A stretch of 64,000 nucleotides of DNA, taken from assembly GCA_038882655.1 (NCBI GenBank), contig JAVZNT010000002.1:64001-128000 (forward strand), written 5' to 3'. Made by a program: the position numbers and the translations under genes. This DNA is from Candidatus Bathyarchaeia archaeon. GTDB lineage: Archaea; Thermoproteota; Bathyarchaeia; Bathyarchaeales; Bathycorpusculaceae. The notes beneath the pieces are model-generated. The model saw only the letters and a list, made by a program, of their open reading frames with translations. It was not told where the DNA came from and did not search any database. Shown piece after piece: positions 1 through 64,000 of this stretch (position 1 is the first letter of the stretch; every line of letters begins with the position of its first letter).

Positions 1-2
1 TC

Positions 3-1475
3 GTGGATAGTTTCGGCGACGTCACAATAACCAGTGACGGTCGCACAATTTTGGATGAGATGGATGTTCAGCATCCAGCCGCAAAAATGATGGTTGAAGT
101 AGCTAAAACGCAGGACAATGAGGCTGGAGATGGAACAACTACAGCCGTTATTCTTGCTGGAGAATTACTGGCGAAGGCTGAGGAGCTTATTGGCAAAAAC
201 ATTCACCCAACAATAATAATTGATGGTTATAAGAAAGCTTTAGAAAAGTCCCTTGAAATTCTGGAGAAGATAGCCATACCCGTCGACTTAAACTCTCAGG
301 AATATTTACGGAAAGCCGCCATGACATCTATGGCGAGTAAGCTTGTAGCCGAGCATAGGGAGTACCTCGCCGATTTGGCTGTTAAGGCAATTCTGCAAGT
401 TGCTGAAAGGGAAGGTAAAAAATACAAGGCGGATGTGGACGACGTCAAGGTTGAGAAGAAGCCTGGCGAATCCGTTAGGGATACGATGCTCATAAATGGC
501 ATAGTCCTAGACAAGGAAGTCGTCCACTCCGGCATGCCTAAACGTGTGGAAAATGCTAAAATCGCCTTGCTGGACTGCCCCTTAGAAATCGAGAAGACGG
601 AGTTTGACGCTAAAATAAACATTGAAAGCCCCGAGCAGATGGACGCCTTCTTAAAACAGGAGGAAGCCATGCTAAAGGATATGGTGGAAAAGCTTGCCGC
701 CATAGGCGCGAATGTTGTGCTTTGCCAGAAGGGCATAGATGACATGGCACAGCACTTCCTAGCCAGAAGGGGAATCCTTGCAGTGCGCCGTATCAAGAAG
801 TCGGATATGGAGAAGTTGGCAAAAGCCACAGGTGGCAAAATAATAACTAATTTGGACGATGTGAGCCCAGCAGACTTGGGCTATGCAAGCCTTGTGGAAG
901 AGCGGAAAATCGGCGACGACAAAATGACCTTTGTTGAAGGTTGCAAACATCCAAGGGCAGTCACCATCCTCATAAGGGGGGCAACAGAACGCATAGTGGA
1001 AGAGGCTGAACGCTCTGTGCATGACGCCCTATGCGTTGTCCGCGACATCGTTGAAGAACCAAAAGTCTTGGCTGGAGGAGGCGCCCCAGAACTAGAAATA
1101 GCCAAAGCCCTAAAGAAGTACGCTGAAACCCTTCCGGGAAGGGAACAATTAGCCGTTAAAAGCTTCGCAGAAGCCCTAGAGGCTATACCGGCAACACTTA
1201 CTGAAAACGCTGGCTTAGATCCAATAGACATACTCTCCGAGCTTAGAGCCAAACACGAGAAGGGCGAAGCATGGGCTGGAATTGAAGTGCATTCTGGAAA
1301 AGTTCAAGACATGAAAGAAGCCGGAGTCTTTGAACCAATTTCCGTCAAAAAACAAGCGGTCAAGTCTGCAACTGAAGCCGCGTCAATGATTCTGAAAATC
1401 GACGACGTTATAGCTGCTGGAAAGGCTAAAACTCCCCCGATGCCGCCTAAGGGTCCACCCCAAGGCGAATATTAA
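3..1475 (+). CDS. ths: Thermosome (group II chaperonin) subunit, 5'-truncated by window edge
   Basis: GDGTTT ATP-binding motif, [19 protein letters not shown]-terminus. Confidence 0.97.
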
Positions 1476-1487
1476 GGCTCTGGGGAG

Positions 1488-1757
1488 TTGAACACGTCTA
1501 AAAAAGAGAAGAAAATCTTGGTTGGTCCTCCAAGGCTTACCCGTTTCGAGAAAGCCAGAGTAGTCGGCGCAAGAGCCCTCCAAATATCCATGGGCGCCCC
1601 GATCCTTGTTGATGTTTCTGAAGTCTATTCAAGCCCAATAGACATAGCCCTAAAAGAGCTTGAAGCTGGAATACTGCCCATAACAATTAGGCGGACGCTT
1701 CCAGACGGCACTTATCAGGATATTCCGCTCAAGTGGCTTCTAGAAGGAGAAAAGTAG
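1488..1757 (+). CDS. rpoK: DNA-directed RNA polymerase subunit K (Rpo6)
   Basis: LTRFEKARVVGARALQISMGAP signature; TTG start. Confidence 0.96.
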   Translation: MNTSKKEKKILVGPPRLTRFEKARVVGARALQISMGAPILVDVSEVYSSPIDIALKELEAGILPITIRRTLPDGTYQDIPLKWLLEGEK

Positions 1758-1762
1758 TAAAG

Positions 1763-2980
1763 CTATAGTTGGAAGATTTTTCTGTCAAAGTTTGTTAAGA
1801 ACTCTGCCCTACTCTTCTTTACAAGAACCATATCCTCAACCCGCAGGTAATATTCGCCAGCATGCCATAATTTGGGTTCTAAAGCGATCACCATGTTTTC
1901 GCAGATAACCCCATTGTATATTGGACTAAGCCATGGAGGTTCATGCACTTCAACGCCTATGCTGTGCCCAAGGTTTTTGGTTGGCAAACGTGCCCGTAAA
2001 TATTTTCCATATCCAAGTCGGTCTAAGACGCTTTCTAAGAATGGGAAGAGATCACAAGCGCGCATGCTGCCGTCATATATTTTGTCCACTGTTTCGAGAA
2101 CCGCTTGTTGAAGTGCTTCGTAACCCTTCGCAACTTCGGCTGTGGCGCTTCCAAAATAGAAGCTTCTTCCGAAATCAGAACAGTAGCCATCCATCACAAA
2201 ACCAATGTCAAACGCTATGGACGTGCCTTTCACCAGTCCCTCATTTTTTGGGTAGATAAATGGGTTTGGAGAAACTTCAGAGCCAGATTTGACAAAACCC
2301 ACCGTAGGAGGAAACGACACGCTAGAGGCCCCGTAAAGTTTCCCATAAAACTCCACCTCAATTTCTAGTTGACGCTGGGTCACGCCCTCCCTGATTTTTG
2401 GGATTACCGCCTCTAACACTTTGTCAGTCAGCCTCGCTACATTTCTAAGCTTCTCGATTTCTTCGGGCTCCTTAACAACCCTCAAGTTGTCCATGAAACC
2501 TTCAGCGTTGACAAACTTAACACGCTTAACAAGGCGGGTGATTTCCGTTATAGTTGTTCCCCAAACATGGTCGCCCAGCCCGATGACACCGCTTTTAAAA
2601 TTCAAGTCTAACAGAACTTTCCTGAGCATATCACCATAACTTTCATCTTTCCTCAATATGCGGACATCTTTAATCCATGTTTCGCCTGTTTGTTCTAGCC
2701 AGCCTTCTGCAAGGGTCAAAACTGGTTCACCTGTTCTCGGCACAAAAACATTGTTTACATGACTTCCAAGGTCTATACCGTTGCGCCAGTCAATTAGGAG
2801 TCCTGTCAAGTACTGGAAGTTTTGGCATGAACCGAAAACAACTAGGTCAATGTTTTCTTCATCCATTTTTTTCTGAAGCCCGAGAAGCCTTCTTTTGAAT
2901 CCTATGTTGCTTTTCAACTTCATTGTCTCCGGCTTGACATCAAACAGAGTTGCATGGTGTTTAAAGGTTTTCCCCTTCAA
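1763..2980 (-). CDS. Xaa-Pro aminopeptidase, M24 family (start may be ATG 2923)
   Basis: Metal ligands DIG, GYCSDFGR, GHSIGVEVHE, LEP, RVEDMVLV. Confidence 0.9.
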   Translation of the reverse strand: MKGKTFKHHATLFDVKPETMKLKSNIGFKRRLLGLQKKMDEENIDLVVFGSCQNFQYLTGLLIDWRNGIDLGSHVNNVFVPRTGEPVLTLAEGWLEQTGETWIKDVRILRKDESYGDMLRKVLLDLNFKSGVIGLGDHVWGTTITEITRLVKRVKFVNAEGFMDNLRVVKEPEEIEKLRNVARLTDKVLEAVIPKIREGVTQRQLEIEVEFYGKLYGASSVSFPPTVGFVKSGSEVSPNPFIYPKNEGLVKGTSIAFDIGFVMDGYCSDFGRSFYFGSATAEVAKGYEALQQAVLETVDKIYDGSMRACDLFPFLESVLDRLGYGKYLRARLPTKNLGHSIGVEVHEPPWLSPIYNGVICENMVIALEPKLWHAGEYYLRVEDMVLVKKSRAEFLTNFDRKIFQL

Positions 2981-2983
2981 ACC

Positions 2984-3469
2984 CTATTCCGCTGGCTTAC
3001 TTTTAGCCAGTTCTTTAGCGCTTTCAAGAGTTTTTCTTATTCTTGTCCAGTGGGCTCCCTGCCAGTAGATTTGCCCGCATTTTGGGCACTGCCAAAACTC
3101 GTTGTAGTAGGCGAATGTAGTTTCTTCAACCTTGTCCTTAACGTTTTCCTTTGATGTTGGCTTTACTTGTGCGTTGCATTTTGGACAACGCGAGACAGCC
3201 ATGTTTATGTCTAAGCTTATACCGAATTTCTTGGCTAGTTGCGCCAGCTTTTCAGCTTCTGTTCTGCCGTCTACGTAGAAGGCTTGGACGCCTTTTGCTG
3301 TGGCTTGCTGGTAAAGCTCTAAATCCCTCGTTAAGAGTATGCGCTTCTCCCTCTTTGCTATGGCAATTAATTGCACGTCGTCCAGTTTATTCGAGTATTT
3401 CACGTTGTGTCCCAGCATCCTAAGCCAACGGGTGAGTTTCCCAAGCATACCATCAACAATGAATTTCAA
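2984..3469 (-). CDS. Mut7-C / DUF82 PIN-like RNase domain protein with Zn ribbon
   Basis: KFIVDGMLGKLTRWLR, ILLTRD, RCPKCN...CPKCGQIYWQGAH. Confidence 0.9.
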   Translation of the reverse strand: MKFIVDGMLGKLTRWLRMLGHNVKYSNKLDDVQLIAIAKREKRILLTRDLELYQQATAKGVQAFYVDGRTEAEKLAQLAKKFGISLDINMAVSRCPKCNAQVKPTSKENVKDKVEETTFAYYNEFWQCPKCGQIYWQGAHWTRIRKTLESAKELAKSKPAE

Positions 3470-3476
3470 GGCTATT

Positions 3477-4829
3477 TTATTCCCCCGCTTTCGCCTGGGG
3501 TTTAATTATTTTTCCACATCCGGGTTTAGCCACTATTTCGCCTTCATCCATAACTAGTTTTCCGCCTACAAAAGTTTTGATAACCATGCCTTTGGCTGTT
3601 CTGCCATCGAAGGGTGAAAACTTCGCCTTAGAATGGAAACGCAAAGCATCAATCTTAACCTCTCTTTTCAAATCAACAGCCACCAAGTCGGCTCTAAAAC
3701 CCTCCTTTAGGTTTCCAAAACCATCTAACCCAAAAATTCTCGATGGGTTCTCACTCATAAGCCTAACAACATCGGCTAGACCAAGCCTTCCAGCATTCAC
3801 CTCAGTAAGCAGTAGCGGAAGGGTTGTTTCAAGCCCGGGAATGCCAACCTTAACATCCCAAACGCTGTCAGCATTTTTCTCCGCCAAAGTGTGGGGTGCA
3901 TGGTCTGAACCCACCACGTCAATCCAACCGTTTTTCACGCCTTCCAGTAAAGCTGTGTTATGGCTTTTGCTTCGAAGCGGAGGCATTGTCAGAGCCAACA
4001 TCCCAAAACGCCTAAAATCTTCAGCAGACAAGAGCAAATGATGGGGCGTAACCTCACACGTCACTGGTAGCCCCACCTTTTTCGCCGCAATCACTAGACT
4101 TAAGCCTTGCTTTGTGCTTATGTGGCAAAAGTGCACTCGCGCCCTTGCTTCTTCCACTATTTTTAGTACGCGTTTTACAGCTTTAGCTTCCACCCTTTCA
4201 GAATGAGCCTCGAGGAAAGCATCAACATCGTTTTTGCCTTCTAGCTTAAGCCTCTCTTCGACACTTTTAATCATGCTCTTGTCTTCGGCGTGCACAGCAA
4301 TCGGGGTTCTTGAAGTCACCTTTTCGAAGGCTTCTGCAAGTGCACCGTCATCTTCTATGTTTAGTCCGCCCACCTGTTCGCTTAGGAAAAGCTTAAAAGC
4401 CATCGCGCCAGCGCCAATTATCTCGTCTATTTCATGTAGGCTTTTTGGGAACTCAGAGTAAAAGCCCACATTAACCAAAATCTTTTCCTCGGCTTTTTTC
4501 ATCCTACTTTTCAAAGTTTCAGCGCTCATGGTCACTGGGTTGTTGTTGGGCATGTCCAACACCGTTGTGAAGCCGCCAGCTGCAGCGGCTGCCGTGCCGC
4601 TATAGAAGTCTTCTTTATAGGCTTTGCCCTCATCCCTCAGGTGCACATGAACGTCAATCAAGCCGGGCAAAACAAGAAGCCCCTTAAGGCTGATTTCAGC
4701 GTCAGCGTTAGGCATCTGCGGCTCTTTCCCAATTTTCGCTATTTTGCCGTTTTCGATAGCTAGGCAGCACTCTTTCACCTCGCCGTTCACATAGGCTTTT
4801 GGGTCTTTTAAGACGAGTTCAGCTTTCAA
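3477..4829 (-). CDS. pyrC: Dihydroorotase (amidohydrolase family)
   Basis: PGLIDVHVHLRD, DMPNN, HAED, CEVTPHHL, GSDHAPH. Confidence 0.9.
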   Translation of the reverse strand: MKAELVLKDPKAYVNGEVKECCLAIENGKIAKIGKEPQMPNADAEISLKGLLVLPGLIDVHVHLRDEGKAYKEDFYSGTAAAAAGGFTTVLDMPNNNPVTMSAETLKSRMKKAEEKILVNVGFYSEFPKSLHEIDEIIGAGAMAFKLFLSEQVGGLNIEDDGALAEAFEKVTSRTPIAVHAEDKSMIKSVEERLKLEGKNDVDAFLEAHSERVEAKAVKRVLKIVEEARARVHFCHISTKQGLSLVIAAKKVGLPVTCEVTPHHLLLSAEDFRRFGMLALTMPPLRSKSHNTALLEGVKNGWIDVVGSDHAPHTLAEKNADSVWDVKVGIPGLETTLPLLLTEVNAGRLGLADVVRLMSENPSRIFGLDGFGNLKEGFRADLVAVDLKREVKIDALRFHSKAKFSPFDGRTAKGMVIKTFVGGKLVMDEGEIVAKPGCGKIIKPQAKAGE

Positions 4830-4865
4830 CTTTCCACTCTTAGCTGGAAAATAAATGCTTAGAAG

Positions 4866-6296
4866 CTAAATAAATTTAGTCGAAAGCTTTTCAACGAAGC
4901 TTTTTTCGGTTACCGCTGCAACAACGCCTTTAACTTTTTCAAAAAGTGCTTCACTTACAATGCCTTTTTCTAGGGCTTTTTCAAGCTTTTCCATATCCAC
5001 AATCTTCGTTTCGCCGCTTGAGCAGATGCAAACATCCACTTCTAAATCGATGTAACGAACTGCATCTGGGTATATTTCCACCGGCGTGTTTATGTTTATG
5101 TATGCGCCCTTCCACCGCCCGTTCCTTGAGAAGTAGTTGGTGGTTATGTACCAGTCGCCAAGCTTTGTTTCACTTGCCGCCTCGTCGCCAGCCTCTTTGG
5201 CTACGCCTAACCCGTCGTAAAAGCCGTCAGCTCTAATGGTTCTGCTGTATCTTAGTTCTTGGCTGTTTATGGCTTCTATTGTTGCGTGTCCAAGGTGGAA
5301 GACTGCGCCGCCTAGCTTAACGTGTTCCACATCAACCGTTGAGCCTTCCACTGGGAATTCTGGCTGAACATGCGCTTTTAGAAGTTCTTCAACCTCGCTT
5401 TTGCTTTGTCCCCTTTCCAGGAGTTTTTCAGCCATTTCTAGGGCTGCTGAAACCTTGTCGCCGCAGCTTTTGTAGAAGTGGTGTCCATCAATGGTTGGCG
5501 AAACAGAAGCCCTTAAAACGTCCAGCTTCGCTTTTGAAAGGCGTGGAAACTCAACATCCATAAAATGTAAGCCTTCAATAAGTAAGGCTGGCGCATTAGC
5601 CAAAGCAGCGCTCTCGTTTAAGGCTTTAATCTTTTCGGAGAGATTTGCCACCTCATTTTCCAAAACTGTTTTTGGCGTGTGGGCGGCTGGTTCCCGCCAA
5701 ATTATCCCCCAACCATCTGGCGCCAACTTTTTTCCAAGCGTGTAAAGCTCAGCCCGTTTGTTTATGTCCCTAATTTTTAGGCTTACTCCACCGTTGCTTT
5801 CATGTGCCAGTATGGCGTAGTTCCCAACAATTTTAAGCTGAGTTGTCAAAACTGGAGTTTTTCTTCCTATGCGTTTTCTCGAGACTTGGACTATTACAGC
5901 TTTTCCAATCGGGTTTCGGCTTCCGCTGGAGGCTTCATATTTCGGCAGTAGTCCAACAACATCTTCACTTATTTTGACTTGAAATGCATCATTGCTCTCA
6001 TCTATGATTGCGCCCTTGTATATGCCGTCCACGCTGGTGCTCCATTTTCTTGCTATGGCATCTTCAAATGTGGAGTGCAGAATTGTATGAAAGGCTTTTA
6101 TGGCTTCTGGTTTGCCTAGTGCCACCACTCCTTGGAGGTCATGCCTATCCTTTATTTTTAGGTCTGGAGGTTCGTTGTTGTCTGGTACACCGAGCCGCGC
6201 CTTTATGGCTTGGGATGGCTGAACTATTTGGAAGCTATTTTCTAAAAGCAGTTTTGTCAAGGCTGTTGTGTATATTCCCCTAACCTTGGCTCTCAA
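4866..6296 (-). CDS. fau-1: FAU-1-type RNA-binding protein/ribonuclease (DUF402)
   Basis: VRGIYTTALT N-terminus; YININTPVEIYP...YIDLEVDV C-terminal DUF402. Confidence 0.88.
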   Translation of the reverse strand: MRAKVRGIYTTALTKLLLENSFQIVQPSQAIKARLGVPDNNEPPDLKIKDRHDLQGVVALGKPEAIKAFHTILHSTFEDAIARKWSTSVDGIYKGAIIDESNDAFQVKISEDVVGLLPKYEASSGSRNPIGKAVIVQVSRKRIGRKTPVLTTQLKIVGNYAILAHESNGGVSLKIRDINKRAELYTLGKKLAPDGWGIIWREPAAHTPKTVLENEVANLSEKIKALNESAALANAPALLIEGLHFMDVEFPRLSKAKLDVLRASVSPTIDGHHFYKSCGDKVSAALEMAEKLLERGQSKSEVEELLKAHVQPEFPVEGSTVDVEHVKLGGAVFHLGHATIEAINSQELRYSRTIRADGFYDGLGVAKEAGDEAASETKLGDWYITTNYFSRNGRWKGAYININTPVEIYPDAVRYIDLEVDVCICSSGETKIVDMEKLEKALEKGIVSEALFEKVKGVVAAVTEKSFVEKLSTKFI

Positions 6297-6298
6297 GG

Positions 6299-7337
6299 CT
6301 AGCCGACCTTCTCAACCTTGTAAAGCCCGTTAAGGCGCTCAACATTGAATTTTACGCCTAGGAGGATTTCAGCCAGCCAAATGTTTGTTTCTAAATGGTC
6401 TGAAAGGGCTCTTGTCAAGTAGGCTGATTTCCCCCCTAGCTAAAGCCACATAAGGGATGAGCATGTCAGCCAAATGCACGTCAACAGTAGCCCTAGAAGA
6501 GATTTCAGCGTGAAGTTTTTCCGCGGCTTCAACTCCCACAGTCTCGCTTGTTTTTCCAAGCTCTCCAATGGAGTCTGCGCCGAGCACCGCGCCCCTATCT
6601 GTTTCAGCCCAAAGCACTAGGGAGCTCCCCTTCTGGAGGGAATTAGACCTGTCGTTCACGATTTGAATGTCAGCCTTTAACCCGTGTTTTTGGAGATAAT
6701 TGTTGGCGGCTGTTGCTTGTCGTTCAGCCACCCGCCTATCCGCTAGGAAAGTGCATACCGAAACACCTTTAACATCTTTTATTTTGCCAAAATTTTCTAG
6801 GCATATGGGTTTAAGCTCCCTGCAAGGCTCAACCGTTAGGGTTGCCTCCCCCATGCCTTTTGGATAATAGCCATACTTGTGGACTGTTATTTCGGCGTTT
6901 ACGCCCATTCGCCTCAAAACCGGTAGGAAAACGAACCGCATATAGTTTATTGTTGGCGAGTGGGAAACATCTGTTCCGCCTTTTGAGATGCGGAGGCGGA
7001 TGCTGTTTTTTGCGAAGATGCAGATGGGTAACACGGTCATAATTAGCATCGGTATGCTTCCAGCAGTGCCGATCTCAGCCTCAAAAACCCCGCCTTTAAC
7101 TTCCTTCGGCGTGAACCAGAGTTCCCGAGAGTTTAAAACAGCGCCTCTAACTTCGGCGTTGCAGAGTTTCGCCGCTGTCAAAACAGCCTCCAAATGCTGT
7201 GGTCTCAAGCCGGGTTGTGGGCGGTTCTGGCGTATATTGTATATGTGGATAGACTGCCCAAGAATGGAGGCTAGGGCTACTGAAAGCCTTAGGATGGTTC
7301 CGCTTCCGCTTTTCTGACTTCCATCAATCTCAATCAA
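6299..7337 (-). CDS. rtcA: RNA 3'-terminal phosphate cyclase, with +1 frameshift in a G6 run at 6431-6436
   Basis: IEIDGS..SGSGTILR, GLRPQHL, GYYPKGMG, DVHLADML. Removing one G gives the typical tail KSAYLTRALSDHLETNIWLAE...KVG ending at TAG 6299 (345 aa). Confidence 0.9.
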
Positions 7338-7435
7338 CGGTGGCTGGCTCCTTCGTTTAATGCTACAGCGGCTTTCACAGACAATAATTAAATACAGCTA
7401 TAAGGGTATTAAGCATTTGAAGAGTGTGAACCTCC

Positions 7436-7846
7436 ATGAGCACGGAGAAGGAGCGCATCCAAAAACTGGCGGAAAAAGTGGACGAACTGCTGGTGGTTTT
7501 AAACAATATAGCAGAAGACCTCAGAATAGTTTCAGCATCGCTGAGATCCATAGCTGTTTCGCAGTTTGCTCAACCACCACCAACAGTCCCGGTAACGCCA
7601 ACGCCGGAGAAGCCAGAAGCAGAGAAACCCCTAGGCGTCGATGATGTTAAAATGATGTTCCCAGAAGATTTAGAAGGGCTTCTAAACTTTGAGGATAAGG
7701 GCGGATACATCAAAATCACGCCCCGCCAGTACTTGGGCGCAGAAAACTTCGCGAAAATAGCCCAAATAGCCCGAGGAGCTGGAGGAGACTACATAAGCGC
7801 TGGCAGGGAAAGCCACTTTCGCATACCGAAAAAGAAAGCAGTCTAA
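7436..7846 (+). CDS. Hypothetical protein (N-terminal coiled coil, Pro-rich linker, globular C-terminal domain)
   Basis: ATG start, divergent from rtcA, natural composition. Confidence 0.75.
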   Translation: MSTEKERIQKLAEKVDELLVVLNNIAEDLRIVSASLRSIAVSQFAQPPPTVPVTPTPEKPEAEKPLGVDDVKMMFPEDLEGLLNFEDKGGYIKITPRQYLGAENFAKIAQIARGAGGDYISAGRESHFRIPKKKAV

Positions 7847-8118
7847 TATCTTATTTCGAAGTCTCGAAACTTGCCAGTGTAATTCTCCCACTTTACATCC
7901 ACTTTTGTCACTTTTGCACCGGGCGGTCCACACCTACAAAAATCTATAAGCTCTTTTACAACTGCTTTTTCGCCCTCGAAGACCGCCTCCACCCTACCGT
8001 CTGGAAGGTTTCGAACCCAACCCTTAACGCCGCGCATCTTAGCCTCATGTTTAGTTTCATACCTAAAAAACACTCCTTGGACGCGCCCACGGACAAACAC
8101 GTGTGCCCTAACCTTCAT
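7843..8118 (-). CDS. acyP: Acylphosphatase
   Basis: GRVQGVFFR, GWVRNLPDGRVE. Confidence 0.96.
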   Translation of the reverse strand: MKVRAHVFVRGRVQGVFFRYETKHEAKMRGVKGWVRNLPDGRVEAVFEGEKAVVKELIDFCRCGPPGAKVTKVDVKWENYTGKFRDFEIRY

Positions 8119-8273
8119 GGCGCCCTGTTCCCCTAATGTTTTGCCAAAATTCTACAGCATTCAGCATTTATGAGCTTTCACTTTAACTTAACTCTCTCCA
8201 CGGGGCGGTTTTGTCGTTGCACACACGCCTTTAAAAGGGATAAACGCCAAACCGCGTTCCGGAGGCTTAATCT

Positions 8274-8609
8274 TTGTTGGAAGATAGTCGTGGAAAGTTG
8301 TTGGTTTACGTTTCAAATGCTGGAACTCATAGAGAAAGGCGGAAAGCAGTGAGCGTTGCTGTTGAGAAGACTGCTAGAATGTTGAATTTGGGGGTTGAGG
8401 TTGTTCCATTAAAAGACGCAAGGGCACCAACCTACGTTTACTATAAGGATGGTGAGAACGAGCCCGTTCCACTTTACTGCGACAAGGAAAACAAAGATAG
8501 CATAGAAAAAGTTTGCACGGCATTAAGGAGCATGATGTTTGTCTTGTCTTTCCATCCAAAATTTTCGGCTTTAAAAAAGGTTAGAAAACAGATTATACGC
8601 TTTTCCTAA
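8274..8609 (+). CDS. Hypothetical protein
   Basis: GGAGG upstream of TTG; fills the gap between acyP and arcadin-1. Confidence 0.7.
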   Translation: MLEDSRGKLLVYVSNAGTHRERRKAVSVAVEKTARMLNLGVEVVPLKDARAPTYVYYKDGENEPVPLYCDKENKDSIEKVCTALRSMMFVLSFHPKFSALKKVRKQIIRFS

Positions 8610-8919
8610 ACTTTATGGACTGATTTTCAAGGGTTATCTCATAAATCTGATTAACATCGAAGTCTATGCCCAAACTCTCGTATTCCTGCTCTGTTAGGAA
8701 AAGTATTATCTTCGGAATTGTAAACTGCACGCGCCCCGGAAAGATTGGCAGTTGCTGTTGAAGGGCTTGGAGAACGTCTTGCACAACTTTTGCCTCTTCG
8801 GTTTGGGGTCTAATGGCAAACTGTGGGATTGGGCGTTCCTCAACAAGCTCTATGCGTTTCCCAAGGTTTCCATCAATGTCGCGAATTGACTCAATTTTGT
8901 TCACTCTAACACGAAACAT
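8593..8919 (-). CDS. Arcadin-1 family protein
   Basis: MFRVRV..IESIRD.DGNLGKRIELVEE...PKIILFLTEQEYE.LG..FDVNQ pattern recalled from arcadin-1. Confidence 0.7.
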   Translation of the reverse strand: MFRVRVNKIESIRDIDGNLGKRIELVEERPIPQFAIRPQTEEAKVVQDVLQALQQQLPIFPGRVQFTIPKIILFLTEQEYESLGIDFDVNQIYEITLENQSIKFRKSV

Positions 8920-8976
8920 GTTCATCCACGAAGAAGAGCGCATAACAGCTATTTAAGGGCTTTAGGCGTTATCTGC

Positions 8977-10179
8977 CTATTCCATTTCGATGGTGGCTGG
9001 AGGCTTAGGCGTAACATCATAGTAAACCGCTGAAACATTTGGACACTTTTCAATAATCTCGTTTGCCGCCCTCTCCAGAACCTTCCAAGATATTTCTGAA
9101 ACCTGTGCTGTTAGGAAGTCTTTTGTCTGCACGGCTCTTATGCTTATCACGTAGGGCTTTTTCTCTGGCGTTTCCTTAACAGCGTAGAGCACCCTTGTTA
9201 TTGTCGGGTTTTCGCTGGTTATCCTCGCCTGCAACGAGATAAGCTTCGGTATATCAGCTTGGTAGACTTTGCTCTCCGCCGTTTCAGCCTTTACACCAAC
9301 TACTTTTCCGTAACGCCTCTCACCGCCCTTCACGCCTGTAGCTTTGTCTCTGAAAATCTTCACGTGAACATTCCGTGATGGCACGTTTAAGAGACGCGCC
9401 GCTGTTTCCTTCACGTGGGATGTTGAAGGCTCCACTGGCGCCTCCTCGTTGTCTATGATTGCCGCGAAGTACTGACTTGGCTTATACTCAGCGAGGGCGC
9501 TTTCAACTATTGTTGTCGTCCTTTTCAACGCCTCCAACTTGTCCAAGCGGATTTCGCCCACAACTCGAACTGATAAGCCTGGTCCCGGGAAAGGTTGCCT
9601 CTCAGAAGCTTCTGGCGGCAAGCCTAGATGTCTAGCAACCATCCGCACTTGCTCCTTGTAAAGCGTCAACAACGGTTCAACAACTTTGAAACCGAATCTT
9701 TCCATGGGGTTTATGCCTATCTGCTCCAAAACATTGTGCTGGGTTTTCACGCCGCCAACAGTCTCCACAACGTCCGCGCGGATTGTACCCTGCACAAGAA
9801 CACGGCAATTTTCCTTCTTCGCTGTTTCACTCAGGACTGTGTAGAAGGTTTCACGGAACTTTTTTCGCTTTTCCTCTGCATCGTGTAAGCCTTTCATGGC
9901 GTTTAAGAAGCGCTCTTGAACATTAACTATTTTAACTGGCACTTTGAATGGTTCTTTGTAAAGGATTTCGGCAACTCTTTCTGGTTCGCCCTCCCGCATG
10001 AAGGCGTCGTCTAAAATCACGCAGACGAGGTTTTCGCCTATAGCCCTGCGGGTTAGAACAGCACATGTTGTGCTGTCGACTCCGCCAGAAACCGCCACTA
10101 ATGCCTTTTCATTGCCTATAGCCTTCTTTATCTCTATGACTTGCGCTTCAACAAATTTTTCTGGGTTAAAGCTTTCCAT
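8977..10179 (-). CDS. guaAB: GMP synthase, ATP pyrophosphatase subunit B, with extended/duplicated C-terminal domain
   Basis: SGGVDS PP-loop, LVQGTI..D, KTQHNV, RQPFPGPGL, DVTPKPPATIE. Confidence 0.92.
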   Translation of the reverse strand: MESFNPEKFVEAQVIEIKKAIGNEKALVAVSGGVDSTTCAVLTRRAIGENLVCVILDDAFMREGEPERVAEILYKEPFKVPVKIVNVQERFLNAMKGLHDAEEKRKKFRETFYTVLSETAKKENCRVLVQGTIRADVVETVGGVKTQHNVLEQIGINPMERFGFKVVEPLLTLYKEQVRMVARHLGLPPEASERQPFPGPGLSVRVVGEIRLDKLEALKRTTTIVESALAEYKPSQYFAAIIDNEEAPVEPSTSHVKETAARLLNVPSRNVHVKIFRDKATGVKGGERRYGKVVGVKAETAESKVYQADIPKLISLQARITSENPTITRVLYAVKETPEKKPYVISIRAVQTKDFLTAQVSEISWKVLERAANEIIEKCPNVSAVYYDVTPKPPATIEME

Positions 10180-10202
10180 ACGACTTCGAACTCCTTCAAC
10201 TT

Positions 10203-10646
10203 TTAGGTGATTAACTGATTTACTATTTCGCGGTTTATGTATTTACCGCCCCTAGGCACTTTTAAAACACCGGAAAGCCTTTTAAGCGCTTCAAAAGAGA
10301 CGGGGGTTTCAAGTTCACAGAAGTTTGTGAACCTTATAAACGTGGCTTTCCTCCTACCTTTTAGAAAAGCTAGATATTCCGTGTAAGAGTTTATGCATGT
10401 TTCATCGCCATATTTTTCCCAAAGTTCTTTAGAGTCGCCAGCGGCTCGCTCTAGGAAATCTGCAACTCCCTTAATCTGCATTGACGGACGCTTAACATAA
10501 AACAATAATTTTTCAGCCCTTTTTGGTCCGACAAGGTTTCTCCGAACAAAAGCGTGGGTTTTCTCGCCGCGTTTACACCTTTCACAAAGCCTACTCCACC
10601 ACTTCTCGTCAGAGAGCAAAATAAACCCGTACCGTTCATCCGTCAA
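10203..10646 (-). CDS. PUA-like (DUF365/ASCH/EVE-like) domain protein
   Basis: LLFYV..P..QIKG, ELWEKYG, PVSFEALK pattern. Confidence 0.6.
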   Translation of the reverse strand: MTDERYGFILLSDEKWWSRLCERCKRGEKTHAFVRRNLVGPKRAEKLLFYVKRPSMQIKGVADFLERAAGDSKELWEKYGDETCINSYTEYLAFLKGRRKATFIRFTNFCELETPVSFEALKRLSGVLKVPRGGKYINREIVNQLIT

Positions 10647-10902
10647 ACCAGCAAACCACCTTGCATCAACATGGTTATTTAGGTTTTAGAAATAATATTT
10701 TTGGTTAAATCACGCCCACCGCCCGAACAAAATTTCACTTTTTAGGCATCAAAAACCAAAAGGAAGCCAGACGAGTTTGAAATAGATTTTTAAAAACAGC
10801 CATCCGTTTAAGCTTGAAAAGTGCGGAAAAGCCCCTCTCCTTGACCGTTAAAGTTTTTCTACATCACCGTGTCATTTTCTTTAGCGGATAGGAGGGTTTC
10901 CT

Positions 10903-11250
10903 CTGAAGCTAGATGAGGCGAAAGCCTTAGCCGACGCTTTAAACGAGTTAAATGATAGCTATGCCGATTTTCTTCAGTCCTTAAGTGGCACAGTAAGAGA
11001 GGCGAAAGCTTCAAAAAAGCTTTGGAAAAACGGCAACAAGCCATGGCTCATTAAGCTGGGCTTAGCCCTAATAGTTTTTCCAGAACCCGTCCTAAGCGAT
11101 GTGTTGGGAAGTCTCCTAATAGCTGCTGGAACTGTTCAAGAGGGAATTCGCCGCCGCGCCATACACGTTGAGGACATACCTAAAACATTTCAAAACGTTA
11201 TGAAGGAGCTTAGGGCTTCGGAGGAGCACACAATTGGAAAGTTTGTTTAA
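10903..11250 (+). CDS. Hypothetical protein with a hydrophobic hairpin, probable CTG start (absent from ORF track)
   Basis: Stop-free frame from TAG 10882 to TAA 11250; GGAGG at 10891 then CTG 10903; 115 aa including WLIKLGLALIVFPEPVLSDVLG. Confidence 0.7.
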   Translation: MKLDEAKALADALNELNDSYADFLQSLSGTVREAKASKKLWKNGNKPWLIKLGLALIVFPEPVLSDVLGSLLIAAGTVQEGIRRRAIHVEDIPKTFQNVMKELRASEEHTIGKFV

Positions 11251-11266
11251 ATCTTATATTTAGAGC

Positions 11267-11284
11267 ATGTTATAAGTATAACAT
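11267..11284. promoter_or_regulatory. Palindromic operator ATGTTATA-AG-TATAACAT upstream of RHH gene
   Basis: Perfect 8-bp inverted repeat between TATA-like TTATATTTA (~11254) and ATG 11303. Confidence 0.6.
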
Positions 11285-11302
11285 ATTTAGGGGCGGAGAA
11301 GC

Positions 11303-11455
11303 ATGAAACTCGTAACGGTGCTGTTACCCGAAGCCTATTTGGAAGGATTAGATGAGCTAGTAAGGGCGAACATGTATCCGAGCAGAAGCGCAGCAATAAG
11401 GTCTGCTGTCAGAGACTTGCTCAAAAAAGAGCTTTGGGAAAGGAAGGAACGCTAA
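11303..11455 (+). CDS. Ribbon-helix-helix (CopG/CdrS-like) transcription regulator, 50 aa (absent from ORF track)
   Basis: MKLVTVLLPEAYLEGLDELVRANMYPSRSAAIRSAVRDLLKKELW. Confidence 0.92.
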   Translation: MKLVTVLLPEAYLEGLDELVRANMYPSRSAAIRSAVRDLLKKELWERKER

Positions 11456-11470
11456 CCCCATAATCCCCTT

Positions 11471-12241
11471 TCATTTAATGCTCATGGCAATGTCCCTAAT
11501 CCTTTTGGCTGTTTCAGCCGGATTCTCAGAAAGAGTTATCGCCCGCCCCACAATGAGGTAATAGGCTCCAGCCTTTAGGGCAGATTCTATCTCGCCTCCT
11601 TGGACGCCTACGCCGGGCGAATAAATTGGGGTTCTCCCGCCGAGAACCGCATGCACTTCTCTTATTTTTTCAGGGTAGGTGGCTCCAACCACAACACCGT
11701 CTGCACCCCATTTTAGGGCTTTTTCTGCAAAAACAACGTATTGTGACTTTTTCTGTCCACTTTCTGTGTCCACTACAATCTGTCCGTAGCCTTCTTCAGC
11801 GCCTTTATGGCTCATGTAGGCAAGCAAGATAACGCCTTTGCGCCAATTTTTTGCAACTTCGAAGATTGGTTTTAGGCCCTCCTCCCATCCAACGAAGGGG
11901 TTGGCAATTAAAGCGTCAAAGCCAGCCTCATAATAGTATTCGGCTATTACTTGGTTTGTTGAACCTATGTCGTTTACCTTGCAGTCCATTATTGTGAGGA
12001 GACCTTTTTCATGCGCCTTTTCTAAGAGTTTTTGGATGCCGTTGAAGATTCCCAGTGGCAGAACCAAGTGATGGTTTATTTTGACAGCGCAAATGTAGGG
12101 ACTTACAGCCTCAATAATGTTTTCCGCCCTTTTGTAGAAGCTTTTGCGGTTTTCCGGCTTTTCGTAAGGAAAGTCTAAAGCCAGAACAATGTTTGACTCC
12201 CTTTTTCTGGCGGCTTCAGCCATTTTCTCTCGGAAAGACAA
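11471..12241 (-). CDS. pyrF: Orotidine 5'-phosphate decarboxylase
   Basis: LALD, DCKVNDIGST, VVGAT, PGVGVQGG, IVGRAI. Confidence 0.94.
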   Translation of the reverse strand: MSFREKMAEAARKRESNIVLALDFPYEKPENRKSFYKRAENIIEAVSPYICAVKINHHLVLPLGIFNGIQKLLEKAHEKGLLTIMDCKVNDIGSTNQVIAEYYYEAGFDALIANPFVGWEEGLKPIFEVAKNWRKGVILLAYMSHKGAEEGYGQIVVDTESGQKKSQYVVFAEKALKWGADGVVVGATYPEKIREVHAVLGGRTPIYSPGVGVQGGEIESALKAGAYYLIVGRAITLSENPAETAKRIRDIAMSIK

Positions 12242-12259
12242 GCCTAAAGCACCAAGAAC

Positions 12260-12958
12260 CTATTTTGGAGTTGCACTAAAAACCTTTATCATCTCTATTT
12301 CTCCGCCGCAGCACACCTTAATGTATTCTAGGGCTGTTTTCACCGCCTCTTCAAGTTGCTGGTGGGTTATTCCCGGCGCACCGTACGCCACTAAAAGTAT
12401 TTTCTTTGTTTCTGGTGTGATTTTTGTCTGGTCTGCGTCTCTGTGGGGGTATATGCACAAAACCCTTATGGTGTCAGCGAAAACAAGCATGTTGCTTTTT
12501 AAAGCCATTGGCTTTTCCATTCCAATGCCCGCAAACGCCTCACCTTTTTCAGCAAACCGCACATTGAAGGGCGGATGGAGCGCGCCCCTGTCGAAACCGC
12601 TTATCGGGATTATCGTCTTCATAGAAGCCAAATTGTAGGCGTCCACAGCCGTTGAAATGGGTGGAAGCTCGCCGCCATGCAAAACTCGCCTCAGCAGCGC
12701 TTCACCAGAAGGTCTCGTTTTAGTTGGGTCTATGCCTAGTTGCCAGTAAAAGTCTCTGTAGGCTCTAACGGTTGGGTTTTCCTTGAGCCCCTCCACACTA
12801 TGTTGAGCTCTGGCTTCCGCGTATAAGGCTTTTTTAAGCTCTTTTATTTTCTGGTTTTCCCTTTCCACCCTAACGTTGTTTATTGTTCCTATGCTTATGG
12901 CTAGTTGTGGAAATTTTGAGGCAACTTCGGCGCACCAGTAAACTGTGACGGGCTGCAT
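12260..12958 (-). CDS. B3/4 domain protein (stand-alone PheRS-beta editing-like)
   Basis: GIDPTKTRPSGEALLRR, VDAYNLAS. Confidence 0.88.
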   Translation of the reverse strand: MQPVTVYWCAEVASKFPQLAISIGTINNVRVERENQKIKELKKALYAEARAQHSVEGLKENPTVRAYRDFYWQLGIDPTKTRPSGEALLRRVLHGGELPPISTAVDAYNLASMKTIIPISGFDRGALHPPFNVRFAEKGEAFAGIGMEKPMALKSNMLVFADTIRVLCIYPHRDADQTKITPETKKILLVAYGAPGITHQQLEEAVKTALEYIKVCCGGEIEMIKVFSATPK

Positions 12959-13040
12959 TTTGCTCAGCTAATAACTTCAGTGATAAGGTTAAATATTTTT
13001 AATGGCTTAGGCAGTCTTCCTTTGAAGTTGGCTGTCTGAA

Positions 13041-13943
13041 ATGATTGGCGAGTTGGCTGCCCTTGGGGCGGCCTTATGCTGGACCTTTTCAGCCGTGCTT
13101 TACAAGAAGGCTTTAGCTGAGACAAAGCCTATACCGGCGAATGTTGTGCGATGTGCTGGGACAAGTCTTGTTCTTGTTTTGTTTTTCGCTCTATTTGGGA
13201 AAATTCATGTTTTCGCAAGTTTGCCGGTTCACGTGATTCTTTTAGCCTCTATCAGTGGCATAATCGGGTTGGGGTTAGGTGACACGCTTTACATGAACAG
13301 TCTTGAAATTCTTGGAGTTGCACGGGCTGTTCCAATAACGTGCACGTATCCCCTTTTCAGTCTTGTTTGGGCTTACTTTTTCGCAGGCGAAATCATCACG
13401 CTACCGGTTGTCCTTGGCGCTTTAGCAATTGTTTTTGGAATTTGGCTTTTAACTAGCGGAGAAGAAAAGTACAAAATAAACAATAACGGGCGTTGGATTA
13501 AGCTTCGCATTAGAGGTTTTGTCTTTGCATTGACAACGGCTATTGCATGGTCTGTTAGCATTTCAATGATTAATTTGGCTGTTAAAGCATCTTCTGGTTT
13601 GGAGCAAGCCTACGCCATAAACACCCTTCGACTCGTGGCGGTGGCAGTTTTTCTGATAGCTTTAGTACCCTTTGGCAGTGTGAAACGTTTCGTTCGAGGG
13701 ATGCTGTTGAAGACTGCGGGTATGCTCTTGGCTGGAGGCTTAATAGCCATAGGATTGGGATGGTTCTTTTTAACAACCAGCTTCATTTACATTCCCGAGG
13801 CGCAAGCCGTGCCAATATCTTCGACAACACCTTTGTTTTCGGCTTTGTCGGGCGTGGTTTTTCTACGGGAAAAGGTTACGGCTAGAATTGCTATAGGCTC
13901 CATCATGGTTGTGGCTGGAATCTTTTTGGTCTTCGTAGATTAG
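13041..13943 (+). CDS. DMT/EamA family transporter
   Basis: About 10 hydrophobic segments in two repeats; FLREK motif. Confidence 0.88.
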   Translation: MIGELAALGAALCWTFSAVLYKKALAETKPIPANVVRCAGTSLVLVLFFALFGKIHVFASLPVHVILLASISGIIGLGLGDTLYMNSLEILGVARAVPITCTYPLFSLVWAYFFAGEIITLPVVLGALAIVFGIWLLTSGEEKYKINNNGRWIKLRIRGFVFALTTAIAWSVSISMINLAVKASSGLEQAYAINTLRLVAVAVFLIALVPFGSVKRFVRGMLLKTAGMLLAGGLIAIGLGWFFLTTSFIYIPEAQAVPISSTTPLFSALSGVVFLREKVTARIAIGSIMVVAGIFLVFVD

Positions 13944-14009
13944 CCCCCGTTTTTCATAAGTTTGTTGAAAAGGTTTATATGGTTGAACCTTGAATCCTCG
14001 GTGTGGGTC

Positions 14010-15056
14010 GTGGAGACCCAACTTAGTGAGATTGGAAAAATTTCTGAAAAACAAAGCGTAAAACCCCTTTCCATTCTGAAGGAGACAGAGAATCGCCACA
14101 AACTGCTTTCAAAGCCAGAATTGTCAGCTGTTGTCAAGATTGAGGCAAGTCTGCTGAAGGGTGCTAGGCGCTACTTTGAAGAACACGGCTTCGTCGAGAT
14201 TGTTGTTCCCCACTTAACAAGGGCGACTGGCGCGTGTGAAAATATCGCCACAATGTTTGAGGTGGACTATTTTGGCAGAAGACGATACTTAAGCCAAACA
14301 GCCCAGCTCTACTTAGAGGTTTTAACGCCTTTCCTTGGCAAGGTCTGGTGTATTGGACCCAGTTTCAGGGCTGAGCCTTCAGTGGACGAGCGCCACTTGG
14401 TGGAGTTCAACTTAATAGAGTTGGAGTTCGCCGGAGACTTTAGGCAACTTCTAGAGCACATTGAAGGCGTAATATGTTCGATGGTGGGCTGTGTGCTTGC
14501 CGAACGCGGGAAGGAGCTGGAGCTTCTAGGCGTGGATTTGGAACGTTTAAAACGGGTTAGGAAGCCCTTCGAAAAAATAACCTACACGGAAGCTGTTGGC
14601 TTGCTGGCTGATTATGGCGTCAAATGGGGCGACGACCTAAAAAGCATGCATGAAAAAGCTCTTGTCCAGATGGTTGGCAATAAGCCACTGTTTGTAACTC
14701 ACTTTCCAAAAGCCATAAAATTTTTCAACATGCGGGAAAACGACGAAAACCCAAACATCGTCAACAGCGCCGATTTGCTTCTGCCCATGAGTGGGGAAGC
14801 CGTCGGAGCAGCGGAAAGGGAATACCGCTACGAGAGGCTTTACGAGAGGCTTGTCAACTCAACAATGTTTAGGCAGCTTGTCGAAAAGGGCGGAAGCATA
14901 GAAGACTTTGACTGGTACTTGGAATTTTACAAGGAACACAGCGTTTTACATTCTGGCTGTGGCATAGGGCTAAACAGAGTAACACAGTTTGTCTTAGGCG
15001 ATGATGACATTCGGGCGACCACAGCGTTTCCGCTGAACAAAGAATCAATCCTATAA
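14010..15056 (+). CDS. Archaeal asparagine synthetase A (AsnRS catalytic-core paralogue without anticodon domain)
   Basis: Class II motifs YLSQTAQLYLE, FRAE..RHLVEF, GCGIGLNR; no OB fold; GTG start after TTTATAT promoter. Confidence 0.8.
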   Translation: METQLSEIGKISEKQSVKPLSILKETENRHKLLSKPELSAVVKIEASLLKGARRYFEEHGFVEIVVPHLTRATGACENIATMFEVDYFGRRRYLSQTAQLYLEVLTPFLGKVWCIGPSFRAEPSVDERHLVEFNLIELEFAGDFRQLLEHIEGVICSMVGCVLAERGKELELLGVDLERLKRVRKPFEKITYTEAVGLLADYGVKWGDDLKSMHEKALVQMVGNKPLFVTHFPKAIKFFNMRENDENPNIVNSADLLLPMSGEAVGAAEREYRYERLYERLVNSTMFRQLVEKGGSIEDFDWYLEFYKEHSVLHSGCGIGLNRVTQFVLGDDDIRATTAFPLNKESIL

Positions 15057-15168
15057 TCCACCCACATCCTCTCTTTCTTTTTACTACTATACCCTAAAAG
15101 CGGTACAGTTTTATACTGGCATGTTTCTAGAGGTGAAACTTGGCGGACTGGAAGGGAAAGGCGTTCAC

Positions 15169-15936
15169 ATGTCTGTATCTCCAAGCGTTCGCGAAGTTCT
15201 TGCTAGGCGGATTGCTGGCGAGATTATCCTCTCCAACAAGCCGGGAGCCACTATGCGGAAGTGGCGGGAGCTCTTCGGTGTTTCCCAGACAACACTTTCG
15301 GATAAGATGATTCTTTCGCCTTCTGTAATAAGTGACTATGAAAGCGGGAGACGGAAAAGTCCGGGAACAAAGTTTGTGCGCCGTTTTGTTTGGGCACTGT
15401 TGAAGATTGATGAGGAGCGTGGGAGCCGCTTCATCCGCGAATTCGCAAAACTCACAAGTTCGCCAAGTATGGCTGTTGTGGATTTGCGGGAGTTCCCCAT
15501 CCCAGTGCGCGTGGAATATTTGTGTAAAGCCATTAAAGGCGAGATTGTGGCTTGTTCCAGCCTAAACGTTAGGGATGTTTTGGGCTATACGGTTGTGGAC
15601 AGCAAGAAGACCATTGAGACGCTTTCGGGTTTTGAGTATTCCCAGCTTTTCGGCGCCACAACAGAGCGCGCATTAATCTTCACTAATATTGGGGATGAGA
15701 ACTCGCCTATGATGCTTGTCCGCATGAGCAGCCTAAAACCAAAAGTCGTTGTTTTTCATGGCGCGAAGCCAGACGAATATTCTATTAGACTTGCGGAGTA
15801 CGACCGCATACCTCTAATTTATTCGGCTCTGCCAACGGTTGAGCAGCTTGTAAAGTCCCTAAGGAAGCTTTACCGCATAGCCCTAAGAAGGAAGCTTGGC
15901 AAAGCAGTCCGCCCACCCCCAAAAGTAAGCACATAA
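15169..15936 (+). CDS. XRE-family HTH transcription regulator with C-terminal DRTGG-like domain
   Basis: RIAGEIILS..PG.TMRKWRELF, SVISDYESGRRKSPG. Confidence 0.85.
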   Translation: MSVSPSVREVLARRIAGEIILSNKPGATMRKWRELFGVSQTTLSDKMILSPSVISDYESGRRKSPGTKFVRRFVWALLKIDEERGSRFIREFAKLTSSPSMAVVDLREFPIPVRVEYLCKAIKGEIVACSSLNVRDVLGYTVVDSKKTIETLSGFEYSQLFGATTERALIFTNIGDENSPMMLVRMSSLKPKVVVFHGAKPDEYSIRLAEYDRIPLIYSALPTVEQLVKSLRKLYRIALRRKLGKAVRPPPKVST

Positions 15937-15962
15937 ACATGCGTCTAGGCGAGGTTTAGGCC

Positions 15963-16877
15963 TTGATAAAGGTTGGGTGTTGCGGCTTCCCAACATCCAT
16001 GAAACGCTACTTCGAAAACTACAACCTAGTGGAGCTGAACAGCACATTCTACGAGTATCCAAGGCTGGAAACTGTCGTGGGATGGCGGGAAAAAGCACCG
16101 GAAAACTTCGAATTCACGGTTAAAGCCCACCAAGACATAAGCCACAAGGCGAAAATGCGACTAGACGAAACAAGCCAGCAAGCCTTCGAAACCATGAAAA
16201 AAATATGCAAAACATTAAAGGCAAAAATACTGTTGATTCAAACACCGGGCTCCTTCCGCCCAGACAAGCTCGGTGAAGCAGAAAAATTCTTTAGAGCTGT
16301 GGATCGTGAAGGTTTAACGCTTGTTTGGGAAACCCGCGGATCGGAATGGGAGAAACCAGAAGTTTATGAGAGGCTAAGGCAGGTTTTAAGTAGCCTTGAC
16401 ATTGTGCATGTGACAGACCCGTTTAGGGTTTTGCCAGCCTACATAAGCCAAACCGCCTATTTCAGACTGCACGGCTTAGGCGAAGGACTATACTACTACC
16501 AGTATACAGACGAAGAGCTGAAGCGGCTTGCAGAAACCGCCAAAACCTTCGAAGCGAAGGGCAAAACGGTCTATGTGCTTTTCAATAACCTCGCCATGTT
16601 CGATGATGGGTTACGCTTTACGCAGTACCTTTCAAGCGAAAGATTCCCAAAAATCACGGGCTCTGTTGGCTTGGAATCTGTAAAAAGCGTGATTAAAAAA
16701 ACACGTTATCCAGCGCCGAAAAGCATGTTGGTTAAGAAGGTTGGCTGGAGGCTTGTGGAAATAGAAGAAGGCAAACAGGTTAGGCTTGCGGAGCTGCTGG
16801 CGGAACTGCCATCAAAAACGTATAAAAACGCGGAAGAGCTCCTAAAAAAGTTGAAAGCCGCTAAAAAGCTGGACTAA
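15963..16877 (+). CDS. DUF72 family protein with C-terminal extension
   Basis: IKVGCCGF, VELNSTFY, FTVKA, YFRLHG, YVLFNN. Confidence 0.88.
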   Translation: MIKVGCCGFPTSMKRYFENYNLVELNSTFYEYPRLETVVGWREKAPENFEFTVKAHQDISHKAKMRLDETSQQAFETMKKICKTLKAKILLIQTPGSFRPDKLGEAEKFFRAVDREGLTLVWETRGSEWEKPEVYERLRQVLSSLDIVHVTDPFRVLPAYISQTAYFRLHGLGEGLYYYQYTDEELKRLAETAKTFEAKGKTVYVLFNNLAMFDDGLRFTQYLSSERFPKITGSVGLESVKSVIKKTRYPAPKSMLVKKVGWRLVEIEEGKQVRLAELLAELPSKTYKNAEELLKKLKAAKKLD

Positions 16878-17488
16878 ACAGCCAAGCCCAACTCCAGAAT
16901 TTTCGCCTTCAGCAGTCTAAAGTCTCCGATGAGTAGTTGCTTGTATTTGGCGCTGTAAAGCCCAGCTGCCGGATGCATTGTTGGAAAAACCACCACAACC
17001 AAACCTAACACATTCGCGTTGTAAAATTTTCCCCTAGCCTCCGTTATGCCTCGAAAGGGTATTCCAGCCTTTGCGAAAATGTAGGCTGTTGAATAATTCC
17101 CAAGAGTGACTATGAGTTTTGGCTTTATAGTCCTTATCTGCCGTTCCAAGAATGGTGTGCAAGCCTCAATTTCGGCCGGTGCTGGCTCGCGGTTTGCGGG
17201 CGGGCGGCACTTCAAAACATTCCCAATAAAGACCTGATTCCGCAAAAGACCAGCCTCAGCCAAAAGCGTATCCAGAAACTTTCCAGCAGCCCCAACGAAG
17301 GGTTTGCCCTTAACGTCTTCCCAGTAGCCCGGCGCTTCACCCACGAACAGCACTTTTGCATTTGGGTCACCATCGCCCGGAACAGCGTTTTTGCGGGCTC
17401 TCCAAAGACCACACCGTGTGCAACCCTTAACTTCTGAAGCAATAGCCTCGATAACCGCTTTTATAGACAAGTCAAGGCACTCCAGCAA
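16874..17488 (-). CDS. udg: Uracil-DNA glycosylase, family 4
   Basis: CTRCGL, GEAPG, PFVGAAG, KCRPP.NR.P, HPAA. Confidence 0.94.
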   Translation of the reverse strand: MLECLDLSIKAVIEAIASEVKGCTRCGLWRARKNAVPGDGDPNAKVLFVGEAPGYWEDVKGKPFVGAAGKFLDTLLAEAGLLRNQVFIGNVLKCRPPANREPAPAEIEACTPFLERQIRTIKPKLIVTLGNYSTAYIFAKAGIPFRGITEARGKFYNANVLGLVVVVFPTMHPAAGLYSAKYKQLLIGDFRLLKAKILELGLAV

Positions 17489-17560
17489 TTAAGATAGTTA
17501 TGGGCAAAATATTTATTAGCATTGTTAATCTTGCCGTATGAATGTTGGAGGCTTCAATTC

Positions 17561-18340
17561 TTGACGAGTCTTTTGAAAATTGCAAGGAAATTTGTGGATG
17601 AAAGGTTCGTGGGCTGCGATGATGTTTTGGGCGTTTTGTTGGAAGGCTCCGCCGCCATCGGAGTAAGAGACAAGTTTGTAAATTTGGATTTTGAAGTTAT
17701 AATTACAGAGGAACGTTACAGGGAGGGCGTTTTCTTAACCGATGAAACCATATATGAAGGTGTTGAGGTTTGCTGGGGATGGACCCCTTTCAAAAGGCTA
17801 GAATCCAAACTAAACGGTTGGCAAAACGACATTAATCTCTGAGTATACTCCACATCAAAAATAATGCACGACCCCACTTGGAAAGTGAGCCGCCTACTAG
17901 AGAAGTTTAGGAGGTACCCCGAAGACATTCGGAGGGAGAAAATGTTCTCCTATTTTTACTATGGTTGGGCGGAGGCACCATACAACTTCGAAAAGGCACT
18001 AATGAGAAAAGACCTAATTACTGCGCAGCTCTTTCTAAACAACGCTGTAGAAATATTTACGGCCCTCCTTTTCATCATCAACCACAATTTTGTCCCATAT
18101 CGGAAATGGAGGCTTCGCGAACTGCAAAAATTGGAAAAGAAACCAGAGAAATATGAAGAAAAGATAAGGCAACTGGTCCAAACAAACAGTTTTGACAGCG
18201 AGACCTTCAACTTAAAACACAAAATAGTCCAAGAAGTTGTTGACAAACTGAGAGAACTTCTAATTTAAGAGGGGGTTCCCTCCGAAAGAGTCGGAAATAA
18301 AATGTGGAGGTATGAGCCCAAATATCAGCCTTCAGTATAG
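17561..18340 (+). pseudogene. Nucleotidyltransferase plus DUF4037-like helical domain, interrupted by in-frame TGA (17840) and TAA (18266)
   Basis: ORFs 17522-17842 and 17864-18268 are in the same frame; GS..G..D...LD NTase motif; PYRKWR motif; frame continues to TAG 18340. Confidence 0.7.
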
Positions 18341-18357
18341 TTTATCTGCTTGAACTT

Positions 18358-19089
18358 TTAGGCGCTTTGTGTAAGCTTGGGTTCCCATTTAAGGGCGTCT
18401 CTTATTTTTCTTGTTGAAACAGAAGGCTCACACGCTACGTTAAAAACTTGACCGTAAGCTTTACTGTTTAATGTCGCTAGGATGAAAGCTTGAACAACAT
18501 CCTTAACGTGTATTTCGCCTTCTCCTGGAGGTTCGAAAACGTATCCAATTCTTAAGGCGGTTACTGGCAACCCATATTCGCTATTATATAGAAGGCATAG
18601 GCGCTCTGTTACAAATTTTATTATTCCATATGCTGGCCCAGGGTCTCCTCTGAAAAGTTCTGGTTTGCAGACGCTTTCTTCATCCACAACCTCTGCGCTT
18701 CCATTTCCGTAAACTGCGGTGCTGCTTGCAAACAAGAAGTGTTTAATTCCCTCAGACTTCGCCTCCTCTAAAAGGTTTAGGGTTCCCTTAATGTTAACAT
18801 AAAACAGATCTGGCAAAGGGATTTTGTGCTTCCATGTAGCTCCGTCCCAATTCAAACCTAAATGGTAAACCGCGTCCACGCCTCTAATGGCTTGCCGCAC
18901 AATATCCTTGTCAACCATGCCCTCACGTAAATCATCGCTTCCAACACCGAAAAACTCCACCTTTTCCTTATACTCTATCAACTCTCCGTATCGAACATCG
19001 AGAACTCTAACAAGCCAATTTTTATTCAATAGGGCACGTACAAGCCTAGAGCCGATAAAACCTCCTCCGCCAGCAACTAACACTTTCAA
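18358..19089 (-). CDS. NAD-dependent epimerase/dehydratase (extended SDR)
   Basis: GGGGFIG, ASSTAVYG, YGIIK catalytic motif. Confidence 0.88.
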   Translation of the reverse strand: MKVLVAGGGGFIGSRLVRALLNKNWLVRVLDVRYGELIEYKEKVEFFGVGSDDLREGMVDKDIVRQAIRGVDAVYHLGLNWDGATWKHKIPLPDLFYVNIKGTLNLLEEAKSEGIKHFLFASSTAVYGNGSAEVVDEESVCKPELFRGDPGPAYGIIKFVTERLCLLYNSEYGLPVTALRIGYVFEPPGEGEIHVKDVVQAFILATLNSKAYGQVFNVACEPSVSTRKIRDALKWEPKLTQSA

Positions 19090-19168
19090 TTCTCACTCAC
19101 CTTCTTACAATTATAAACAAAGAACGTATCATATTTTACTTTACATATTCCTAGATCTAGCTGTTGAC

Positions 19169-19370
19169 AAAATCTATAGAGGGGAGAGTCGCTATTGGCT
19201 TTTTTCTCTGCCAAAGATCATAGAAAATCTAGAAGGGGAGGGGGGTCACCTTAGGCTATTTTTCTCAATCATTTTCCCGTGTAGTAAAATTCTATAGAGG
19301 GGTAGTGTTTTTGTTAAGCCGATCTGTCAACAAATATGATTTGCCATGCCAAAATTCTAGAGAGGGGCTA
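19169..19370. repeat. Four imperfect direct repeats, consensus AAAAT(T)CTA(T/G)AGAGGGG
   Basis: Copies start at 19169, 19224, 19286 and 19351 (spacing 55, 62, 65 bp). Confidence 0.7.
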
Positions 19371-19408
19371 TCAATTTTGTAGTTTGCCACTATCAGCAAA
19401 ATTGACGT

Positions 19409-19702
19409 TTACAGCATACGCTTTAAGGCTTCTGCGCCCCGCATTCCGGACTGAATACCTAATCCTTTAGCCCTTGTTGTGGCAGCTTTAACCTCAGCCT
19501 TCAAAACATCCTCGAAGGTTTTTACTCCGGTCACCATGGCAGCGGCTACGCCTAAGCGTTCTGCAGCCTCAACGTTTAGGAAGCCGCACATGACAAAGCC
19601 CTTCTCCGCCATGATTAGCAGTAGTGGAGAAGAGTCTGGGAGCTCAACCCTAACGCCCAAACACATTTTTTCGCCAACCTTAACCTGAGCCACATTTATC
19701 AA
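19409..19702 (-). CDS. YunC/DUF1805 family protein
   Basis: KGFVMCGFLN, AAMVTGVKTFED.L.A. Confidence 0.85.
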   Translation of the reverse strand: MINVAQVKVGEKMCLGVRVELPDSSPLLLIMAEKGFVMCGFLNVEAAERLGVAAAMVTGVKTFEDVLKAEVKAATTRAKGLGIQSGMRGAEALKRML

Positions 19703-19779
19703 GGCTGCCGCCCTCCACAGCCCCTATGCTATGTTGTAATTTTTAAATAAGAATTACCACACAGAAAAAGCGAAACAAC

Positions 19780-20388
19780 ATGCTGACAAAACTCAAAGCC
19801 AAAGTGCAATCAGCCATAAAAACACAAGCCAAAGCAGCCAACAAATTAGGGTTGACGCCAAACATCGTAAGCGGCATGGGCATCGTTTTAGCCCTCCTAT
19901 CGGCAACAGCCTATGCCAATGGACGTCAAACAATAACGTTGACTTTGGCTGTTGTTCTGCTGCTTCTTTCGGGATACTGCGACATACTAGACGGTGCCTT
20001 GGCAAGGCTATTCCAAAAGGCAACGCCTTTCGGAGGCTTTTTGGACTCGCTTCTCGATAGGTATGCGGACTCGGCAGTTTACCTAGGCATAATATTAGGC
20101 GGTTTATGCTCGGTGTTGTGGGGTCTCATAGCCCTTATGGGCTCTTTGCTGGTGAGCTATTCCCGCGCCAGAGCAGAAGCAGCAGGCATAAAAATGGAGA
20201 CGATTGGCTTGGCTGAAAGAGCCGAACGCATAATCATAATCGCGGTTGCAAGCATAGCCGAAATATTCTTTGTAGGTGTTATGGAAGCCGGCATGATATT
20301 TTTGGCGGTGCTCACAAACTTGACAGTGCTCCAAAGAAGCCTATACGCGCATAAAGCGTTAAAGAAGAAAGGAGAAACTGAAAGCTAG
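19780..20388 (+). CDS. CDP-alcohol phosphatidyltransferase (archaetidylinositol phosphate synthase-like)
   Basis: DILDGALAR...G.FLDSLLDRYAD; SYSRARAE. Confidence 0.9.
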   Translation: MLTKLKAKVQSAIKTQAKAANKLGLTPNIVSGMGIVLALLSATAYANGRQTITLTLAVVLLLLSGYCDILDGALARLFQKATPFGGFLDSLLDRYADSAVYLGIILGGLCSVLWGLIALMGSLLVSYSRARAEAAGIKMETIGLAERAERIIIIAVASIAEIFFVGVMEAGMIFLAVLTNLTVLQRSLYAHKALKKKGETES

Positions 20389-20675
20389 AACCTTCTGCCA
20401 ATGCGGAGCTTGCGCTCTTCTCTGGCGCGAACCTTCACAATGCCGTAATGAACAGCGCATGAAACACAATAATATTTCGTGTCAACAGGTGCAGAAATGT
20501 AAGCGCCTTTCTGGCGAAGCTCCTTCGCCAAAGCGGGGTCAACCAAAGAAAGCCTCCGCGTAACCTTTTTGGCTTTATCCCGTGGCACGAGTTCCCCACA
20601 GTTGGCGCACTGGACAAAACCGCTCCTACCCTTGGAGCCTTTTGACCTTCCACGGCTTTTTCTCTTGTATGGCAT
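20385..20675 (-). CDS. rps26e: 30S ribosomal protein eS26
   Basis: KRKSRGRSKG, CANCG..VPRDKA, YCVSCAVH..IVKVR. Confidence 0.95.
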   Translation of the reverse strand: MPYKRKSRGRSKGSKGRSGFVQCANCGELVPRDKAKKVTRRLSLVDPALAKELRQKGAYISAPVDTKYYCVSCAVHYGIVKVRAREERKLRIGRRF

Positions 20676-20720
20676 AACACAACCCACAAGCTATCCTATG
20701 CATGTTATACCAATGCACGC

Positions 20721-21611
20721 CTATATATCTGTTCTCAATTTCAAAATACAAGCAATGTTAGCCCTAGAATCAATTCTGGGGACAATCTTTCCAGCAGACG
20801 ACGTAAACAAAGTTGTGACGCCTGGACCATGCCCAGATGTTACACAATTTGTGTGGACAACTATGCCCACCGAAACCGCGCCTTTACGGTAGATCCGCCC
20901 ATAAGAATGGTCCGCGTCCAATATGGCTACCAAGTCGCCGAGTTTCAAATCGTCAAGTCCATACTCCTTCCTTGTGGCTTCATCGAAAAGCTGTATGTCG
21001 TAATCACCAGAATACGTTTGATTAGCGCCCAAGCCAGAACCCATAATCGCCGCCGGAATAACATGTGTAACTGGAACCTCCAATTTGTCGCCAACAGGTT
21101 TCGGGTCTAAAGCCTCCAAGAAACGGGGGTCCATATTCATAACCTTAATGTCTGGAAAATCCACAAGCTTCAAGCCAACGCCGAAAGCCCTCACCAACAC
21201 CTTATCGCCCAACATAAGTTTCTCAAGGGTTTCAGGCTGAAAATCTACAAGAACATGCTCTATCCCACCATGCTTGCCTGTGACAACACCCTTCGCACCT
21301 TTAGCATCACCGGAAACCACAACAGCTTCATTCCCAACGCATGAAAGCACGTTTAGGGCTGTGTTCGCACCTCTACCAAAAGTGGGATCATTTTCCTTAT
21401 TTTCTATGCTCACGCCAGGCTCAACATGGTCGGCTTCCCAGCCGCAAGCCAGGTCGCCAACCCTCACGTTGTAGGTTATGCCTCCAACGCCTGGCAAGAC
21501 CATTGGTACTCCTTCGGCTGAAATGTTGTATACGCCTCTTCCATAAATTGGGCTTGCAATCTCGCCCACAACAGAAATCTTAATAAGCTTATCAACATTC
21601 GTCTTTAACAT
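20721..21611 (-). CDS. DUF4438 family protein
   Basis: PGVGGITYN, DHVEPGVS, TGKHGGIEH, SGHGPG. Confidence 0.75.
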   Translation of the reverse strand: MLKTNVDKLIKISVVGEIASPIYGRGVYNISAEGVPMVLPGVGGITYNVRVGDLACGWEADHVEPGVSIENKENDPTFGRGANTALNVLSCVGNEAVVVSGDAKGAKGVVTGKHGGIEHVLVDFQPETLEKLMLGDKVLVRAFGVGLKLVDFPDIKVMNMDPRFLEALDPKPVGDKLEVPVTHVIPAAIMGSGLGANQTYSGDYDIQLFDEATRKEYGLDDLKLGDLVAILDADHSYGRIYRKGAVSVGIVVHTNCVTSGHGPGVTTLFTSSAGKIVPRIDSRANIACILKLRTDI

Positions 21612-21770
21612 GGCTTTCTCCTCGACGATTAAAGTCAACACCAGTCTTGAATAATAAGTTTCCCCTCTAAATGATGTAATCGCTTGGAACATAACAAGTT
21701 TTAAATGCCTCTTTCTATTTTGAGTTGAGTGAACAGCGAAGCGCATAAAACCGAACAGTGGCGAAGGTCA

Positions 21771-22361
21771 ATGGCTGAAATTGGTTTAAGGTCGAGAATG
21801 CTGGTTAAAGATGTCATGAGCAGCCCAGTGATAACCGTGGAGGAAGACGCTACAGCAAACCGCGTAGCAGAACTCATGGACAAGCACGGATTAGGATGTA
21901 TAATAGTAACCAGCAAGGAAGGAAAACCCATAGGAATCATAACCGAAAGAGACCTTGTTACGAGAGTTCTTGCAAAAAACGTTAAACCCGACACCTTAAA
22001 GGCAAAAGACGTTATGACCACTCCGCTCATAACAATAGAACCAGACGAAACAATAAGCGAAGCCGCCAGAAAAATGAGCAGACTAAACATCAGAAGGCTA
22101 GGCGTCATCTACAGAGGACAACTTATCGGGATTCTGTCAAGCAAAGATATATTGGCAGTAATGCCAGAACTTATTGAAACGATACAAGAAAGAGCCCTCA
22201 TAGAGGGAGAAAACCTAGCCCAAACAACCATAACAGAAGAGGAGGGAGAGTCCTCTTTGGCTGGATACTGCGACCGCTGTGGTGGATGGTCAGACAACCT
22301 TAAAGAGGTGGATGGAGAATTCCTCTGCGAAGACTGCAGAGCCGAATTGGAAAGCGAATAA
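21771..22361 (+). CDS. CBS-domain protein with C-terminal Zn ribbon
   Basis: GIITERD CBS pair; GYCDRCG...LCEDC. Confidence 0.9.
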   Translation: MAEIGLRSRMLVKDVMSSPVITVEEDATANRVAELMDKHGLGCIIVTSKEGKPIGIITERDLVTRVLAKNVKPDTLKAKDVMTTPLITIEPDETISEAARKMSRLNIRRLGVIYRGQLIGILSSKDILAVMPELIETIQERALIEGENLAQTTITEEEGESSLAGYCDRCGGWSDNLKEVDGEFLCEDCRAELESE

Positions 22362-22384
22362 AAAGGGTTTAAAGGGGAGATTTT

Positions 22385-23170
22385 TTGCGTGTCAAAGAAA
22401 TACTGAATGAAAAGCACCCCCTTATTTATGATGATGAGCTTGCAACAAAAGCCCGCGCTCTCATCCGCGACCTCTCCCTAAGAATATTGCCGGTCACAAA
22501 TAAGGATAGAAAACTTTTGGGAATAGTCTCCCGCAGTGCAGTTATGACTATATCCTCATCTGTTTCGCCAATAAAGGTAAAGGGCATAATGACGAATCCA
22601 AAGCATGTTGCTATAACAGAAGATGACGCCTTCGAAACAGTTAGGGCCATGTTGCGTGTAGACGAGTGGTGTACACCAGTTGTAAATAACCGAACAGAAA
22701 ACCTATTGAAAGGAGTTTTAGGCTTAGAAAACTTCATAGAAAACATAATTAAAACAAGCCCTGAAAAACTTGCCAAGCCAGTTTCAGAAATAATGACGAC
22801 AAACCTTCTGACGTGTTCTCCAGACGACGAGGTTGACAATGTCTGGCGCCTAATGCAAAACAAATCGTTAGCGGGACTTCCAGTTACTGCCAAAAACAAG
22901 CTTGTGGGTATTGTGACGCAGAAAGACATGCTTGAAAGCGGGGCGCTTATGCCAACATTTGAGTCGCACAAAGGAAGATTCAAGGCTTCAACGAAGATTT
23001 CAGCCCTTATGAAGACGAACGTGATAGCTGTCCAGCCTTCAGTAAAGGTGATAAGAGTTGCAAAAGTGATGGTTTCAAAGGATATTGGGCGGGTTCCAGT
23101 CATAGACATAGACGGAAGACTAATAGGCATAGTGGACCGAGAAGACGTAGCAAGGCTCATAATCAAGTGA
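22385..23170 (+). CDS. CBS-domain protein (4 CBS)
   Basis: Repeated LPV...GIVT/GIVD motifs. Confidence 0.9.
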   Translation: MRVKEILNEKHPLIYDDELATKARALIRDLSLRILPVTNKDRKLLGIVSRSAVMTISSSVSPIKVKGIMTNPKHVAITEDDAFETVRAMLRVDEWCTPVVNNRTENLLKGVLGLENFIENIIKTSPEKLAKPVSEIMTTNLLTCSPDDEVDNVWRLMQNKSLAGLPVTAKNKLVGIVTQKDMLESGALMPTFESHKGRFKASTKISALMKTNVIAVQPSVKVIRVAKVMVSKDIGRVPVIDIDGRLIGIVDREDVARLIIK

Positions 23171-23171
23171 G

Positions 23172-24092
23172 ATGGGAATAAAAATGAGTAGAGAAACTTT
23201 TAGGAGAACATTAAGAGGCAAAGGACCAGTCTCATTGAAGGGTGCAACCGCCAAAAAACGCGAAGGGGACGTAATGCACATAGCAAAAAGCCCAGTCATA
23301 ACAATGACCCTAACAACACCCATACACGACGCCATAAAAATAATGGCAAAAGAGGGATTCCGCAGAATCCCCATCGCAGACCCAGGCACAAAAACCTTAG
23401 CGGGCATAGTAACAGCCACCGACATAGTTGACTATCTCGGCGGAGGAAAAAAATTCGAAATAGTCCAACAGAAGTTTTCCGGAAACATATTCAAAGCCAT
23501 AAACGAACCAATAAAACTCGTAATGAACCAAAAAGTTTTCGCCGTTAAAACCACAGCGGACATAAGCGAAACAATCCAGCTTATGAAAGAGAAGAATGTT
23601 GGCGGCTTGCCGGTTGTGGACGCAGAAAATCATGTTAGGGCAATAGTCACTGAAAGGGATGTAGCCCGCATGTTCGCAGACAGAATAAGCGGAATAAAAG
23701 TTTCACAGTTAATGACTGAGAAAGTGGTAACGGCTCTACCCAAAACAACAATCTTCGAAGCAGAAAAAACTATGATTGGACAAGGCTTCAGAAGACTCCC
23801 AATAGTTTCAGACGGCAAAGTCGTAGGCATAGTAACATCCATGGACATAATACGCTTCTTCGGCTCAGGCGAAGTCTTCAAACATCTAAGATCAGGGACG
23901 ATAATGCAAGTTCTAAACACATCAGCCCTTGAAATCGCAACAAAAGAAGTCGCAACAATTGCACCGGACGCGGATGTCGGACAAGCAGCAAAAATTATGA
24001 GGGAGAAAAACCTTGGGGCTTTACCAGTAGTCCAAAATGAGAGGCTTGTTGGCATAGTAACCGAAAGGGACTTCTTCAAAATAATCGAATAA
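23172..24092 (+). CDS. CBS-domain protein (4 CBS)
   Basis: GFRRIPI, GIVTATD, GIVTERD motifs. Confidence 0.9.
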   Translation: MGIKMSRETFRRTLRGKGPVSLKGATAKKREGDVMHIAKSPVITMTLTTPIHDAIKIMAKEGFRRIPIADPGTKTLAGIVTATDIVDYLGGGKKFEIVQQKFSGNIFKAINEPIKLVMNQKVFAVKTTADISETIQLMKEKNVGGLPVVDAENHVRAIVTERDVARMFADRISGIKVSQLMTEKVVTALPKTTIFEAEKTMIGQGFRRLPIVSDGKVVGIVTSMDIIRFFGSGEVFKHLRSGTIMQVLNTSALEIATKEVATIAPDADVGQAAKIMREKNLGALPVVQNERLVGIVTERDFFKIIE

Positions 24093-24104
24093 CTAGGCAA
24101 TTTT

Positions 24105-25175
24105 ATGCCAAAGGAAGCGCTCTGCCTCAAAGTTCCAAAAATTAACGGTGAAAAAGTCATAACAACAGCCCACAAATTAGGGTTAGTTAACAAAGAACTG
24201 GAAGTCAAAAGAGGCTACAACTACATTTATATTCCCCTCACAAAAAGCCCCTCGCAAGAAGAAATTCAAGCTATCCAAAAACAAGTCATAAGACTTGAAA
24301 TCATAACCCACACGTTTCCAGAACGGAAAAAGCAGCCACCAACGGTTATTAAAATTTTAGAAGAAAAACTTCCGCCGCACTTGTTGGCTTGTGTTCCCCG
24401 AGCCCTGGATATCGTCGGCGACATAGCCATAATTGAGATTCCACCAGAACTTGAAACCCACAAAACAGAAATTGGAAACGCCATCCTGCAAGTCCACAAA
24501 AACGTGCGAACAGTTCTCGCCAAAGCCGGAGCAATAAAAGGCAAATACCGAACAAGGCAATACACGGTCATAGCCGGAGAGCCAAAAACAGAAACTATAC
24601 ACAAAGAGCACAACTGCAGGTATTATGTGGATCTAGCCAAAGCCTACTTCTCGCCACGTCTATCCCACGAGCACAAACGCGTGGCATCAACCGTTAAGGA
24701 GGGCGAAACGGTCATAGACATGTTCGCTGGAGTCGGCCCCTTCTCAATCCTCATAGCAAAAATTCATGAGCGAGTTAAAGTTTACGCCGTAGACATAAAC
24801 CCAGAAGCCTTCGCCTTGCTCGAAAAGAATGTTAGGCTTAACAGAGTTGAGGGAAAAGTTCATCCAATCCTAGGCAACGCAAAACAAATCATTAAACAAA
24901 AACTTCGTGGATTAGCCGACCGCGTTATTATGAACTTGCCGGAAAAAGCCATAGAGTTCGTCGAAACCGCATGCGAAGCACTAAAACCAGAGGGGGGCAA
25001 CATACACTTCTATAGCTTCGTTACAGTAGAAGAGCCCTTGGAAAAATTGGAGCAACAATTCAGAAAAGAGGTTGAAAAGTCGGGTAGAAGTATAGCGAGA
25101 ATCCTTTTCTCAAGAACTGTTCGCGAAACAGCCCCATACAAATGGCAAGCCGTCTTAGACGCTGAAATTCGCTAA
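24105..25175 (+). CDS. trm5: tRNA (guanine37-N1)-methyltransferase, Trm5/Taw22 family
   Basis: DIVGDIA, YFSPRL..E, DMFAGVGPF, DINP, MNLP. Confidence 0.9.
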   Translation: MPKEALCLKVPKINGEKVITTAHKLGLVNKELEVKRGYNYIYIPLTKSPSQEEIQAIQKQVIRLEIITHTFPERKKQPPTVIKILEEKLPPHLLACVPRALDIVGDIAIIEIPPELETHKTEIGNAILQVHKNVRTVLAKAGAIKGKYRTRQYTVIAGEPKTETIHKEHNCRYYVDLAKAYFSPRLSHEHKRVASTVKEGETVIDMFAGVGPFSILIAKIHERVKVYAVDINPEAFALLEKNVRLNRVEGKVHPILGNAKQIIKQKLRGLADRVIMNLPEKAIEFVETACEALKPEGGNIHFYSFVTVEEPLEKLEQQFRKEVEKSGRSIARILFSRTVRETAPYKWQAVLDAEIR

Positions 25176-25597
25176 ACCTCAACGGTTAAAGTTACCCTAA
25201 CCAGTTGTGCCGGGTTCTGAAGTCTCCTAACAAGAGCCCTTGACAAGTTGCAAGCCGCTTTATCCGCATTAATTGCCAAAGTTCTACTGCAAATGTATCC
25301 ACTCTTTCTCACAACCATATCCGTCGGATGCGACAATATCAACCTAGGGCTCCCAAAGGCCTTCACAAAGTCAACAACACCGCCAGCATCTATAAGAATC
25401 GTAAGTCTCGCGTCCTCTCTACGGAGAAAATTCCTGAACTCTGGTTTTAAGTCCAATAAGCCTTTATCAGCTGAAACCGCAACAATACAGTCGCCTCTAA
25501 CGGTTAGCTCTTTCTCCTTAGTTATCTCAAGCGTGGTGATGTGGGATGCTCTTATGTTCTCATGCCCAAACGCCGTTATAACTTCGGCTACTCTCAT
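25172..25597 (-). CDS. DUF371 family protein
   Basis: GHENIRASH.TTLEITKE..LT.RGDCI, VVRKS. Confidence 0.88.
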   Translation of the reverse strand: MRVAEVITAFGHENIRASHITTLEITKEKELTVRGDCIVAVSADKGLLDLKPEFRNFLRREDARLTILIDAGGVVDFVKAFGSPRLILSHPTDMVVRKSGYICSRTLAINADKAACNLSRALVRRLQNPAQLVRVTLTVEV

Positions 25598-25610
25598 AAA
25601 AGCGCCCTTA

Positions 25611-26057
25611 TTACAGTTCCTTCGCAAGATACAACGCCGTTTTGGTATCATCATAGAGCTTTTCGTTGTAGCCGCAGATTCTGAAGCCATTTTTCAAATA
25701 GAGGTTTAAGGCTGGAATGTTGTCTATTACGGTGTCAAACATGAGAACCCTTGCGCCGTTTTCCCTCGCAAAATCCTCCATGGTCTTCAGTAGAAGAGAG
25801 CCTATTCCTCTACGCCTATAACCAACATCAACAAGAAGACTTATCACATAGGCACTCTTATTCCATCTATAAACATGCACCCTAGAAAAACCTACAATCT
25901 CGCCACTTTCCTCAGCGACAAAGAATCTGCACTTCTCATTGGGGCTTTCAAAATTGAAGATAGCCTCTAAATCCTCATTTAAAGGCTCCTTATTCTTTTT
26001 AATCAGCTCTACTATTTTGGGCAGATCCGGCAGCTTTGCTATTCGAATTTTTGGCAT
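25611..26057 (-). CDS. GNAT N-acetyltransferase
   Basis: YRRRGIGS, N.PALNLY.K.GF. Confidence 0.9.
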   Translation of the reverse strand: MPKIRIAKLPDLPKIVELIKKNKEPLNEDLEAIFNFESPNEKCRFFVAEESGEIVGFSRVHVYRWNKSAYVISLLVDVGYRRRGIGSLLLKTMEDFARENGARVLMFDTVIDNIPALNLYLKNGFRICGYNEKLYDDTKTALYLAKEL

Positions 26058-27022
26058 TACTCCAAAACCTCTATTGAGTCAACTTTCCCATCGCCGTCCA
26101 AATCAAAGCCTTGAATTACTTTGGCAAACGTGTCCTCGCCTCTATAATTCCCCAAGGTCTTTTCATGGAAGTTCGTCAACGCCAAAACACACGCCTTAGT
26201 GCCAACAGCCTTATTCCCAGCCAAAACCACAACCCGTTTGCTCCTGTCCCATGGATTAACAATCTTCGCCACAAGCCCAACAGCATCAGACGTATAAACC
26301 TGCCCGGTCTTAGCTGAAACCAAACCACCAAACAAGAAACCCTGCTCAGACGGTTGCATATCAAACTTTAAAGGCAGATACTCATTCAACTCTTGAGTTA
26401 AAAGGTTTGTTCCTGGTCCACCCACAAGAATTAGATTGTTTTTCTCCTCTTTTTCAGCCTTAACGTCCACGTCAAGTTTCACAGCAAAATCTTCGGGCAT
26501 CCAAGTGAATTGTCCAAGAAAGAAAGCCAAATGAGAAGCATAATGCCCATCCCGAGCACTCGTTTTGAAAGGTCCATGAGGAGTTGGGCTACCCACAACA
26601 ATTTTGCCATCAAAGCATCCATCTTTGCGAATGAACTCGCTGAAAAATCTTCGGACTTGCTCGCTGAGGCTGACCAGCGGAAGTTTCTCCATAGCTTTGT
26701 ATCCCTTTGGTAGTTCTATCCCGAAGGCTGGCGAGGCAGCCATGTAATATTTGGCTATGGCTCCCTTTTTCTCCTCTTGTCTTGCAACGGTTACGGCTCC
26801 AGCCTTAATCAACTTCCTTATATGATAGTAAACCTTCTGCTCGTGGATTCCCAGCTCCTTTGCAATTTCAAGAGGGTACATCGCCCTCTCAGAAAGCATG
26901 ACTAAAATTTTCCAGCTAAGCCTATTCAAAATAAGTTTAAGCTTTTGCGGATCATCGAAAACCCTAATCTCCTTAACCCTCTGCGCCTTGCCATCATCAT
27001 GCAACAGCAGTTTTTTACCCAT
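26057..27022 (-). CDS. ArsR-type HTH regulator with C-terminal putative ligand-binding domain
   Basis: EIAKELGIHEQKVYYHIRKL; NLILVGGPGTN; divergent from metE pair. Confidence 0.8.
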   Translation of the reverse strand: MGKKLLLHDDGKAQRVKEIRVFDDPQKLKLILNRLSWKILVMLSERAMYPLEIAKELGIHEQKVYYHIRKLIKAGAVTVARQEEKKGAIAKYYMAASPAFGIELPKGYKAMEKLPLVSLSEQVRRFFSEFIRKDGCFDGKIVVGSPTPHGPFKTSARDGHYASHLAFFLGQFTWMPEDFAVKLDVDVKAEKEEKNNLILVGGPGTNLLTQELNEYLPLKFDMQPSEQGFLFGGLVSAKTGQVYTSDAVGLVAKIVNPWDRSKRVVVLAGNKAVGTKACVLALTNFHEKTLGNYRGEDTFAKVIQGFDLDGDGKVDSIEVLE

Positions 27023-27047
27023 GGTTTTCCATATGCATAAGCACGCC

Positions 27048-27071
27048 CCGTTATTAAAATTTTTATTACGG
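27048..27071. promoter_or_regulatory. Imperfect palindrome CCGTTATTAAAATTTTTATTACGG in the divergent regulator/metE promoter
   Basis: 20 of 24 positions self-complementary. Confidence 0.5.
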
Positions 27072-27108
27072 TGAATAAAGAGATAACCACACAAGCCGTA
27101 AAAGAAGG

Positions 27109-28107
27109 ATGAAAATGATTGGCTGCTACGTGACTGGCATAATGCCAAGACCAAAGGAACTTGTCGAAGCCACAAGAGCCTACGAAAGAAGAAAAATAAA
27201 CGAAGAAGATCTAGGAAAAGCCTTCAAAGAAGCAACAATAAAGGTTATAGAGGCGCAAGTCTCCGCCGAGCTAAGCTATATCACAGATGGAATGCTCAAA
27301 TGGCAAGATTTGCTGAGACCCTTCACAGAAAATCTAAAAGGCTTAAAAGCTGGAGCCCTCTCAAGATGGTTTAACAACAACACCTTCTATAAAAAGCCAA
27401 TCGTCCAAGACGAAATTCAGCGTAAAAAGGGCATAACCACAGAACTGGCCTATATGGAATATTTGCCAAGAAACATTCCATGGAAAGCTATATTGCCAGC
27501 ACCCTTCACGTTGGCAAGGCTTTCAGAAAACAAGTTTTACAAAAATGAAAAGGAACTAATATTCAGCTACGCTGAAATTCTGAAAGCTGAAATCGAAAGT
27601 CTAACAAAAAGTGGTTTTAAATATATTCAGCTAAGCGACCCAGCCCTCGTCTACAACCCATTAAAGAAACCAATTTCTAAGGATGTGCTTGTCGACGTTA
27701 AAGGAGCCCTTGAAACAACCGTTAGAATTACATATGCAAAAATATGCCTTCAAACATTTTTCGGAGACTTTTCACAAATTATGCCAGAAGCCTTAGACTT
27801 TCCAGTCGATGACTTGGGAATAGACCTTTACGAAACAAATTTGGAAAAGCTGAAGGGATACGAATTTGATAAGGGCATTGCCTTGGGACTTGTGGATTCC
27901 CGCAGCTCATTAGTCGAAGATGAAAAAGAGCTAGCCACCGTGGCTGAAGAGCTTATTCAATCAATTTATCCGTCAAAGATTCGCGACGTCTTCATCTGCC
28001 CAAACTGTGATTTGGAGTTTCTACCATGGGAAAGGGCAGAAGAAAAAATAGGAATTATTAGCCGCGTAGCCAAGCGCCTAAAGACGGAGTTGGGCGTTCA
28101 TGGATAA
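27109..28107 (+). CDS. Split cobalamin-independent methionine synthase, N-terminal-like (non-catalytic) subunit
   Basis: TDGMLKWQD, RWFNNNTFY; lacks the HxC Zn motif. Confidence 0.8.
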   Translation: MKMIGCYVTGIMPRPKELVEATRAYERRKINEEDLGKAFKEATIKVIEAQVSAELSYITDGMLKWQDLLRPFTENLKGLKAGALSRWFNNNTFYKKPIVQDEIQRKKGITTELAYMEYLPRNIPWKAILPAPFTLARLSENKFYKNEKELIFSYAEILKAEIESLTKSGFKYIQLSDPALVYNPLKKPISKDVLVDVKGALETTVRITYAKICLQTFFGDFSQIMPEALDFPVDDLGIDLYETNLEKLKGYEFDKGIALGLVDSRSSLVEDEKELATVAEELIQSIYPSKIRDVFICPNCDLEFLPWERAEEKIGIISRVAKRLKTELGVHG

Positions 28108-29254
28108 GCTTTTCCCAGCACAGGAAATAGGAAGTCTCGCCAAACCAGTATGGAGGATCAAGGGATACAGAGGCGAGTCCTTGTCAGAAAGTGAGATAGC
28201 TGAGGTCGTAGACTGGGGGCGGAGACTGGGGATAGAGGGCGTAGATGAGCTCGTCAAGATTTTAAAGAGCGGGGAAAGAACATTAGGGGATAAGAGAGCG
28301 ATTCTTGAGTGGGCTGCAAAGTTTGTCATCCGCTTCTTTGAAAATGCGGGGCTTGACATACTTTTTGATGGGGAACAGTGGCGCTCAGAAATGTACGAAC
28401 ATGTTATCAGAAACATTGAAGGCTTCAAATTTTTAGGATTTGTAAAATCCTTTGACTATAGATACTTTAACAAGGCTGCTTGCATGGACAAGCCAAAATA
28501 TATAAAACCATTCTATGTTGAAGAGTTCATTTTTACACGCAAAAACACCCACAGAGAGGTTAAAGTGCCCTTTACAGGCCCTTACACGCTTGTTGATTGG
28601 ACATTTAATGAGTATTACGAGAAAATGCTTAGTGGCAAAACCAAAGATTTTAAACGTAGGAAGCTCGAAGCTCGGAGAGAATTTCTTTTTGACTTAATAA
28701 AGGAGGTTGTAAGACCAGAAATTGGCAAGCTTGTGGAAGCCGGAGCAAAATGGATTCAGATAGACGAACCAGCGGCAACCACTAACCCGTCTGCTGAAGA
28801 AATGGAATTGTTTGTGGAGGCTTTCAACGAGACTGTTAGGGGGTTTAACTGCACCTTCAGCCTCCACAACTGCTACAGCAACTACGCGGTACTAGCGAAA
28901 TATGCTGCTGAACTGCGAAACTGCAGCCAATTAGCCCTAGAATTCGCCAACAGAGACAGCAAACAAATAGGAACTGGTGAAGTGCGCGTAGGCTATAGGG
29001 AACTGAAACTTTTCGAGGATTACAGCTTCAAAGGAAATTATGGCTTAGGCGTCATAGACGTCCACACAGACTTTATTGAGCCTCCAAAGCTCGTGAGGGA
29101 CAGAATACTACACGCCACCAAAATCGTCGGAAACGCGAGTAGAATATTTGTAAGTACCGACTGCGGATTAAGAACCAGAACCTGGGAGGTAAGCTTTGCA
29201 AAGTTGAAAAACATGGTTTTAGGCGCTGAGCTGGCAAGAAAGGCTTTGGCATAA
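28100..29254 (+). CDS. metE: Cobalamin-independent methionine synthase, catalytic subunit
   Basis: IGSL, DGEQWR, IQIDEPA, HNC and DCGLRT Zn ligands. Confidence 0.88.
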   Translation: MDKLFPAQEIGSLAKPVWRIKGYRGESLSESEIAEVVDWGRRLGIEGVDELVKILKSGERTLGDKRAILEWAAKFVIRFFENAGLDILFDGEQWRSEMYEHVIRNIEGFKFLGFVKSFDYRYFNKAACMDKPKYIKPFYVEEFIFTRKNTHREVKVPFTGPYTLVDWTFNEYYEKMLSGKTKDFKRRKLEARREFLFDLIKEVVRPEIGKLVEAGAKWIQIDEPAATTNPSAEEMELFVEAFNETVRGFNCTFSLHNCYSNYAVLAKYAAELRNCSQLALEFANRDSKQIGTGEVRVGYRELKLFEDYSFKGNYGLGVIDVHTDFIEPPKLVRDRILHATKIVGNASRIFVSTDCGLRTRTWEVSFAKLKNMVLGAELARKALA

Positions 29255-29444
29255 GTGAATGGTTATAAAGTTTTTGAAAACGTTATTGAAAAATTAATTA
29301 AAAATTAAGCCTTCAGCTGTAAATAAGCAACTAAAAACCTATAAAAAATTTTTAGAGCTGAAATTTTTCTCTTAAAAATGCTTATTACCAAAAACAGCCA
29401 CTGAATATAGCTGCAAACAAGCAAAGGGAACAGTGACAGCAAAC

Positions 29445-31274
29445 ATGTGTGGAATATTTGGCTGTATTTTAAAGGAGGGCGCCGCTGCACCGCTAATACA
29501 TCACGCCCTTAGAAGGCTTGAATACCGTGGCTACGACTCCGTAGGTGAAGCAACAATCCACGAAGGAAAACTCTACATTAAAAAGGACAGCGGAAAAATA
29601 GACGACGTTCACAAAATCCATAACCTTGACGACTTGCCCGGTTTTATAGGTATAGGTCACACGAGATGGGCTACACATGGGGCGCCATTAATGATTAACG
29701 CGCACCCCCATGTTGATTGCAGCGGTCAAATAGCTGTAGTCCATAATGGGATTATTGAGAACTTCGCGGAACTGAAGCTTGAACTTGAAGGAAAAGGACA
29801 TACTTTCCAGTCCAGAACGGATACAGAAGTTATAGCCCACCTTATTGAGGAGGCGTTTAAAACAAATCCTTCTTTTGGGCTTGTGGATGCTGTTCTGGCG
29901 GCTTTGCAGAGTCTGGACGGTTCCTATGCGATTGCTGTTATTTCGCCAAAAGAACCAGACAAAATAGTTTGCGCTAGACACGAAAGCCCGCTTGTTGTAG
30001 GAATTGGAGAAAACGCGCTTTATTGCGCCTCGGACATTCCAGCTTTTTTACCATTAACCAATAAGGCGGTAATAATCGAAGACGGAGAGCTGGTAACCCT
30101 ATCTTTTGAAGGTCTTGAAATTAAAAGAATTGCAGACCTAAGCCCTGTCATCCGGGAGCCAAAGCTTATCGACTGGACTCCTGAAATGGCTGTTAAGCAA
30201 GGCTATCCCCACTTCATGTTGAAGGAAATCCATGAGCAACCCGTATGTTTACGAAACACTTTGAGACTGCAGGAGCATTATCTTGATTTGATGGCGACGT
30301 TCTTGGATCGCGCTAAAGAAGTGTTCCTTGTGGCTTGTGGCACATCATATCATGCTTGTTTGGCAGCATCCTATATGTTTTCTAAACTCGCTTTTCTAGC
30401 TACATATCCAGTAATAGCCTCAGAATTCATCGAGCAACACGGAAAATCAGTAAACATCGACAGCACCATCTTGGCTGTAAGTCAATCAGGCGAAACAGCA
30501 GACACGCTTGCCGCAGTAAATGCTGCCCGCCAAAGAGCAGCAACGGTTCTCGGGCTTACAAACGTTATCGGCTCAACACTAACAAGGGTTTCACGAGTCT
30601 ACATCAGCCAGCAGTCCGGTCCCGAAATCGGTGTAGCTGCAACCAAAACCTTCACTTCGCAGCTTTCGGTTCTCGCCCAGCTTGCGCTAAGGCTTGCAAA
30701 GAAGAGGGGAAAAATTTCTCAGGATGAAATGGACTTTATAGATGCGAAGTTAAAGAAGCTTCCAGAAATCGTGGAAACCGTAATCACCACACAAGAGGAG
30801 AAAGTAAAGAGCATAGCGAAAAAGTACAAGGATGCAAAGGTTTTCTTCTTTTTAGGACGGGGTATAAGCACAGCCACAGCATATGAAGGTAGACTTAAAC
30901 TTATGGAAATAGCCTACATCCCGTCAATTGCTTTTCCAGCTGGTGAAAGCAAACACGGACCGATAAGCCTCGTTGAAGAAGGGTTCCCAGCGGTTTTCAT
31001 ATGTCCCAAAGACGATACGCATAAGACCATTATAGGGAACATTATGGAGATGAAAGCCAGAGGAGCCTCAATAATAGCCATCATTGAAGAAGGTGACGAG
31101 GAAGTCAAAAGGCTAGCGGACGATTATGTTGAAGCGCCAAAGGGCATACCGGACGTTTTGTCACCCATACCCTTCGCTGTTCCACTGCAGCTCTTGGCCT
31201 ATTACATGGCTGTTGAAAGGGGACACGACCCTGATCAGCCTAGAAACCTAGCAAAATCTGTGACCGTAAAGTAG
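29445..31274 (+). CDS. glmS: Glutamine-fructose-6-phosphate transaminase (isomerizing)
   Basis: MCGIFG, LEYRGYDS, GHTRWATHG, SQSGETADT, PRNLAKSVTV. Confidence 0.97.
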   Translation: MCGIFGCILKEGAAAPLIHHALRRLEYRGYDSVGEATIHEGKLYIKKDSGKIDDVHKIHNLDDLPGFIGIGHTRWATHGAPLMINAHPHVDCSGQIAVVHNGIIENFAELKLELEGKGHTFQSRTDTEVIAHLIEEAFKTNPSFGLVDAVLAALQSLDGSYAIAVISPKEPDKIVCARHESPLVVGIGENALYCASDIPAFLPLTNKAVIIEDGELVTLSFEGLEIKRIADLSPVIREPKLIDWTPEMAVKQGYPHFMLKEIHEQPVCLRNTLRLQEHYLDLMATFLDRAKEVFLVACGTSYHACLAASYMFSKLAFLATYPVIASEFIEQHGKSVNIDSTILAVSQSGETADTLAAVNAARQRAATVLGLTNVIGSTLTRVSRVYISQQSGPEIGVAATKTFTSQLSVLAQLALRLAKKRGKISQDEMDFIDAKLKKLPEIVETVITTQEEKVKSIAKKYKDAKVFFFLGRGISTATAYEGRLKLMEIAYIPSIAFPAGESKHGPISLVEEGFPAVFICPKDDTHKTIIGNIMEMKARGASIIAIIEEGDEEVKRLADDYVEAPKGIPDVLSPIPFAVPLQLLAYYMAVERGHDPDQPRNLAKSVTVK

Positions 31275-31342
31275 CGCAATACAAATTTGAAATGCAAATC
31301 AGTTAAATGCCTAATCCACTTATCTTGGTATGGTGCAAAAAC

Positions 31343-32048
31343 TTGGAGGTAGACTGGGAACGGCTAATCGAGAATCTGATAAAAGAGGGCGTACTCCGCT
31401 CCCAAAAAGTGATTAAGGCGATGCGCAAAGTGCCTCGAACTAAGTTTCTGCCAGAAAACATGCGATCCTACAGCACTGTAGACACGCCTCTTCCAATTGG
31501 TTTTGGGCAGACGGTTTCAGCGCCACATAGCCTCGGCTTTCAGCCCGGCTAGGCGAAACATGGTTGCAATAATGAATGAAGCCCTTCAATTGGAAGTGGG
31601 CGACAAAGTCCTCGAAGTGGGGGCAGGTTCAGGCTGGCATGCCGCCACAATAGCTGAAATAGTGGCGCCAAGCGAAGCGCCTAGAAGCGAATGGGGACAC
31701 GTCTACACGGTCGAAATAATTGAGGGACTGGCGGAATTCGCAAGAAGAAACATAATGAAAGCAGGATACGGTGACCGAGTCACAATAGTCTGCAGGGACG
31801 GCTCCATGGGCTACCCAGAAAAAGCGCCATACGACAAAATAGTTGTTACAGCAGCAGCCCCAGACATACCAAAACCCCTAGTCGAACAGCTGAAAAACGG
31901 CGGAGTAATGCTTATACCCATTGGAAGCATGCACCTATTCCAAAGCTTGATAAAAGTTATGAAAAGCGCTGATGGAAAAATTAGGCAAGAAAATCTCGGT
32001 GGCGTGGCTTTTGTACCCTTGACTGGGCGCTATGGACATAAACTCTAG
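31343..32048 (+). CDS. pcm: Protein-L-isoaspartate O-methyltransferase, predicted spliced join(31343..31526,31558..32048), 224 aa (alternative start ATG 31307)
   Basis: Exon 1 VPRTKF...[15 protein letters not shown]; exon 2 [37 protein letters not shown]; the two halves are out of frame unless 31 nt are removed. Confidence 0.92.
31527..31557 (+). other. 31-nt bulge-helix-bulge intron in pcm pre-mRNA
   Basis: Central helix CGCC(31521-24)/GGCG(31552-55); 3-nt bulges ACA(31525-27) and AAA(31556-58); inner stem TAGCC/GGCTA plus GGCT/AGCC; canonical cuts give CCA CAC ATG. Confidence 0.88.
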
Positions 32049-32055
32049 CTTGAGT

Positions 32056-33354
32056 TTAGCCAGTTTCAAGTTTTTCTTTATACGCTGTTAAATCTAGGAA
32101 ACCATGTCCGCTTATATTCATGCAGATTACTTTTTCAACCCCAGTTTTTTCGGCTTTTAGTGCTTCATCTATTCCGGCTCGGATGGCGTAGCTGGATTCT
32201 GGAGCAGGTAACCATCCCTCGCTTTGTAAGAAAATCTTTGCAGCTTCAAAAATAGCCTTTTCATCTGTAGGGTAAGCTACTGCCTTAACAAGTCCATAAT
32301 GCCTTAAAAGGCTTATTATGGGAGCAGCTGCGTGATACCGCAAGCCGTCGGCTTTTATCGGCGACATCTCAACCTTATGCCCTAAAGTGTAAACTTTCAA
32401 AAGTGGCGTATATTCAGCCACATCGCAAAAATCATAACGATATTCACCTTTAACAAGGTTAGGTGCAGCCATCGATTGAGCCGCCAGAAACTCGCATTCA
32501 CGTTTTCCTCTAAGAACTTCACCTATGAAGGGCAAGGCTATACCACCAAAGTTTGAACCTCCTCCGAGACAGCCAATTATCAAGTCTGGTTTTTCGTCTA
32601 TAAGGTCAAACTGTTTTATGGTTTCTAACCCTATTATAGATTGGTGCATCAACACGTGGTTTAGAACAGAGCCTAGACAGTAAACCGCGTCTTCATGGGT
32701 CTCGGCATATTCTAATCCCTCTGAAATTGCTATTCCAAGTGAGCCCGGATGCTCCGAATTTTTTGAGAGAACCTCTTTGCCAATTTTTGTCTGTTGACTT
32801 GGCGAAGCGTAAACCTTCGCGCCTAGAAGCTTCATTAATGTTCTTCTGTCAGTCTTCCAGTCATAGACGGATTTAACCCAAAAAACCACGCAATCCAAAC
32901 CTATAAGCCTTGCAGCATAAGAGAGGGCTGTTCCCCACTGTCCAGCACCAGTTTCCGTTGTCAGAGTCGTTTTTCTCTCTTTCATGGCGTAGTAGGCTTG
33001 AGCCACTGCCGTGTTGGTTTTATGAGAGCCCGTTGGAGATAAATCCTCTCGTTTATAATAAAGCCTAACCTTCTTAAGTCCTAAACATTTTTCCAATCTT
33101 ATCGCACGATAGAGGGGCCTAGGTCTTCCCATGTGAAGGTAAAGTTCACGTATTTCTTCTGGAATTGGAACCCAACCCTCACTTGACATCTCTTGCCTTA
33201 AACACTCCTTGACCATGGTCTTAGCCAAAAACTCCATTCGCGACGGACCAGTTTCCGGCTCTTTCGGGGGTGGAAGCGCCTCGGGTAGGTCTGGCAGGAT
33301 ATTATACCATTTTGTTGGAAGCTCGTCTACTGGAAGCGAAATTTGGTTGCGCAC
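32056..33354 (-). CDS. trpB2: Tryptophan synthase beta chain 2 (TrpB2)
   Basis: SPTGSHKTN, TETGAGQWG, GSVLNHV, GGGSNFGG, GLRYH. Confidence 0.92.
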   Translation of the reverse strand: MRNQISLPVDELPTKWYNILPDLPEALPPPKEPETGPSRMEFLAKTMVKECLRQEMSSEGWVPIPEEIRELYLHMGRPRPLYRAIRLEKCLGLKKVRLYYKREDLSPTGSHKTNTAVAQAYYAMKERKTTLTTETGAGQWGTALSYAARLIGLDCVVFWVKSVYDWKTDRRTLMKLLGAKVYASPSQQTKIGKEVLSKNSEHPGSLGIAISEGLEYAETHEDAVYCLGSVLNHVLMHQSIIGLETIKQFDLIDEKPDLIIGCLGGGSNFGGIALPFIGEVLRGKRECEFLAAQSMAAPNLVKGEYRYDFCDVAEYTPLLKVYTLGHKVEMSPIKADGLRYHAAAPIISLLRHYGLVKAVAYPTDEKAIFEAAKIFLQSEGWLPAPESSYAIRAGIDEALKAEKTGVEKVICMNISGHGFLDLTAYKEKLETG

Positions 33355-33423
33355 TCTTCTCTCACCTCTATGAGAGACTGTTCTATTCAGTGCAAGATGG
33401 ATTAAAGATTTCCTATGTACGGC

Positions 33424-34458
33424 CTATCCAAACCATCTTTCAAGCGTTGTTTTTCCTTTAAGCTTGTATATCCCCTTTTGCATCTTTTCTAAAGCTTTTC
33501 TGACACGGTCTTCAGAAAAATCCCTTTGGCGACAGATAAAGTCTATAACCCCTTCTACTTCGGGCTCCCGCCACTCTATTTTATAGTTGTTCGTTACTTT
33601 TGGATATAGAAAAATCTCCTTAATTCTTTTCGGTTCAACCGGAAACTCAGCATTTTTAATGTGAGGTAAAGCATTTTCTAGACTCCCATACTCTTTTATA
33701 AGTTTCAAAGCGGTTTTCGGCCCAAGCCCCTTTACGCCTTCGGGGTTAAAGTCCGTCCCCACCAATATTCCCACATCAATCAACTGTTCATGAGTTATCC
33801 CGCACTCTTTCAAAACCTGCTCAAGCTCAATGATTTCGGGCTCAACTTCAATGTGAACATTTTTTCCAGGAAGCTTTCGTCTTCCAGAGATTGTTACGTT
33901 TCTAACGAGGCGGAGTGCACCGAAAAGTAGGCTGTCATAGTCTTGGCTTGCGCAGTAGTCGGCGTCTCCCTGCTTAACCACGTGGGCAGCTTGGGCTTCG
34001 CCTTCGCTTGGAGCCTGAATCCATGGGATGCCCATTAAGTCTAGGAGGCGTTTGCTGTCCTCAGCCATGTAATCCTTAAGGCTTGAAGTTGCTTGTGCAT
34101 ACATTCTGGCTTCTTCAATTCTACCCTCCTTTATGGCTTGCTCATACTTTATTAGGGCTTCTTCCTTAGCCTTCATACGCCTTTTAATCTCAACTTCTTT
34201 TAGGGCTGGTGGCACCCCGTCAAAAACGTAGATGGGTTTGATTCCTAACTCTATGAGGTTGCTTGTCCTATAAAGGAGACCGCTCAAATGGCTTGTGATG
34301 CGCCCGCTACTATCCTTTAATGGTGTGCCGTCGGGCTGTCGGATTATGGCTAAAAACTGGTATAGCGCGTTGTAAGCGTCTATGGCAATAGATTTTCCAC
34401 TTAAATCCTCAAGCCTTACGACTGTTTTTGGGACGATGTCTCGAAGGTTCACTCCCAA
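33424..34458 (-). CDS. fen: Flap endonuclease 1
   Basis: DAYNALYQFL, APSEGEAQ, SQDYDSLLFG, GTDFN, C-terminal PIP box TTLERWF. Confidence 0.96.
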   Translation of the reverse strand: MGVNLRDIVPKTVVRLEDLSGKSIAIDAYNALYQFLAIIRQPDGTPLKDSSGRITSHLSGLLYRTSNLIELGIKPIYVFDGVPPALKEVEIKRRMKAKEEALIKYEQAIKEGRIEEARMYAQATSSLKDYMAEDSKRLLDLMGIPWIQAPSEGEAQAAHVVKQGDADYCASQDYDSLLFGALRLVRNVTISGRRKLPGKNVHIEVEPEIIELEQVLKECGITHEQLIDVGILVGTDFNPEGVKGLGPKTALKLIKEYGSLENALPHIKNAEFPVEPKRIKEIFLYPKVTNNYKIEWREPEVEGVIDFICRQRDFSEDRVRKALEKMQKGIYKLKGKTTLERWFG

Positions 34459-34577
34459 AATGGTTCCCGCTAAATACTGCATGAGTTAAAGTGGAATAAT
34501 AAATTTGCGAATATTACAGTACAGCACATTTTATAAGGAAGCTTAACAATTACAACCATCACCGTTGAGGAATAAAA

Positions 34578-34766
34578 ATGGCTGAAAAGGCAGCAACAAT
34601 AACGCTAGTTACATGCACAAGCTGCGGCAAGCCTATTCCGCCTGGAGCAGAAGCTACAAAGTTTCTCTGCCCAAACTGTGGAGAAATCATGATTAGGCGC
34701 TGCACAAAATGTCGTAAATTTGGACGCCAATATAAGTGCCCAAAATGCGGCTTTGTTGGACCGTAG
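34578..34766 (+). CDS. Small Zn-finger protein (DUF1610 / HVO_2753-like)
   Basis: Four CxxC motifs ending CPKCGFVGP; conserved position upstream of EF-1beta. Confidence 0.9.
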
Positions 34767-34778
34767 GAGGTGTAAAAT

Positions 34779-35054
34779 TTGGGAAGCGTTATAATTTCTT
34801 ACAAAATTTTCCCGACGGACATAACAGTAAACTTCGAGAATTTGAAAAAGAAGATTGAGGCTTCTCTGCCTGAATTCGCAACTATATATGGTTACGACGA
34901 AGAGCCTATAGCCTTCGGCCTAAACGCCTTGATTTGCGCTATCAAAATTCCAGAGGACAAGAGTGGAGTGCTTGAAGAGTTGGAAAAACGATTTGAACAG
35001 ATAAGCGAAATAAGCCAAGTGCAAACAGTAATGGTTAGAAGGATAAGCAGATAA
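34779..35054 (+). CDS. ef1b: Translation elongation factor 1-beta
   Basis: EEPIAFGLNAL motif; GGAGG RBS. Confidence 0.92.
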   Translation: MGSVIISYKIFPTDITVNFENLKKKIEASLPEFATIYGYDEEPIAFGLNALICAIKIPEDKSGVLEELEKRFEQISEISQVQTVMVRRISR

Positions 35055-35124
35055 GGTTAAACCTTTATATAGAAATTTAACGTGTTTCGAAGCAGAGCAA
35101 CCAATCTTATGGGAAGGGTTTTAG

Positions 35125-37296
35125 GTGAGCGAAGTTCAGCTTCGAGTCGGAGATGCAAGACAGAGGGATGTCGGCAGAGGAATAGCTAGACTAGACCAGA
35201 GAACAATGCAGAAGCTAGGCATAAGCGCTGGCGACGTAATAGAAATAGTCGGCAAAAGAACAACATCGGCCATAGCATGGCCAGCCTATAGCGAAGACCA
35301 AAACCGCGACATAATACGCATAGACGGGTTCACCCGCAAAAACGCCGGAGTAGCCATAAACGAATATGTCATGATAAGGCCGGCAAAGGTTAAAGAGGCT
35401 CTAAACGTCACACTCGCGCCGGTGGACATGCGCCTAAACGTGGATGAAGACTTTACAAACTTTGTCAAAAATCGCTTAATGGAAAGAACATTAGTTGAAG
35501 GGGACACAACCCTTGTTATGATGCTTGGTCACGCAATACCCTTCGTTGTAACGAAAACCCGTCCCCATGGCATTGTGAAGGTTACTCCTGAAACCAAACT
35601 GACAATTCTTAGCGAGCCAGCCCCCGAAGGGAAAGGAGTGCCAAGAACAACCTACGAGGATATAGGCGGCTTACATGAGGAGATTCAAAGAGTGCGCGAG
35701 ATGGTGGAGCTTCCACTGAGGCATCCGGAGCTCTTCCAAAGGCTCGGCATAGAACCGCCAAAGGGAGTGCTGCTGCATGGACCGCCGGGCTGCGGTAAGA
35801 CTTTGCTAGCTAGGGCTGTGGCAAACGAGTCAGAGGCCAACTTCTTCTCCATAAACGGACCAGAAATAATGAGCAAATTCTACGGTGAGTCTGAAGCGCG
35901 TCTTAGGGAGATTTTCCAACAAGCTCAGCAGAATGCTCCAAGCATAATATTCATTGACGAGCTGGACGCCATAGCCCCAAAAAGGGAAGAGGTAACAGGC
36001 GAAGTTGAAAGACGTGTCGTGGCGCAACTTTTAGCATTAATGGATGGATTATCCGGAAGAGGAAATGTCATAGTAATAGGCGCAACCAACAGACCTAACG
36101 CTCTTGATCCGGCTCTCCGCCGGCCAGGAAGGTTTGACAGAGAGATCGAGATAGGCGTTCCAGACAAGCAAGGAAGATATGAGATCCTCCAGATTCACAC
36201 CCGTGGAATGCCGCTTGCTGAAGATGTGGACCTTAAAAAGCTTGCTGAAATGACTCATGGATATACCGGCGCAGACTTAGCAGCACTTTGCAGAGAGACC
36301 GCCATGAAGGCGTTAAGACGATATTTGCCGCAGATTAACCTTGAAGAAGAGCGCATACCACCGGAAGTCCTGGAAAAAATGGAGGTCAAAATGGAAGATT
36401 TCTTGAACGCGTATAAAGAAGTTACGCCGACAGCCATGCGAGAAGTGTACGTTGAAGTCCCAGCGGTTCACTGGGAAGACATCGGTGGGCTAGAGGAGGT
36501 TAAGCAAGAGCTGAGAGAGGCTGTTGAGTGGCCTCTAAAGCATCCCGGCATCTTCAAAAAGATGGGAATAAAGCCTCCTAAAGGAATACTGCTTTACGGG
36601 CCCCCAGGCTGCGGTAAGACACTACTGGCTAGGGCTGTAGCAACAGAGAGCGAAGCCAACTTCATAACAATTAAGGGCCCAGAAGTCTTTTCCAAATGGG
36701 TTGGAGAATCTGAAAAAGCCATAAGAGAAGTCTTTAGAAAAGCACGAATGGCAGCACCAGCAGTAATATTCTTTGATGAAATTGATTCACTTGTGCCCCG
36801 TCGAGGATTGGGCTTTGCAGACAGCGGCGTAACAGAACGAGTAATAAGCCAACTTCTAACGGAAATGGATGGCATAGTGACCCTAGAAGACATAGTTGTT
36901 ATAGCTGCAACCAACAGACCAGACATAGTTGACCCAGCAGTGCTTCGCCCCGGAAGATTTGATAGGCTAATATATGTGCCAGAACCAGACGAGAAAAGTC
37001 GTCTCCAAATATTCAAAATCTACACCAAGAATATGCCCCTCGCAAGGGACATAAGCCTAGAAACTTTAGCCGCCATGACAAAGAACTATTCCGGTGCAGA
37101 CATTGAAGCTGTCTGCAGAGAAGCAGCTATGCAAGCCTTAAGAAGAGATATGAACGCAAAAGAAGTCACAATGAAAGACTTTGAAGAGGCTTTGAAGCGC
37201 ATAGGGCCTTCCATAACACCTGACATGGAGAAATGGTACAAGAGCTTCATGCAGCAAGTCCGACAAGTACAAAAGCCCGCAACACCAGTAGCCTAG
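35125..37296 (+). CDS. cdc48: Cdc48/VCP/VAT AAA+ ATPase
   Basis: Two AAA modules GPPGCGKT, N-domain [10 protein letters not shown]. Confidence 0.96.
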
Positions 37297-37307
37297 GAGA
37301 AAACAGA

Positions 37308-37535
37308 ATGCCAACGAAAATATGGAAAACTCAACCCATCTACCACACATTACTTGAAATTCTAAAAAAGAAAGGCGCCATGACAGACACAGAGCTCTTT
37401 GAATACCTAAGCGAGGAGTTCAAAGACATTGGGTACAAAGACTTCAACAAAGCGCTCATGCAACTTGAAATAGGCGGAAAAATACGCACAACATCCCTTG
37501 TCCGCGGAAAGAAAAGAGTCGAGCTCATAGCCTAA
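37308..37535 (+). CDS. Small winged-helix protein
   Basis: GAMTDTELF..L...FNKALMQLEIGGKI; follows cdc48. Confidence 0.75.
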   Translation: MPTKIWKTQPIYHTLLEILKKKGAMTDTELFEYLSEEFKDIGYKDFNKALMQLEIGGKIRTTSLVRGKKRVELIA

Positions 37536-37574
37536 TTTTTCCAAAGAATTTTTGAGTTTTAAACGTGTAAACAG

Positions 37575-38798
37575 ATGGAAAACTTTTCAGACGTAATAGT
37601 TGTTGGAGGAGGCTCATGCGGTTCCTTCAGTGCCCTAAACCTTTCAAAAAGGGGTATCAACGTAACAGTCTTTGAAGAACATGACGAAATCGGTGTTCCA
37701 CGCCACTGCGCTGGACACATAAGCATTAGCGGGCTAAAAAATCTCGGACTTTACCCTCTACCAGAAGGTATCATGGAGAATACATTTGTCGGAGCAAAAA
37801 TTCATTCTCCCAGCGGCACAGCGTTTACAGTTCGATTATCAAAACCAGTAACATGTGCTGTTAACCGCGTCTTGTTCGATAAGTACATCGCAGAGCTAGC
37901 CCAAAAGGCCGGCGCATGCTATACTTTGGGCGCAAGGGTTGAATCTCTAGTATTTGCAAGGGGATTTGTAAAAGGTGTCGTTATTAAGCGGTATAACAAA
38001 TTATCTGAATTTTTTGGCAAAATAATTTTAGACGCAGAGGGAATATCTGCAAAACTGCTGAAACAAGCACTATTACCTCAACCAACAAGCGACAAAATTG
38101 TCCGCGGAGCACAGGTTGATGTTGAAAATGTTAAAGATGTCGAAACAGACATAGTCGAGGTCATCCTTGGAAGCAACTACGCCCCGGGTTTTTATGCTTG
38201 GTTAATCCCAAAAAACGAGACGGAAGCAAGAGTAGGGTTAGCAGCTAAAACTGGGAATCCAAGAGCGCTCCTGCAAAGGCTTATAAACAAGCATCCAACG
38301 GTCTCCGCAAAATTGCGAACGGCAAAAATAATCAGAGAATCTTATCATCCAATAACGCTTGGCGGGCCAATACCGAAGGCGTACACCAACGGTTTTCTTG
38401 TGGTCGGTGATGCAGCCTCGCAAGTGAAGCCGACAACCGGCGGCGGAGTAATATTAGGTTTGAACTGTGCGAAAATCGTCGCCGATGTTATCGTAGAAGC
38501 CTTGAACAAAAATGATTTTTCAGCAGAATTTTTAAGCGTATATCAGAGGCGCTTCATGAAAATGTTTGGTTTTGATTTGAAAATTATGCTTAAGATTAGG
38601 GAGATGCTGGATACGCTTTCAGACAAAAAGTTAGACAACATCGTAAGCCTTTGTGGAAAAATACAGTTAAATGAAGTCTTAAAAGATTTGAAGGAAATCG
38701 ATTTCCAAGGGCGTGCCCTTCTAAAATTGGCGTGGAATCCAAAGGTTTCAACGGCACTAGCCTTCTTTTTTCTTAGTTATCTTTTGGGGAAACCTTAA
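37575..38798 (+). CDS. Geranylgeranyl reductase family FAD oxidoreductase
   Basis: VVGGGSCG, GFYAWLIP, VGDAASQVKPTTGGG. Confidence 0.88.
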   Translation: MENFSDVIVVGGGSCGSFSALNLSKRGINVTVFEEHDEIGVPRHCAGHISISGLKNLGLYPLPEGIMENTFVGAKIHSPSGTAFTVRLSKPVTCAVNRVLFDKYIAELAQKAGACYTLGARVESLVFARGFVKGVVIKRYNKLSEFFGKIILDAEGISAKLLKQALLPQPTSDKIVRGAQVDVENVKDVETDIVEVILGSNYAPGFYAWLIPKNETEARVGLAAKTGNPRALLQRLINKHPTVSAKLRTAKIIRESYHPITLGGPIPKAYTNGFLVVGDAASQVKPTTGGGVILGLNCAKIVADVIVEALNKNDFSAEFLSVYQRRFMKMFGFDLKIMLKIREMLDTLSDKKLDNIVSLCGKIQLNEVLKDLKEIDFQGRALLKLAWNPKVSTALAFFFLSYLLGKP

Positions 38799-38835
38799 AA
38801 CCGTATTTTAGCAATGTAGCAGTGGCTGAATCGTT

Positions 38836-39198
38836 ATGAGTGAGTTTCGCTACAAGCAGGTCATAGTTTTTCGATCAGACTTAAAGCTTAGCAAGGGAAA
38901 AGTGGCAGCTCAAGCTGGACACGCGGCTGTGTCTGCGGCTGAGGATGCTCGCAAACATAGGAGAGAGTGGTGGAAGGCTTGGCTAAACGAGGGGCAGTGC
39001 AAGATTGTTGTAAAGGTTAAAAACGAAGCAGAACTTCTAATGCTGGAGAAACAAGCGAAGAAAATGGCTTTACCGTGCGCCCTAATCGTTGACAGAGGAC
39101 TGACAGAAATTCCTCCCGGAACTATAACATGTTTGGGGATAGGACCTGCCCCAGCCGAAAAATTTGATAAAATTACTGGAAACCTCCCGCTTTTATGA
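38836..39198 (+). CDS. pth2: Peptidyl-tRNA hydrolase 2
   Basis: KGKVAAQAGHA, GQCKIVVK, DRGLTEI..GT.TCLGIGP. Confidence 0.95.
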   Translation: MSEFRYKQVIVFRSDLKLSKGKVAAQAGHAAVSAAEDARKHRREWWKAWLNEGQCKIVVKVKNEAELLMLEKQAKKMALPCALIVDRGLTEIPPGTITCLGIGPAPAEKFDKITGNLPLL

Positions 39199-39211
39199 CT
39201 GAGGCTCAGCA

Positions 39212-40588
39212 GTGCGCGTTTCAAGACTTGAAAAAAGCATTGGAATTGAGGTTTATGCCACCCGTTCTCCTGGCATTGGAGGCGTGATAAGGCAATTATG
39301 CGAAGATTTTATTGTCGAAGAATTGCTGGTAAACGGCTCAAAAGCGGAAGTTCGCACTTCCAATCTGTCGCTGCCAACCCAAGAAAAGCCTTCAACTAGC
39401 CGTTATTTGCTTTGCATTTTAATTAAGCGAAACTGGGATACCTTCCAAGCTCTTGAGGCTATTGCAGAACAGCTAGGCATAAGCCCACAAAAAATTCATA
39501 TAGCTGGAATTAAAGATGCAAAAGCTGTCACCGCTCAACATATAACGATTAAAGACGTGAAGCGGGAAGACGTTAAAAATGTAAGCATCAAGGACGTAAA
39601 AGTTGTCCCGGCTGGCTACTTCCAAACTAAACTCTCGCCGTACTACTTGCTCGGCAACACGTTCCAAATAGTAATACGCGCTATAAGTCATACAAAACCA
39701 GCTATTCGACAAAGAATAGAAAAAGTTGTGGAAGAAATTGCTGCGTTAGGCGGGGTACCAAACTTTTTTGGGCATCAGCGTTTTGGCACAGTTCGCCCGA
39801 TAACTCACTTGGTTGGAAAAGCCATCGTCAAGGGTGATTTTCGTAAGGCGGCAATGCTTTTTCTCGCCAAATCGTATCCTTTTGAACATCAAGAGTCAAG
39901 AACTGCCCGTGAAGAGCTTTACCGAACGCAAGACTTTAAGAAAGCCTTGAAATCCTTTTCTAGATCTCTATACTATGAGCACTTGATGCTTGAGCATCTA
40001 GTAAAGAAGCCAGACGACTTCCAAGGTGCCTTCAGAAGATTACCCGTAAAACTTCGTATACTTTTCCCCCAAGCGTATCAAGCGTACTTATTTAACAGAT
40101 TTTTAAGCCGAAGAATCACGTTGGGGTTTCCCTTAAACGCTGCGGAAGTCGGAGATCACGTGATTAGAATCGAGACTACTGGATTGCCAAGCCAGATGCT
40201 GCGCGAAATTGCAATTCAAGCGAAACTATCTGAAATAAACAATGCAATAGCCTCCGGAAAGATGCGCTTAGCAATTCCGTTAGTTGGTTTTAGGCAACAC
40301 TTATCAGGAGGCGCCCAAGGCGAAATTGAAAAAAAGATTTTGGAGGAAGAAGGCATAGCCCCCGAGAACTTTAAGATAAAAGGGATGCCGGAACTGAACC
40401 TAAAAGGTGGCTTACGCACAGCCTTAACAACATCAAAAGATTTTAAAGTAGAGGAAATATCCGAAGACTCTGCTAATCCTCAGAAGAACATGGTAAAGAT
40501 AAGCTTTAATTTACACCGCGGATCATATGCTACGGTCTTCTTGAGAGAACTTATGAAACCCCGTAACCCGATTAAGGCAGGATTCTGA
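39212..40588 (+). CDS. truD: tRNA pseudouridine(13) synthase TruD/Pus7
   Basis: EDFIVEE, AGIKDAKAVTAQ, PNFFGHQRFG, GSYAT. Confidence 0.94.
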   Translation: MRVSRLEKSIGIEVYATRSPGIGGVIRQLCEDFIVEELLVNGSKAEVRTSNLSLPTQEKPSTSRYLLCILIKRNWDTFQALEAIAEQLGISPQKIHIAGIKDAKAVTAQHITIKDVKREDVKNVSIKDVKVVPAGYFQTKLSPYYLLGNTFQIVIRAISHTKPAIRQRIEKVVEEIAALGGVPNFFGHQRFGTVRPITHLVGKAIVKGDFRKAAMLFLAKSYPFEHQESRTAREELYRTQDFKKALKSFSRSLYYEHLMLEHLVKKPDDFQGAFRRLPVKLRILFPQAYQAYLFNRFLSRRITLGFPLNAAEVGDHVIRIETTGLPSQMLREIAIQAKLSEINNAIASGKMRLAIPLVGFRQHLSGGAQGEIEKKILEEEGIAPENFKIKGMPELNLKGGLRTALTTSKDFKVEEISEDSANPQKNMVKISFNLHRGSYATVFLRELMKPRNPIKAGF

Positions 40589-40606
40589 GAAGAAGCAATT
40601 AAAAAT

Positions 40607-41779
40607 CTACTTTATAATTCTTTCAGCGTTCTCTAGTATCTCCATCTTTCTGTTCGCTGGCAAGACAACGTTTGCAGCGTATTGATGGCCATCAGCCATT
40701 CCAAAACCCTCAGAGGCTTTTTCTAGAAGGTTAACAGCTCCCGGTAGTTTTCTGCTATCAATTAGTTGTTGCATGGTCTTAGGCACACGAACAGAAGCCT
40801 TTACAAACTTTTCCTTGAGTTTTCCCCACTTCGGTATTTCAGGCGGCACGTTGACAAAGCCCAGTATATACTTGTTGGGCTTTATTAGCCGTGCTTGATA
40901 AGATAGGAAAGAGCAGAATTGCCCGATAACCTTTGTTCCCATACCGGCATACGTATCTCCAGCGTCAAACCATTGAATGCGCTCCGTTTCCTTAAGCCGC
41001 TCACGATATAGCATTCCCAACAGCTTGCGATTAGCCTCTTTCCGCCTCCTTTCTAAAACATTAATTTTCTTCTCTATTTCCGGGTCTATCCCTTCTATGC
41101 AAGCTCTTATACCCAAATCAGGGCCGTCTTCATAATAGCCAGCAGCACCCAAAATTTGAAGTTTCGAAAATAAATTGTCCACGTTAACCTTTAACTGTGT
41201 GATTTCAAAATTCTTCCCCTTCTTTTGAACTATCCCAGCTTTTAGGGACTCCTCCAAAACAATTCTGTTAATTGCCTTGAAACCTTCTGGGATTTCGCAA
41301 CTTCCTACAAGAGCCAAGTACCCTAAATCAGAATTGTCTCTACTTAAAGCCTTTACAAAAAGGTAACAGCAAGTAGCCCCAGAAAAGTCTGTCTCACCCC
41401 TAAAACCAAAATTTTCTAGGTTCAAATCCAAAACTTTTGGGTCCTTGGATACTTTGGGGTCGTGATGGTCTAGTATTATGGTCAAGTTTCGCCCCTTGTT
41501 AAATTCGGATATGAGATCTGCGTGCGAAGAGCCTATATCCACATAAAAAATTGTTTGTCCAGTCTTTAAATGTACATCTTCAATTACTTCCGCGTAGACT
41601 TTCTCTAGACAGAAAATCTTTGTCTTTATTCCTTCTCGCTCCAGAGCTTTTTGGGTTATTGCCGCTGAACATAAGCCATCTGCATCATCGTGGTGGACAA
41701 TGATAGCTTCTTTCGGCGCTTCTTTCCTTAAAATTGAGATCACGTTTGTAGCGTACCGTTCAAAATCTTGCAACGACAT
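40607..41779 (-). CDS. DHH-family phosphoesterase (RecJ/GAN-like)
   Basis: HHDDADG, VDIGS, ILDHH, DGHQYAA. Confidence 0.85.
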   Translation of the reverse strand: MSLQDFERYATNVISILRKEAPKEAIIVHHDDADGLCSAAITQKALEREGIKTKIFCLEKVYAEVIEDVHLKTGQTIFYVDIGSSHADLISEFNKGRNLTIILDHHDPKVSKDPKVLDLNLENFGFRGETDFSGATCCYLFVKALSRDNSDLGYLALVGSCEIPEGFKAINRIVLEESLKAGIVQKKGKNFEITQLKVNVDNLFSKLQILGAAGYYEDGPDLGIRACIEGIDPEIEKKINVLERRRKEANRKLLGMLYRERLKETERIQWFDAGDTYAGMGTKVIGQFCSFLSYQARLIKPNKYILGFVNVPPEIPKWGKLKEKFVKASVRVPKTMQQLIDSRKLPGAVNLLEKASEGFGMADGHQYAANVVLPANRKMEILENAERIIK

Positions 41780-41789
41780 TTTTAAGCCT

Positions 41790-42323
41790 CTAAGCAATAG
41801 TTTTCAAAAGATCTGAACGAGTTATTATTCCAATAACTTTTTTGCCTCTTGCCACTAAAACCCCTTGTCGACGCTCAAGCAGTGGGCGTACAGCGTTGAT
41901 GCTTGCTTCTTCTGATACTACTGGCAGTGGCGGATCCATGATATTTCTAACCTTCTCATTTGCTATATTTGAACCAAGTTTTCTAATTATGCTTTCTTCC
42001 GTTATTGTCCCAACAACTTTATGTCCATCAATGACTGGCATTTGGGATATGGCATGCCTAACCATTATTTCGCTAACCTTCAACACATTATCTTCTGGTC
42101 GTGCGAAAAGCACACCTCTCGTCATTAATTCTCTACACTTTACTTCTTTCCCCTCAGTTAAGACTTTCAAAATCTTATTAACCGTTGACAGTCTAGGGTC
42201 AACTTTCCCTTGTTCTATTTTCGCAATATGCGCTTGTGAAACCCCTACAAGTTCTGCCAGGTTCTTCTGGGTTAGCTTAGCTTCTATCCGCAGTTTTCTA
42301 AGCATGGAGCCTGTTATTATCAA
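41790..42323 (-). CDS. XRE-HTH plus CBS-pair transcription regulator
   Basis: LTQKNLAELVGVSQAHIAKIEQG; CBS GIITRSD. Confidence 0.9.
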   Translation of the reverse strand: MIITGSMLRKLRIEAKLTQKNLAELVGVSQAHIAKIEQGKVDPRLSTVNKILKVLTEGKEVKCRELMTRGVLFARPEDNVLKVSEIMVRHAISQMPVIDGHKVVGTITEESIIRKLGSNIANEKVRNIMDPPLPVVSEEASINAVRPLLERRQGVLVARGKKVIGIITRSDLLKTIA

Positions 42324-42324
42324 T

Positions 42325-42341
42325 AATAACCACCAGTTATT
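42325..42341. promoter_or_regulatory. Palindrome AATAAC-N5-GTTATT between HTH-CBS gene and mat
   Basis: Perfect 6-bp arms abutting the regulator start codon. Confidence 0.45.
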
Positions 42342-42426
42342 CTAAATGCAAAGTTAATACAGCAAAATATATATTTTTGTTTCACACATAAAACCGAAAC
42401 TTCACGTGTGTTAATGGAGGATTGGC

Positions 42427-43635
42427 TTGCGAAACATAATAGTTGAAAGGTTAAGACAGACCCCCCTTGAAAAGCAAAGACTGGAAATAGTGGAAAGGAA
42501 GGGTTTAGGTCATCCGGACTACATTTGCGACGCTGTTATGGAGCAAATATCCCTACGTTTAAGCAAGGAATACTTGGAGAAAGCTGGCACAATACTCCAC
42601 CATAACGTGGATAAATCCCTACTTGTAGCTGGGCAGTCTGAGCTCAAATTTGGAGGAGGCATCATAAAGCAGCCAATGCTCTTCGTTTTCGGCGACAGAG
42701 CCACCGCAGAGTTCGATGGCATAAAAATAAACGTTGAAGAAATAGCCATAAACGTTGCGAAGGAATGGTTCAAGAGAAACATGCGCTTTGTAGATCCGGA
42801 AAAGCACGTAAAATATCAAGTGGAACTTAAACCAGGTTCAGCAGGATTAGTAGACATTTTCAAGCGCAAGGGTAAAGTTTTGGGGGCTAACGACACATCC
42901 GCCGCCGTTGGTTATGCGCCAATGACAAGAACTGAGAAAATAGTGCTAAAAACAGAAAGGTTCTTGAACTCAAAGGAGTTTAAGCAACGCCACCCAGAGT
43001 CTGGCGAAGACATAAAGGTTATGGGTTCACGGAACAATAATAATCTAAACTTAACGGTATCAATGGCTTTTGTGGATCACTTCATAAGCAGCGAAGAGGA
43101 CTATTTCGAGAAAAAGGCGAAAATCCTTGAGGAAATTAATAGATTTGTTAGAGCAAATACGGATTTCGAAAAAATAAACGTTCAATTAAACACTTTGGAT
43201 GTTCATGGCAGAGGAATCGATGGTGTATACCTAACTGTCTTAGGAACGAGCGCAGACAGCGGAGACTCTGGGCAAGTTGGCAGAGGAAACCGCGTAAACG
43301 GTTTAATATCCTTAAATCGGCCATTCTGTTCAGAAGCGGCTGCTGGCAAAAACCCTGTAAGTCATGTTGGAAAAATATACAATGTTCTAACGTTCAGAGT
43401 GGCGCAACATGTCTACACTGAAGTGCCAGAACTTGAGGAGGTTTACATATGGCTTTTAAGCGAAATTGGTCGCCCAATCGACCAGCCAGCAATTGCCGCA
43501 GCACAAGTTGTAATGGCGGAAAACAGTTCACTTGACAAAGCTAAAAGTAAGATAGAGGCTGTATTAGAATATGAGCTGGAAAACATAGAAAAGTTCTGCA
43601 TGGAGCTGGCCGAAGGGAAAATTTCAATCTGCTAG
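42427..43635 (+). CDS. mat: S-adenosylmethionine synthetase (archaeal type)
   Basis: VERKGLGHPD, ANDTS, GEDIKVMG, GRGNRVNG, AGKNPVSHVGK. Confidence 0.96.
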   Translation: MRNIIVERLRQTPLEKQRLEIVERKGLGHPDYICDAVMEQISLRLSKEYLEKAGTILHHNVDKSLLVAGQSELKFGGGIIKQPMLFVFGDRATAEFDGIKINVEEIAINVAKEWFKRNMRFVDPEKHVKYQVELKPGSAGLVDIFKRKGKVLGANDTSAAVGYAPMTRTEKIVLKTERFLNSKEFKQRHPESGEDIKVMGSRNNNNLNLTVSMAFVDHFISSEEDYFEKKAKILEEINRFVRANTDFEKINVQLNTLDVHGRGIDGVYLTVLGTSADSGDSGQVGRGNRVNGLISLNRPFCSEAAAGKNPVSHVGKIYNVLTFRVAQHVYTEVPELEEVYIWLLSEIGRPIDQPAIAAAQVVMAENSSLDKAKSKIEAVLEYELENIEKFCMELAEGKISIC

Positions 43636-43726
43636 TCGCAATCAAAATTTTCAGCGCGTACACTTTAATGCTTTAAATGCTTAAATTGCAGTTACTTTAA
43701 ACGTAAAGAGTGAGAGGGTAAACATC

Positions 43727-43987
43727 TTGACAGAAACTAGTGAAAAGTTGCCCATTTCCAATTTTTATAAGGTAATCGATTATATTACAATTTTTAAGAG
43801 TGAAAAATGGTGGGAAGCCATAGTAATTTTTGAATCCTTTGGAAAGTGCTCTATTGGAATGTATCTTTGGCAAAAGAAAGATGGCGTTTGGAAAAGGAAG
43901 CATAAGTTCAATGTGAGAAACATGGAGGAGTGGAATAGGCTTAAGGATGCCATAGAGAAGCTTGCGCCTAAATTATTACAAAGGTAA
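43727..43987 (+). CDS. Hypothetical small basic beta-rich protein
   Basis: TTG start after GAGGG; Trp/Lys-rich natural sequence. Confidence 0.7.
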   Translation: MTETSEKLPISNFYKVIDYITIFKSEKWWEAIVIFESFGKCSIGMYLWQKKDGVWKRKHKFNVRNMEEWNRLKDAIEKLAPKLLQR

Positions 43988-44076
43988 ACCTAATTCTGAA
44001 TTCTTATTCTAAATACGAATCCAAAATTGAATAATTTTATTAATTCACACATCCAAATCTCAAAGAGGCGATTAGC

Positions 44077-44451
44077 ATGGAAGTTGAAGAGACACAAGAA
44101 GAAATCCAGTTTAGCGCAGGTTCAGATGAACAGGGACTTGAACAAACGACACAAGAACAAGTGTTAGAACAGAAGGAACTCGAACAAAAAGAGCATGGAA
44201 GACAGCCGGAAGTAAACGATCAGAATGATAAAAGCAGCTTTATACACGGGCTTTCCGTAGGCTTAGGGTTGGGTTGTATCTCAACTTTCATTATAATGTG
44301 GGTTGTGGTCTTCTTCACCCCACAAATGCCGCCGACATTAACCTATGAATCCATGCTTTCAATGTTCATCTATCCAATGCTATACCTGTTGGCAGTGGGG
44401 CTTGTTGCATTAACAGCTGGCATAGTAAGAGAATATTATGTCAGAAAATAG
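44077..44451 (+). CDS. Hypothetical membrane protein (acidic N-terminus, 2 TM)
   Basis: GAGG RBS, two hydrophobic helices. Confidence 0.75.
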   Translation: MEVEETQEEIQFSAGSDEQGLEQTTQEQVLEQKELEQKEHGRQPEVNDQNDKSSFIHGLSVGLGLGCISTFIIMWVVVFFTPQMPPTLTYESMLSMFIYPMLYLLAVGLVALTAGIVREYYVRK

Positions 44452-44542
44452 CGACGGTTTTAACTCTTTACTTTATGTTTCGATTCATCCACATTAAAAA
44501 CAATTTTATAGCCTTGAAACACCTAAATTTAATTGTGAAGGT

Positions 44543-45172
44543 ATGCCGAGCGAAATTAAGAAACTTTTAGAGAAAATTGTTGGCGAAAGAGCATCAGGAC
44601 CAGCATCTACGTTTTCTGTTTTACATGTGTTACGTGCAATAGAGCTTATTTCTGAAAAACCAGTTGGACGGGGCAAACTTGCCGAAGAGTTAAGGGTTGG
44701 CGGAGGCGCTGTACGCACAATCATAAATCGATTAAAGAAAACTGGAATTATTTCGACATCCAAAGCAGGTTGTCAACTAACCGTCAAAGGACTGAAACTT
44801 TTCGAAGAATATAAGAAAATATTTGGAAAACGAGCTAAAATAGAGAAAGCTAAACTTATGTCTACACCCTTCAACTCTGCCATATTAGCTAAAAACTGCG
44901 GAGATAAGGTTAAATTGGGCATAGAACAGCGAGACGCTGCAGTTAGAGCAGGCGCAAAAGGCGCCACTACAATAATTTTCAAGAATGGACTATTAATTAT
45001 TCCATCAGTTTGTGATGACCTTTCAAGGGATTATCCAAAAATTGCCGAAGAGTTGATTGCACTTCTACAACCTGAGGAAAACGATGTTATTGTAGTTGCT
45101 GGTGCCGACAGCTCAGAGCTGGCAGAGTATGGAGCTACGGCTGCAGTATGGACCTTTTTTGACGATTGTTAG
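44543..45172 (+). CDS. Winged-helix protein with DUF4443-like domain
   Basis: GRGKLAEEL.VGGGAVRTI; GIEQRDAAVRAGA.GA. Confidence 0.78.
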   Translation: MPSEIKKLLEKIVGERASGPASTFSVLHVLRAIELISEKPVGRGKLAEELRVGGGAVRTIINRLKKTGIISTSKAGCQLTVKGLKLFEEYKKIFGKRAKIEKAKLMSTPFNSAILAKNCGDKVKLGIEQRDAAVRAGAKGATTIIFKNGLLIIPSVCDDLSRDYPKIAEELIALLQPEENDVIVVAGADSSELAEYGATAAVWTFFDDC

Positions 45173-45930
45173 TATGTGTACTTATCTCCACATGCAAGTA
45201 TACGCTCCAAAGCCATGTTGAAGTTGATAATGCCTTCATTTGTCTTCGCCGAGACCGGGAGGAGGAGGAACTTTAAGCCAAGCTGGTAAATCGCCTTCAT
45301 CATGTTTCTGCTTAAGAGACGCTTTGTTCCCTCAAGTTTTTGTTCTATGGCCACCTCCAAGGCTTTCGGATTCGCCGACCAATCTACAATTTTGTTAACG
45401 TTATTCTCTGGAAGCAAGTCGCATTTTGAAAGCACGTGCAGTTGAGGTAATAGAAAACGGTTGTAAACAGCCGCGGAAAGAAACAGATTTGAAACGTAAT
45501 TCAGCGGGTCTAGCGAAAATACAGCATCAAAGAGGTAGACTATGACCTTTGGCTCCTTTGTAAGCTCGCCGGCTATATAAGGTCCGCTTGCCCTAAACGC
45601 AAACAACTCCATCTGTCCTGGAGTGTCAACTAAAACAATGTCTGATTTCAAATCCTCCACATTCCTTGAAATGTTTTCAATTTCATCTGCAAGAAGATCT
45701 GCAGCCATAATTAAAGCACCATTGGGTCCCAAACCATACTCTTCCATGATCTTGTCCACGCTTATATAGTCGCGGGCGTCCACATCAGGCGAGTAAGGTA
45801 GTGTTAGGGCTCCGGGGTCTAAATTTACTATCGCAACATCTTGCTTTGACAACCTTAACCATTCGCTAAAGGCTGCTGTGAATAGAGACTTTCCAGAGCC
45901 GGCTGTTCCAATGATAAACACAATAAACAT
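45169..45930 (-). CDS. GPN-loop GTPase
   Basis: GTAGSGKS, NLDPG, LGPNGA, DTPGQME. Confidence 0.94.
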   Translation of the reverse strand: MFIVFIIGTAGSGKSLFTAAFSEWLRLSKQDVAIVNLDPGALTLPYSPDVDARDYISVDKIMEEYGLGPNGALIMAADLLADEIENISRNVEDLKSDIVLVDTPGQMELFAFRASGPYIAGELTKEPKVIVYLFDAVFSLDPLNYVSNLFLSAAVYNRFLLPQLHVLSKCDLLPENNVNKIVDWSANPKALEVAIEQKLEGTKRLLSRNMMKAIYQLGLKFLLLPVSAKTNEGIINFNMALERILACGDKYTY

Positions 45931-45995
45931 TTTAGTTCACTTATATATGTTGATTTTACTTAATAACTCATATTTAGTGGTAAAAACTTTTTCCG

Positions 45996-47132
45996 TTACG
46001 GTTGGATTTCTGGAAGTTTCGATTCCGCTGTTTCCTGATATCTTTGTCTTGACATTATAAATATAATAATGCCTACACAAACCAAAACTATAACGATTAT
46101 TAGAAGCGCAATAAAGTAGATTGGTAAAACTGTCACAGTTATTATTGAGCTGTCTGCTCCGCCGTAATCACTGTTTCCAGACCAGCTTGCACGAACATAA
46201 CATGCGCCTGCCTCATTAAAGCTGATGGTGCATACAAATTGGCCATTGGAATCCGTGGTTGTTATATTCGCTATAGTCCATGCAGAGTTGCCCATTTTGA
46301 TGTAAATGATTATTTTTTCGCTTGATGAGTTTGGCATAAGTTGCCCAGAAAGTGTTATTGTGCTTCCTTGCATAATGAAAGTTGATGAAATAGCTAAGGA
46401 TACTGTTGAAGATGCCAATGTCGTGTAACTCGCAGCTACCTGCCCTGACCACTGCTCGCAATTTTCAAGCGCGACCACCATGGGATTCTCTCCAATTAAG
46501 TCCGACGGGCATTCTCCAACTCTCCATCCTGTCCTCCAATTTCCGCCAGTGCATTCTGCAATGTAGTACCTAACGCTATTGTATTCTACATAATAGGCTT
46601 GCGCCCTCACGTAGCTTGGTGAATTTGGAAGACTAACACCAACATTCATGTGCGTCTTATCTTCATAGTATAGGAGAGCAACGTCAAGACCTCCAGCCTT
46701 CATTATTGAAGCCGCCACATAGCTAAGTAGGTCGCAATCGCCTTTGTTCTCAACGATCGTCTCCACCGGATATTTGGCGGGCACCGCTACTTCGTAAGGT
46801 ATCTGGTGAACTATCATTAGAACCCCATTTGCAAAATTTTCATAGTTACCTTGATATATTTCCCAAAGTTTTTCCGCTATTGGTTCTAGCGCGTATGGTA
46901 TAACAAATTTTGGGAAATCTGCTTCTGAAACTTGCTTATGGTTCTGCTCAACGTAATACTCGTAAAGTGACTGTGTGATAACAACATTCAACTTGTATTG
47001 TTTTGCGCCGTCTGGACTGTCTAAAAGATTGTAAGCGCGGGTGTAATTTTCCGAAAAGCATAGCGGAAACATGTAAGAAAACGTGAAAAGAACAAGAAGC
47101 GCTATTAAAGTTTCGGAAAGTTTTCGCTTCAT
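45996..47132 (-). CDS. Membrane-anchored exported protein with transglutaminase-like and Ig-like domains
   Basis: Signal peptide; YPVET..GDCD, HMNVGV, YIAECT; beta-rich domain; C-terminal TM. Confidence 0.75.
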   Translation of the reverse strand: MKRKLSETLIALLVLFTFSYMFPLCFSENYTRAYNLLDSPDGAKQYKLNVVITQSLYEYYVEQNHKQVSEADFPKFVIPYALEPIAEKLWEIYQGNYENFANGVLMIVHQIPYEVAVPAKYPVETIVENKGDCDLLSYVAASIMKAGGLDVALLYYEDKTHMNVGVSLPNSPSYVRAQAYYVEYNSVRYYIAECTGGNWRTGWRVGECPSDLIGENPMVVALENCEQWSGQVAASYTTLASSTVSLAISSTFIMQGSTITLSGQLMPNSSSEKIIIYIKMGNSAWTIANITTTDSNGQFVCTISFNEAGACYVRASWSGNSDYGGADSSIITVTVLPIYFIALLIIVIVLVCVGIIIFIMSRQRYQETAESKLPEIQP

Positions 47133-47200
47133 CTTACCGAGAATTGTTATTGGAGGTGATTTATGGCTTTTATGAACCCGCAATCAATAAGGCAGATATA

Positions 47201-47281
47201 TGGTTGCTTTGGAGAACCCGGATTTTCAATCATCTACAAGTGCATATGCATCAGCGTCTAGCCTGCCCATCATCGCAACCA
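47201..47281 (-). ncRNA. Box C/D-like guide RNA candidate (degenerate D box)
   Basis: 7-bp terminal stem TGGTTGC/GCAACCA; C ATGATGG; D' CTGA; C' ATGATTG; D' guide complementary to a tRNA D-arm sequence. Confidence 0.55.
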
Positions 47282-47294
47282 ATAAGCTATTGTT

Positions 47295-48110
47295 TTATTC
47301 CTTAAGTTTAACTTTTCCGCCTTTTTCCTTTATTAGTTCTGAAAGCTGAATTATGGTTTTTCCAATGCGGTCCTTCGCGGTTTTGGAGTCCTTAGCCGTT
47401 GTTGATAAATGAATTTCTATGTGGGGTTTCTTCTCGGCGCCTCTTGGATGGGATTTTATGTAAACGTATGGGTTATCATGCATTGCAATATCTATTAGTG
47501 GGGCTAGGGCCGACTCCATCATGCCATCTGCATATATGCTTGCTTCGAAAAACGCCACGTTTCCAGCTTCTTTCCTAAGCAGTTTGACTACATGTTCATC
47601 AAAAATGGCTTCCATCTCAGATGGAACGCCGGGCAAGGCAATCAAATCGGTGCCGCCTATCCTTACTAAGACCCCAGGGGCTGTGCCAACGGGGTTGAAC
47701 AGCGGCTCCGCTTTTTCTGGAAGTTTTGCCATTTTAACTCTATGAGGTGTCATCTCAACAGCGCTTATTTTCCCAGCCTTAGCATATTCCTCATACTTCC
47801 TTCTAACCATTTCTAGAGCCTTTTCGTTAAGCTCCAACTTGCAGTTCATGGCCTTTGCTATCCCCTCTAATGTTTTATCATCAAAGGTTGGCCCCAACCC
47901 GCCTGTTGTAATTATAAAACGAGGGATGCGCCCCAGTGCCTCGCGAACAGCACAAGCAATTTCGCCAACATCATCACCAACAACCGTTATCCTTTTAACG
48001 GCTATCCCTAAAGATGTTGCACGTTTAGCAAGCCATTGAGCGTTCGTGTTTAAAGTTTTTCCGATCAATAGCTCGTTGCCAACGCAAATGATTTCCATCC
48101 GTACATCCAT
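47295..48110 (-). CDS. CinA N-terminal / MoCF_biosynth domain protein
   Basis: VGNELLIG...NTN, TGGLGPTFDD.T, GTAPG, LPGVPSEM. Confidence 0.88.
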   Translation of the reverse strand: MDVRMEIICVGNELLIGKTLNTNAQWLAKRATSLGIAVKRITVVGDDVGEIACAVREALGRIPRFIITTGGLGPTFDDKTLEGIAKAMNCKLELNEKALEMVRRKYEEYAKAGKISAVEMTPHRVKMAKLPEKAEPLFNPVGTAPGVLVRIGGTDLIALPGVPSEMEAIFDEHVVKLLRKEAGNVAFFEASIYADGMMESALAPLIDIAMHDNPYVYIKSHPRGAEKKPHIEIHLSTTAKDSKTAKDRIGKTIIQLSELIKEKGGKVKLKE

Positions 48111-48197
48111 ATTTGCACCCTAACACGCATAATTTAGGAATAAGTTATATTCTTTTATGCTGTTTGCTAACAAGTATTAAAACTAAGGCTCTGCTAT

Positions 48198-48416
48198 CTA
48201 TTTCTTTTTGCTACTTAGCCACCATTTCAAGTATTCTTTTCTTCGCCTTTCCTTTTCATCCTCTTCGCTCTCAACTGGAGGCTTCAGTTTTTCCCTAAGC
48301 TCTATGAGTTCCTGTTGTGTTACTGAAAGCCCACAGCTTCGGCAGACATAGTGTTTGGTGGCTATTATGTAGCGCATTTCACCGCCGCATTCCGGGCAAT
48401 ATGGCATTTCAACCAC
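48198..48416 (-). CDS. Small Zn-ribbon protein
   Basis: CPECGG...CRSCG; EYLKWWL tail. Confidence 0.78.
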   Translation of the reverse strand: MVEMPYCPECGGEMRYIIATKHYVCRSCGLSVTQQELIELREKLKPPVESEEDEKERRRKEYLKWWLSSKKK

Positions 48417-48472
48417 TTTCTGCCTTTAAGAAGGGATGGGCTTCAAGAAATAGCTTTCGATTAAAGTGCAAC

Positions 48473-49573
48473 TCACGTTATAAAGTTTATTAATCCCGCT
48501 TCTTTCGCGAGTTTAACAGCCTTATCCATCTCGTCTCTTGTCAGTCTTCTTCGCAACTCCGGTATTTCGTATGCCCGCCACTCCGGTCTGTATTGGAACA
48601 TGACGTTCACTCTGGTTTCTCTACCGAGGTTTTCGGCTATCCAATTTAATATGGGCTTTGTGCAGCATTCAAGATGGTTAGGCAAGACTAGAACACGTAT
48701 TATAAGTTCGCCATGCTTCTCGGCAATCAAATGGTTTCGGGTGCACACTTTCCAATAGTTTGGAGCCTCTGAAATTTTCTCGGCGCAGTATCCCGGTCCA
48801 TACTTAAAGTCCAGAAGGTAAACATCTGCAAAACCCACTAAAAGTTGGGCTGTTTCCCGGCTGTAATAAGTGTTTGAGTTCCAAACAACGGGTATGTTCA
48901 CATTCACATGCGCGAATGTTTCAAGCCACTGTTCCAGCCATGGTGTTGGCTCTCCACCAACAAGGTTTACGTTTCTGCACCCGCCTCTGCGTAGGTCTTC
49001 AACTTCATCTGCTAGTCTTTCCGGCTTGTACGGTTCTCCGTTTTCGATCCATTGGGATATTGTCCAGTTTTGGCAGTGCTTACAGCGCATAGTGCATCCC
49101 ATGGTGAATATTGTTCCAGAAGGCACAAGCTCTGGTTCTTCGCCTACATGTTCAAAAATGCTTGAAACGGTTATCTCTGTTCCACATTTGCAGAAGCCCC
49201 GCTCACCCACAAGCCTATTCACTTCGCACCTTCGAACGCAGAAGTGGCATTTTTTAAGCATACGCTTAGCAATGGCAATTTTGAGGTCTAGATAGGATTT
49301 TTCTGGCTTTGGCAGCACGTCCAAATTTTTCTTTTTTGCGTCAATTTCCCGTTCAAGTTCACAGAATTGCCCTGTAAGCTCCGCGTGGGCTTGCCAAAGT
49401 TCCTCCAACATAGCATCTTCTTTGAAGTCAGCTGGAAGCTTTTTAGCTATTAGGAACTTTGCTGGTTTCTCGTTCTGCACTACGGCGAAATACTTAGCTA
49501 GGCTTTTCCTCGCCATCTTGTCGTTCAGCACGGCAACGGCGTCTGGACGGATAATCCTCCACATCATACTCAA
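48473..49573 (-). CDS. Radical SAM protein, PflX-like
   Basis: CHFC.RRC, H.GEE..L, GCTMRCKHCQN, DFKYG, QYRP. Confidence 0.88.
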   Translation of the reverse strand: MSMMWRIIRPDAVAVLNDKMARKSLAKYFAVVQNEKPAKFLIAKKLPADFKEDAMLEELWQAHAELTGQFCELEREIDAKKKNLDVLPKPEKSYLDLKIAIAKRMLKKCHFCVRRCEVNRLVGERGFCKCGTEITVSSIFEHVGEEPELVPSGTIFTMGCTMRCKHCQNWTISQWIENGEPYKPERLADEVEDLRRGGCRNVNLVGGEPTPWLEQWLETFAHVNVNIPVVWNSNTYYSRETAQLLVGFADVYLLDFKYGPGYCAEKISEAPNYWKVCTRNHLIAEKHGELIIRVLVLPNHLECCTKPILNWIAENLGRETRVNVMFQYRPEWRAYEIPELRRRLTRDEMDKAVKLAKEAGLINFIT

Positions 49574-49597
49574 CCAAAATTTAAGGCGAGAAAACCA

Positions 49598-50653
49598 TTA
49601 AAAAAGCGCATAAGGATAAGCGTAACCATTGGCATGTAATCTTCCCTTAATTGGAATTTCCCGCCCACACACCGGACAGCGCATGTCCTTAGTCAAGTTC
49701 CACCTTGTAATCTCAAAGCTGAAGCGTTTAATCAAGAGTTCATTGCAACTTGGACAATAAGTGTTCTCAGCTGGGTGTCCAGGCACATTTCCAATGTAAA
49801 CATAGTTTAAGCCAACGCTTTTAACAGCAGCATAAGCCTTCTCCAAAGTTTCGATGGGCGTTGAAGGAATATTTGTAAGTTGATACTCTGGATGGAAACG
49901 CAACAAGTGGAAAGGAGTGCCCTCCCCAAGATTTTCTCTTATCCAAGTCGCCAAATCCTTTATCCTCTCGATGGAATCTCCTATTTTCGGCACAACCAAA
50001 TTAGTAATTTCAATGTGAATGTTGCTTCTTTTCATCTCTTTTAAAGACTCGTAGATGGGCTCAACTGATGGAACAGCGGAAAAAACTCTGTAGAAGTCAG
50101 GGTCGCCACCACCCTTAAAATCTACAGTTGCAGCGTCAAGATACGGCGCTATTGTCTTAACCGCCTCGGGCGCCATGTACCCATTTGTAACAAAAGTATT
50201 AAAGAAACCCACTTGATGCGCAAGTTTAGCCGTTTCATACGCATATTCAAAAAATATTGTTGGCTCAGTATATGTGTAGCTTATCCCTTGGCATCCGTTA
50301 TCTCTAGTAACCCTAACAACCTCTTCTGGCGGAAAATCTCTTCCGGCAATATTCTTTTCCTGACTTATAATCCAATTATCGCAGAACTGGCAGCAGAAGT
50401 TACAGCCAATTGTGGCAATAGACATGACAGACGACCCGGGATGGAAATGCGAAAGTGGCTTCTTGCCAATTGGGTCTACGCAAGCTGATATTGCCTTTCC
50501 ATAAACAAGCGAGTAAAGAGTCCCTCCATCATTCTTTCTAACAAGACAGAAACCGGTTCCACCGTTGTTTATTGTGCACCTTCTACCGCATAGATTACAC
50601 TTAACCTTCTTACCATCAAGCTTCTCGTAAAGCATGGCTTCTCGCATTTTCAT
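49598..50653 (-). CDS. amrS: AmmeMemoRadiSam system radical SAM enzyme
   Basis: CNLC.RRC, DPIGKKPL.HF.PG, GCNFCCQFCDN, YTYTEP, RFHP.Y. Confidence 0.9.
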   Translation of the reverse strand: MKMREAMLYEKLDGKKVKCNLCGRRCTINNGGTGFCLVRKNDGGTLYSLVYGKAISACVDPIGKKPLSHFHPGSSVMSIATIGCNFCCQFCDNWIISQEKNIAGRDFPPEEVVRVTRDNGCQGISYTYTEPTIFFEYAYETAKLAHQVGFFNTFVTNGYMAPEAVKTIAPYLDAATVDFKGGGDPDFYRVFSAVPSVEPIYESLKEMKRSNIHIEITNLVVPKIGDSIERIKDLATWIRENLGEGTPFHLLRFHPEYQLTNIPSTPIETLEKAYAAVKSVGLNYVYIGNVPGHPAENTYCPSCNELLIKRFSFEITRWNLTKDMRCPVCGREIPIKGRLHANGYAYPYALF

Positions 50654-50937
50654 CTCTCCTCTATATGAAAACCATTGTTATTAAACCCTATACTTAACTC
50701 TCTATAGGCGGCTCTAAACCCCCTTTTATGTCCATCAGTTACTATTAGCTCAGCCTCGCGAAGCTTTTTCAGATGAAAGGATATTGTTGTGGCTGAAACT
50801 GGCTTGGGAAGAATTTTCTCTATCTCATTAATTGTTTTGGCTGCTGGATACGCTTGCAAAAGATATCTAAGTATTCTCGTTCTTGTAGGGTCGCTTAGGG
50901 CTTCGCATATTTTGTGGCCGTTAAACTGTTTAGACAA
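50650..50937 (-). CDS. ArsR-family HTH regulator
   Basis: ALSDPTRTRIL, TISFHLKKLREAELI; probable TTG start. Confidence 0.82.
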   Translation of the reverse strand: MSKQFNGHKICEALSDPTRTRILRYLLQAYPAAKTINEIEKILPKPVSATTISFHLKKLREAELIVTDGHKRGFRAAYRELSIGFNNNGFHIEER

Positions 50938-51030
50938 GTATATCACTATTTTAATATGAAAATGCAAAAATTTAAGCTTTTCAATTCCTAGCAAAACCTA
51001 GCAAAATTCATGCAAGACTTTCCATTGGCT

Positions 51031-51630
51031 TTATTGAGGCTGTTTAATTTCAAAAACAAATGGCGGAGTAAAAGTTTTTACATCCAACTCCACATTTAGC
51101 AAGCCTTCTAGAAATCCAGCCCAAATTTCAGATTCGCTTATAAACGGAGCTTTTATCAAAAGGTACTTGTCTTTTAGGTAGAAGTCTCCAAAGCCTTGAA
51201 CCCTAAGGCGTTTGAAGACCTCCTGCCACTTTTCACGGTTTGATGTGTGTATGCCTAACGTGGCTTCTATAGAAACTTTCGTTGCCTCGCCCATTTTGCG
51301 CCCCAATTCCCTCCATTTTTCCTTTGGAATGTTTTGAATTAATATGTTTACTAGTTCTATGTTTAGGAAGGCTATGCGGCTTATCCCGCAATAATATTCG
51401 CCTGGAAAGCGCCAATCGTAAACCATCATGCTTCTATAAACGTCAAGCATCTTTGAAATAAGTGGTTTTATGCCGGGCTCCTTGCCCTCCCTGATTAGCT
51501 TGTCAATAAACTCACGTTCCTCTTTACCCAGAATTATTGTTGTCCTTTTTGATGAACCCTTACCTTTATTTAGAATTTCTTCTATGCGCTCCTCTTTTTC
51601 ATTCCGCATAATTAGTATATCTTCAAGCAT
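51031..51630 (-). CDS. Hypothetical protein (possible RHH-like N-terminus and V4R-like C-terminus)
   Basis: RTTIIL..EER..IDKLI; ELGRKMGE...GFG. Confidence 0.7.
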   Translation of the reverse strand: MLEDILIMRNEKEERIEEILNKGKGSSKRTTIILGKEEREFIDKLIREGKEPGIKPLISKMLDVYRSMMVYDWRFPGEYYCGISRIAFLNIELVNILIQNIPKEKWRELGRKMGEATKVSIEATLGIHTSNREKWQEVFKRLRVQGFGDFYLKDKYLLIKAPFISESEIWAGFLEGLLNVELDVKTFTPPFVFEIKQPQ

Positions 51631-51708
51631 ACTTTATATGCTTTGTTCCGTACCAGAAAAACAATTACAACCGAACTACTTTTTAACAACTTACACAGCA
51701 TAATTTAT

Positions 51709-51766
51709 TGCCGATGAAGAGCTCTGAAACGCTGAAAAGATGATGCTCCCTGGGGTATCTGAGGCA
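51709..51766 (+). ncRNA. Box C/D sRNA (2'-O-methylation guide)
   Basis: Stem TGCC/GGCA; C ATGAAGA 51714; D' CTGA 51732; C' ATGATG 51740; D CTGA 51759; 11-13 nt guides. Confidence 0.8.
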
Positions 51767-51779
51767 TAAACACTCTATT

Positions 51780-52025
51780 TTAAGAAATCACTTTTTTCTT
51801 AATCAAGAACAGCATAAGCGCCAAGCCAGCTAGGAAAACTATGAAACCAGAAACAACTGAGACAACATAGTTTAAATCTAAAGCTTTGAAGAGCACTAGA
51901 ACCACGTAGGGTCCGCCAAACGTTAAAAGTGCAGAGAACAACGTGAGCGAAACTCGCCAAAACCTCGAATTCAAATCAAATCTAATAGTTTTTCTTTCTC
52001 CACTTTTTCCTTCATTTCCACTCAT
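51780..52025 (-). CDS. Small membrane protein (2 TM)
   Basis: Two hydrophobic helices, GGPY turn. Confidence 0.7.
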   Translation of the reverse strand: MSGNEGKSGERKTIRFDLNSRFWRVSLTLFSALLTFGGPYVVLVLFKALDLNYVVSVVSGFIVFLAGLALMLFLIKKKVIS

Positions 52026-52074
52026 ATTTCATCAATCCTTAATTTTGATATGCAGCATTTAACGAGTAATTTCC

Positions 52075-52719
52075 TTATAACCCTTCCTTAACCTCATTCC
52101 TTAATACTTTCATTAGGAACTTGAAAACCGAGAATCCCGCTCCACGATCAGCCTTAAACCCCGTCGTTGCTCCTAAAAGGCATATGCCGTCTATGCCATG
52201 TTCTTTTGCCATTCCAAGCATGAGTCCAGTAGCTCCAGCGATTCTCCCTTTGCTGTATAGTATGGCGCCTTTTTCCATAAACTCCATTGCCAGCCGGGGT
52301 GAAGTGGCTGCAATATAAACTTGCGATGTGTTTTCTGCAGTTGGAATTCCACCCATTGTTATGAATAAGCGGCAGCTGTGCTTAATAGCAAAATTCAGTA
52401 TTTCACCACATAACTCATAGTGGGCAACAACATCCTCAAAAGAAGGTTGCGCATCACCAGTTAATATTATGAAGTCGTTCTTCTCCATTGGCGCGGCATA
52501 AAATTCGTATTTTGGCAAACGGCAAACACCACCAGAATCAACAGAAGCATAGTCTGGAAAGTAGGGTGCATACAATTCCGCAAATGGCTTAGCTCCACAA
52601 AACTTTATCAGAAGATGAGCTGCAATCTTCCCAACATTACCAAACCCGGGTAACCCTTGAACAAAAATGGGATTCTCCAGCACAGGAGCAAAAATCTGGC
52701 GGAAATATGGCTTGTCCAT
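52075..52719 (-). CDS. PAC2-family proteasome assembly chaperone
   Basis: GLPGFGNVGKIAA, LTGDAQP, ITMGG, CLLG.T.G. Confidence 0.88.
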   Translation of the reverse strand: MDKPYFRQIFAPVLENPIFVQGLPGFGNVGKIAAHLLIKFCGAKPFAELYAPYFPDYASVDSGGVCRLPKYEFYAAPMEKNDFIILTGDAQPSFEDVVAHYELCGEILNFAIKHSCRLFITMGGIPTAENTSQVYIAATSPRLAMEFMEKGAILYSKGRIAGATGLMLGMAKEHGIDGICLLGATTGFKADRGAGFSVFKFLMKVLRNEVKEGL

Positions 52720-52808
52720 GGCTAACCGCGCTTGATAGGGTCAATTGCAATAATAAAGGTTTCTGGTTTCCTAAAAGGATTTAAGAAAGTTTGTTTCAGC
52801 ATACAAGT

Positions 52809-52887
52809 AGCGGGGTGGGGTAGCCAGGATTAACCCGCTGGGCTCATAACCCAGAGATCGGTCGTTCAAATCGACCCCCCGCTACCA
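52809..52887 (+). tRNA. Initiator tRNA-Met (CAT), intronless, CCA encoded
   Basis: A1-U72 acceptor AGCGGGG/CCCCGCT, anticodon stem CTGGG/CCCAG with three G-C pairs, T-loop TTCAAAT. Confidence 0.97.
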
Positions 52888-52949
52888 TTTTGATAAGCTT
52901 CATTATAAAGAAATACGTGAAAATGTGGAATGTTGTGCTAGTTCATGCA

Positions 52950-53189
52950 TTAAAGTGTTTCTGGTCGCGTTAGAAGCTCATTTAAAGACTCCTCAGAAAA
53001 AACTATTTGTCCATTTATTGTCAATATTTCACACTGAAGAAGGTAATTCCACAATCTTAGCTCAGCAGCATTTTGCCGCAAAGTTTGCTTGAGCTTTTCT
53101 AGAATAATGCTTCTTTCCGAATCTGGTACTTCTAAAAGGTTTACGTTCTTTTTGCTTTTCCTGCTTTTTGCATTCATGCTGCAGTTCAC
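52950..53189 (-). CDS. Hypothetical protein
   Basis: 79-aa ORF divergent from the radical SAM gene; no motif recognised. Confidence 0.5.
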   Translation of the reverse strand: MNCSMNAKSRKSKKNVNLLEVPDSERSIILEKLKQTLRQNAAELRLWNYLLQCEILTINGQIVFSEESLNELLTRPETL

Positions 53190-53337
53190 CGAGATTTCAT
53201 GTCGTGTATCTTAATAAATTGGTTCCTTCGTATCCGGAATGTATCGTACATGGATATATGCATTTAAACCGGCAGAAAGTTTGGGAAAAATTATAAGTGG
53301 CTTGTGTTTGGATACATAGTTTGTAAAGTGAACAACC

Positions 53338-54861
53338 ATGCAACTTGATACCATCGAAAATGTTTTGCTCTCGGTGACTGTGAATCCGTTACTTAAGGAG
53401 TTGATTGGACGATTTGATGTGGAATGCCCAGAGGACGGAAGTCTGCTTCTCAACTCTTTAAAGGACTTCCTAGGAGAGCCTGTTTCCCTTTGCCCAACAT
53501 GTCAGCACATAAGCCACCGCATTGCCAGACCATTTTATAATATTGGAAGTCGTTTCTTAAAAGCAGACAAAAATTTCATGAAGAGACAATTTGTAAAGAG
53601 CGAATATGGAGGAGCATGGTTTAAAGGCTTCGGTTTGATGATGAGAGGTATAAAAAAGTTTGGCATACGTATACCATTTGTCCCAGCTGGACCCTTTGAA
53701 ATTGTCTGGAACTTTACATATAAATGCAATCTCAAGTGTAAACATTGTTATGAAAATGCGGGAGCTGGAAAACTTCCAGAGTTATCGACAGACGAGGCGA
53801 AACAAGCTATTGATACTTTTTCAAAAATTGCTGGGGTTGGCTTACCAGCCTTGTCCTTCAGCGGAGGCGAACCCTTAGCGAGGAGAGATTTCTTTGAACT
53901 GGCGGCGTACGCCAAAAAGCGAATCCCGTATGTTAGTATAGCCTCAAACGGAACATTGCTGACAAAAGATAACGCAAAGAAGGTTAGAGACGCTGGTGTG
54001 GATTATGTGGAGATAAGCATAGATGGCGCATCATCGGCGGTACATGATGAGTTTAGGGGCATACTCGGGGCCTTCGAAAAGGCTATGCAAGGAGTCAAAA
54101 ACTGTGTCGAAGAAGGCATAGACACATGCATAGCCACGGTTTTGCATAGAGACAACCTTGCAGAGACAGAGAAAATTCTACAATTAGCCAAGGAGTTAGA
54201 CGTACGTTTTATGCATTTCAATTATATCCCAACAGGAAGAGCAAAAGAGCATGTAGAATTAGACTTAACGCCAGAGCAACGTCTTCACATTTTACAAGCA
54301 ATAGGCAAGGAAATAATCACTTTATATTTGCAAGCCAAAGAAGAAGAGCTGAAAACCGGAAAATCAAGCATCACCGTTGACAGATTTTTCAGCACTTGCC
54401 CACAGTACGCAAGTGTTACTAAGGAGTTGTCTCAACAGATTGGGCACAAATTCATGGTTGAGGCTCATTACGCTGCAAAAAAAGGTGTCGAAAATATTGC
54501 AAACTTCCTTGGTGGATGTGGGGCTGGACGCTTATACTGTGCAGTTGAGCCTAACGGTGATATAAAGCCATGCGTATTTTTCCCAACAAATAAAAACACG
54601 GTTTTAGGCAACATTTTAAGGGACAACTTTGAAAGCATTTGGGATAATGATCCATTACTATGGGGATTACGAACAAGAGAAAACCTTGAAACCTACATTA
54701 TAAATGGCAAAGAAGTTGGCTGTGGCGTTTGCTCAGATAAGTATATTTGTGGAGGCTGCAGAGCGAGAGCCTATAGCTACTTTAATGGGAACGTGAAGGC
54801 TCCAGACATTGGCTGTATCCACAATAAACCATTATGGGAAAAAATAGTGAACCGAAAGTAA
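53338..54861 (+). CDS. Radical SAM/SPASM domain protein
   Basis: CNLKCKHC, FSGGEP; SPASM CGAG...PC...CGVC...CGGCRARA...C. Confidence 0.92.
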   Translation: MQLDTIENVLLSVTVNPLLKELIGRFDVECPEDGSLLLNSLKDFLGEPVSLCPTCQHISHRIARPFYNIGSRFLKADKNFMKRQFVKSEYGGAWFKGFGLMMRGIKKFGIRIPFVPAGPFEIVWNFTYKCNLKCKHCYENAGAGKLPELSTDEAKQAIDTFSKIAGVGLPALSFSGGEPLARRDFFELAAYAKKRIPYVSIASNGTLLTKDNAKKVRDAGVDYVEISIDGASSAVHDEFRGILGAFEKAMQGVKNCVEEGIDTCIATVLHRDNLAETEKILQLAKELDVRFMHFNYIPTGRAKEHVELDLTPEQRLHILQAIGKEIITLYLQAKEEELKTGKSSITVDRFFSTCPQYASVTKELSQQIGHKFMVEAHYAAKKGVENIANFLGGCGAGRLYCAVEPNGDIKPCVFFPTNKNTVLGNILRDNFESIWDNDPLLWGLRTRENLETYIINGKEVGCGVCSDKYICGGCRARAYSYFNGNVKAPDIGCIHNKPLWEKIVNRK

Positions 54862-54878
54862 TAATTTCGTGAATGCAA

Positions 54879-55076
54879 TTATGCTTTGCCTTTTTCTTCT
54901 TTGCCAAAATAGGTTGTCCATTTAAGTTTGCGGGCATCCCTCTTAAGTTTTAGGGAGTTTTTTCTGCACTTGCTTGAGCAGAACCAGAAAATTGTACCAT
55001 CGTTTTTAACGTATATCATGCCCGTGCCGTGTGGGAATTCGTTGCCGCAAAATGAGCATTTCCTAAGTTTTGGCAA
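54879..55076 (-). CDS. rpl24e: 50S ribosomal protein eL24
   Basis: CSFCG..F.HGTG..YVKNDG..FCSSKC. Confidence 0.95.
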   Translation of the reverse strand: MPKLRKCSFCGNEFPHGTGMIYVKNDGTIFWFCSSKCRKNSLKLKRDARKLKWTTYFGKEEKGKA

Positions 55077-55100
55077 AAAGAATCCCTCCAGCGTTATTTT

Positions 55101-55331
55101 CTATCTTGTTATTTTCTTTGCTTCCCTCTCTGTTTCTCTAAGCATTAAAATGTCTTGCACACGCACTGGACCCTTAACGTTACGCGTTATGATTCGTCCC
55201 TTGTCTTTACCTTCCAGAATGCGTACTCTCACTTGTGTAATTTCGCCTGTTACGCCTGTCCTTCCGATTATTTGAATTACTTCAGCTGGAGTTAGCTCTT
55301 CTTCGGCTTCCGAAGTTTTTTCCTTACTCAT
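55101..55331 (-). CDS. rps28e: 30S ribosomal protein eS28
   Basis: [32 protein letters not shown]. Confidence 0.96.
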
Positions 55332-55711
55332 TACTTAGCTCCTTTCCTAACTTGTTCAACTCGCTTTATTATTTCTTTAACTAGCCCTCCAGCGTCCCCT
55401 TCTGTAACTATACAGACTGAAGCGGCGGGGACATCTATCCCAACAGCGTCGCCAAGTTTCTCTTTGCTCGGCACATAAACATAGGGAATTTTCCTTTCTT
55501 CACAGAGAAGGGGCAAATGTGCCACAACTTCTGGTGGATCAACGTCTTCTGCTATAACCACAAGTTTTGCTTGTCCTCTTTCGATAGCTTTTGTAGTTTC
55601 ATTTGTTCCTTTTCTCACGGTTCCTGTTTTTGCGGCTATTTGTAGGGCTTCATAGGCCGCATCTGCAACTTCTTTTGGAACCTCAAATTTTACGTAGAAT
55701 GGTTTGGACAT
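55331..55711 (-). CDS. rpl7ae: Ribosomal/sRNP protein L7Ae
   Basis: [28 protein letters not shown]. Confidence 0.97.
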
Positions 55712-55875
55712 AAGCCTCACCCTCACCCTTCAAATGCACAGTTTAATCAACAACACCTATTTATGAATGTTTCGACTAAACCGGCGAAAATTCTTCTATA
55801 CGCAAGGTAACGTAGAAAGGTTTAAATAACATGTTACGTTTGAACCTTTCTGTTTTTCGAGGGGAATATAAAAGG

Positions 55876-56124
55876 TTGATTAGGCTGGGTCGAGCACTCC
55901 ATATAAGTTCAAGTAAAAATGTTATAGTAAAGGTTGAGAACACTCCAAAAATAGGCGAGATCGTGGTTGATGAAAATTTAAAAGATGTTGGCGAAGTCTT
56001 TGATATTTTTGGTCCGGTTTCCTCGCCATATGTGGCTGTGAAAACAAAAGTTGCTAAGCCCGAAGTTCTGGTTAACAAAGTGCTGTATGTTCTCCCCTCG
56101 AAAAAGGGAAAGGAGAGAAAGTAG
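55876..56124 (+). CDS. gar1: H/ACA RNP protein Gar1
   Basis: G.V.DIFGPVSSPY; typical position upstream of tfb. Confidence 0.88.
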   Translation: MIRLGRALHISSSKNVIVKVENTPKIGEIVVDENLKDVGEVFDIFGPVSSPYVAVKTKVAKPEVLVNKVLYVLPSKKGKERK

Positions 56125-57084
56125 ATGGATGATGCGGATGTTGGGGATTCAAGCCCAACATCAACTGCTCAGCAGGCTAAAGTGCAGTCGTGCCCTGAGT
56201 GTGGCAGCACAAGATTGATGCGGGATTATGAATGTGCAGAACTTGTCTGCATGGATTGTGGCTACGTCATAGCCGCAAAAATAGCTGATAGAGGGCCCGA
56301 ATGGCGTGCGTTTGACGACGAACAACGAGCAAAAAGAACTAGGGTTGGAGCCCCATTAACTTACACGATTCATGATAAAGGCTTATCAACAATGATTGAC
56401 TGGCATGACAGAGACATTTATGGGAAAGGCTTATCCCCAGGACAAAAAGCTCAAGTTTATCGCCTTAGGAAATGGCAACGGCGTATAAGGGTTTCAGATG
56501 CTACTGAACGCAACCTAGCCTTTGCATTGTCTGAAATAACAAAAATAGCCAACAACTTAAATCTTCCAAAGAACATTTTAGAAACAGCATCCCTAATTTA
56601 TAGAAAAGCTGTTAAAGAAAGGCTCATAAGAGGTAGGTCGATTCAAGGGGTTACGTCAGCAGCGATTTATTTGGCTTGTAGGCAGTGTGGCTTGCCCAGA
56701 ACTTTAGAAGAGATAGCCCAAGCATCAAGTGTGAACAAAAAAGAGGTGGGACGCAGTTACCGCTTCTTGATAAAGGAATTAAACTATTTCATTCCACCCC
56801 TAAAACCAAGCCAATATATAACTAAATTCTCAAATCAGCTGACAATGCAAGGCAAAGTTGAGGAAATAGCTCACAAAATTTTGGCAGCAGCAAAAGAGCT
56901 AAAACTCACATCTGGGCGAGGCCCAACTGGCATTGCGGCAGCCGCGAGCTACATAGCTTCAGTGCTTACCGGAGAAAGGAAAACCCAGAGAGAGATTGCT
57001 GAAATAGCCCAGGTGACGGAAGTTACGATTAGGAACCGTTATAAAGAACTTGTTGAGCGATTAATGTTTCAAATGAGCCTCTAA
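56125..57084 (+). CDS. tfb: Transcription initiation factor IIB
   Basis: CPECG Zn ribbon, GPEWRAF, two cyclin repeats, [13 protein letters not shown]. Confidence 0.97.
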
Positions 57085-57098
57085 GTGTCTAAAGAACG

Positions 57099-57401
57099 TT
57101 AGAAAAGCTCCTCCTCTTCTTGTTGGCAACATCCCTCCTCAACTTCCTCTTTTTCCACCTCGCCGCCCATAATTTTTGGAACAGTTCCGCTTAGCTCTTC
57201 TAGGATGTCTTCTGGGATTTTATTCATTAAACTCTTAATTTCTTCCTTAAGCTTGTTAACCTCTACCTCTAAGGTCTTGGCTCTTTCGCTTAACTCCAAA
57301 ACCTCCTTGAGCTTATCCCTCTCCTCTAAAAGTGCACGCCTCTCCTCCTCTAATGCCCTAATTTTATCCTCCAACTTTGCTTTCGTTTCGGCAACTCGCA
57401 T
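57099..57401 (-). CDS. Coiled-coil hypothetical protein with acidic tail
   Basis: Heptad-rich helix; GGTG RBS before ATG 57401. Confidence 0.72.
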   Translation of the reverse strand: MRVAETKAKLEDKIRALEEERRALLEERDKLKEVLELSERAKTLEVEVNKLKEEIKSLMNKIPEDILEELSGTVPKIMGGEVEKEEVEEGCCQQEEEELF

Positions 57402-57504
57402 TTTACACCACCAATTTAATGCATTAATGTCTCTGCAGATTAATAATTTGCTACAAAACACATTTTAGTCTCTTAGAGGCAATTCTTATAATAGGGGTTA
57501 TAGT

Positions 57505-57921
57505 TTGGTTAAGTGTCCGAAATGCGGAGGAGGGGTTGTTGCCCCCATTAAGACATGGACTATTTCTCCGCGAAAACCAGTAGAAGGTGCACCAAAGCTC
57601 ATGGGAATTTTTGAGTGCCCCAGTTGCAAGGCTAGGTTCAGAGCAGTTATCGAATCTGACGCGAGGGTTGAAGAGACAGTAAGTATTAAAAACATGGTTG
57701 AAAGAATTAAAGTCATTAAGGGTGAACTTATGCAAACCTTGAAAAACTTGCGGGAGAAAATAAAAACTTTGGAAACTGAACGCGCAAACCTCATGATCGA
57801 AATTGAAAAATTGAAGAAGGCAGCAGAGTCGAGAGTTAGCGCGCTTGAAAGCGAAGTGAACATGTTGCGAGAGGAAGTAAAATCCTTAAGAGAACTTCTC
57901 GGCTACACGGAGGAGAAGTAA
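57505..57921 (+). CDS. Cren7-like Zn-binding domain fused to a coiled coil
   Basis: KCPKCG...P.KTW.ISP...MGIFECPSC.ARFR, then ~80 aa heptad repeat. Confidence 0.75.
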   Translation: MVKCPKCGGGVVAPIKTWTISPRKPVEGAPKLMGIFECPSCKARFRAVIESDARVEETVSIKNMVERIKVIKGELMQTLKNLREKIKTLETERANLMIEIEKLKKAAESRVSALESEVNMLREEVKSLRELLGYTEEK

Positions 57922-57958
57922 AAATAACAGTGAATATAACGCAGCTACGCGTTACAGT

Positions 57959-58360
57959 TTAAGATTGCAAGAACTTTCTGTAATATTCCTGAGCCTTTGC
58001 CACGGCTTTTTCCGGGTTCTTCAAGATGGGATAACTTGCTTCAGGTGAGAGTTTCTCACATTTGCTGAAGTATTCGATAACTTTTTTGACGTTTCCCTCG
58101 TAGATTGCCAGACCTCCAGCAATTTGGTACCATAGCTTCGCCCTAGTGACATCCTTTTCCTTTTCAAATTTCTTAGCATTTTCTACTGCTTCTTCCATGG
58201 AGATGCTGACTTTTCTCGGATCAAGAAACATTACATTAAACAAAGCTTCATATGTTTCTTTATCACTTCCGCACAGTTTCTCAAGTTCAGTTATCCGTCT
58301 AGCTTCAACAGTTGCAGTTTTTGCTCCCTCTTTCTTTTTCCTTCTAAATATGCCTAGCAC
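57959..58360 (-). CDS. Hypothetical helical (TPR-like) protein
   Basis: GGAGG RBS, GTG start. Confidence 0.72.
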   Translation of the reverse strand: MLGIFRRKKKEGAKTATVEARRITELEKLCGSDKETYEALFNVMFLDPRKVSISMEEAVENAKKFEKEKDVTRAKLWYQIAGGLAIYEGNVKKVIEYFSKCEKLSPEASYPILKNPEKAVAKAQEYYRKFLQS

Positions 58361-58461
58361 CCATAATCTTCCTCCTTTAACTCTCCTCTACTAAGTTCTA
58401 CGATTGATTACGCATTTATGCAATGATTAACTTTAAAGGTTTGCCCGCGTATATGTGCTTT

Positions 58462-59076
58462 ATGCCATACAAGTTCACATTCGACCTTTCAAAAGTTCCA
58501 AAGTTCTTCTTCACCGAAGTGGCCAAAATTGTTTATAAAAAAAGAGTGCATAAAAGGGTTGGACATGCTTTACAAGATATTATCAAGAGGTTCAGGATCG
58601 ATGAGGCAACAGGCTTAAGCTTTTCTGACGCTGTTCTGCTTTTGGAAGATTTTGTTGATATGGAAGTTAGAAATTTTTTAGAGAAGGAGCGGTTTAAGAA
58701 GACGAAAAGAAGGGCTCTGTTTTTGCCTCATTGTTCTAGGAAGTATATGGACAATAGGTGCAAGGCTAAGTTTGACCCGAATATTCCATCATACATTTGT
58801 GCCCACTGCTCTTTTAACTGCTTGATTAGCAGAGCGGTTTCAATAGCCGAAGGGAAGGGGTATGATGTTTACGTCATACCCGGCGGCTCATGCATTTACA
58901 AAATTTTGAAGCTTAAGCGTTATGATGGTGTTGTGGGAGTCGCGTGCGGTGAAGAGGTGAAGTTGGCTGGTGAGGCATTATCTAGGGTTGATGTTGCTGG
59001 TCAAGCTGTTCCTCTGCTTAGAAATGGTTGTGCTAACACATTTTTTGACATTGAGACTTTAGTGCAAATTCTTTAA
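58462..59076 (+). CDS. DUF116 family protein
   Basis: LFLPHC, C..C...C.I, VYVIPGGS, GVAC, GC.NT. Confidence 0.85.
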   Translation: MPYKFTFDLSKVPKFFFTEVAKIVYKKRVHKRVGHALQDIIKRFRIDEATGLSFSDAVLLLEDFVDMEVRNFLEKERFKKTKRRALFLPHCSRKYMDNRCKAKFDPNIPSYICAHCSFNCLISRAVSIAEGKGYDVYVIPGGSCIYKILKLKRYDGVVGVACGEEVKLAGEALSRVDVAGQAVPLLRNGCANTFFDIETLVQIL

Positions 59077-59119
59077 AGAGAAAAATAGGGCGTTACTTAA
59101 TTGATGAGGAAAATTTGCT

Positions 59120-59176
59120 TTACTTCTTTTCCGCTTTGGCCTTTTTCTTAGCTGTTTTCTTCTTGCACGCTAACAA
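59120..59176 (-). CDS. Candidate 18-aa Lys/Ala-rich micropeptide MLACKKKTAKKKAKAEKK
   Basis: GAGGTG SD at 59181-86, TTG start, TAA stop. Confidence 0.5.
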   Translation of the reverse strand: MLACKKKTAKKKAKAEKK

Positions 59177-59287
59177 CTTACACCTCAAAACTGACGAAAA
59201 TAAAGATAAGTTTTTGATATCATATAATTTTTACCATCTTTTTCCTGCAAATTATATAGAATTGCTAGGAAATTGTAAAATTAAATG

Positions 59288-59449
59288 TTACTTGACTATT
59301 TCCCGTTTTTTCCATCGAAGGTTTTTGCTGCGGCATTTACGACATTTAACCGCTGTTGTGGCATTTCGTGCACCACATTCTCTGCAAATTTTCACGTAAA
59401 GCCTACGCTGCTGAGCCAATGATTTTTTAAATGGATCCATTATTGGCAT
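59288..59449 (-). CDS. rpl40e: 50S ribosomal protein eL40 (absent from ORF track)
   Basis: KICRECGARN...AVKCRKCRSKNLRWKK, 53 aa. Confidence 0.95.
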   Translation of the reverse strand: MPIMDPFKKSLAQQRRLYVKICRECGARNATTAVKCRKCRSKNLRWKKREIVK

Positions 59450-59528
59450 TTTGCTTCAACTCGTTTTCTTTTGGCTACACCAAACAGAATACGCATATAA
59501 ATATACTTTTTGCCTCTTTATGCTAAAT

Positions 59529-60404
59529 CTAACGCCTTACCAGTTTTTCTAACAGTGTGGCGACGTCGCTGGGCTTTTCAGCCACCTCCACACCAGCTTC
59601 TCGGAAGGCTTCTATTTTGCTTTGAGCCGTTCCAGCCTTGCCCAGTATTATTGCACCTGCGTGTCCCATACGTTTTCCAGGAGGAGCTGAGCGACCAACT
59701 ACGAAAGCTACAATCGGTTTTGGATATTTTTCTTTGACTATGTATTCTGCAGCGAGTTCTTCAAAGTTTCCCCCGATTTCTCCTATAAGGGCTATGCCTT
59801 CAGTTTGATCGTCTCTTTCAAAAAGTTTTAGAACATCTATGAAGTTCAACCCAACTATTGGGTCTCCGCCTAAGCCTATGCATGTAGATTGCCCCATTTG
59901 CTTTTTAGTTAATCCAGCAGCTATTTCGTATGTTAGTGTCCCGCTTCTTGAGACCATGCCTATGCTTCCGGGCTTGAAAATGTGAGCTGGCATTATGCCA
60001 AGTTTACATTCTCCGGGCGTTATTATTCCAGGGGTGTTTGGTCCTATTATTGTGGCATTGAGTTGTTTGGCATATGCCATAACATTGACGGCGTCTTTTA
60101 TTGGGATATGCTCAGTGATTATGACAACTGTTTTTATTCCGTTTTCTAAGGCTTCTAGTGCTGCGTCTGCTGCGAATGGCGCTGGGACAAATATTATGGA
60201 GGCATTAGCGTGGTGGTTTTCTAGGGCTCCCTCAATGGTGTCATATACAGGGACGCCGTGGACTTTCGTTCCGCCTTTGCCCGGTGTTACACCCGCAACT
60301 ATTTGTGTTCCGTATTCCAGCATGAGTTTTGTGTGGAAACTTCCCTGCGCCCCGGTTATGCCTTGAACTATGGCCTTAGTATTTTTATCTACTATTATCC
60401 CCAT
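59529..60404 (-). CDS. sucD: Succinyl-CoA synthetase alpha subunit
   Basis: [35 protein letters not shown]. Confidence 0.96.
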
Positions 60405-60410
60405 TCACGC

Positions 60411-61550
60411 TCACGCTCCGTTTTTGACGATTTCCACTACGCGCTTTGCTGCCTCTTCCATGCTTTCCAGTACATGTATTCCAGCTTCAGTCAGTATTCG
60501 TTTTCCTTCCTCCTCGTTTGTCCCCACTAGCCGTATGACAAAGGGCTTTTCTATGCCAAGTTTTTCCTTCGCCGCCAAAACGCCTCTTGCAACTTCGTCG
60601 CAGCGGGTTATCCCGCCTAAAATATTTATGAATAAGGCTTTAACATTTGGATCTGAAAACACAATCTTTAGGGCAGCCGCAATTTTTTCTGATGGGGCAC
60701 CGCCGCCTACGTCTAGAAAGTTGGCTGGTTTTCCACCATAAAGTTGTATGGCGTCTAATGTTGCCATTACCAAGCCGGCGCCGTTGCCTATAACGCCTAT
60801 GTCTCCTTCAAGTTTTACATAAGCCAGGTCATTTTTTGCAGCTTCAATTTCTTGTAGAGAGAGTTCACCTTCCAATGTTCTTTCTTTAAATTCTGAGTGG
60901 CGGAAAAGGGCATTGTCATCGATTATTATGCGAGTGTCAACAGCAACAAAATTTCCATCTGAAGTTTCAACGAGAGGGTTCATTTCAATAAGTTCAGCGT
61001 CATAATCCATGCCAGCTCTGTATAGGTTATGGAAGATGTTTCCAAGCAGTGAAAGCTGGTTTCCAGAGTATTCCATGTGTCTTGCTATTTGTCTAGCGTG
61101 GTGTGGTCTAAAACCATATTGTGGGTTTATGTGGAACCTTGTGACTTTTTCTGGGGTTTTTGCGGCAACCTCTTCTATTTCCATTCCGCCTTCCGAGGAG
61201 GCTATTACAACATAGCTTTTTGAAAACCTGTCAATAGTTATGCCGAAATATAGCTCTTTTTTGGCTTGTATTTTCTCTTCAATCCAGACGCTTCGGACAG
61301 ACATCCCTTTAATTTGCATGCCTAGCAGTTTCTCCGTAGCCTCTTCTACTTCCGCTATAGAGTCTGCGAAGAGTATTCCTCCAGCTTTCCCTCTTCCTGC
61401 AACTGGAACTTGCGCCTTTATAACCAATGGCAGGTTAAGCCTTGAGGCTATTTCTCGAGCTTGCGTTGTGTTTGTGGCTAGTTCTCCTTTAGGTGTTGGA
61501 ACGCCATATTTTGAAAGTATCCTTTTTGCCTCATACTCAAGGAGTTTCAT
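60411..61550 (-). CDS. sucC: Succinyl-CoA synthetase beta subunit
   Basis: LLEYEAK, KAQV..AGRGKAGG, GNGAGL.MAT.D, ANFLDVGGG. Confidence 0.96.
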   Translation of the reverse strand: MKLLEYEAKRILSKYGVPTPKGELATNTTQAREIASRLNLPLVIKAQVPVAGRGKAGGILFADSIAEVEEATEKLLGMQIKGMSVRSVWIEEKIQAKKELYFGITIDRFSKSYVVIASSEGGMEIEEVAAKTPEKVTRFHINPQYGFRPHHARQIARHMEYSGNQLSLLGNIFHNLYRAGMDYDAELIEMNPLVETSDGNFVAVDTRIIIDDNALFRHSEFKERTLEGELSLQEIEAAKNDLAYVKLEGDIGVIGNGAGLVMATLDAIQLYGGKPANFLDVGGGAPSEKIAAALKIVFSDPNVKALFINILGGITRCDEVARGVLAAKEKLGIEKPFVIRLVGTNEEEGKRILTEAGIHVLESMEEAAKRVVEIVKNGA

Positions 61551-61571
61551 TTTAAACATCCCATTTTACGT

Positions 61572-62030
61572 CTATTTTATGGATTCTATCGCAACGTAGG
61601 ACTTAGTATCTTTTATGCCTTCGATTGCGGAAAGTTTCCTTAAAACCTCGTGGAGCTTATCCCTCTCAACGATTAGCACAGCGTCAATGTCGCCTGCAAC
61701 CCTGAAAGCCTTTTGCACGAATATTTCTCTGATTTTTCCGTAGACTTCGCCTCTTTTGGGCGGGTAAACCTTAATGAATATGAAAGCTGGTGTTAATGAT
61801 GCACCTAGGGCGTTTAACCCTTTTTCCGTTACGTCTATGAACCCTCTACCTGTTCTTATGTAGTTTAGGTCTCTGAGCTTTTTTAAATGAAGGTTTAGTG
61901 CTTGTCTGCTTATGCCTAATTCTTTTGCTAGGTCGCTTTGCCTTGCGTGTAAAGTGTATGTGCTCGTTGATTTCCCTCTTTCGTATAGCATTCGGAGCAG
62001 TTGAATTGAACGCCTTGTTAGTGTTTCCAA
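61572..62030 (-). CDS. Lrp/AsnC-like regulator (wHTH plus RAM-like domain)
   Basis: QSDLAKELGISRQALNLHLKKL; RVAGDID. Confidence 0.82.
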   Translation of the reverse strand: METLTRRSIQLLRMLYERGKSTSTYTLHARQSDLAKELGISRQALNLHLKKLRDLNYIRTGRGFIDVTEKGLNALGASLTPAFIFIKVYPPKRGEVYGKIREIFVQKAFRVAGDIDAVLIVERDKLHEVLRKLSAIEGIKDTKSYVAIESIK

Positions 62031-62237
62031 GGTTTTAACGCTTCTCGGAATTTGGATGTTGAGAGTTTACAATAGTATGGATTATTTAAGCATTTAGCAA
62101 GTTTTAACGCGTTTGAAACTTTAATGTAAAGGATTGTAAAGCCGCGGTAGAAGTTAAAACCGTAATGTATTTATTTATGGATAAAAATGGTTAAGGAGCC
62201 ATAGAAAAAGTGGAAATAAGGAGTGAGGCGGTCCAAA

Positions 62238-62516
62238 ATGTCTGAAAGCAACTCAGTGTTGATCGGGAAGAAGCCAGTAATGAACTATGTACTGGCTTGC
62301 ATAACCCTCTTCCACGGCGGAGCAAAAGAAGTAAATATTAAGGCAAGAGGGAGAGCCATAAGTCGTGCCGTCGACGTCGTTGAGGTCGTTAGGCGCCGAT
62401 TCCTACCAGACGTTAAAGTTAAGAAAGTAGGTATCGGAACTGAGCAGGTGGCACCCAGAGAAGAGGGTGGCACGCCTACAAACGTCAGCACCATCGAGAT
62501 AACACTGGAACGCTGA
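62238..62516 (+). CDS. albA: DNA/RNA-binding protein Alba
   Basis: [32 protein letters not shown]. Confidence 0.97.
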
Positions 62517-62583
62517 AGTACTTCCGAGTAAAATTTCAAAGCTCCGCCGCCCCTCCTTTATTTGTTGGAGGGCATCCTTTCAA

Positions 62584-63093
62584 GTGAAGACAGTGTTGTG
62601 TAGTTTCTGTTTGAAAAGTGGAATCTTGTGCCAAAAATGTTCGGAGAAGGTTAAATCTGGCGAAGTTTCAGAGCTTGATTTGAAAATTGCCCGTTTACTC
62701 CTTTCATTGGAGGAAACTTATCCTTCACTTCAGAACGTTTATTTTTATAAGGCTGTGGATGCTGGAAAAACTTTAGCCATTCTTGTTGGGAAGGGGGATG
62801 TCCCTCGTCTTCTTGGGTATGGTGGGAAAATAATTAAAGCGTTAGGGGAGAAAACTGGCAAGTCTATACGGGTTTTGGAGTATGGTGTTGACGATAGAAA
62901 GTTTTTGGAGGATTTGTTTGCACCTTTAAGCATAGTTACCATAAACACCATTTGGCTTCCAGACGGAACAACTGAAACGCGTGTTATTTTGAGGAAGAGA
63001 GGTGGAAGGCAGCCACCCTTCGATGTAAAGGCTTTAAAGGAGATTGCCCGTAAAGTTCGCAACATGACGTTACGCGTGGAGTTTACAGACTAG
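62584..63093 (+). CDS. NusA-like KH-domain protein with N-terminal Zn motif
   Basis: CSFCLKSGILCQKC; KH GYGGKIIKAL. Confidence 0.82.
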   Translation: MKTVLCSFCLKSGILCQKCSEKVKSGEVSELDLKIARLLLSLEETYPSLQNVYFYKAVDAGKTLAILVGKGDVPRLLGYGGKIIKALGEKTGKSIRVLEYGVDDRKFLEDLFAPLSIVTINTIWLPDGTTETRVILRKRGGRQPPFDVKALKEIARKVRNMTLRVEFTD

Positions 63094-63106
63094 CGGACGT
63101 GAACAA

Positions 63107-64000
63107 ATGAAACTGGACCCTATTGGGGACTGGCGGAGAACCCATTACTCTGTTGAGGTTCGACCGGAGCTTGACGGGCAAGAGGTCACTCTTTTCGGTT
63201 GGGTTCAAGAAATTCGGGATTTAGGCGGAATTCGCTTCATAATATTGCAAGACCGTGAAGGAACTGTGCAGATAACCATTCCACGGAAGAAGGTTAGCCG
63301 CGAAGTTTTATCGAAGTCTGACGCCTTGCAGAGGAGATATAGCATAGGCGTGAAAGGAATTGTAAAGAAAACAGAAATTACGCCAAGAGGGGTCGAAGTA
63401 ATACCGAAAGAAATTAAGATTTTCAGCACAGCCGCATCTCAGCTGCCAATAGACATCGCTGGAAAAGTACCTGCGCAGTTGGAGGTTCGGCTTGGCGCCC
63501 GCGCATTAGACCTTTGCCGTGAAGAAAGTATAGCCATCTTCAAGATTCAGCACACAGCTGTTGAGGCAATACGCAGTTTCCTCTTTGAAAGGGGGTTTAT
63601 AGAGGTTCATACTCCCCGCATTATTGCTTCAGCCACAGAGGGTGGCGCGGCACTTTTCCCCGTGGACTATTTTGAAAGAAAAGCTTTCCTTGCACAGAGC
63701 CCTCAACTTTACAAGGAACAGCTTGTCATAAGCCTTGAAAAAGTCTTTGAAATAGGTCCCTTTTTTAGGGCTGAAGAGTCCCACACGCGTCGGCATTTAA
63801 GCGAGTTTGTCTCAATAGATATTGAGCAAGCTTTTGCCTCGGCTGAAGATGTTATGCAGTTGCTGGAGCAGCTTATGCAGCACACATGCAAAGTTGTCCG
63901 TGAAAAATGCCAAAGGGAGTTGGCAACGTTAAATCATCACGTGAATGTGCCTGAAATCCCTTTTAAACGCTTGACCTACGACCAAGTACTTGAAGACTTG
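63107..64000 (+). CDS. aspS: Aspartyl-tRNA synthetase, 3'-truncated by window edge (absent from ORF track)
   Basis: MKLDPIGDWRRTHY, GWVQEIRDLGGI.F..L.DREG, ATEGGA.LF, LAQSPQLYK, FRAEES.T.RHL.EF. Confidence 0.95.
   Translation, partial: MKLDPIGDWRRTHYSVEVRPELDGQEVTLFGWVQEIRDLGGIRFIILQDREGTVQITIPRKKVSREVLSKSDALQRRYSIGVKGIVKKTEITPRGVEVIPKEIKIFSTAASQLPIDIAGKVPAQLEVRLGARALDLCREESIAIFKIQHTAVEAIRSFLFERGFIEVHTPRIIASATEGGAALFPVDYFERKAFLAQSPQLYKEQLVISLEKVFEIGPFFRAEESHTRRHLSEFVSIDIEQAFASAEDVMQLLEQLMQHTCKVVREKCQRELATLNHHVNVPEIPFKRLTYDQVLEDL

Follow-up and report, generated by a model that had tools for sequence, protein, structure and literature searches.

A probable relaxed bulge-helix-bulge intron conserved in the pcm gene of Bathyarchaeia

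Can a gene that reads as two fragments in different frames encode a single protein? The question is raised by pcm, the gene for protein-L-isoaspartate O-methyltransferase, in a 64,000-nt window (the whole stretch of DNA analysed here, C2:64001-128000) of a Candidatus Bathyarchaeia archaeon. The host assembly spans 1.02 Mb in 27 contigs and is 84% complete, and the runs containing the window's stretch are hot-spring metagenomes. The locus is adjoined by glmS (29433-31274) and, on the opposite strand, by a TrpB-type PLP-enzyme gene (32056-33354). Coordinates below are those of the window, and all features described at the locus lie on its + strand.

The two open reading frames, 31307..31552 (81 aa) and 31497..32048 (183 aa, containing MVAIMNEAL), are in different frames and meet at the junction (31517-31563). 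In the Pfam search the segment 31343-31549 matched positions 4-62 of the PF01135 profile (E 2.5e-15) and the segment 31560-32045 matched positions 61-208 (E 9.3e-45), both far over the 20.3-bit cut-off and together covering nearly the full 210 positions. Since the two pieces are consecutive parts of PF01135, the locus corresponds to a single PCMT domain interrupted at one point, and this point falls inside the most conserved motif of the domain, SAPH|MVAIM. The interruption measures 31 nt (31527-31557) and shifts the frame; a TAG at 31550-31552, within the insert, ends the unspliced frame. Excision of 31527-31557 produces a frame of 224 codons from TTG 31343, one of two in-frame candidates for the start codon together with ATG 31307. 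Against the predicted spliced product, the seven uninterrupted orthologues compared all align without a gap at the junction; identity is 62-78% (138-175 of 224-225 columns). An initial annotation, made from the letters alone, had proposed a tRNA-type intron here. Its reading of the junction (31517-31563) is letter-perfect, and its description of a gene split between two frames in a conserved motif agrees with the open reading frames and the consecutive Pfam matches; the internal stop lies where it had been placed, and the proposed 224-aa product is collinear with the 7/7 orthologues.

Our interpretation is that the insert is a conserved relaxed bulge-helix-bulge (BHB) intron, very probably removed by EndA and RtcB. 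Exon 1 (31343..31526) would supply 61 codons and the first base, C, of a His codon, and its PLPIG.GQT.SAP motif is kept in relatives. CGCC in exon 1 (31521..31524), made of bases of Ala and Pro codons, would pair with GGCG within the intron (31552..31555) in a 4-bp central helix (H). The 5′ three-nucleotide bulge ACA (31525..31527) would separate this helix from a 5-bp inner stem (h′) closing the intron, formed by TAGCC (31528..31532) and GGCTA (31547..31551), and on the opposite strand the triplet AAA (31556..31558) would lie between the central helix and G31520-C31559, a lone G-C pair that is what remains of an outer helix (h). The MFE fold adds an apical hairpin, GGCT-TTC-AGCC (31535..31545), whose sequence and length vary among relatives. 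The archaeal splicing endonuclease cleaves each bulge after its second nucleotide, a rule that places the predicted cuts at 31526|31527 and 31557|31558 and would release the 31-nt intron (31527..31557), whose excision restores the PCMT frame and which has homologous inserts in relatives. Joined by RtcB, the exons would form a mature mRNA translated from TTG 31343 into the 224-aa methyltransferase, with the His codon assembled from C and AC. Exon 2 (31558..32048) would thus begin with the bases AC, continue with MVAIM and end at the stop TAG 32046-32048. For this transcript we infer that EndA cleaves, that RtcB ligates, that the intron becomes circular and that splicing is constitutive.

The MFE of the window's own junction is -23.5 kcal/mol (z = -1.52, with 13 of 200 shuffles as stable or more), and since the energy of this single sequence is unconvincing, the case rests on comparison among relatives. 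In its MFE structure the inner stem, three central pairs out of four and the 5′ bulge ACA are present, and the 3′ AAA is paired to an upstream UUU instead of bulged. Among 86 sequences folded, the 5′ bulge is unpaired and flanked by H and h′ in the MFE structures of 82, and the 3′ triplet is unpaired in 36 and paired in 50, the window's own included. The full BHB core is the MFE structure in 34 of the 86, and forcing it raises the energy above the MFE by a median of 0.65 kcal/mol. Two elements of the initial annotation call for qualification. Of its two 3-nt bulges, the 5′ one is well formed, and the 3′ one has the position and length that a BHB requires, is closed outward by a single G-C pair and is unpaired in only those 36 folds. 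Of its weaker outer exon-exon helix there remains one G-C pair, unchanged in 120/120 distinct rows of the alignment, and the next positions are without conserved pairing; the exon bases ACNRU/AUGGU do pair in some folds, and these bases are fixed by coding. Marck and Grosjean are said to have defined the strict hBHBh′ form in 2003 by flanking helices h and h′ of at least 2 bp each. Here h′ reaches this size, with six pairs, and h does not; as h is missing beyond the single G-C pair, we class the motif as a relaxed BHB (bulge-helix-loop-like), not a strict one. The 5′ site, as judged from the compared sequences, is of canonical form.

The same interruption is widespread in related genomes. Among 40 relatives, pcm is split between two frames at the same profile position in 25, carries an in-frame insert with stops in six, is uninterrupted in seven and is without a clear copy in two. 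A scan of species-representative genomes brought 80 further loci. The GQT.S.P motif was found in 118 of 119 loci, 104 of which have an insert and 14 none. Intron-less alleles, which the initial annotation had proposed to look for, do exist, and at the junction they agree with the spliced form predicted here. In 118/118 loci exon 2 stays open over 120 codons or more, and exon 1 matches PF01135 without stops.

The structural comparison covers 123 distinct junction sequences, drawn from Bathyarchaeia and from a second class, all with the same codon interrupted. Inserts are 26-48 nt long (31 nt in 41 junctions, 32 in 34, 30 in 21 and 29 in 11). Lengths that are a multiple of three are few, 24 of 123, and every one of these inserts has an in-frame stop, which speaks against the insert being read as protein. 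For the central helix, 119 junctions have CGCC/GGCG, two CACC/GGTG and two CGCC/GGTG. The 5′ bulge is ACA in 101, TCT in 9, ACT in 8, TCA in 3 and ACG in 2, its second base always being C and its third variable, and the 3′ triplet is AAA in 84, AGA in 30, ATA in 6 and ACA in 3, with A always at its first and third bases and a variable middle base.

Pairing is retained through these changes. Counted from the bulge, inner-stem pairs 1-6 are paired in 100, 99.2, 100, 95.9, 91.1 and 81.3% of the 123 sequences; overall h′ is 94.7% paired, and two-sided, compensatory changes between its arms occur at 6/6 pairs, in keeping with the TAGCC/GGCTA stem first proposed. In the 120 distinct rows, 100% of the cells of H are paired. 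Its second pair, the only compensated one, is G-C in 116 rows, A-U in 2 and G-U in 2, so that the covariation of the CGCC/GGCG helix, seen as compensated CACC/GGTG in two junctions, rests on few events, with a change in 4/120 rows only. Taking the helices together, pairing stands at 97.1% of cells, compared with 85.0% after column shuffling (0/500 shuffles as high), 193 cells are changed on both sides against 59.7, and the covariation score is 0.424 against 0.178 (0/500 shuffles reach the observed value), figures that are descriptive and not probabilities, as the genomes are related and hence not independent. When the partners are slid by 1-3 columns, pairing falls to 17.5-44.7%, and an earlier 86-row alignment gave the same covariation picture. 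The relatives thus keep the core pairing of the BHB along with the insertion.

The junction codon locates the cuts. Cutting after the second base of each triplet joins C and AC into a His codon and restores the frame in 123/123 junctions. A cut one base later would give His in 104, Leu in 17 and Arg in 2; with no excision at all, the codon after Pro is His in 91, Leu in 17, Gln in 13 and Arg in 2. His also stands at the junction in 14/14 intron-less alleles. On the aligned sequences, the second-nucleotide rule, from which A-P-H-M-V had been predicted in frame at the outset, is the only register restoring His in all 123, and both predicted splice boundaries are mapped to the nucleotide by conservation.

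Synonymous positions tell the same two kinds of locus apart. The Ala codon is GCG in 102 of the 104 intron loci and GCA in the other two, both with a compensating GGTG; among the 14 intron-less loci it is GCA in 7, GCT in 4, GCG in 2 and GCC in 1. The Pro codon is CCA in 101/104 intron loci versus 4/14 intron-less loci, its third base (the first base of the bulge) being A in 101 and T in 3 with the intron, and A in 4, C in 4, T in 5 and G in 1 without it. In this comparison, the synonymous sites involved in pairing and bulge are constrained only where the intron is present. Taken as a whole, the comparative data strongly support the interpretation first proposed: the outer helix apart, its sequence-level predictions turned out, wherever a test was possible, as expected of a BHB intron.

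That the third positions of the Ala and Pro codons are so constrained, and in intron alleles only, is unexplained if pcm is instead a split gene, that is, if an N-terminal fragment running to the stop in the insert and a C-terminal fragment initiated at ATG 31560 from a GGCGA/GGTGA ribosome-binding site form an active assembly, with the hairpin coupling their translation. We hold this to be very improbable, even though several features suit it: ATG begins exon 2 in all junctions read, GGYGA lies 4 nt upstream of that ATG in 123/123 junctions, and both open reading frames are open in all relatives. GGYGA resembles a Shine-Dalgarno core (archaeal anti-SD), and given this likeness part of its conservation could have another cause than splicing. 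The main argument against a split gene is the His of SAPH, which without splicing becomes Leu, Gln or Arg in 32/123 junctions and which the BHB rule returns in every one. In addition, the tails of the N-terminal fragments vary in sequence, frame and length, the geometry of a 4-bp helix with a 3-nt bulge and its compensatory changes would go unexplained, and the break falls in the domain's most conserved motif.

A stable hairpin with a stop codon after the break, across a short gap, is also what one might look for if ribosomes hopped over the insert, as they do in phage T4 gene 60, by translational bypass or a programmed frameshift. This is less probable again and, in our view, scarcely tenable: matched take-off and landing codons in the right frame are absent, the CAT triplets at 31526-28 and 31559-61 continue in the wrong frame, the bulge variants TCT, ACT and ACG abolish any codon match, and the length of the gap varies freely between 26 and 48 nt. 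That pcm is dead or an artefact (a frameshifting insertion in a decaying gene, or an assembly error), which the frameshifted literal reading and a clearly degraded second copy in one relative (G396) could suggest, is hardly credible and is already contradicted by the comparative data, as the insert occurs in independent assemblies of more than 100 species-level genomes and in DNA contigs of other runs, both exons are open and conserved, and the insert shows compensatory changes instead of decay.

How far does the intron extend, and is it tied to pcm? Of 46 places inspected from a sequence-pattern search, 39 are in pcm and seven are chance matches elsewhere. The strict form of the pattern, which misses variants such as CACC/GGTG and gives some false matches, was found in 91/401 sampled genomes of the class, and the reversed-pattern control gave four matches in 401 genomes. 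Outside the class it was found in two genomes of one genus, from another class of the phylum, and both cases were confirmed as pcm. Four further matches outside the class (G587, G504, G495 and G702) were judged by eye to be chance. Among 121 genomes sampled from the order, 72 are matched by a covariance model (R1), in 71 cases exactly once; in the host genome the model scores 50 bits at pcm and 18 bits at its next match. This 18-bit match, at C7, was considered as a second copy and rejected, as it lies inside an intact 298-aa ORF. The single R1 match in nearly all matching genomes, and the match at pcm alone in the host genome, indicate that the element is tied to this gene and is not a dispersed repeat. 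The degraded copy in G396 mentioned above is a second pcm (L159).

Two genera differ from this pattern: in g30 pcm is absent from 3/3 genomes (96-100% complete), and in g33 it is uninterrupted in 2/2. On a FastTree phylogeny of exon-2 proteins the intron-less rows are scattered among intron-bearing ones, and the 14 of them need eight changes, at least two of which are forced by well-supported branches; the tree has 160 columns, is weakly resolved and is built on pcm itself. The scatter is consistent with an intron-bearing ancestor and repeated, precise losses, as far as these protein sequences can tell.

The enzymes that the proposed splicing would need are encoded in the host genome. PF01974 (splicing endonuclease) is matched twice, with 102 and 92 bits, by paralogues at C4:39988-40545 and C3:68252-68812. 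One paralogue (185 aa) is closest to crenarchaeal catalytic subunits (2cv8, E 5e-45; 3p1z_B, 3ajv_B, 2zyz_B); it is likest the catalytic chains of S. tokodaii and A. pernix and keeps EHAPY. The other (186 aa) carries Thr in place of the His that, in M. jannaschii EndA (1a79), we take to be the catalytic residue, its numbering being likewise presumed. By sequence, the pair is the make-up of an (alpha-beta)2 EndA, and the enzyme would accordingly combine a catalytic with a non-catalytic paralogue in a heterotetramer, a type tolerant of relaxed motifs. PMC12397907 describes (alpha-beta)2 or epsilon2 enzymes as cutting relaxed motifs, and the literature consulted also connects the (alpha-beta)2 type with the splicing of cbf5. 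RtcB is complete (PF01139, 597 bits over the full profile, C4:20151-21461), and ARAGORN finds 28 tRNA genes, eight of them with introns.

Spliced transcripts, the evidence first called for by the initial annotation, were sought in public runs. Four of them (X1, X2, X5 and X6) were mapped to 30800-32600 at 90% likeness; X1, X5 and X6 cover the stretch partly, and among the runs containing it none is recorded as plain RNA. One X5 contig (depth 9.75) joins 31526>31558, skipping 31 nt with ends AT..AA and with a shorter side of 28 nt. The X5 library is labelled METATRANSCRIPTOMIC but flagged as probably DNA. X1, X6 and X2 (from the study that also includes X5, ~300x at the site) lack the joint, and unspliced contigs are also present in X5 and X6. 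The joint is exactly the predicted one, but its origin, RNA or DNA and from which organism, is ambiguous: one intron-less relative is ~91% identical to the window around the junction and would pass the 90% threshold, so that the X5 contig is possibly DNA of such a relative and counts only as a weak hint.

We also looked for comparable introns elsewhere in the host genome, with crude BHB scans that demanded a Watson-Crick H and exons of 60 codons or more and involved no homology test. The loose scan returned 2172 candidates and an enumerating scan 1421 BHB-like hairpins. Eleven short hairpins were translated, and excision is needed by pcm alone, the other ten being in intact frames or between genes; of the 175 candidates left by the last filter, all except pcm were by eye neighbouring genes or noise. 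These scans, which had been suggested along with the intron itself, give weak indication that the host genome has no further intron in a coding sequence. Its cbf5 is one open frame and is not split. Rfam returned only chance-level matches at the pcm junction (E at least 3.4).

As the initial annotation had supposed, a BHB intron in pcm is not described in the literature searched, supplementary lists of predicted BHB sites aside. In Yokobori et al. 2009 (PMC2738675), cbf5 is given as the sole confirmed protein-coding gene with such an intron, and putative introns predicted elsewhere, in a rudivirus and in Sulfolobus, are mentioned with reference to a book chapter and the SIRV1 paper. A 2023 review speaks of no fewer than two genes in archaea spliced in this way, with more probably to be found. 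The archaeal protein-gene cases known in the literature searched are thus the cbf5 coding sequence and a Haloferax 5′ UTR. If our reading is true, pcm would be, as far as that literature shows, the second archaeal coding sequence with a BHB intron after cbf5, and it lies in a different, uncultivated lineage.

Several consequences would follow. The more than 120 natural variants would show which bases the enzyme tolerates and form a set that can be tested directly at the bench, and pcm would offer clear cases in which the intron has been lost precisely. In many Bathyarchaeia genomes the gene is split or truncated by gene callers, so its annotation is probably wrong throughout the class, reading fragment or pseudogene, and other interrupted genes may hide likewise. 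The excised circle of ~30 nt might possibly have a function of its own. One can further imagine the intron as a splicing switch, a counterpart of HAC1/XBP1 kept class-wide since before the orders diverged, in which EndA/RtcB activity, or folding that depends on temperature (BHB core versus the GUUUC/GAAAC pairing of the MFE structure), would control methyltransferase output; we regard this as an unlikely elaboration of the relaxed-BHB reading.

Among known systems the nearest is the cbf5 pre-mRNA intron of Crenarchaeota, reportedly described by Watanabe and colleagues in 2002. As set out in Yokobori et al. 2009 (PMC2738675), cbf5 has, like pcm, a small BHB-type intron in its coding sequence; a relaxed motif is reported there for cbf5 and is found in pcm, the cbf5 hosts have a hetero-oligomeric endonuclease and the present host has two EndA paralogues, and the patchy distribution of the cbf5 intron is read as gain and loss, to be compared with the scattered intron-less alleles of pcm. 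The two differ in gene and in lineage (here Bathyarchaeia and one other class), and splicing of cbf5 has been shown experimentally, whereas that of pcm is predicted from sequence comparison.

The second case, HVO_1309 of Haloferax volcanii, has a BHB intron in its 5′ UTR and, according to Schwarz et al. 2020 (PMC7714728), shares with pcm an mRNA, rather than a tRNA or rRNA, as substrate of the tRNA splicing endonuclease. In contrast to pcm, its intron is in an untranslated leader and in a single species, where ours is in the reading frame and clade-wide, and its host enzyme is of the alpha2 type (PMC10485636).

Relaxed-BHB tRNA introns, as presented in PMC12397907, resemble the pcm intron in having a 4-bp helix and one good bulge, with the second site lying in a loop that is poorly closed, and the size of the pcm intron is similar to that of archaeal tRNA introns, for which PMC2738675 gives 11-175 nt. 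The host RNA of the pcm intron is, in contrast, an mRNA, and the exon strand of the helix consists of Ala/Pro codons, so that the same bases are under coding and structural constraint at once. In the HAC1/XBP1 system, which is named in PMC13149111, mRNA is spliced unconventionally by IRE1 and RtcB. Both there and in the splicing proposed for pcm, a short, frame-changing mRNA intron is handled by a protein endonuclease and a tRNA-type ligase with no spliceosome; HAC1/XBP1 differs in its endonuclease, in its twin stem-loop motif and in being a regulated stress switch.

The same pcm intron occurs in two genomes of a single genus that belongs to another class within the phylum (loci L171, G501:C143:4514-4957, and L172, G487:C78:2363-2806). 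Both copies carry the bulge ACT together with a stem of the TAGCC.../...GGCTA type, and this distribution points to either great age of the intron or a transfer of pcm between classes. The shortest pcm introns observed, of about 25-26 nt, are found in another order of the class (L129, G134:C1:361583-362020, and L130 in G328). Exon 2 of L129 starts with MAAIM instead of MVAIM, and for this reason the locus was left out of the parsed junctions.

Absence of the gene was seen in genus g30, where none of the three genomes (G076, G129 and G189) returned a pcm match at E<=1e-12; these genomes are large (1.6-2.9 Mb) and 96-100% complete. In the sister genus g33, pcm is uninterrupted in both genomes (2/2; G122 and G186). 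The two genera belong to the same family. One family is the site of both pcm gene loss and pcm intron loss.

Covariance model searches returned two matches to the intron model in genome G396, on contigs C14 and C58. The C14 locus (L159, G396:C14:14435-14878; 26.7 bits) retains the intron, and since the pcm exons on both of its sides are broken by stops or frameshifts, it looks like a second pcm copy in decay. The other match (G396:C58:6589-6631) scores higher, at 35.5 bits. A BHB-like sequence was also detected elsewhere in the genome that holds the window (L178, C7:23372-23417, minus strand; GCGCC-ACA...GGCGATAC; 18 bits with the intron model), and it was rejected as a further intron and attributed to chance resemblance because it lies in frame within an intact 298-aa ORF.

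Contigs from sequencing runs X2, X5 and X6 aligned to the pcm region show a sharp depth peak at window 31471-31653, at the intron 3′ end and the start of exon 2, that reaches about 3040 in X2 versus tens elsewhere. Apparently, the peak is a pile-up of many community members that have a conserved pcm stretch in common.

ARAGORN, run on all contigs of the 84%-complete genome that holds the window, found only 28 tRNA genes, eight of which contain an intron (7-39 nt). The sole tRNA in the window, tRNA-Met (CAT) at 52809-52887 on the plus strand, is also the only Rfam family over threshold there. Numerous tRNA genes with non-canonical introns may be invisible to ARAGORN, and such hidden introns would agree with an endonuclease of broad specificity.
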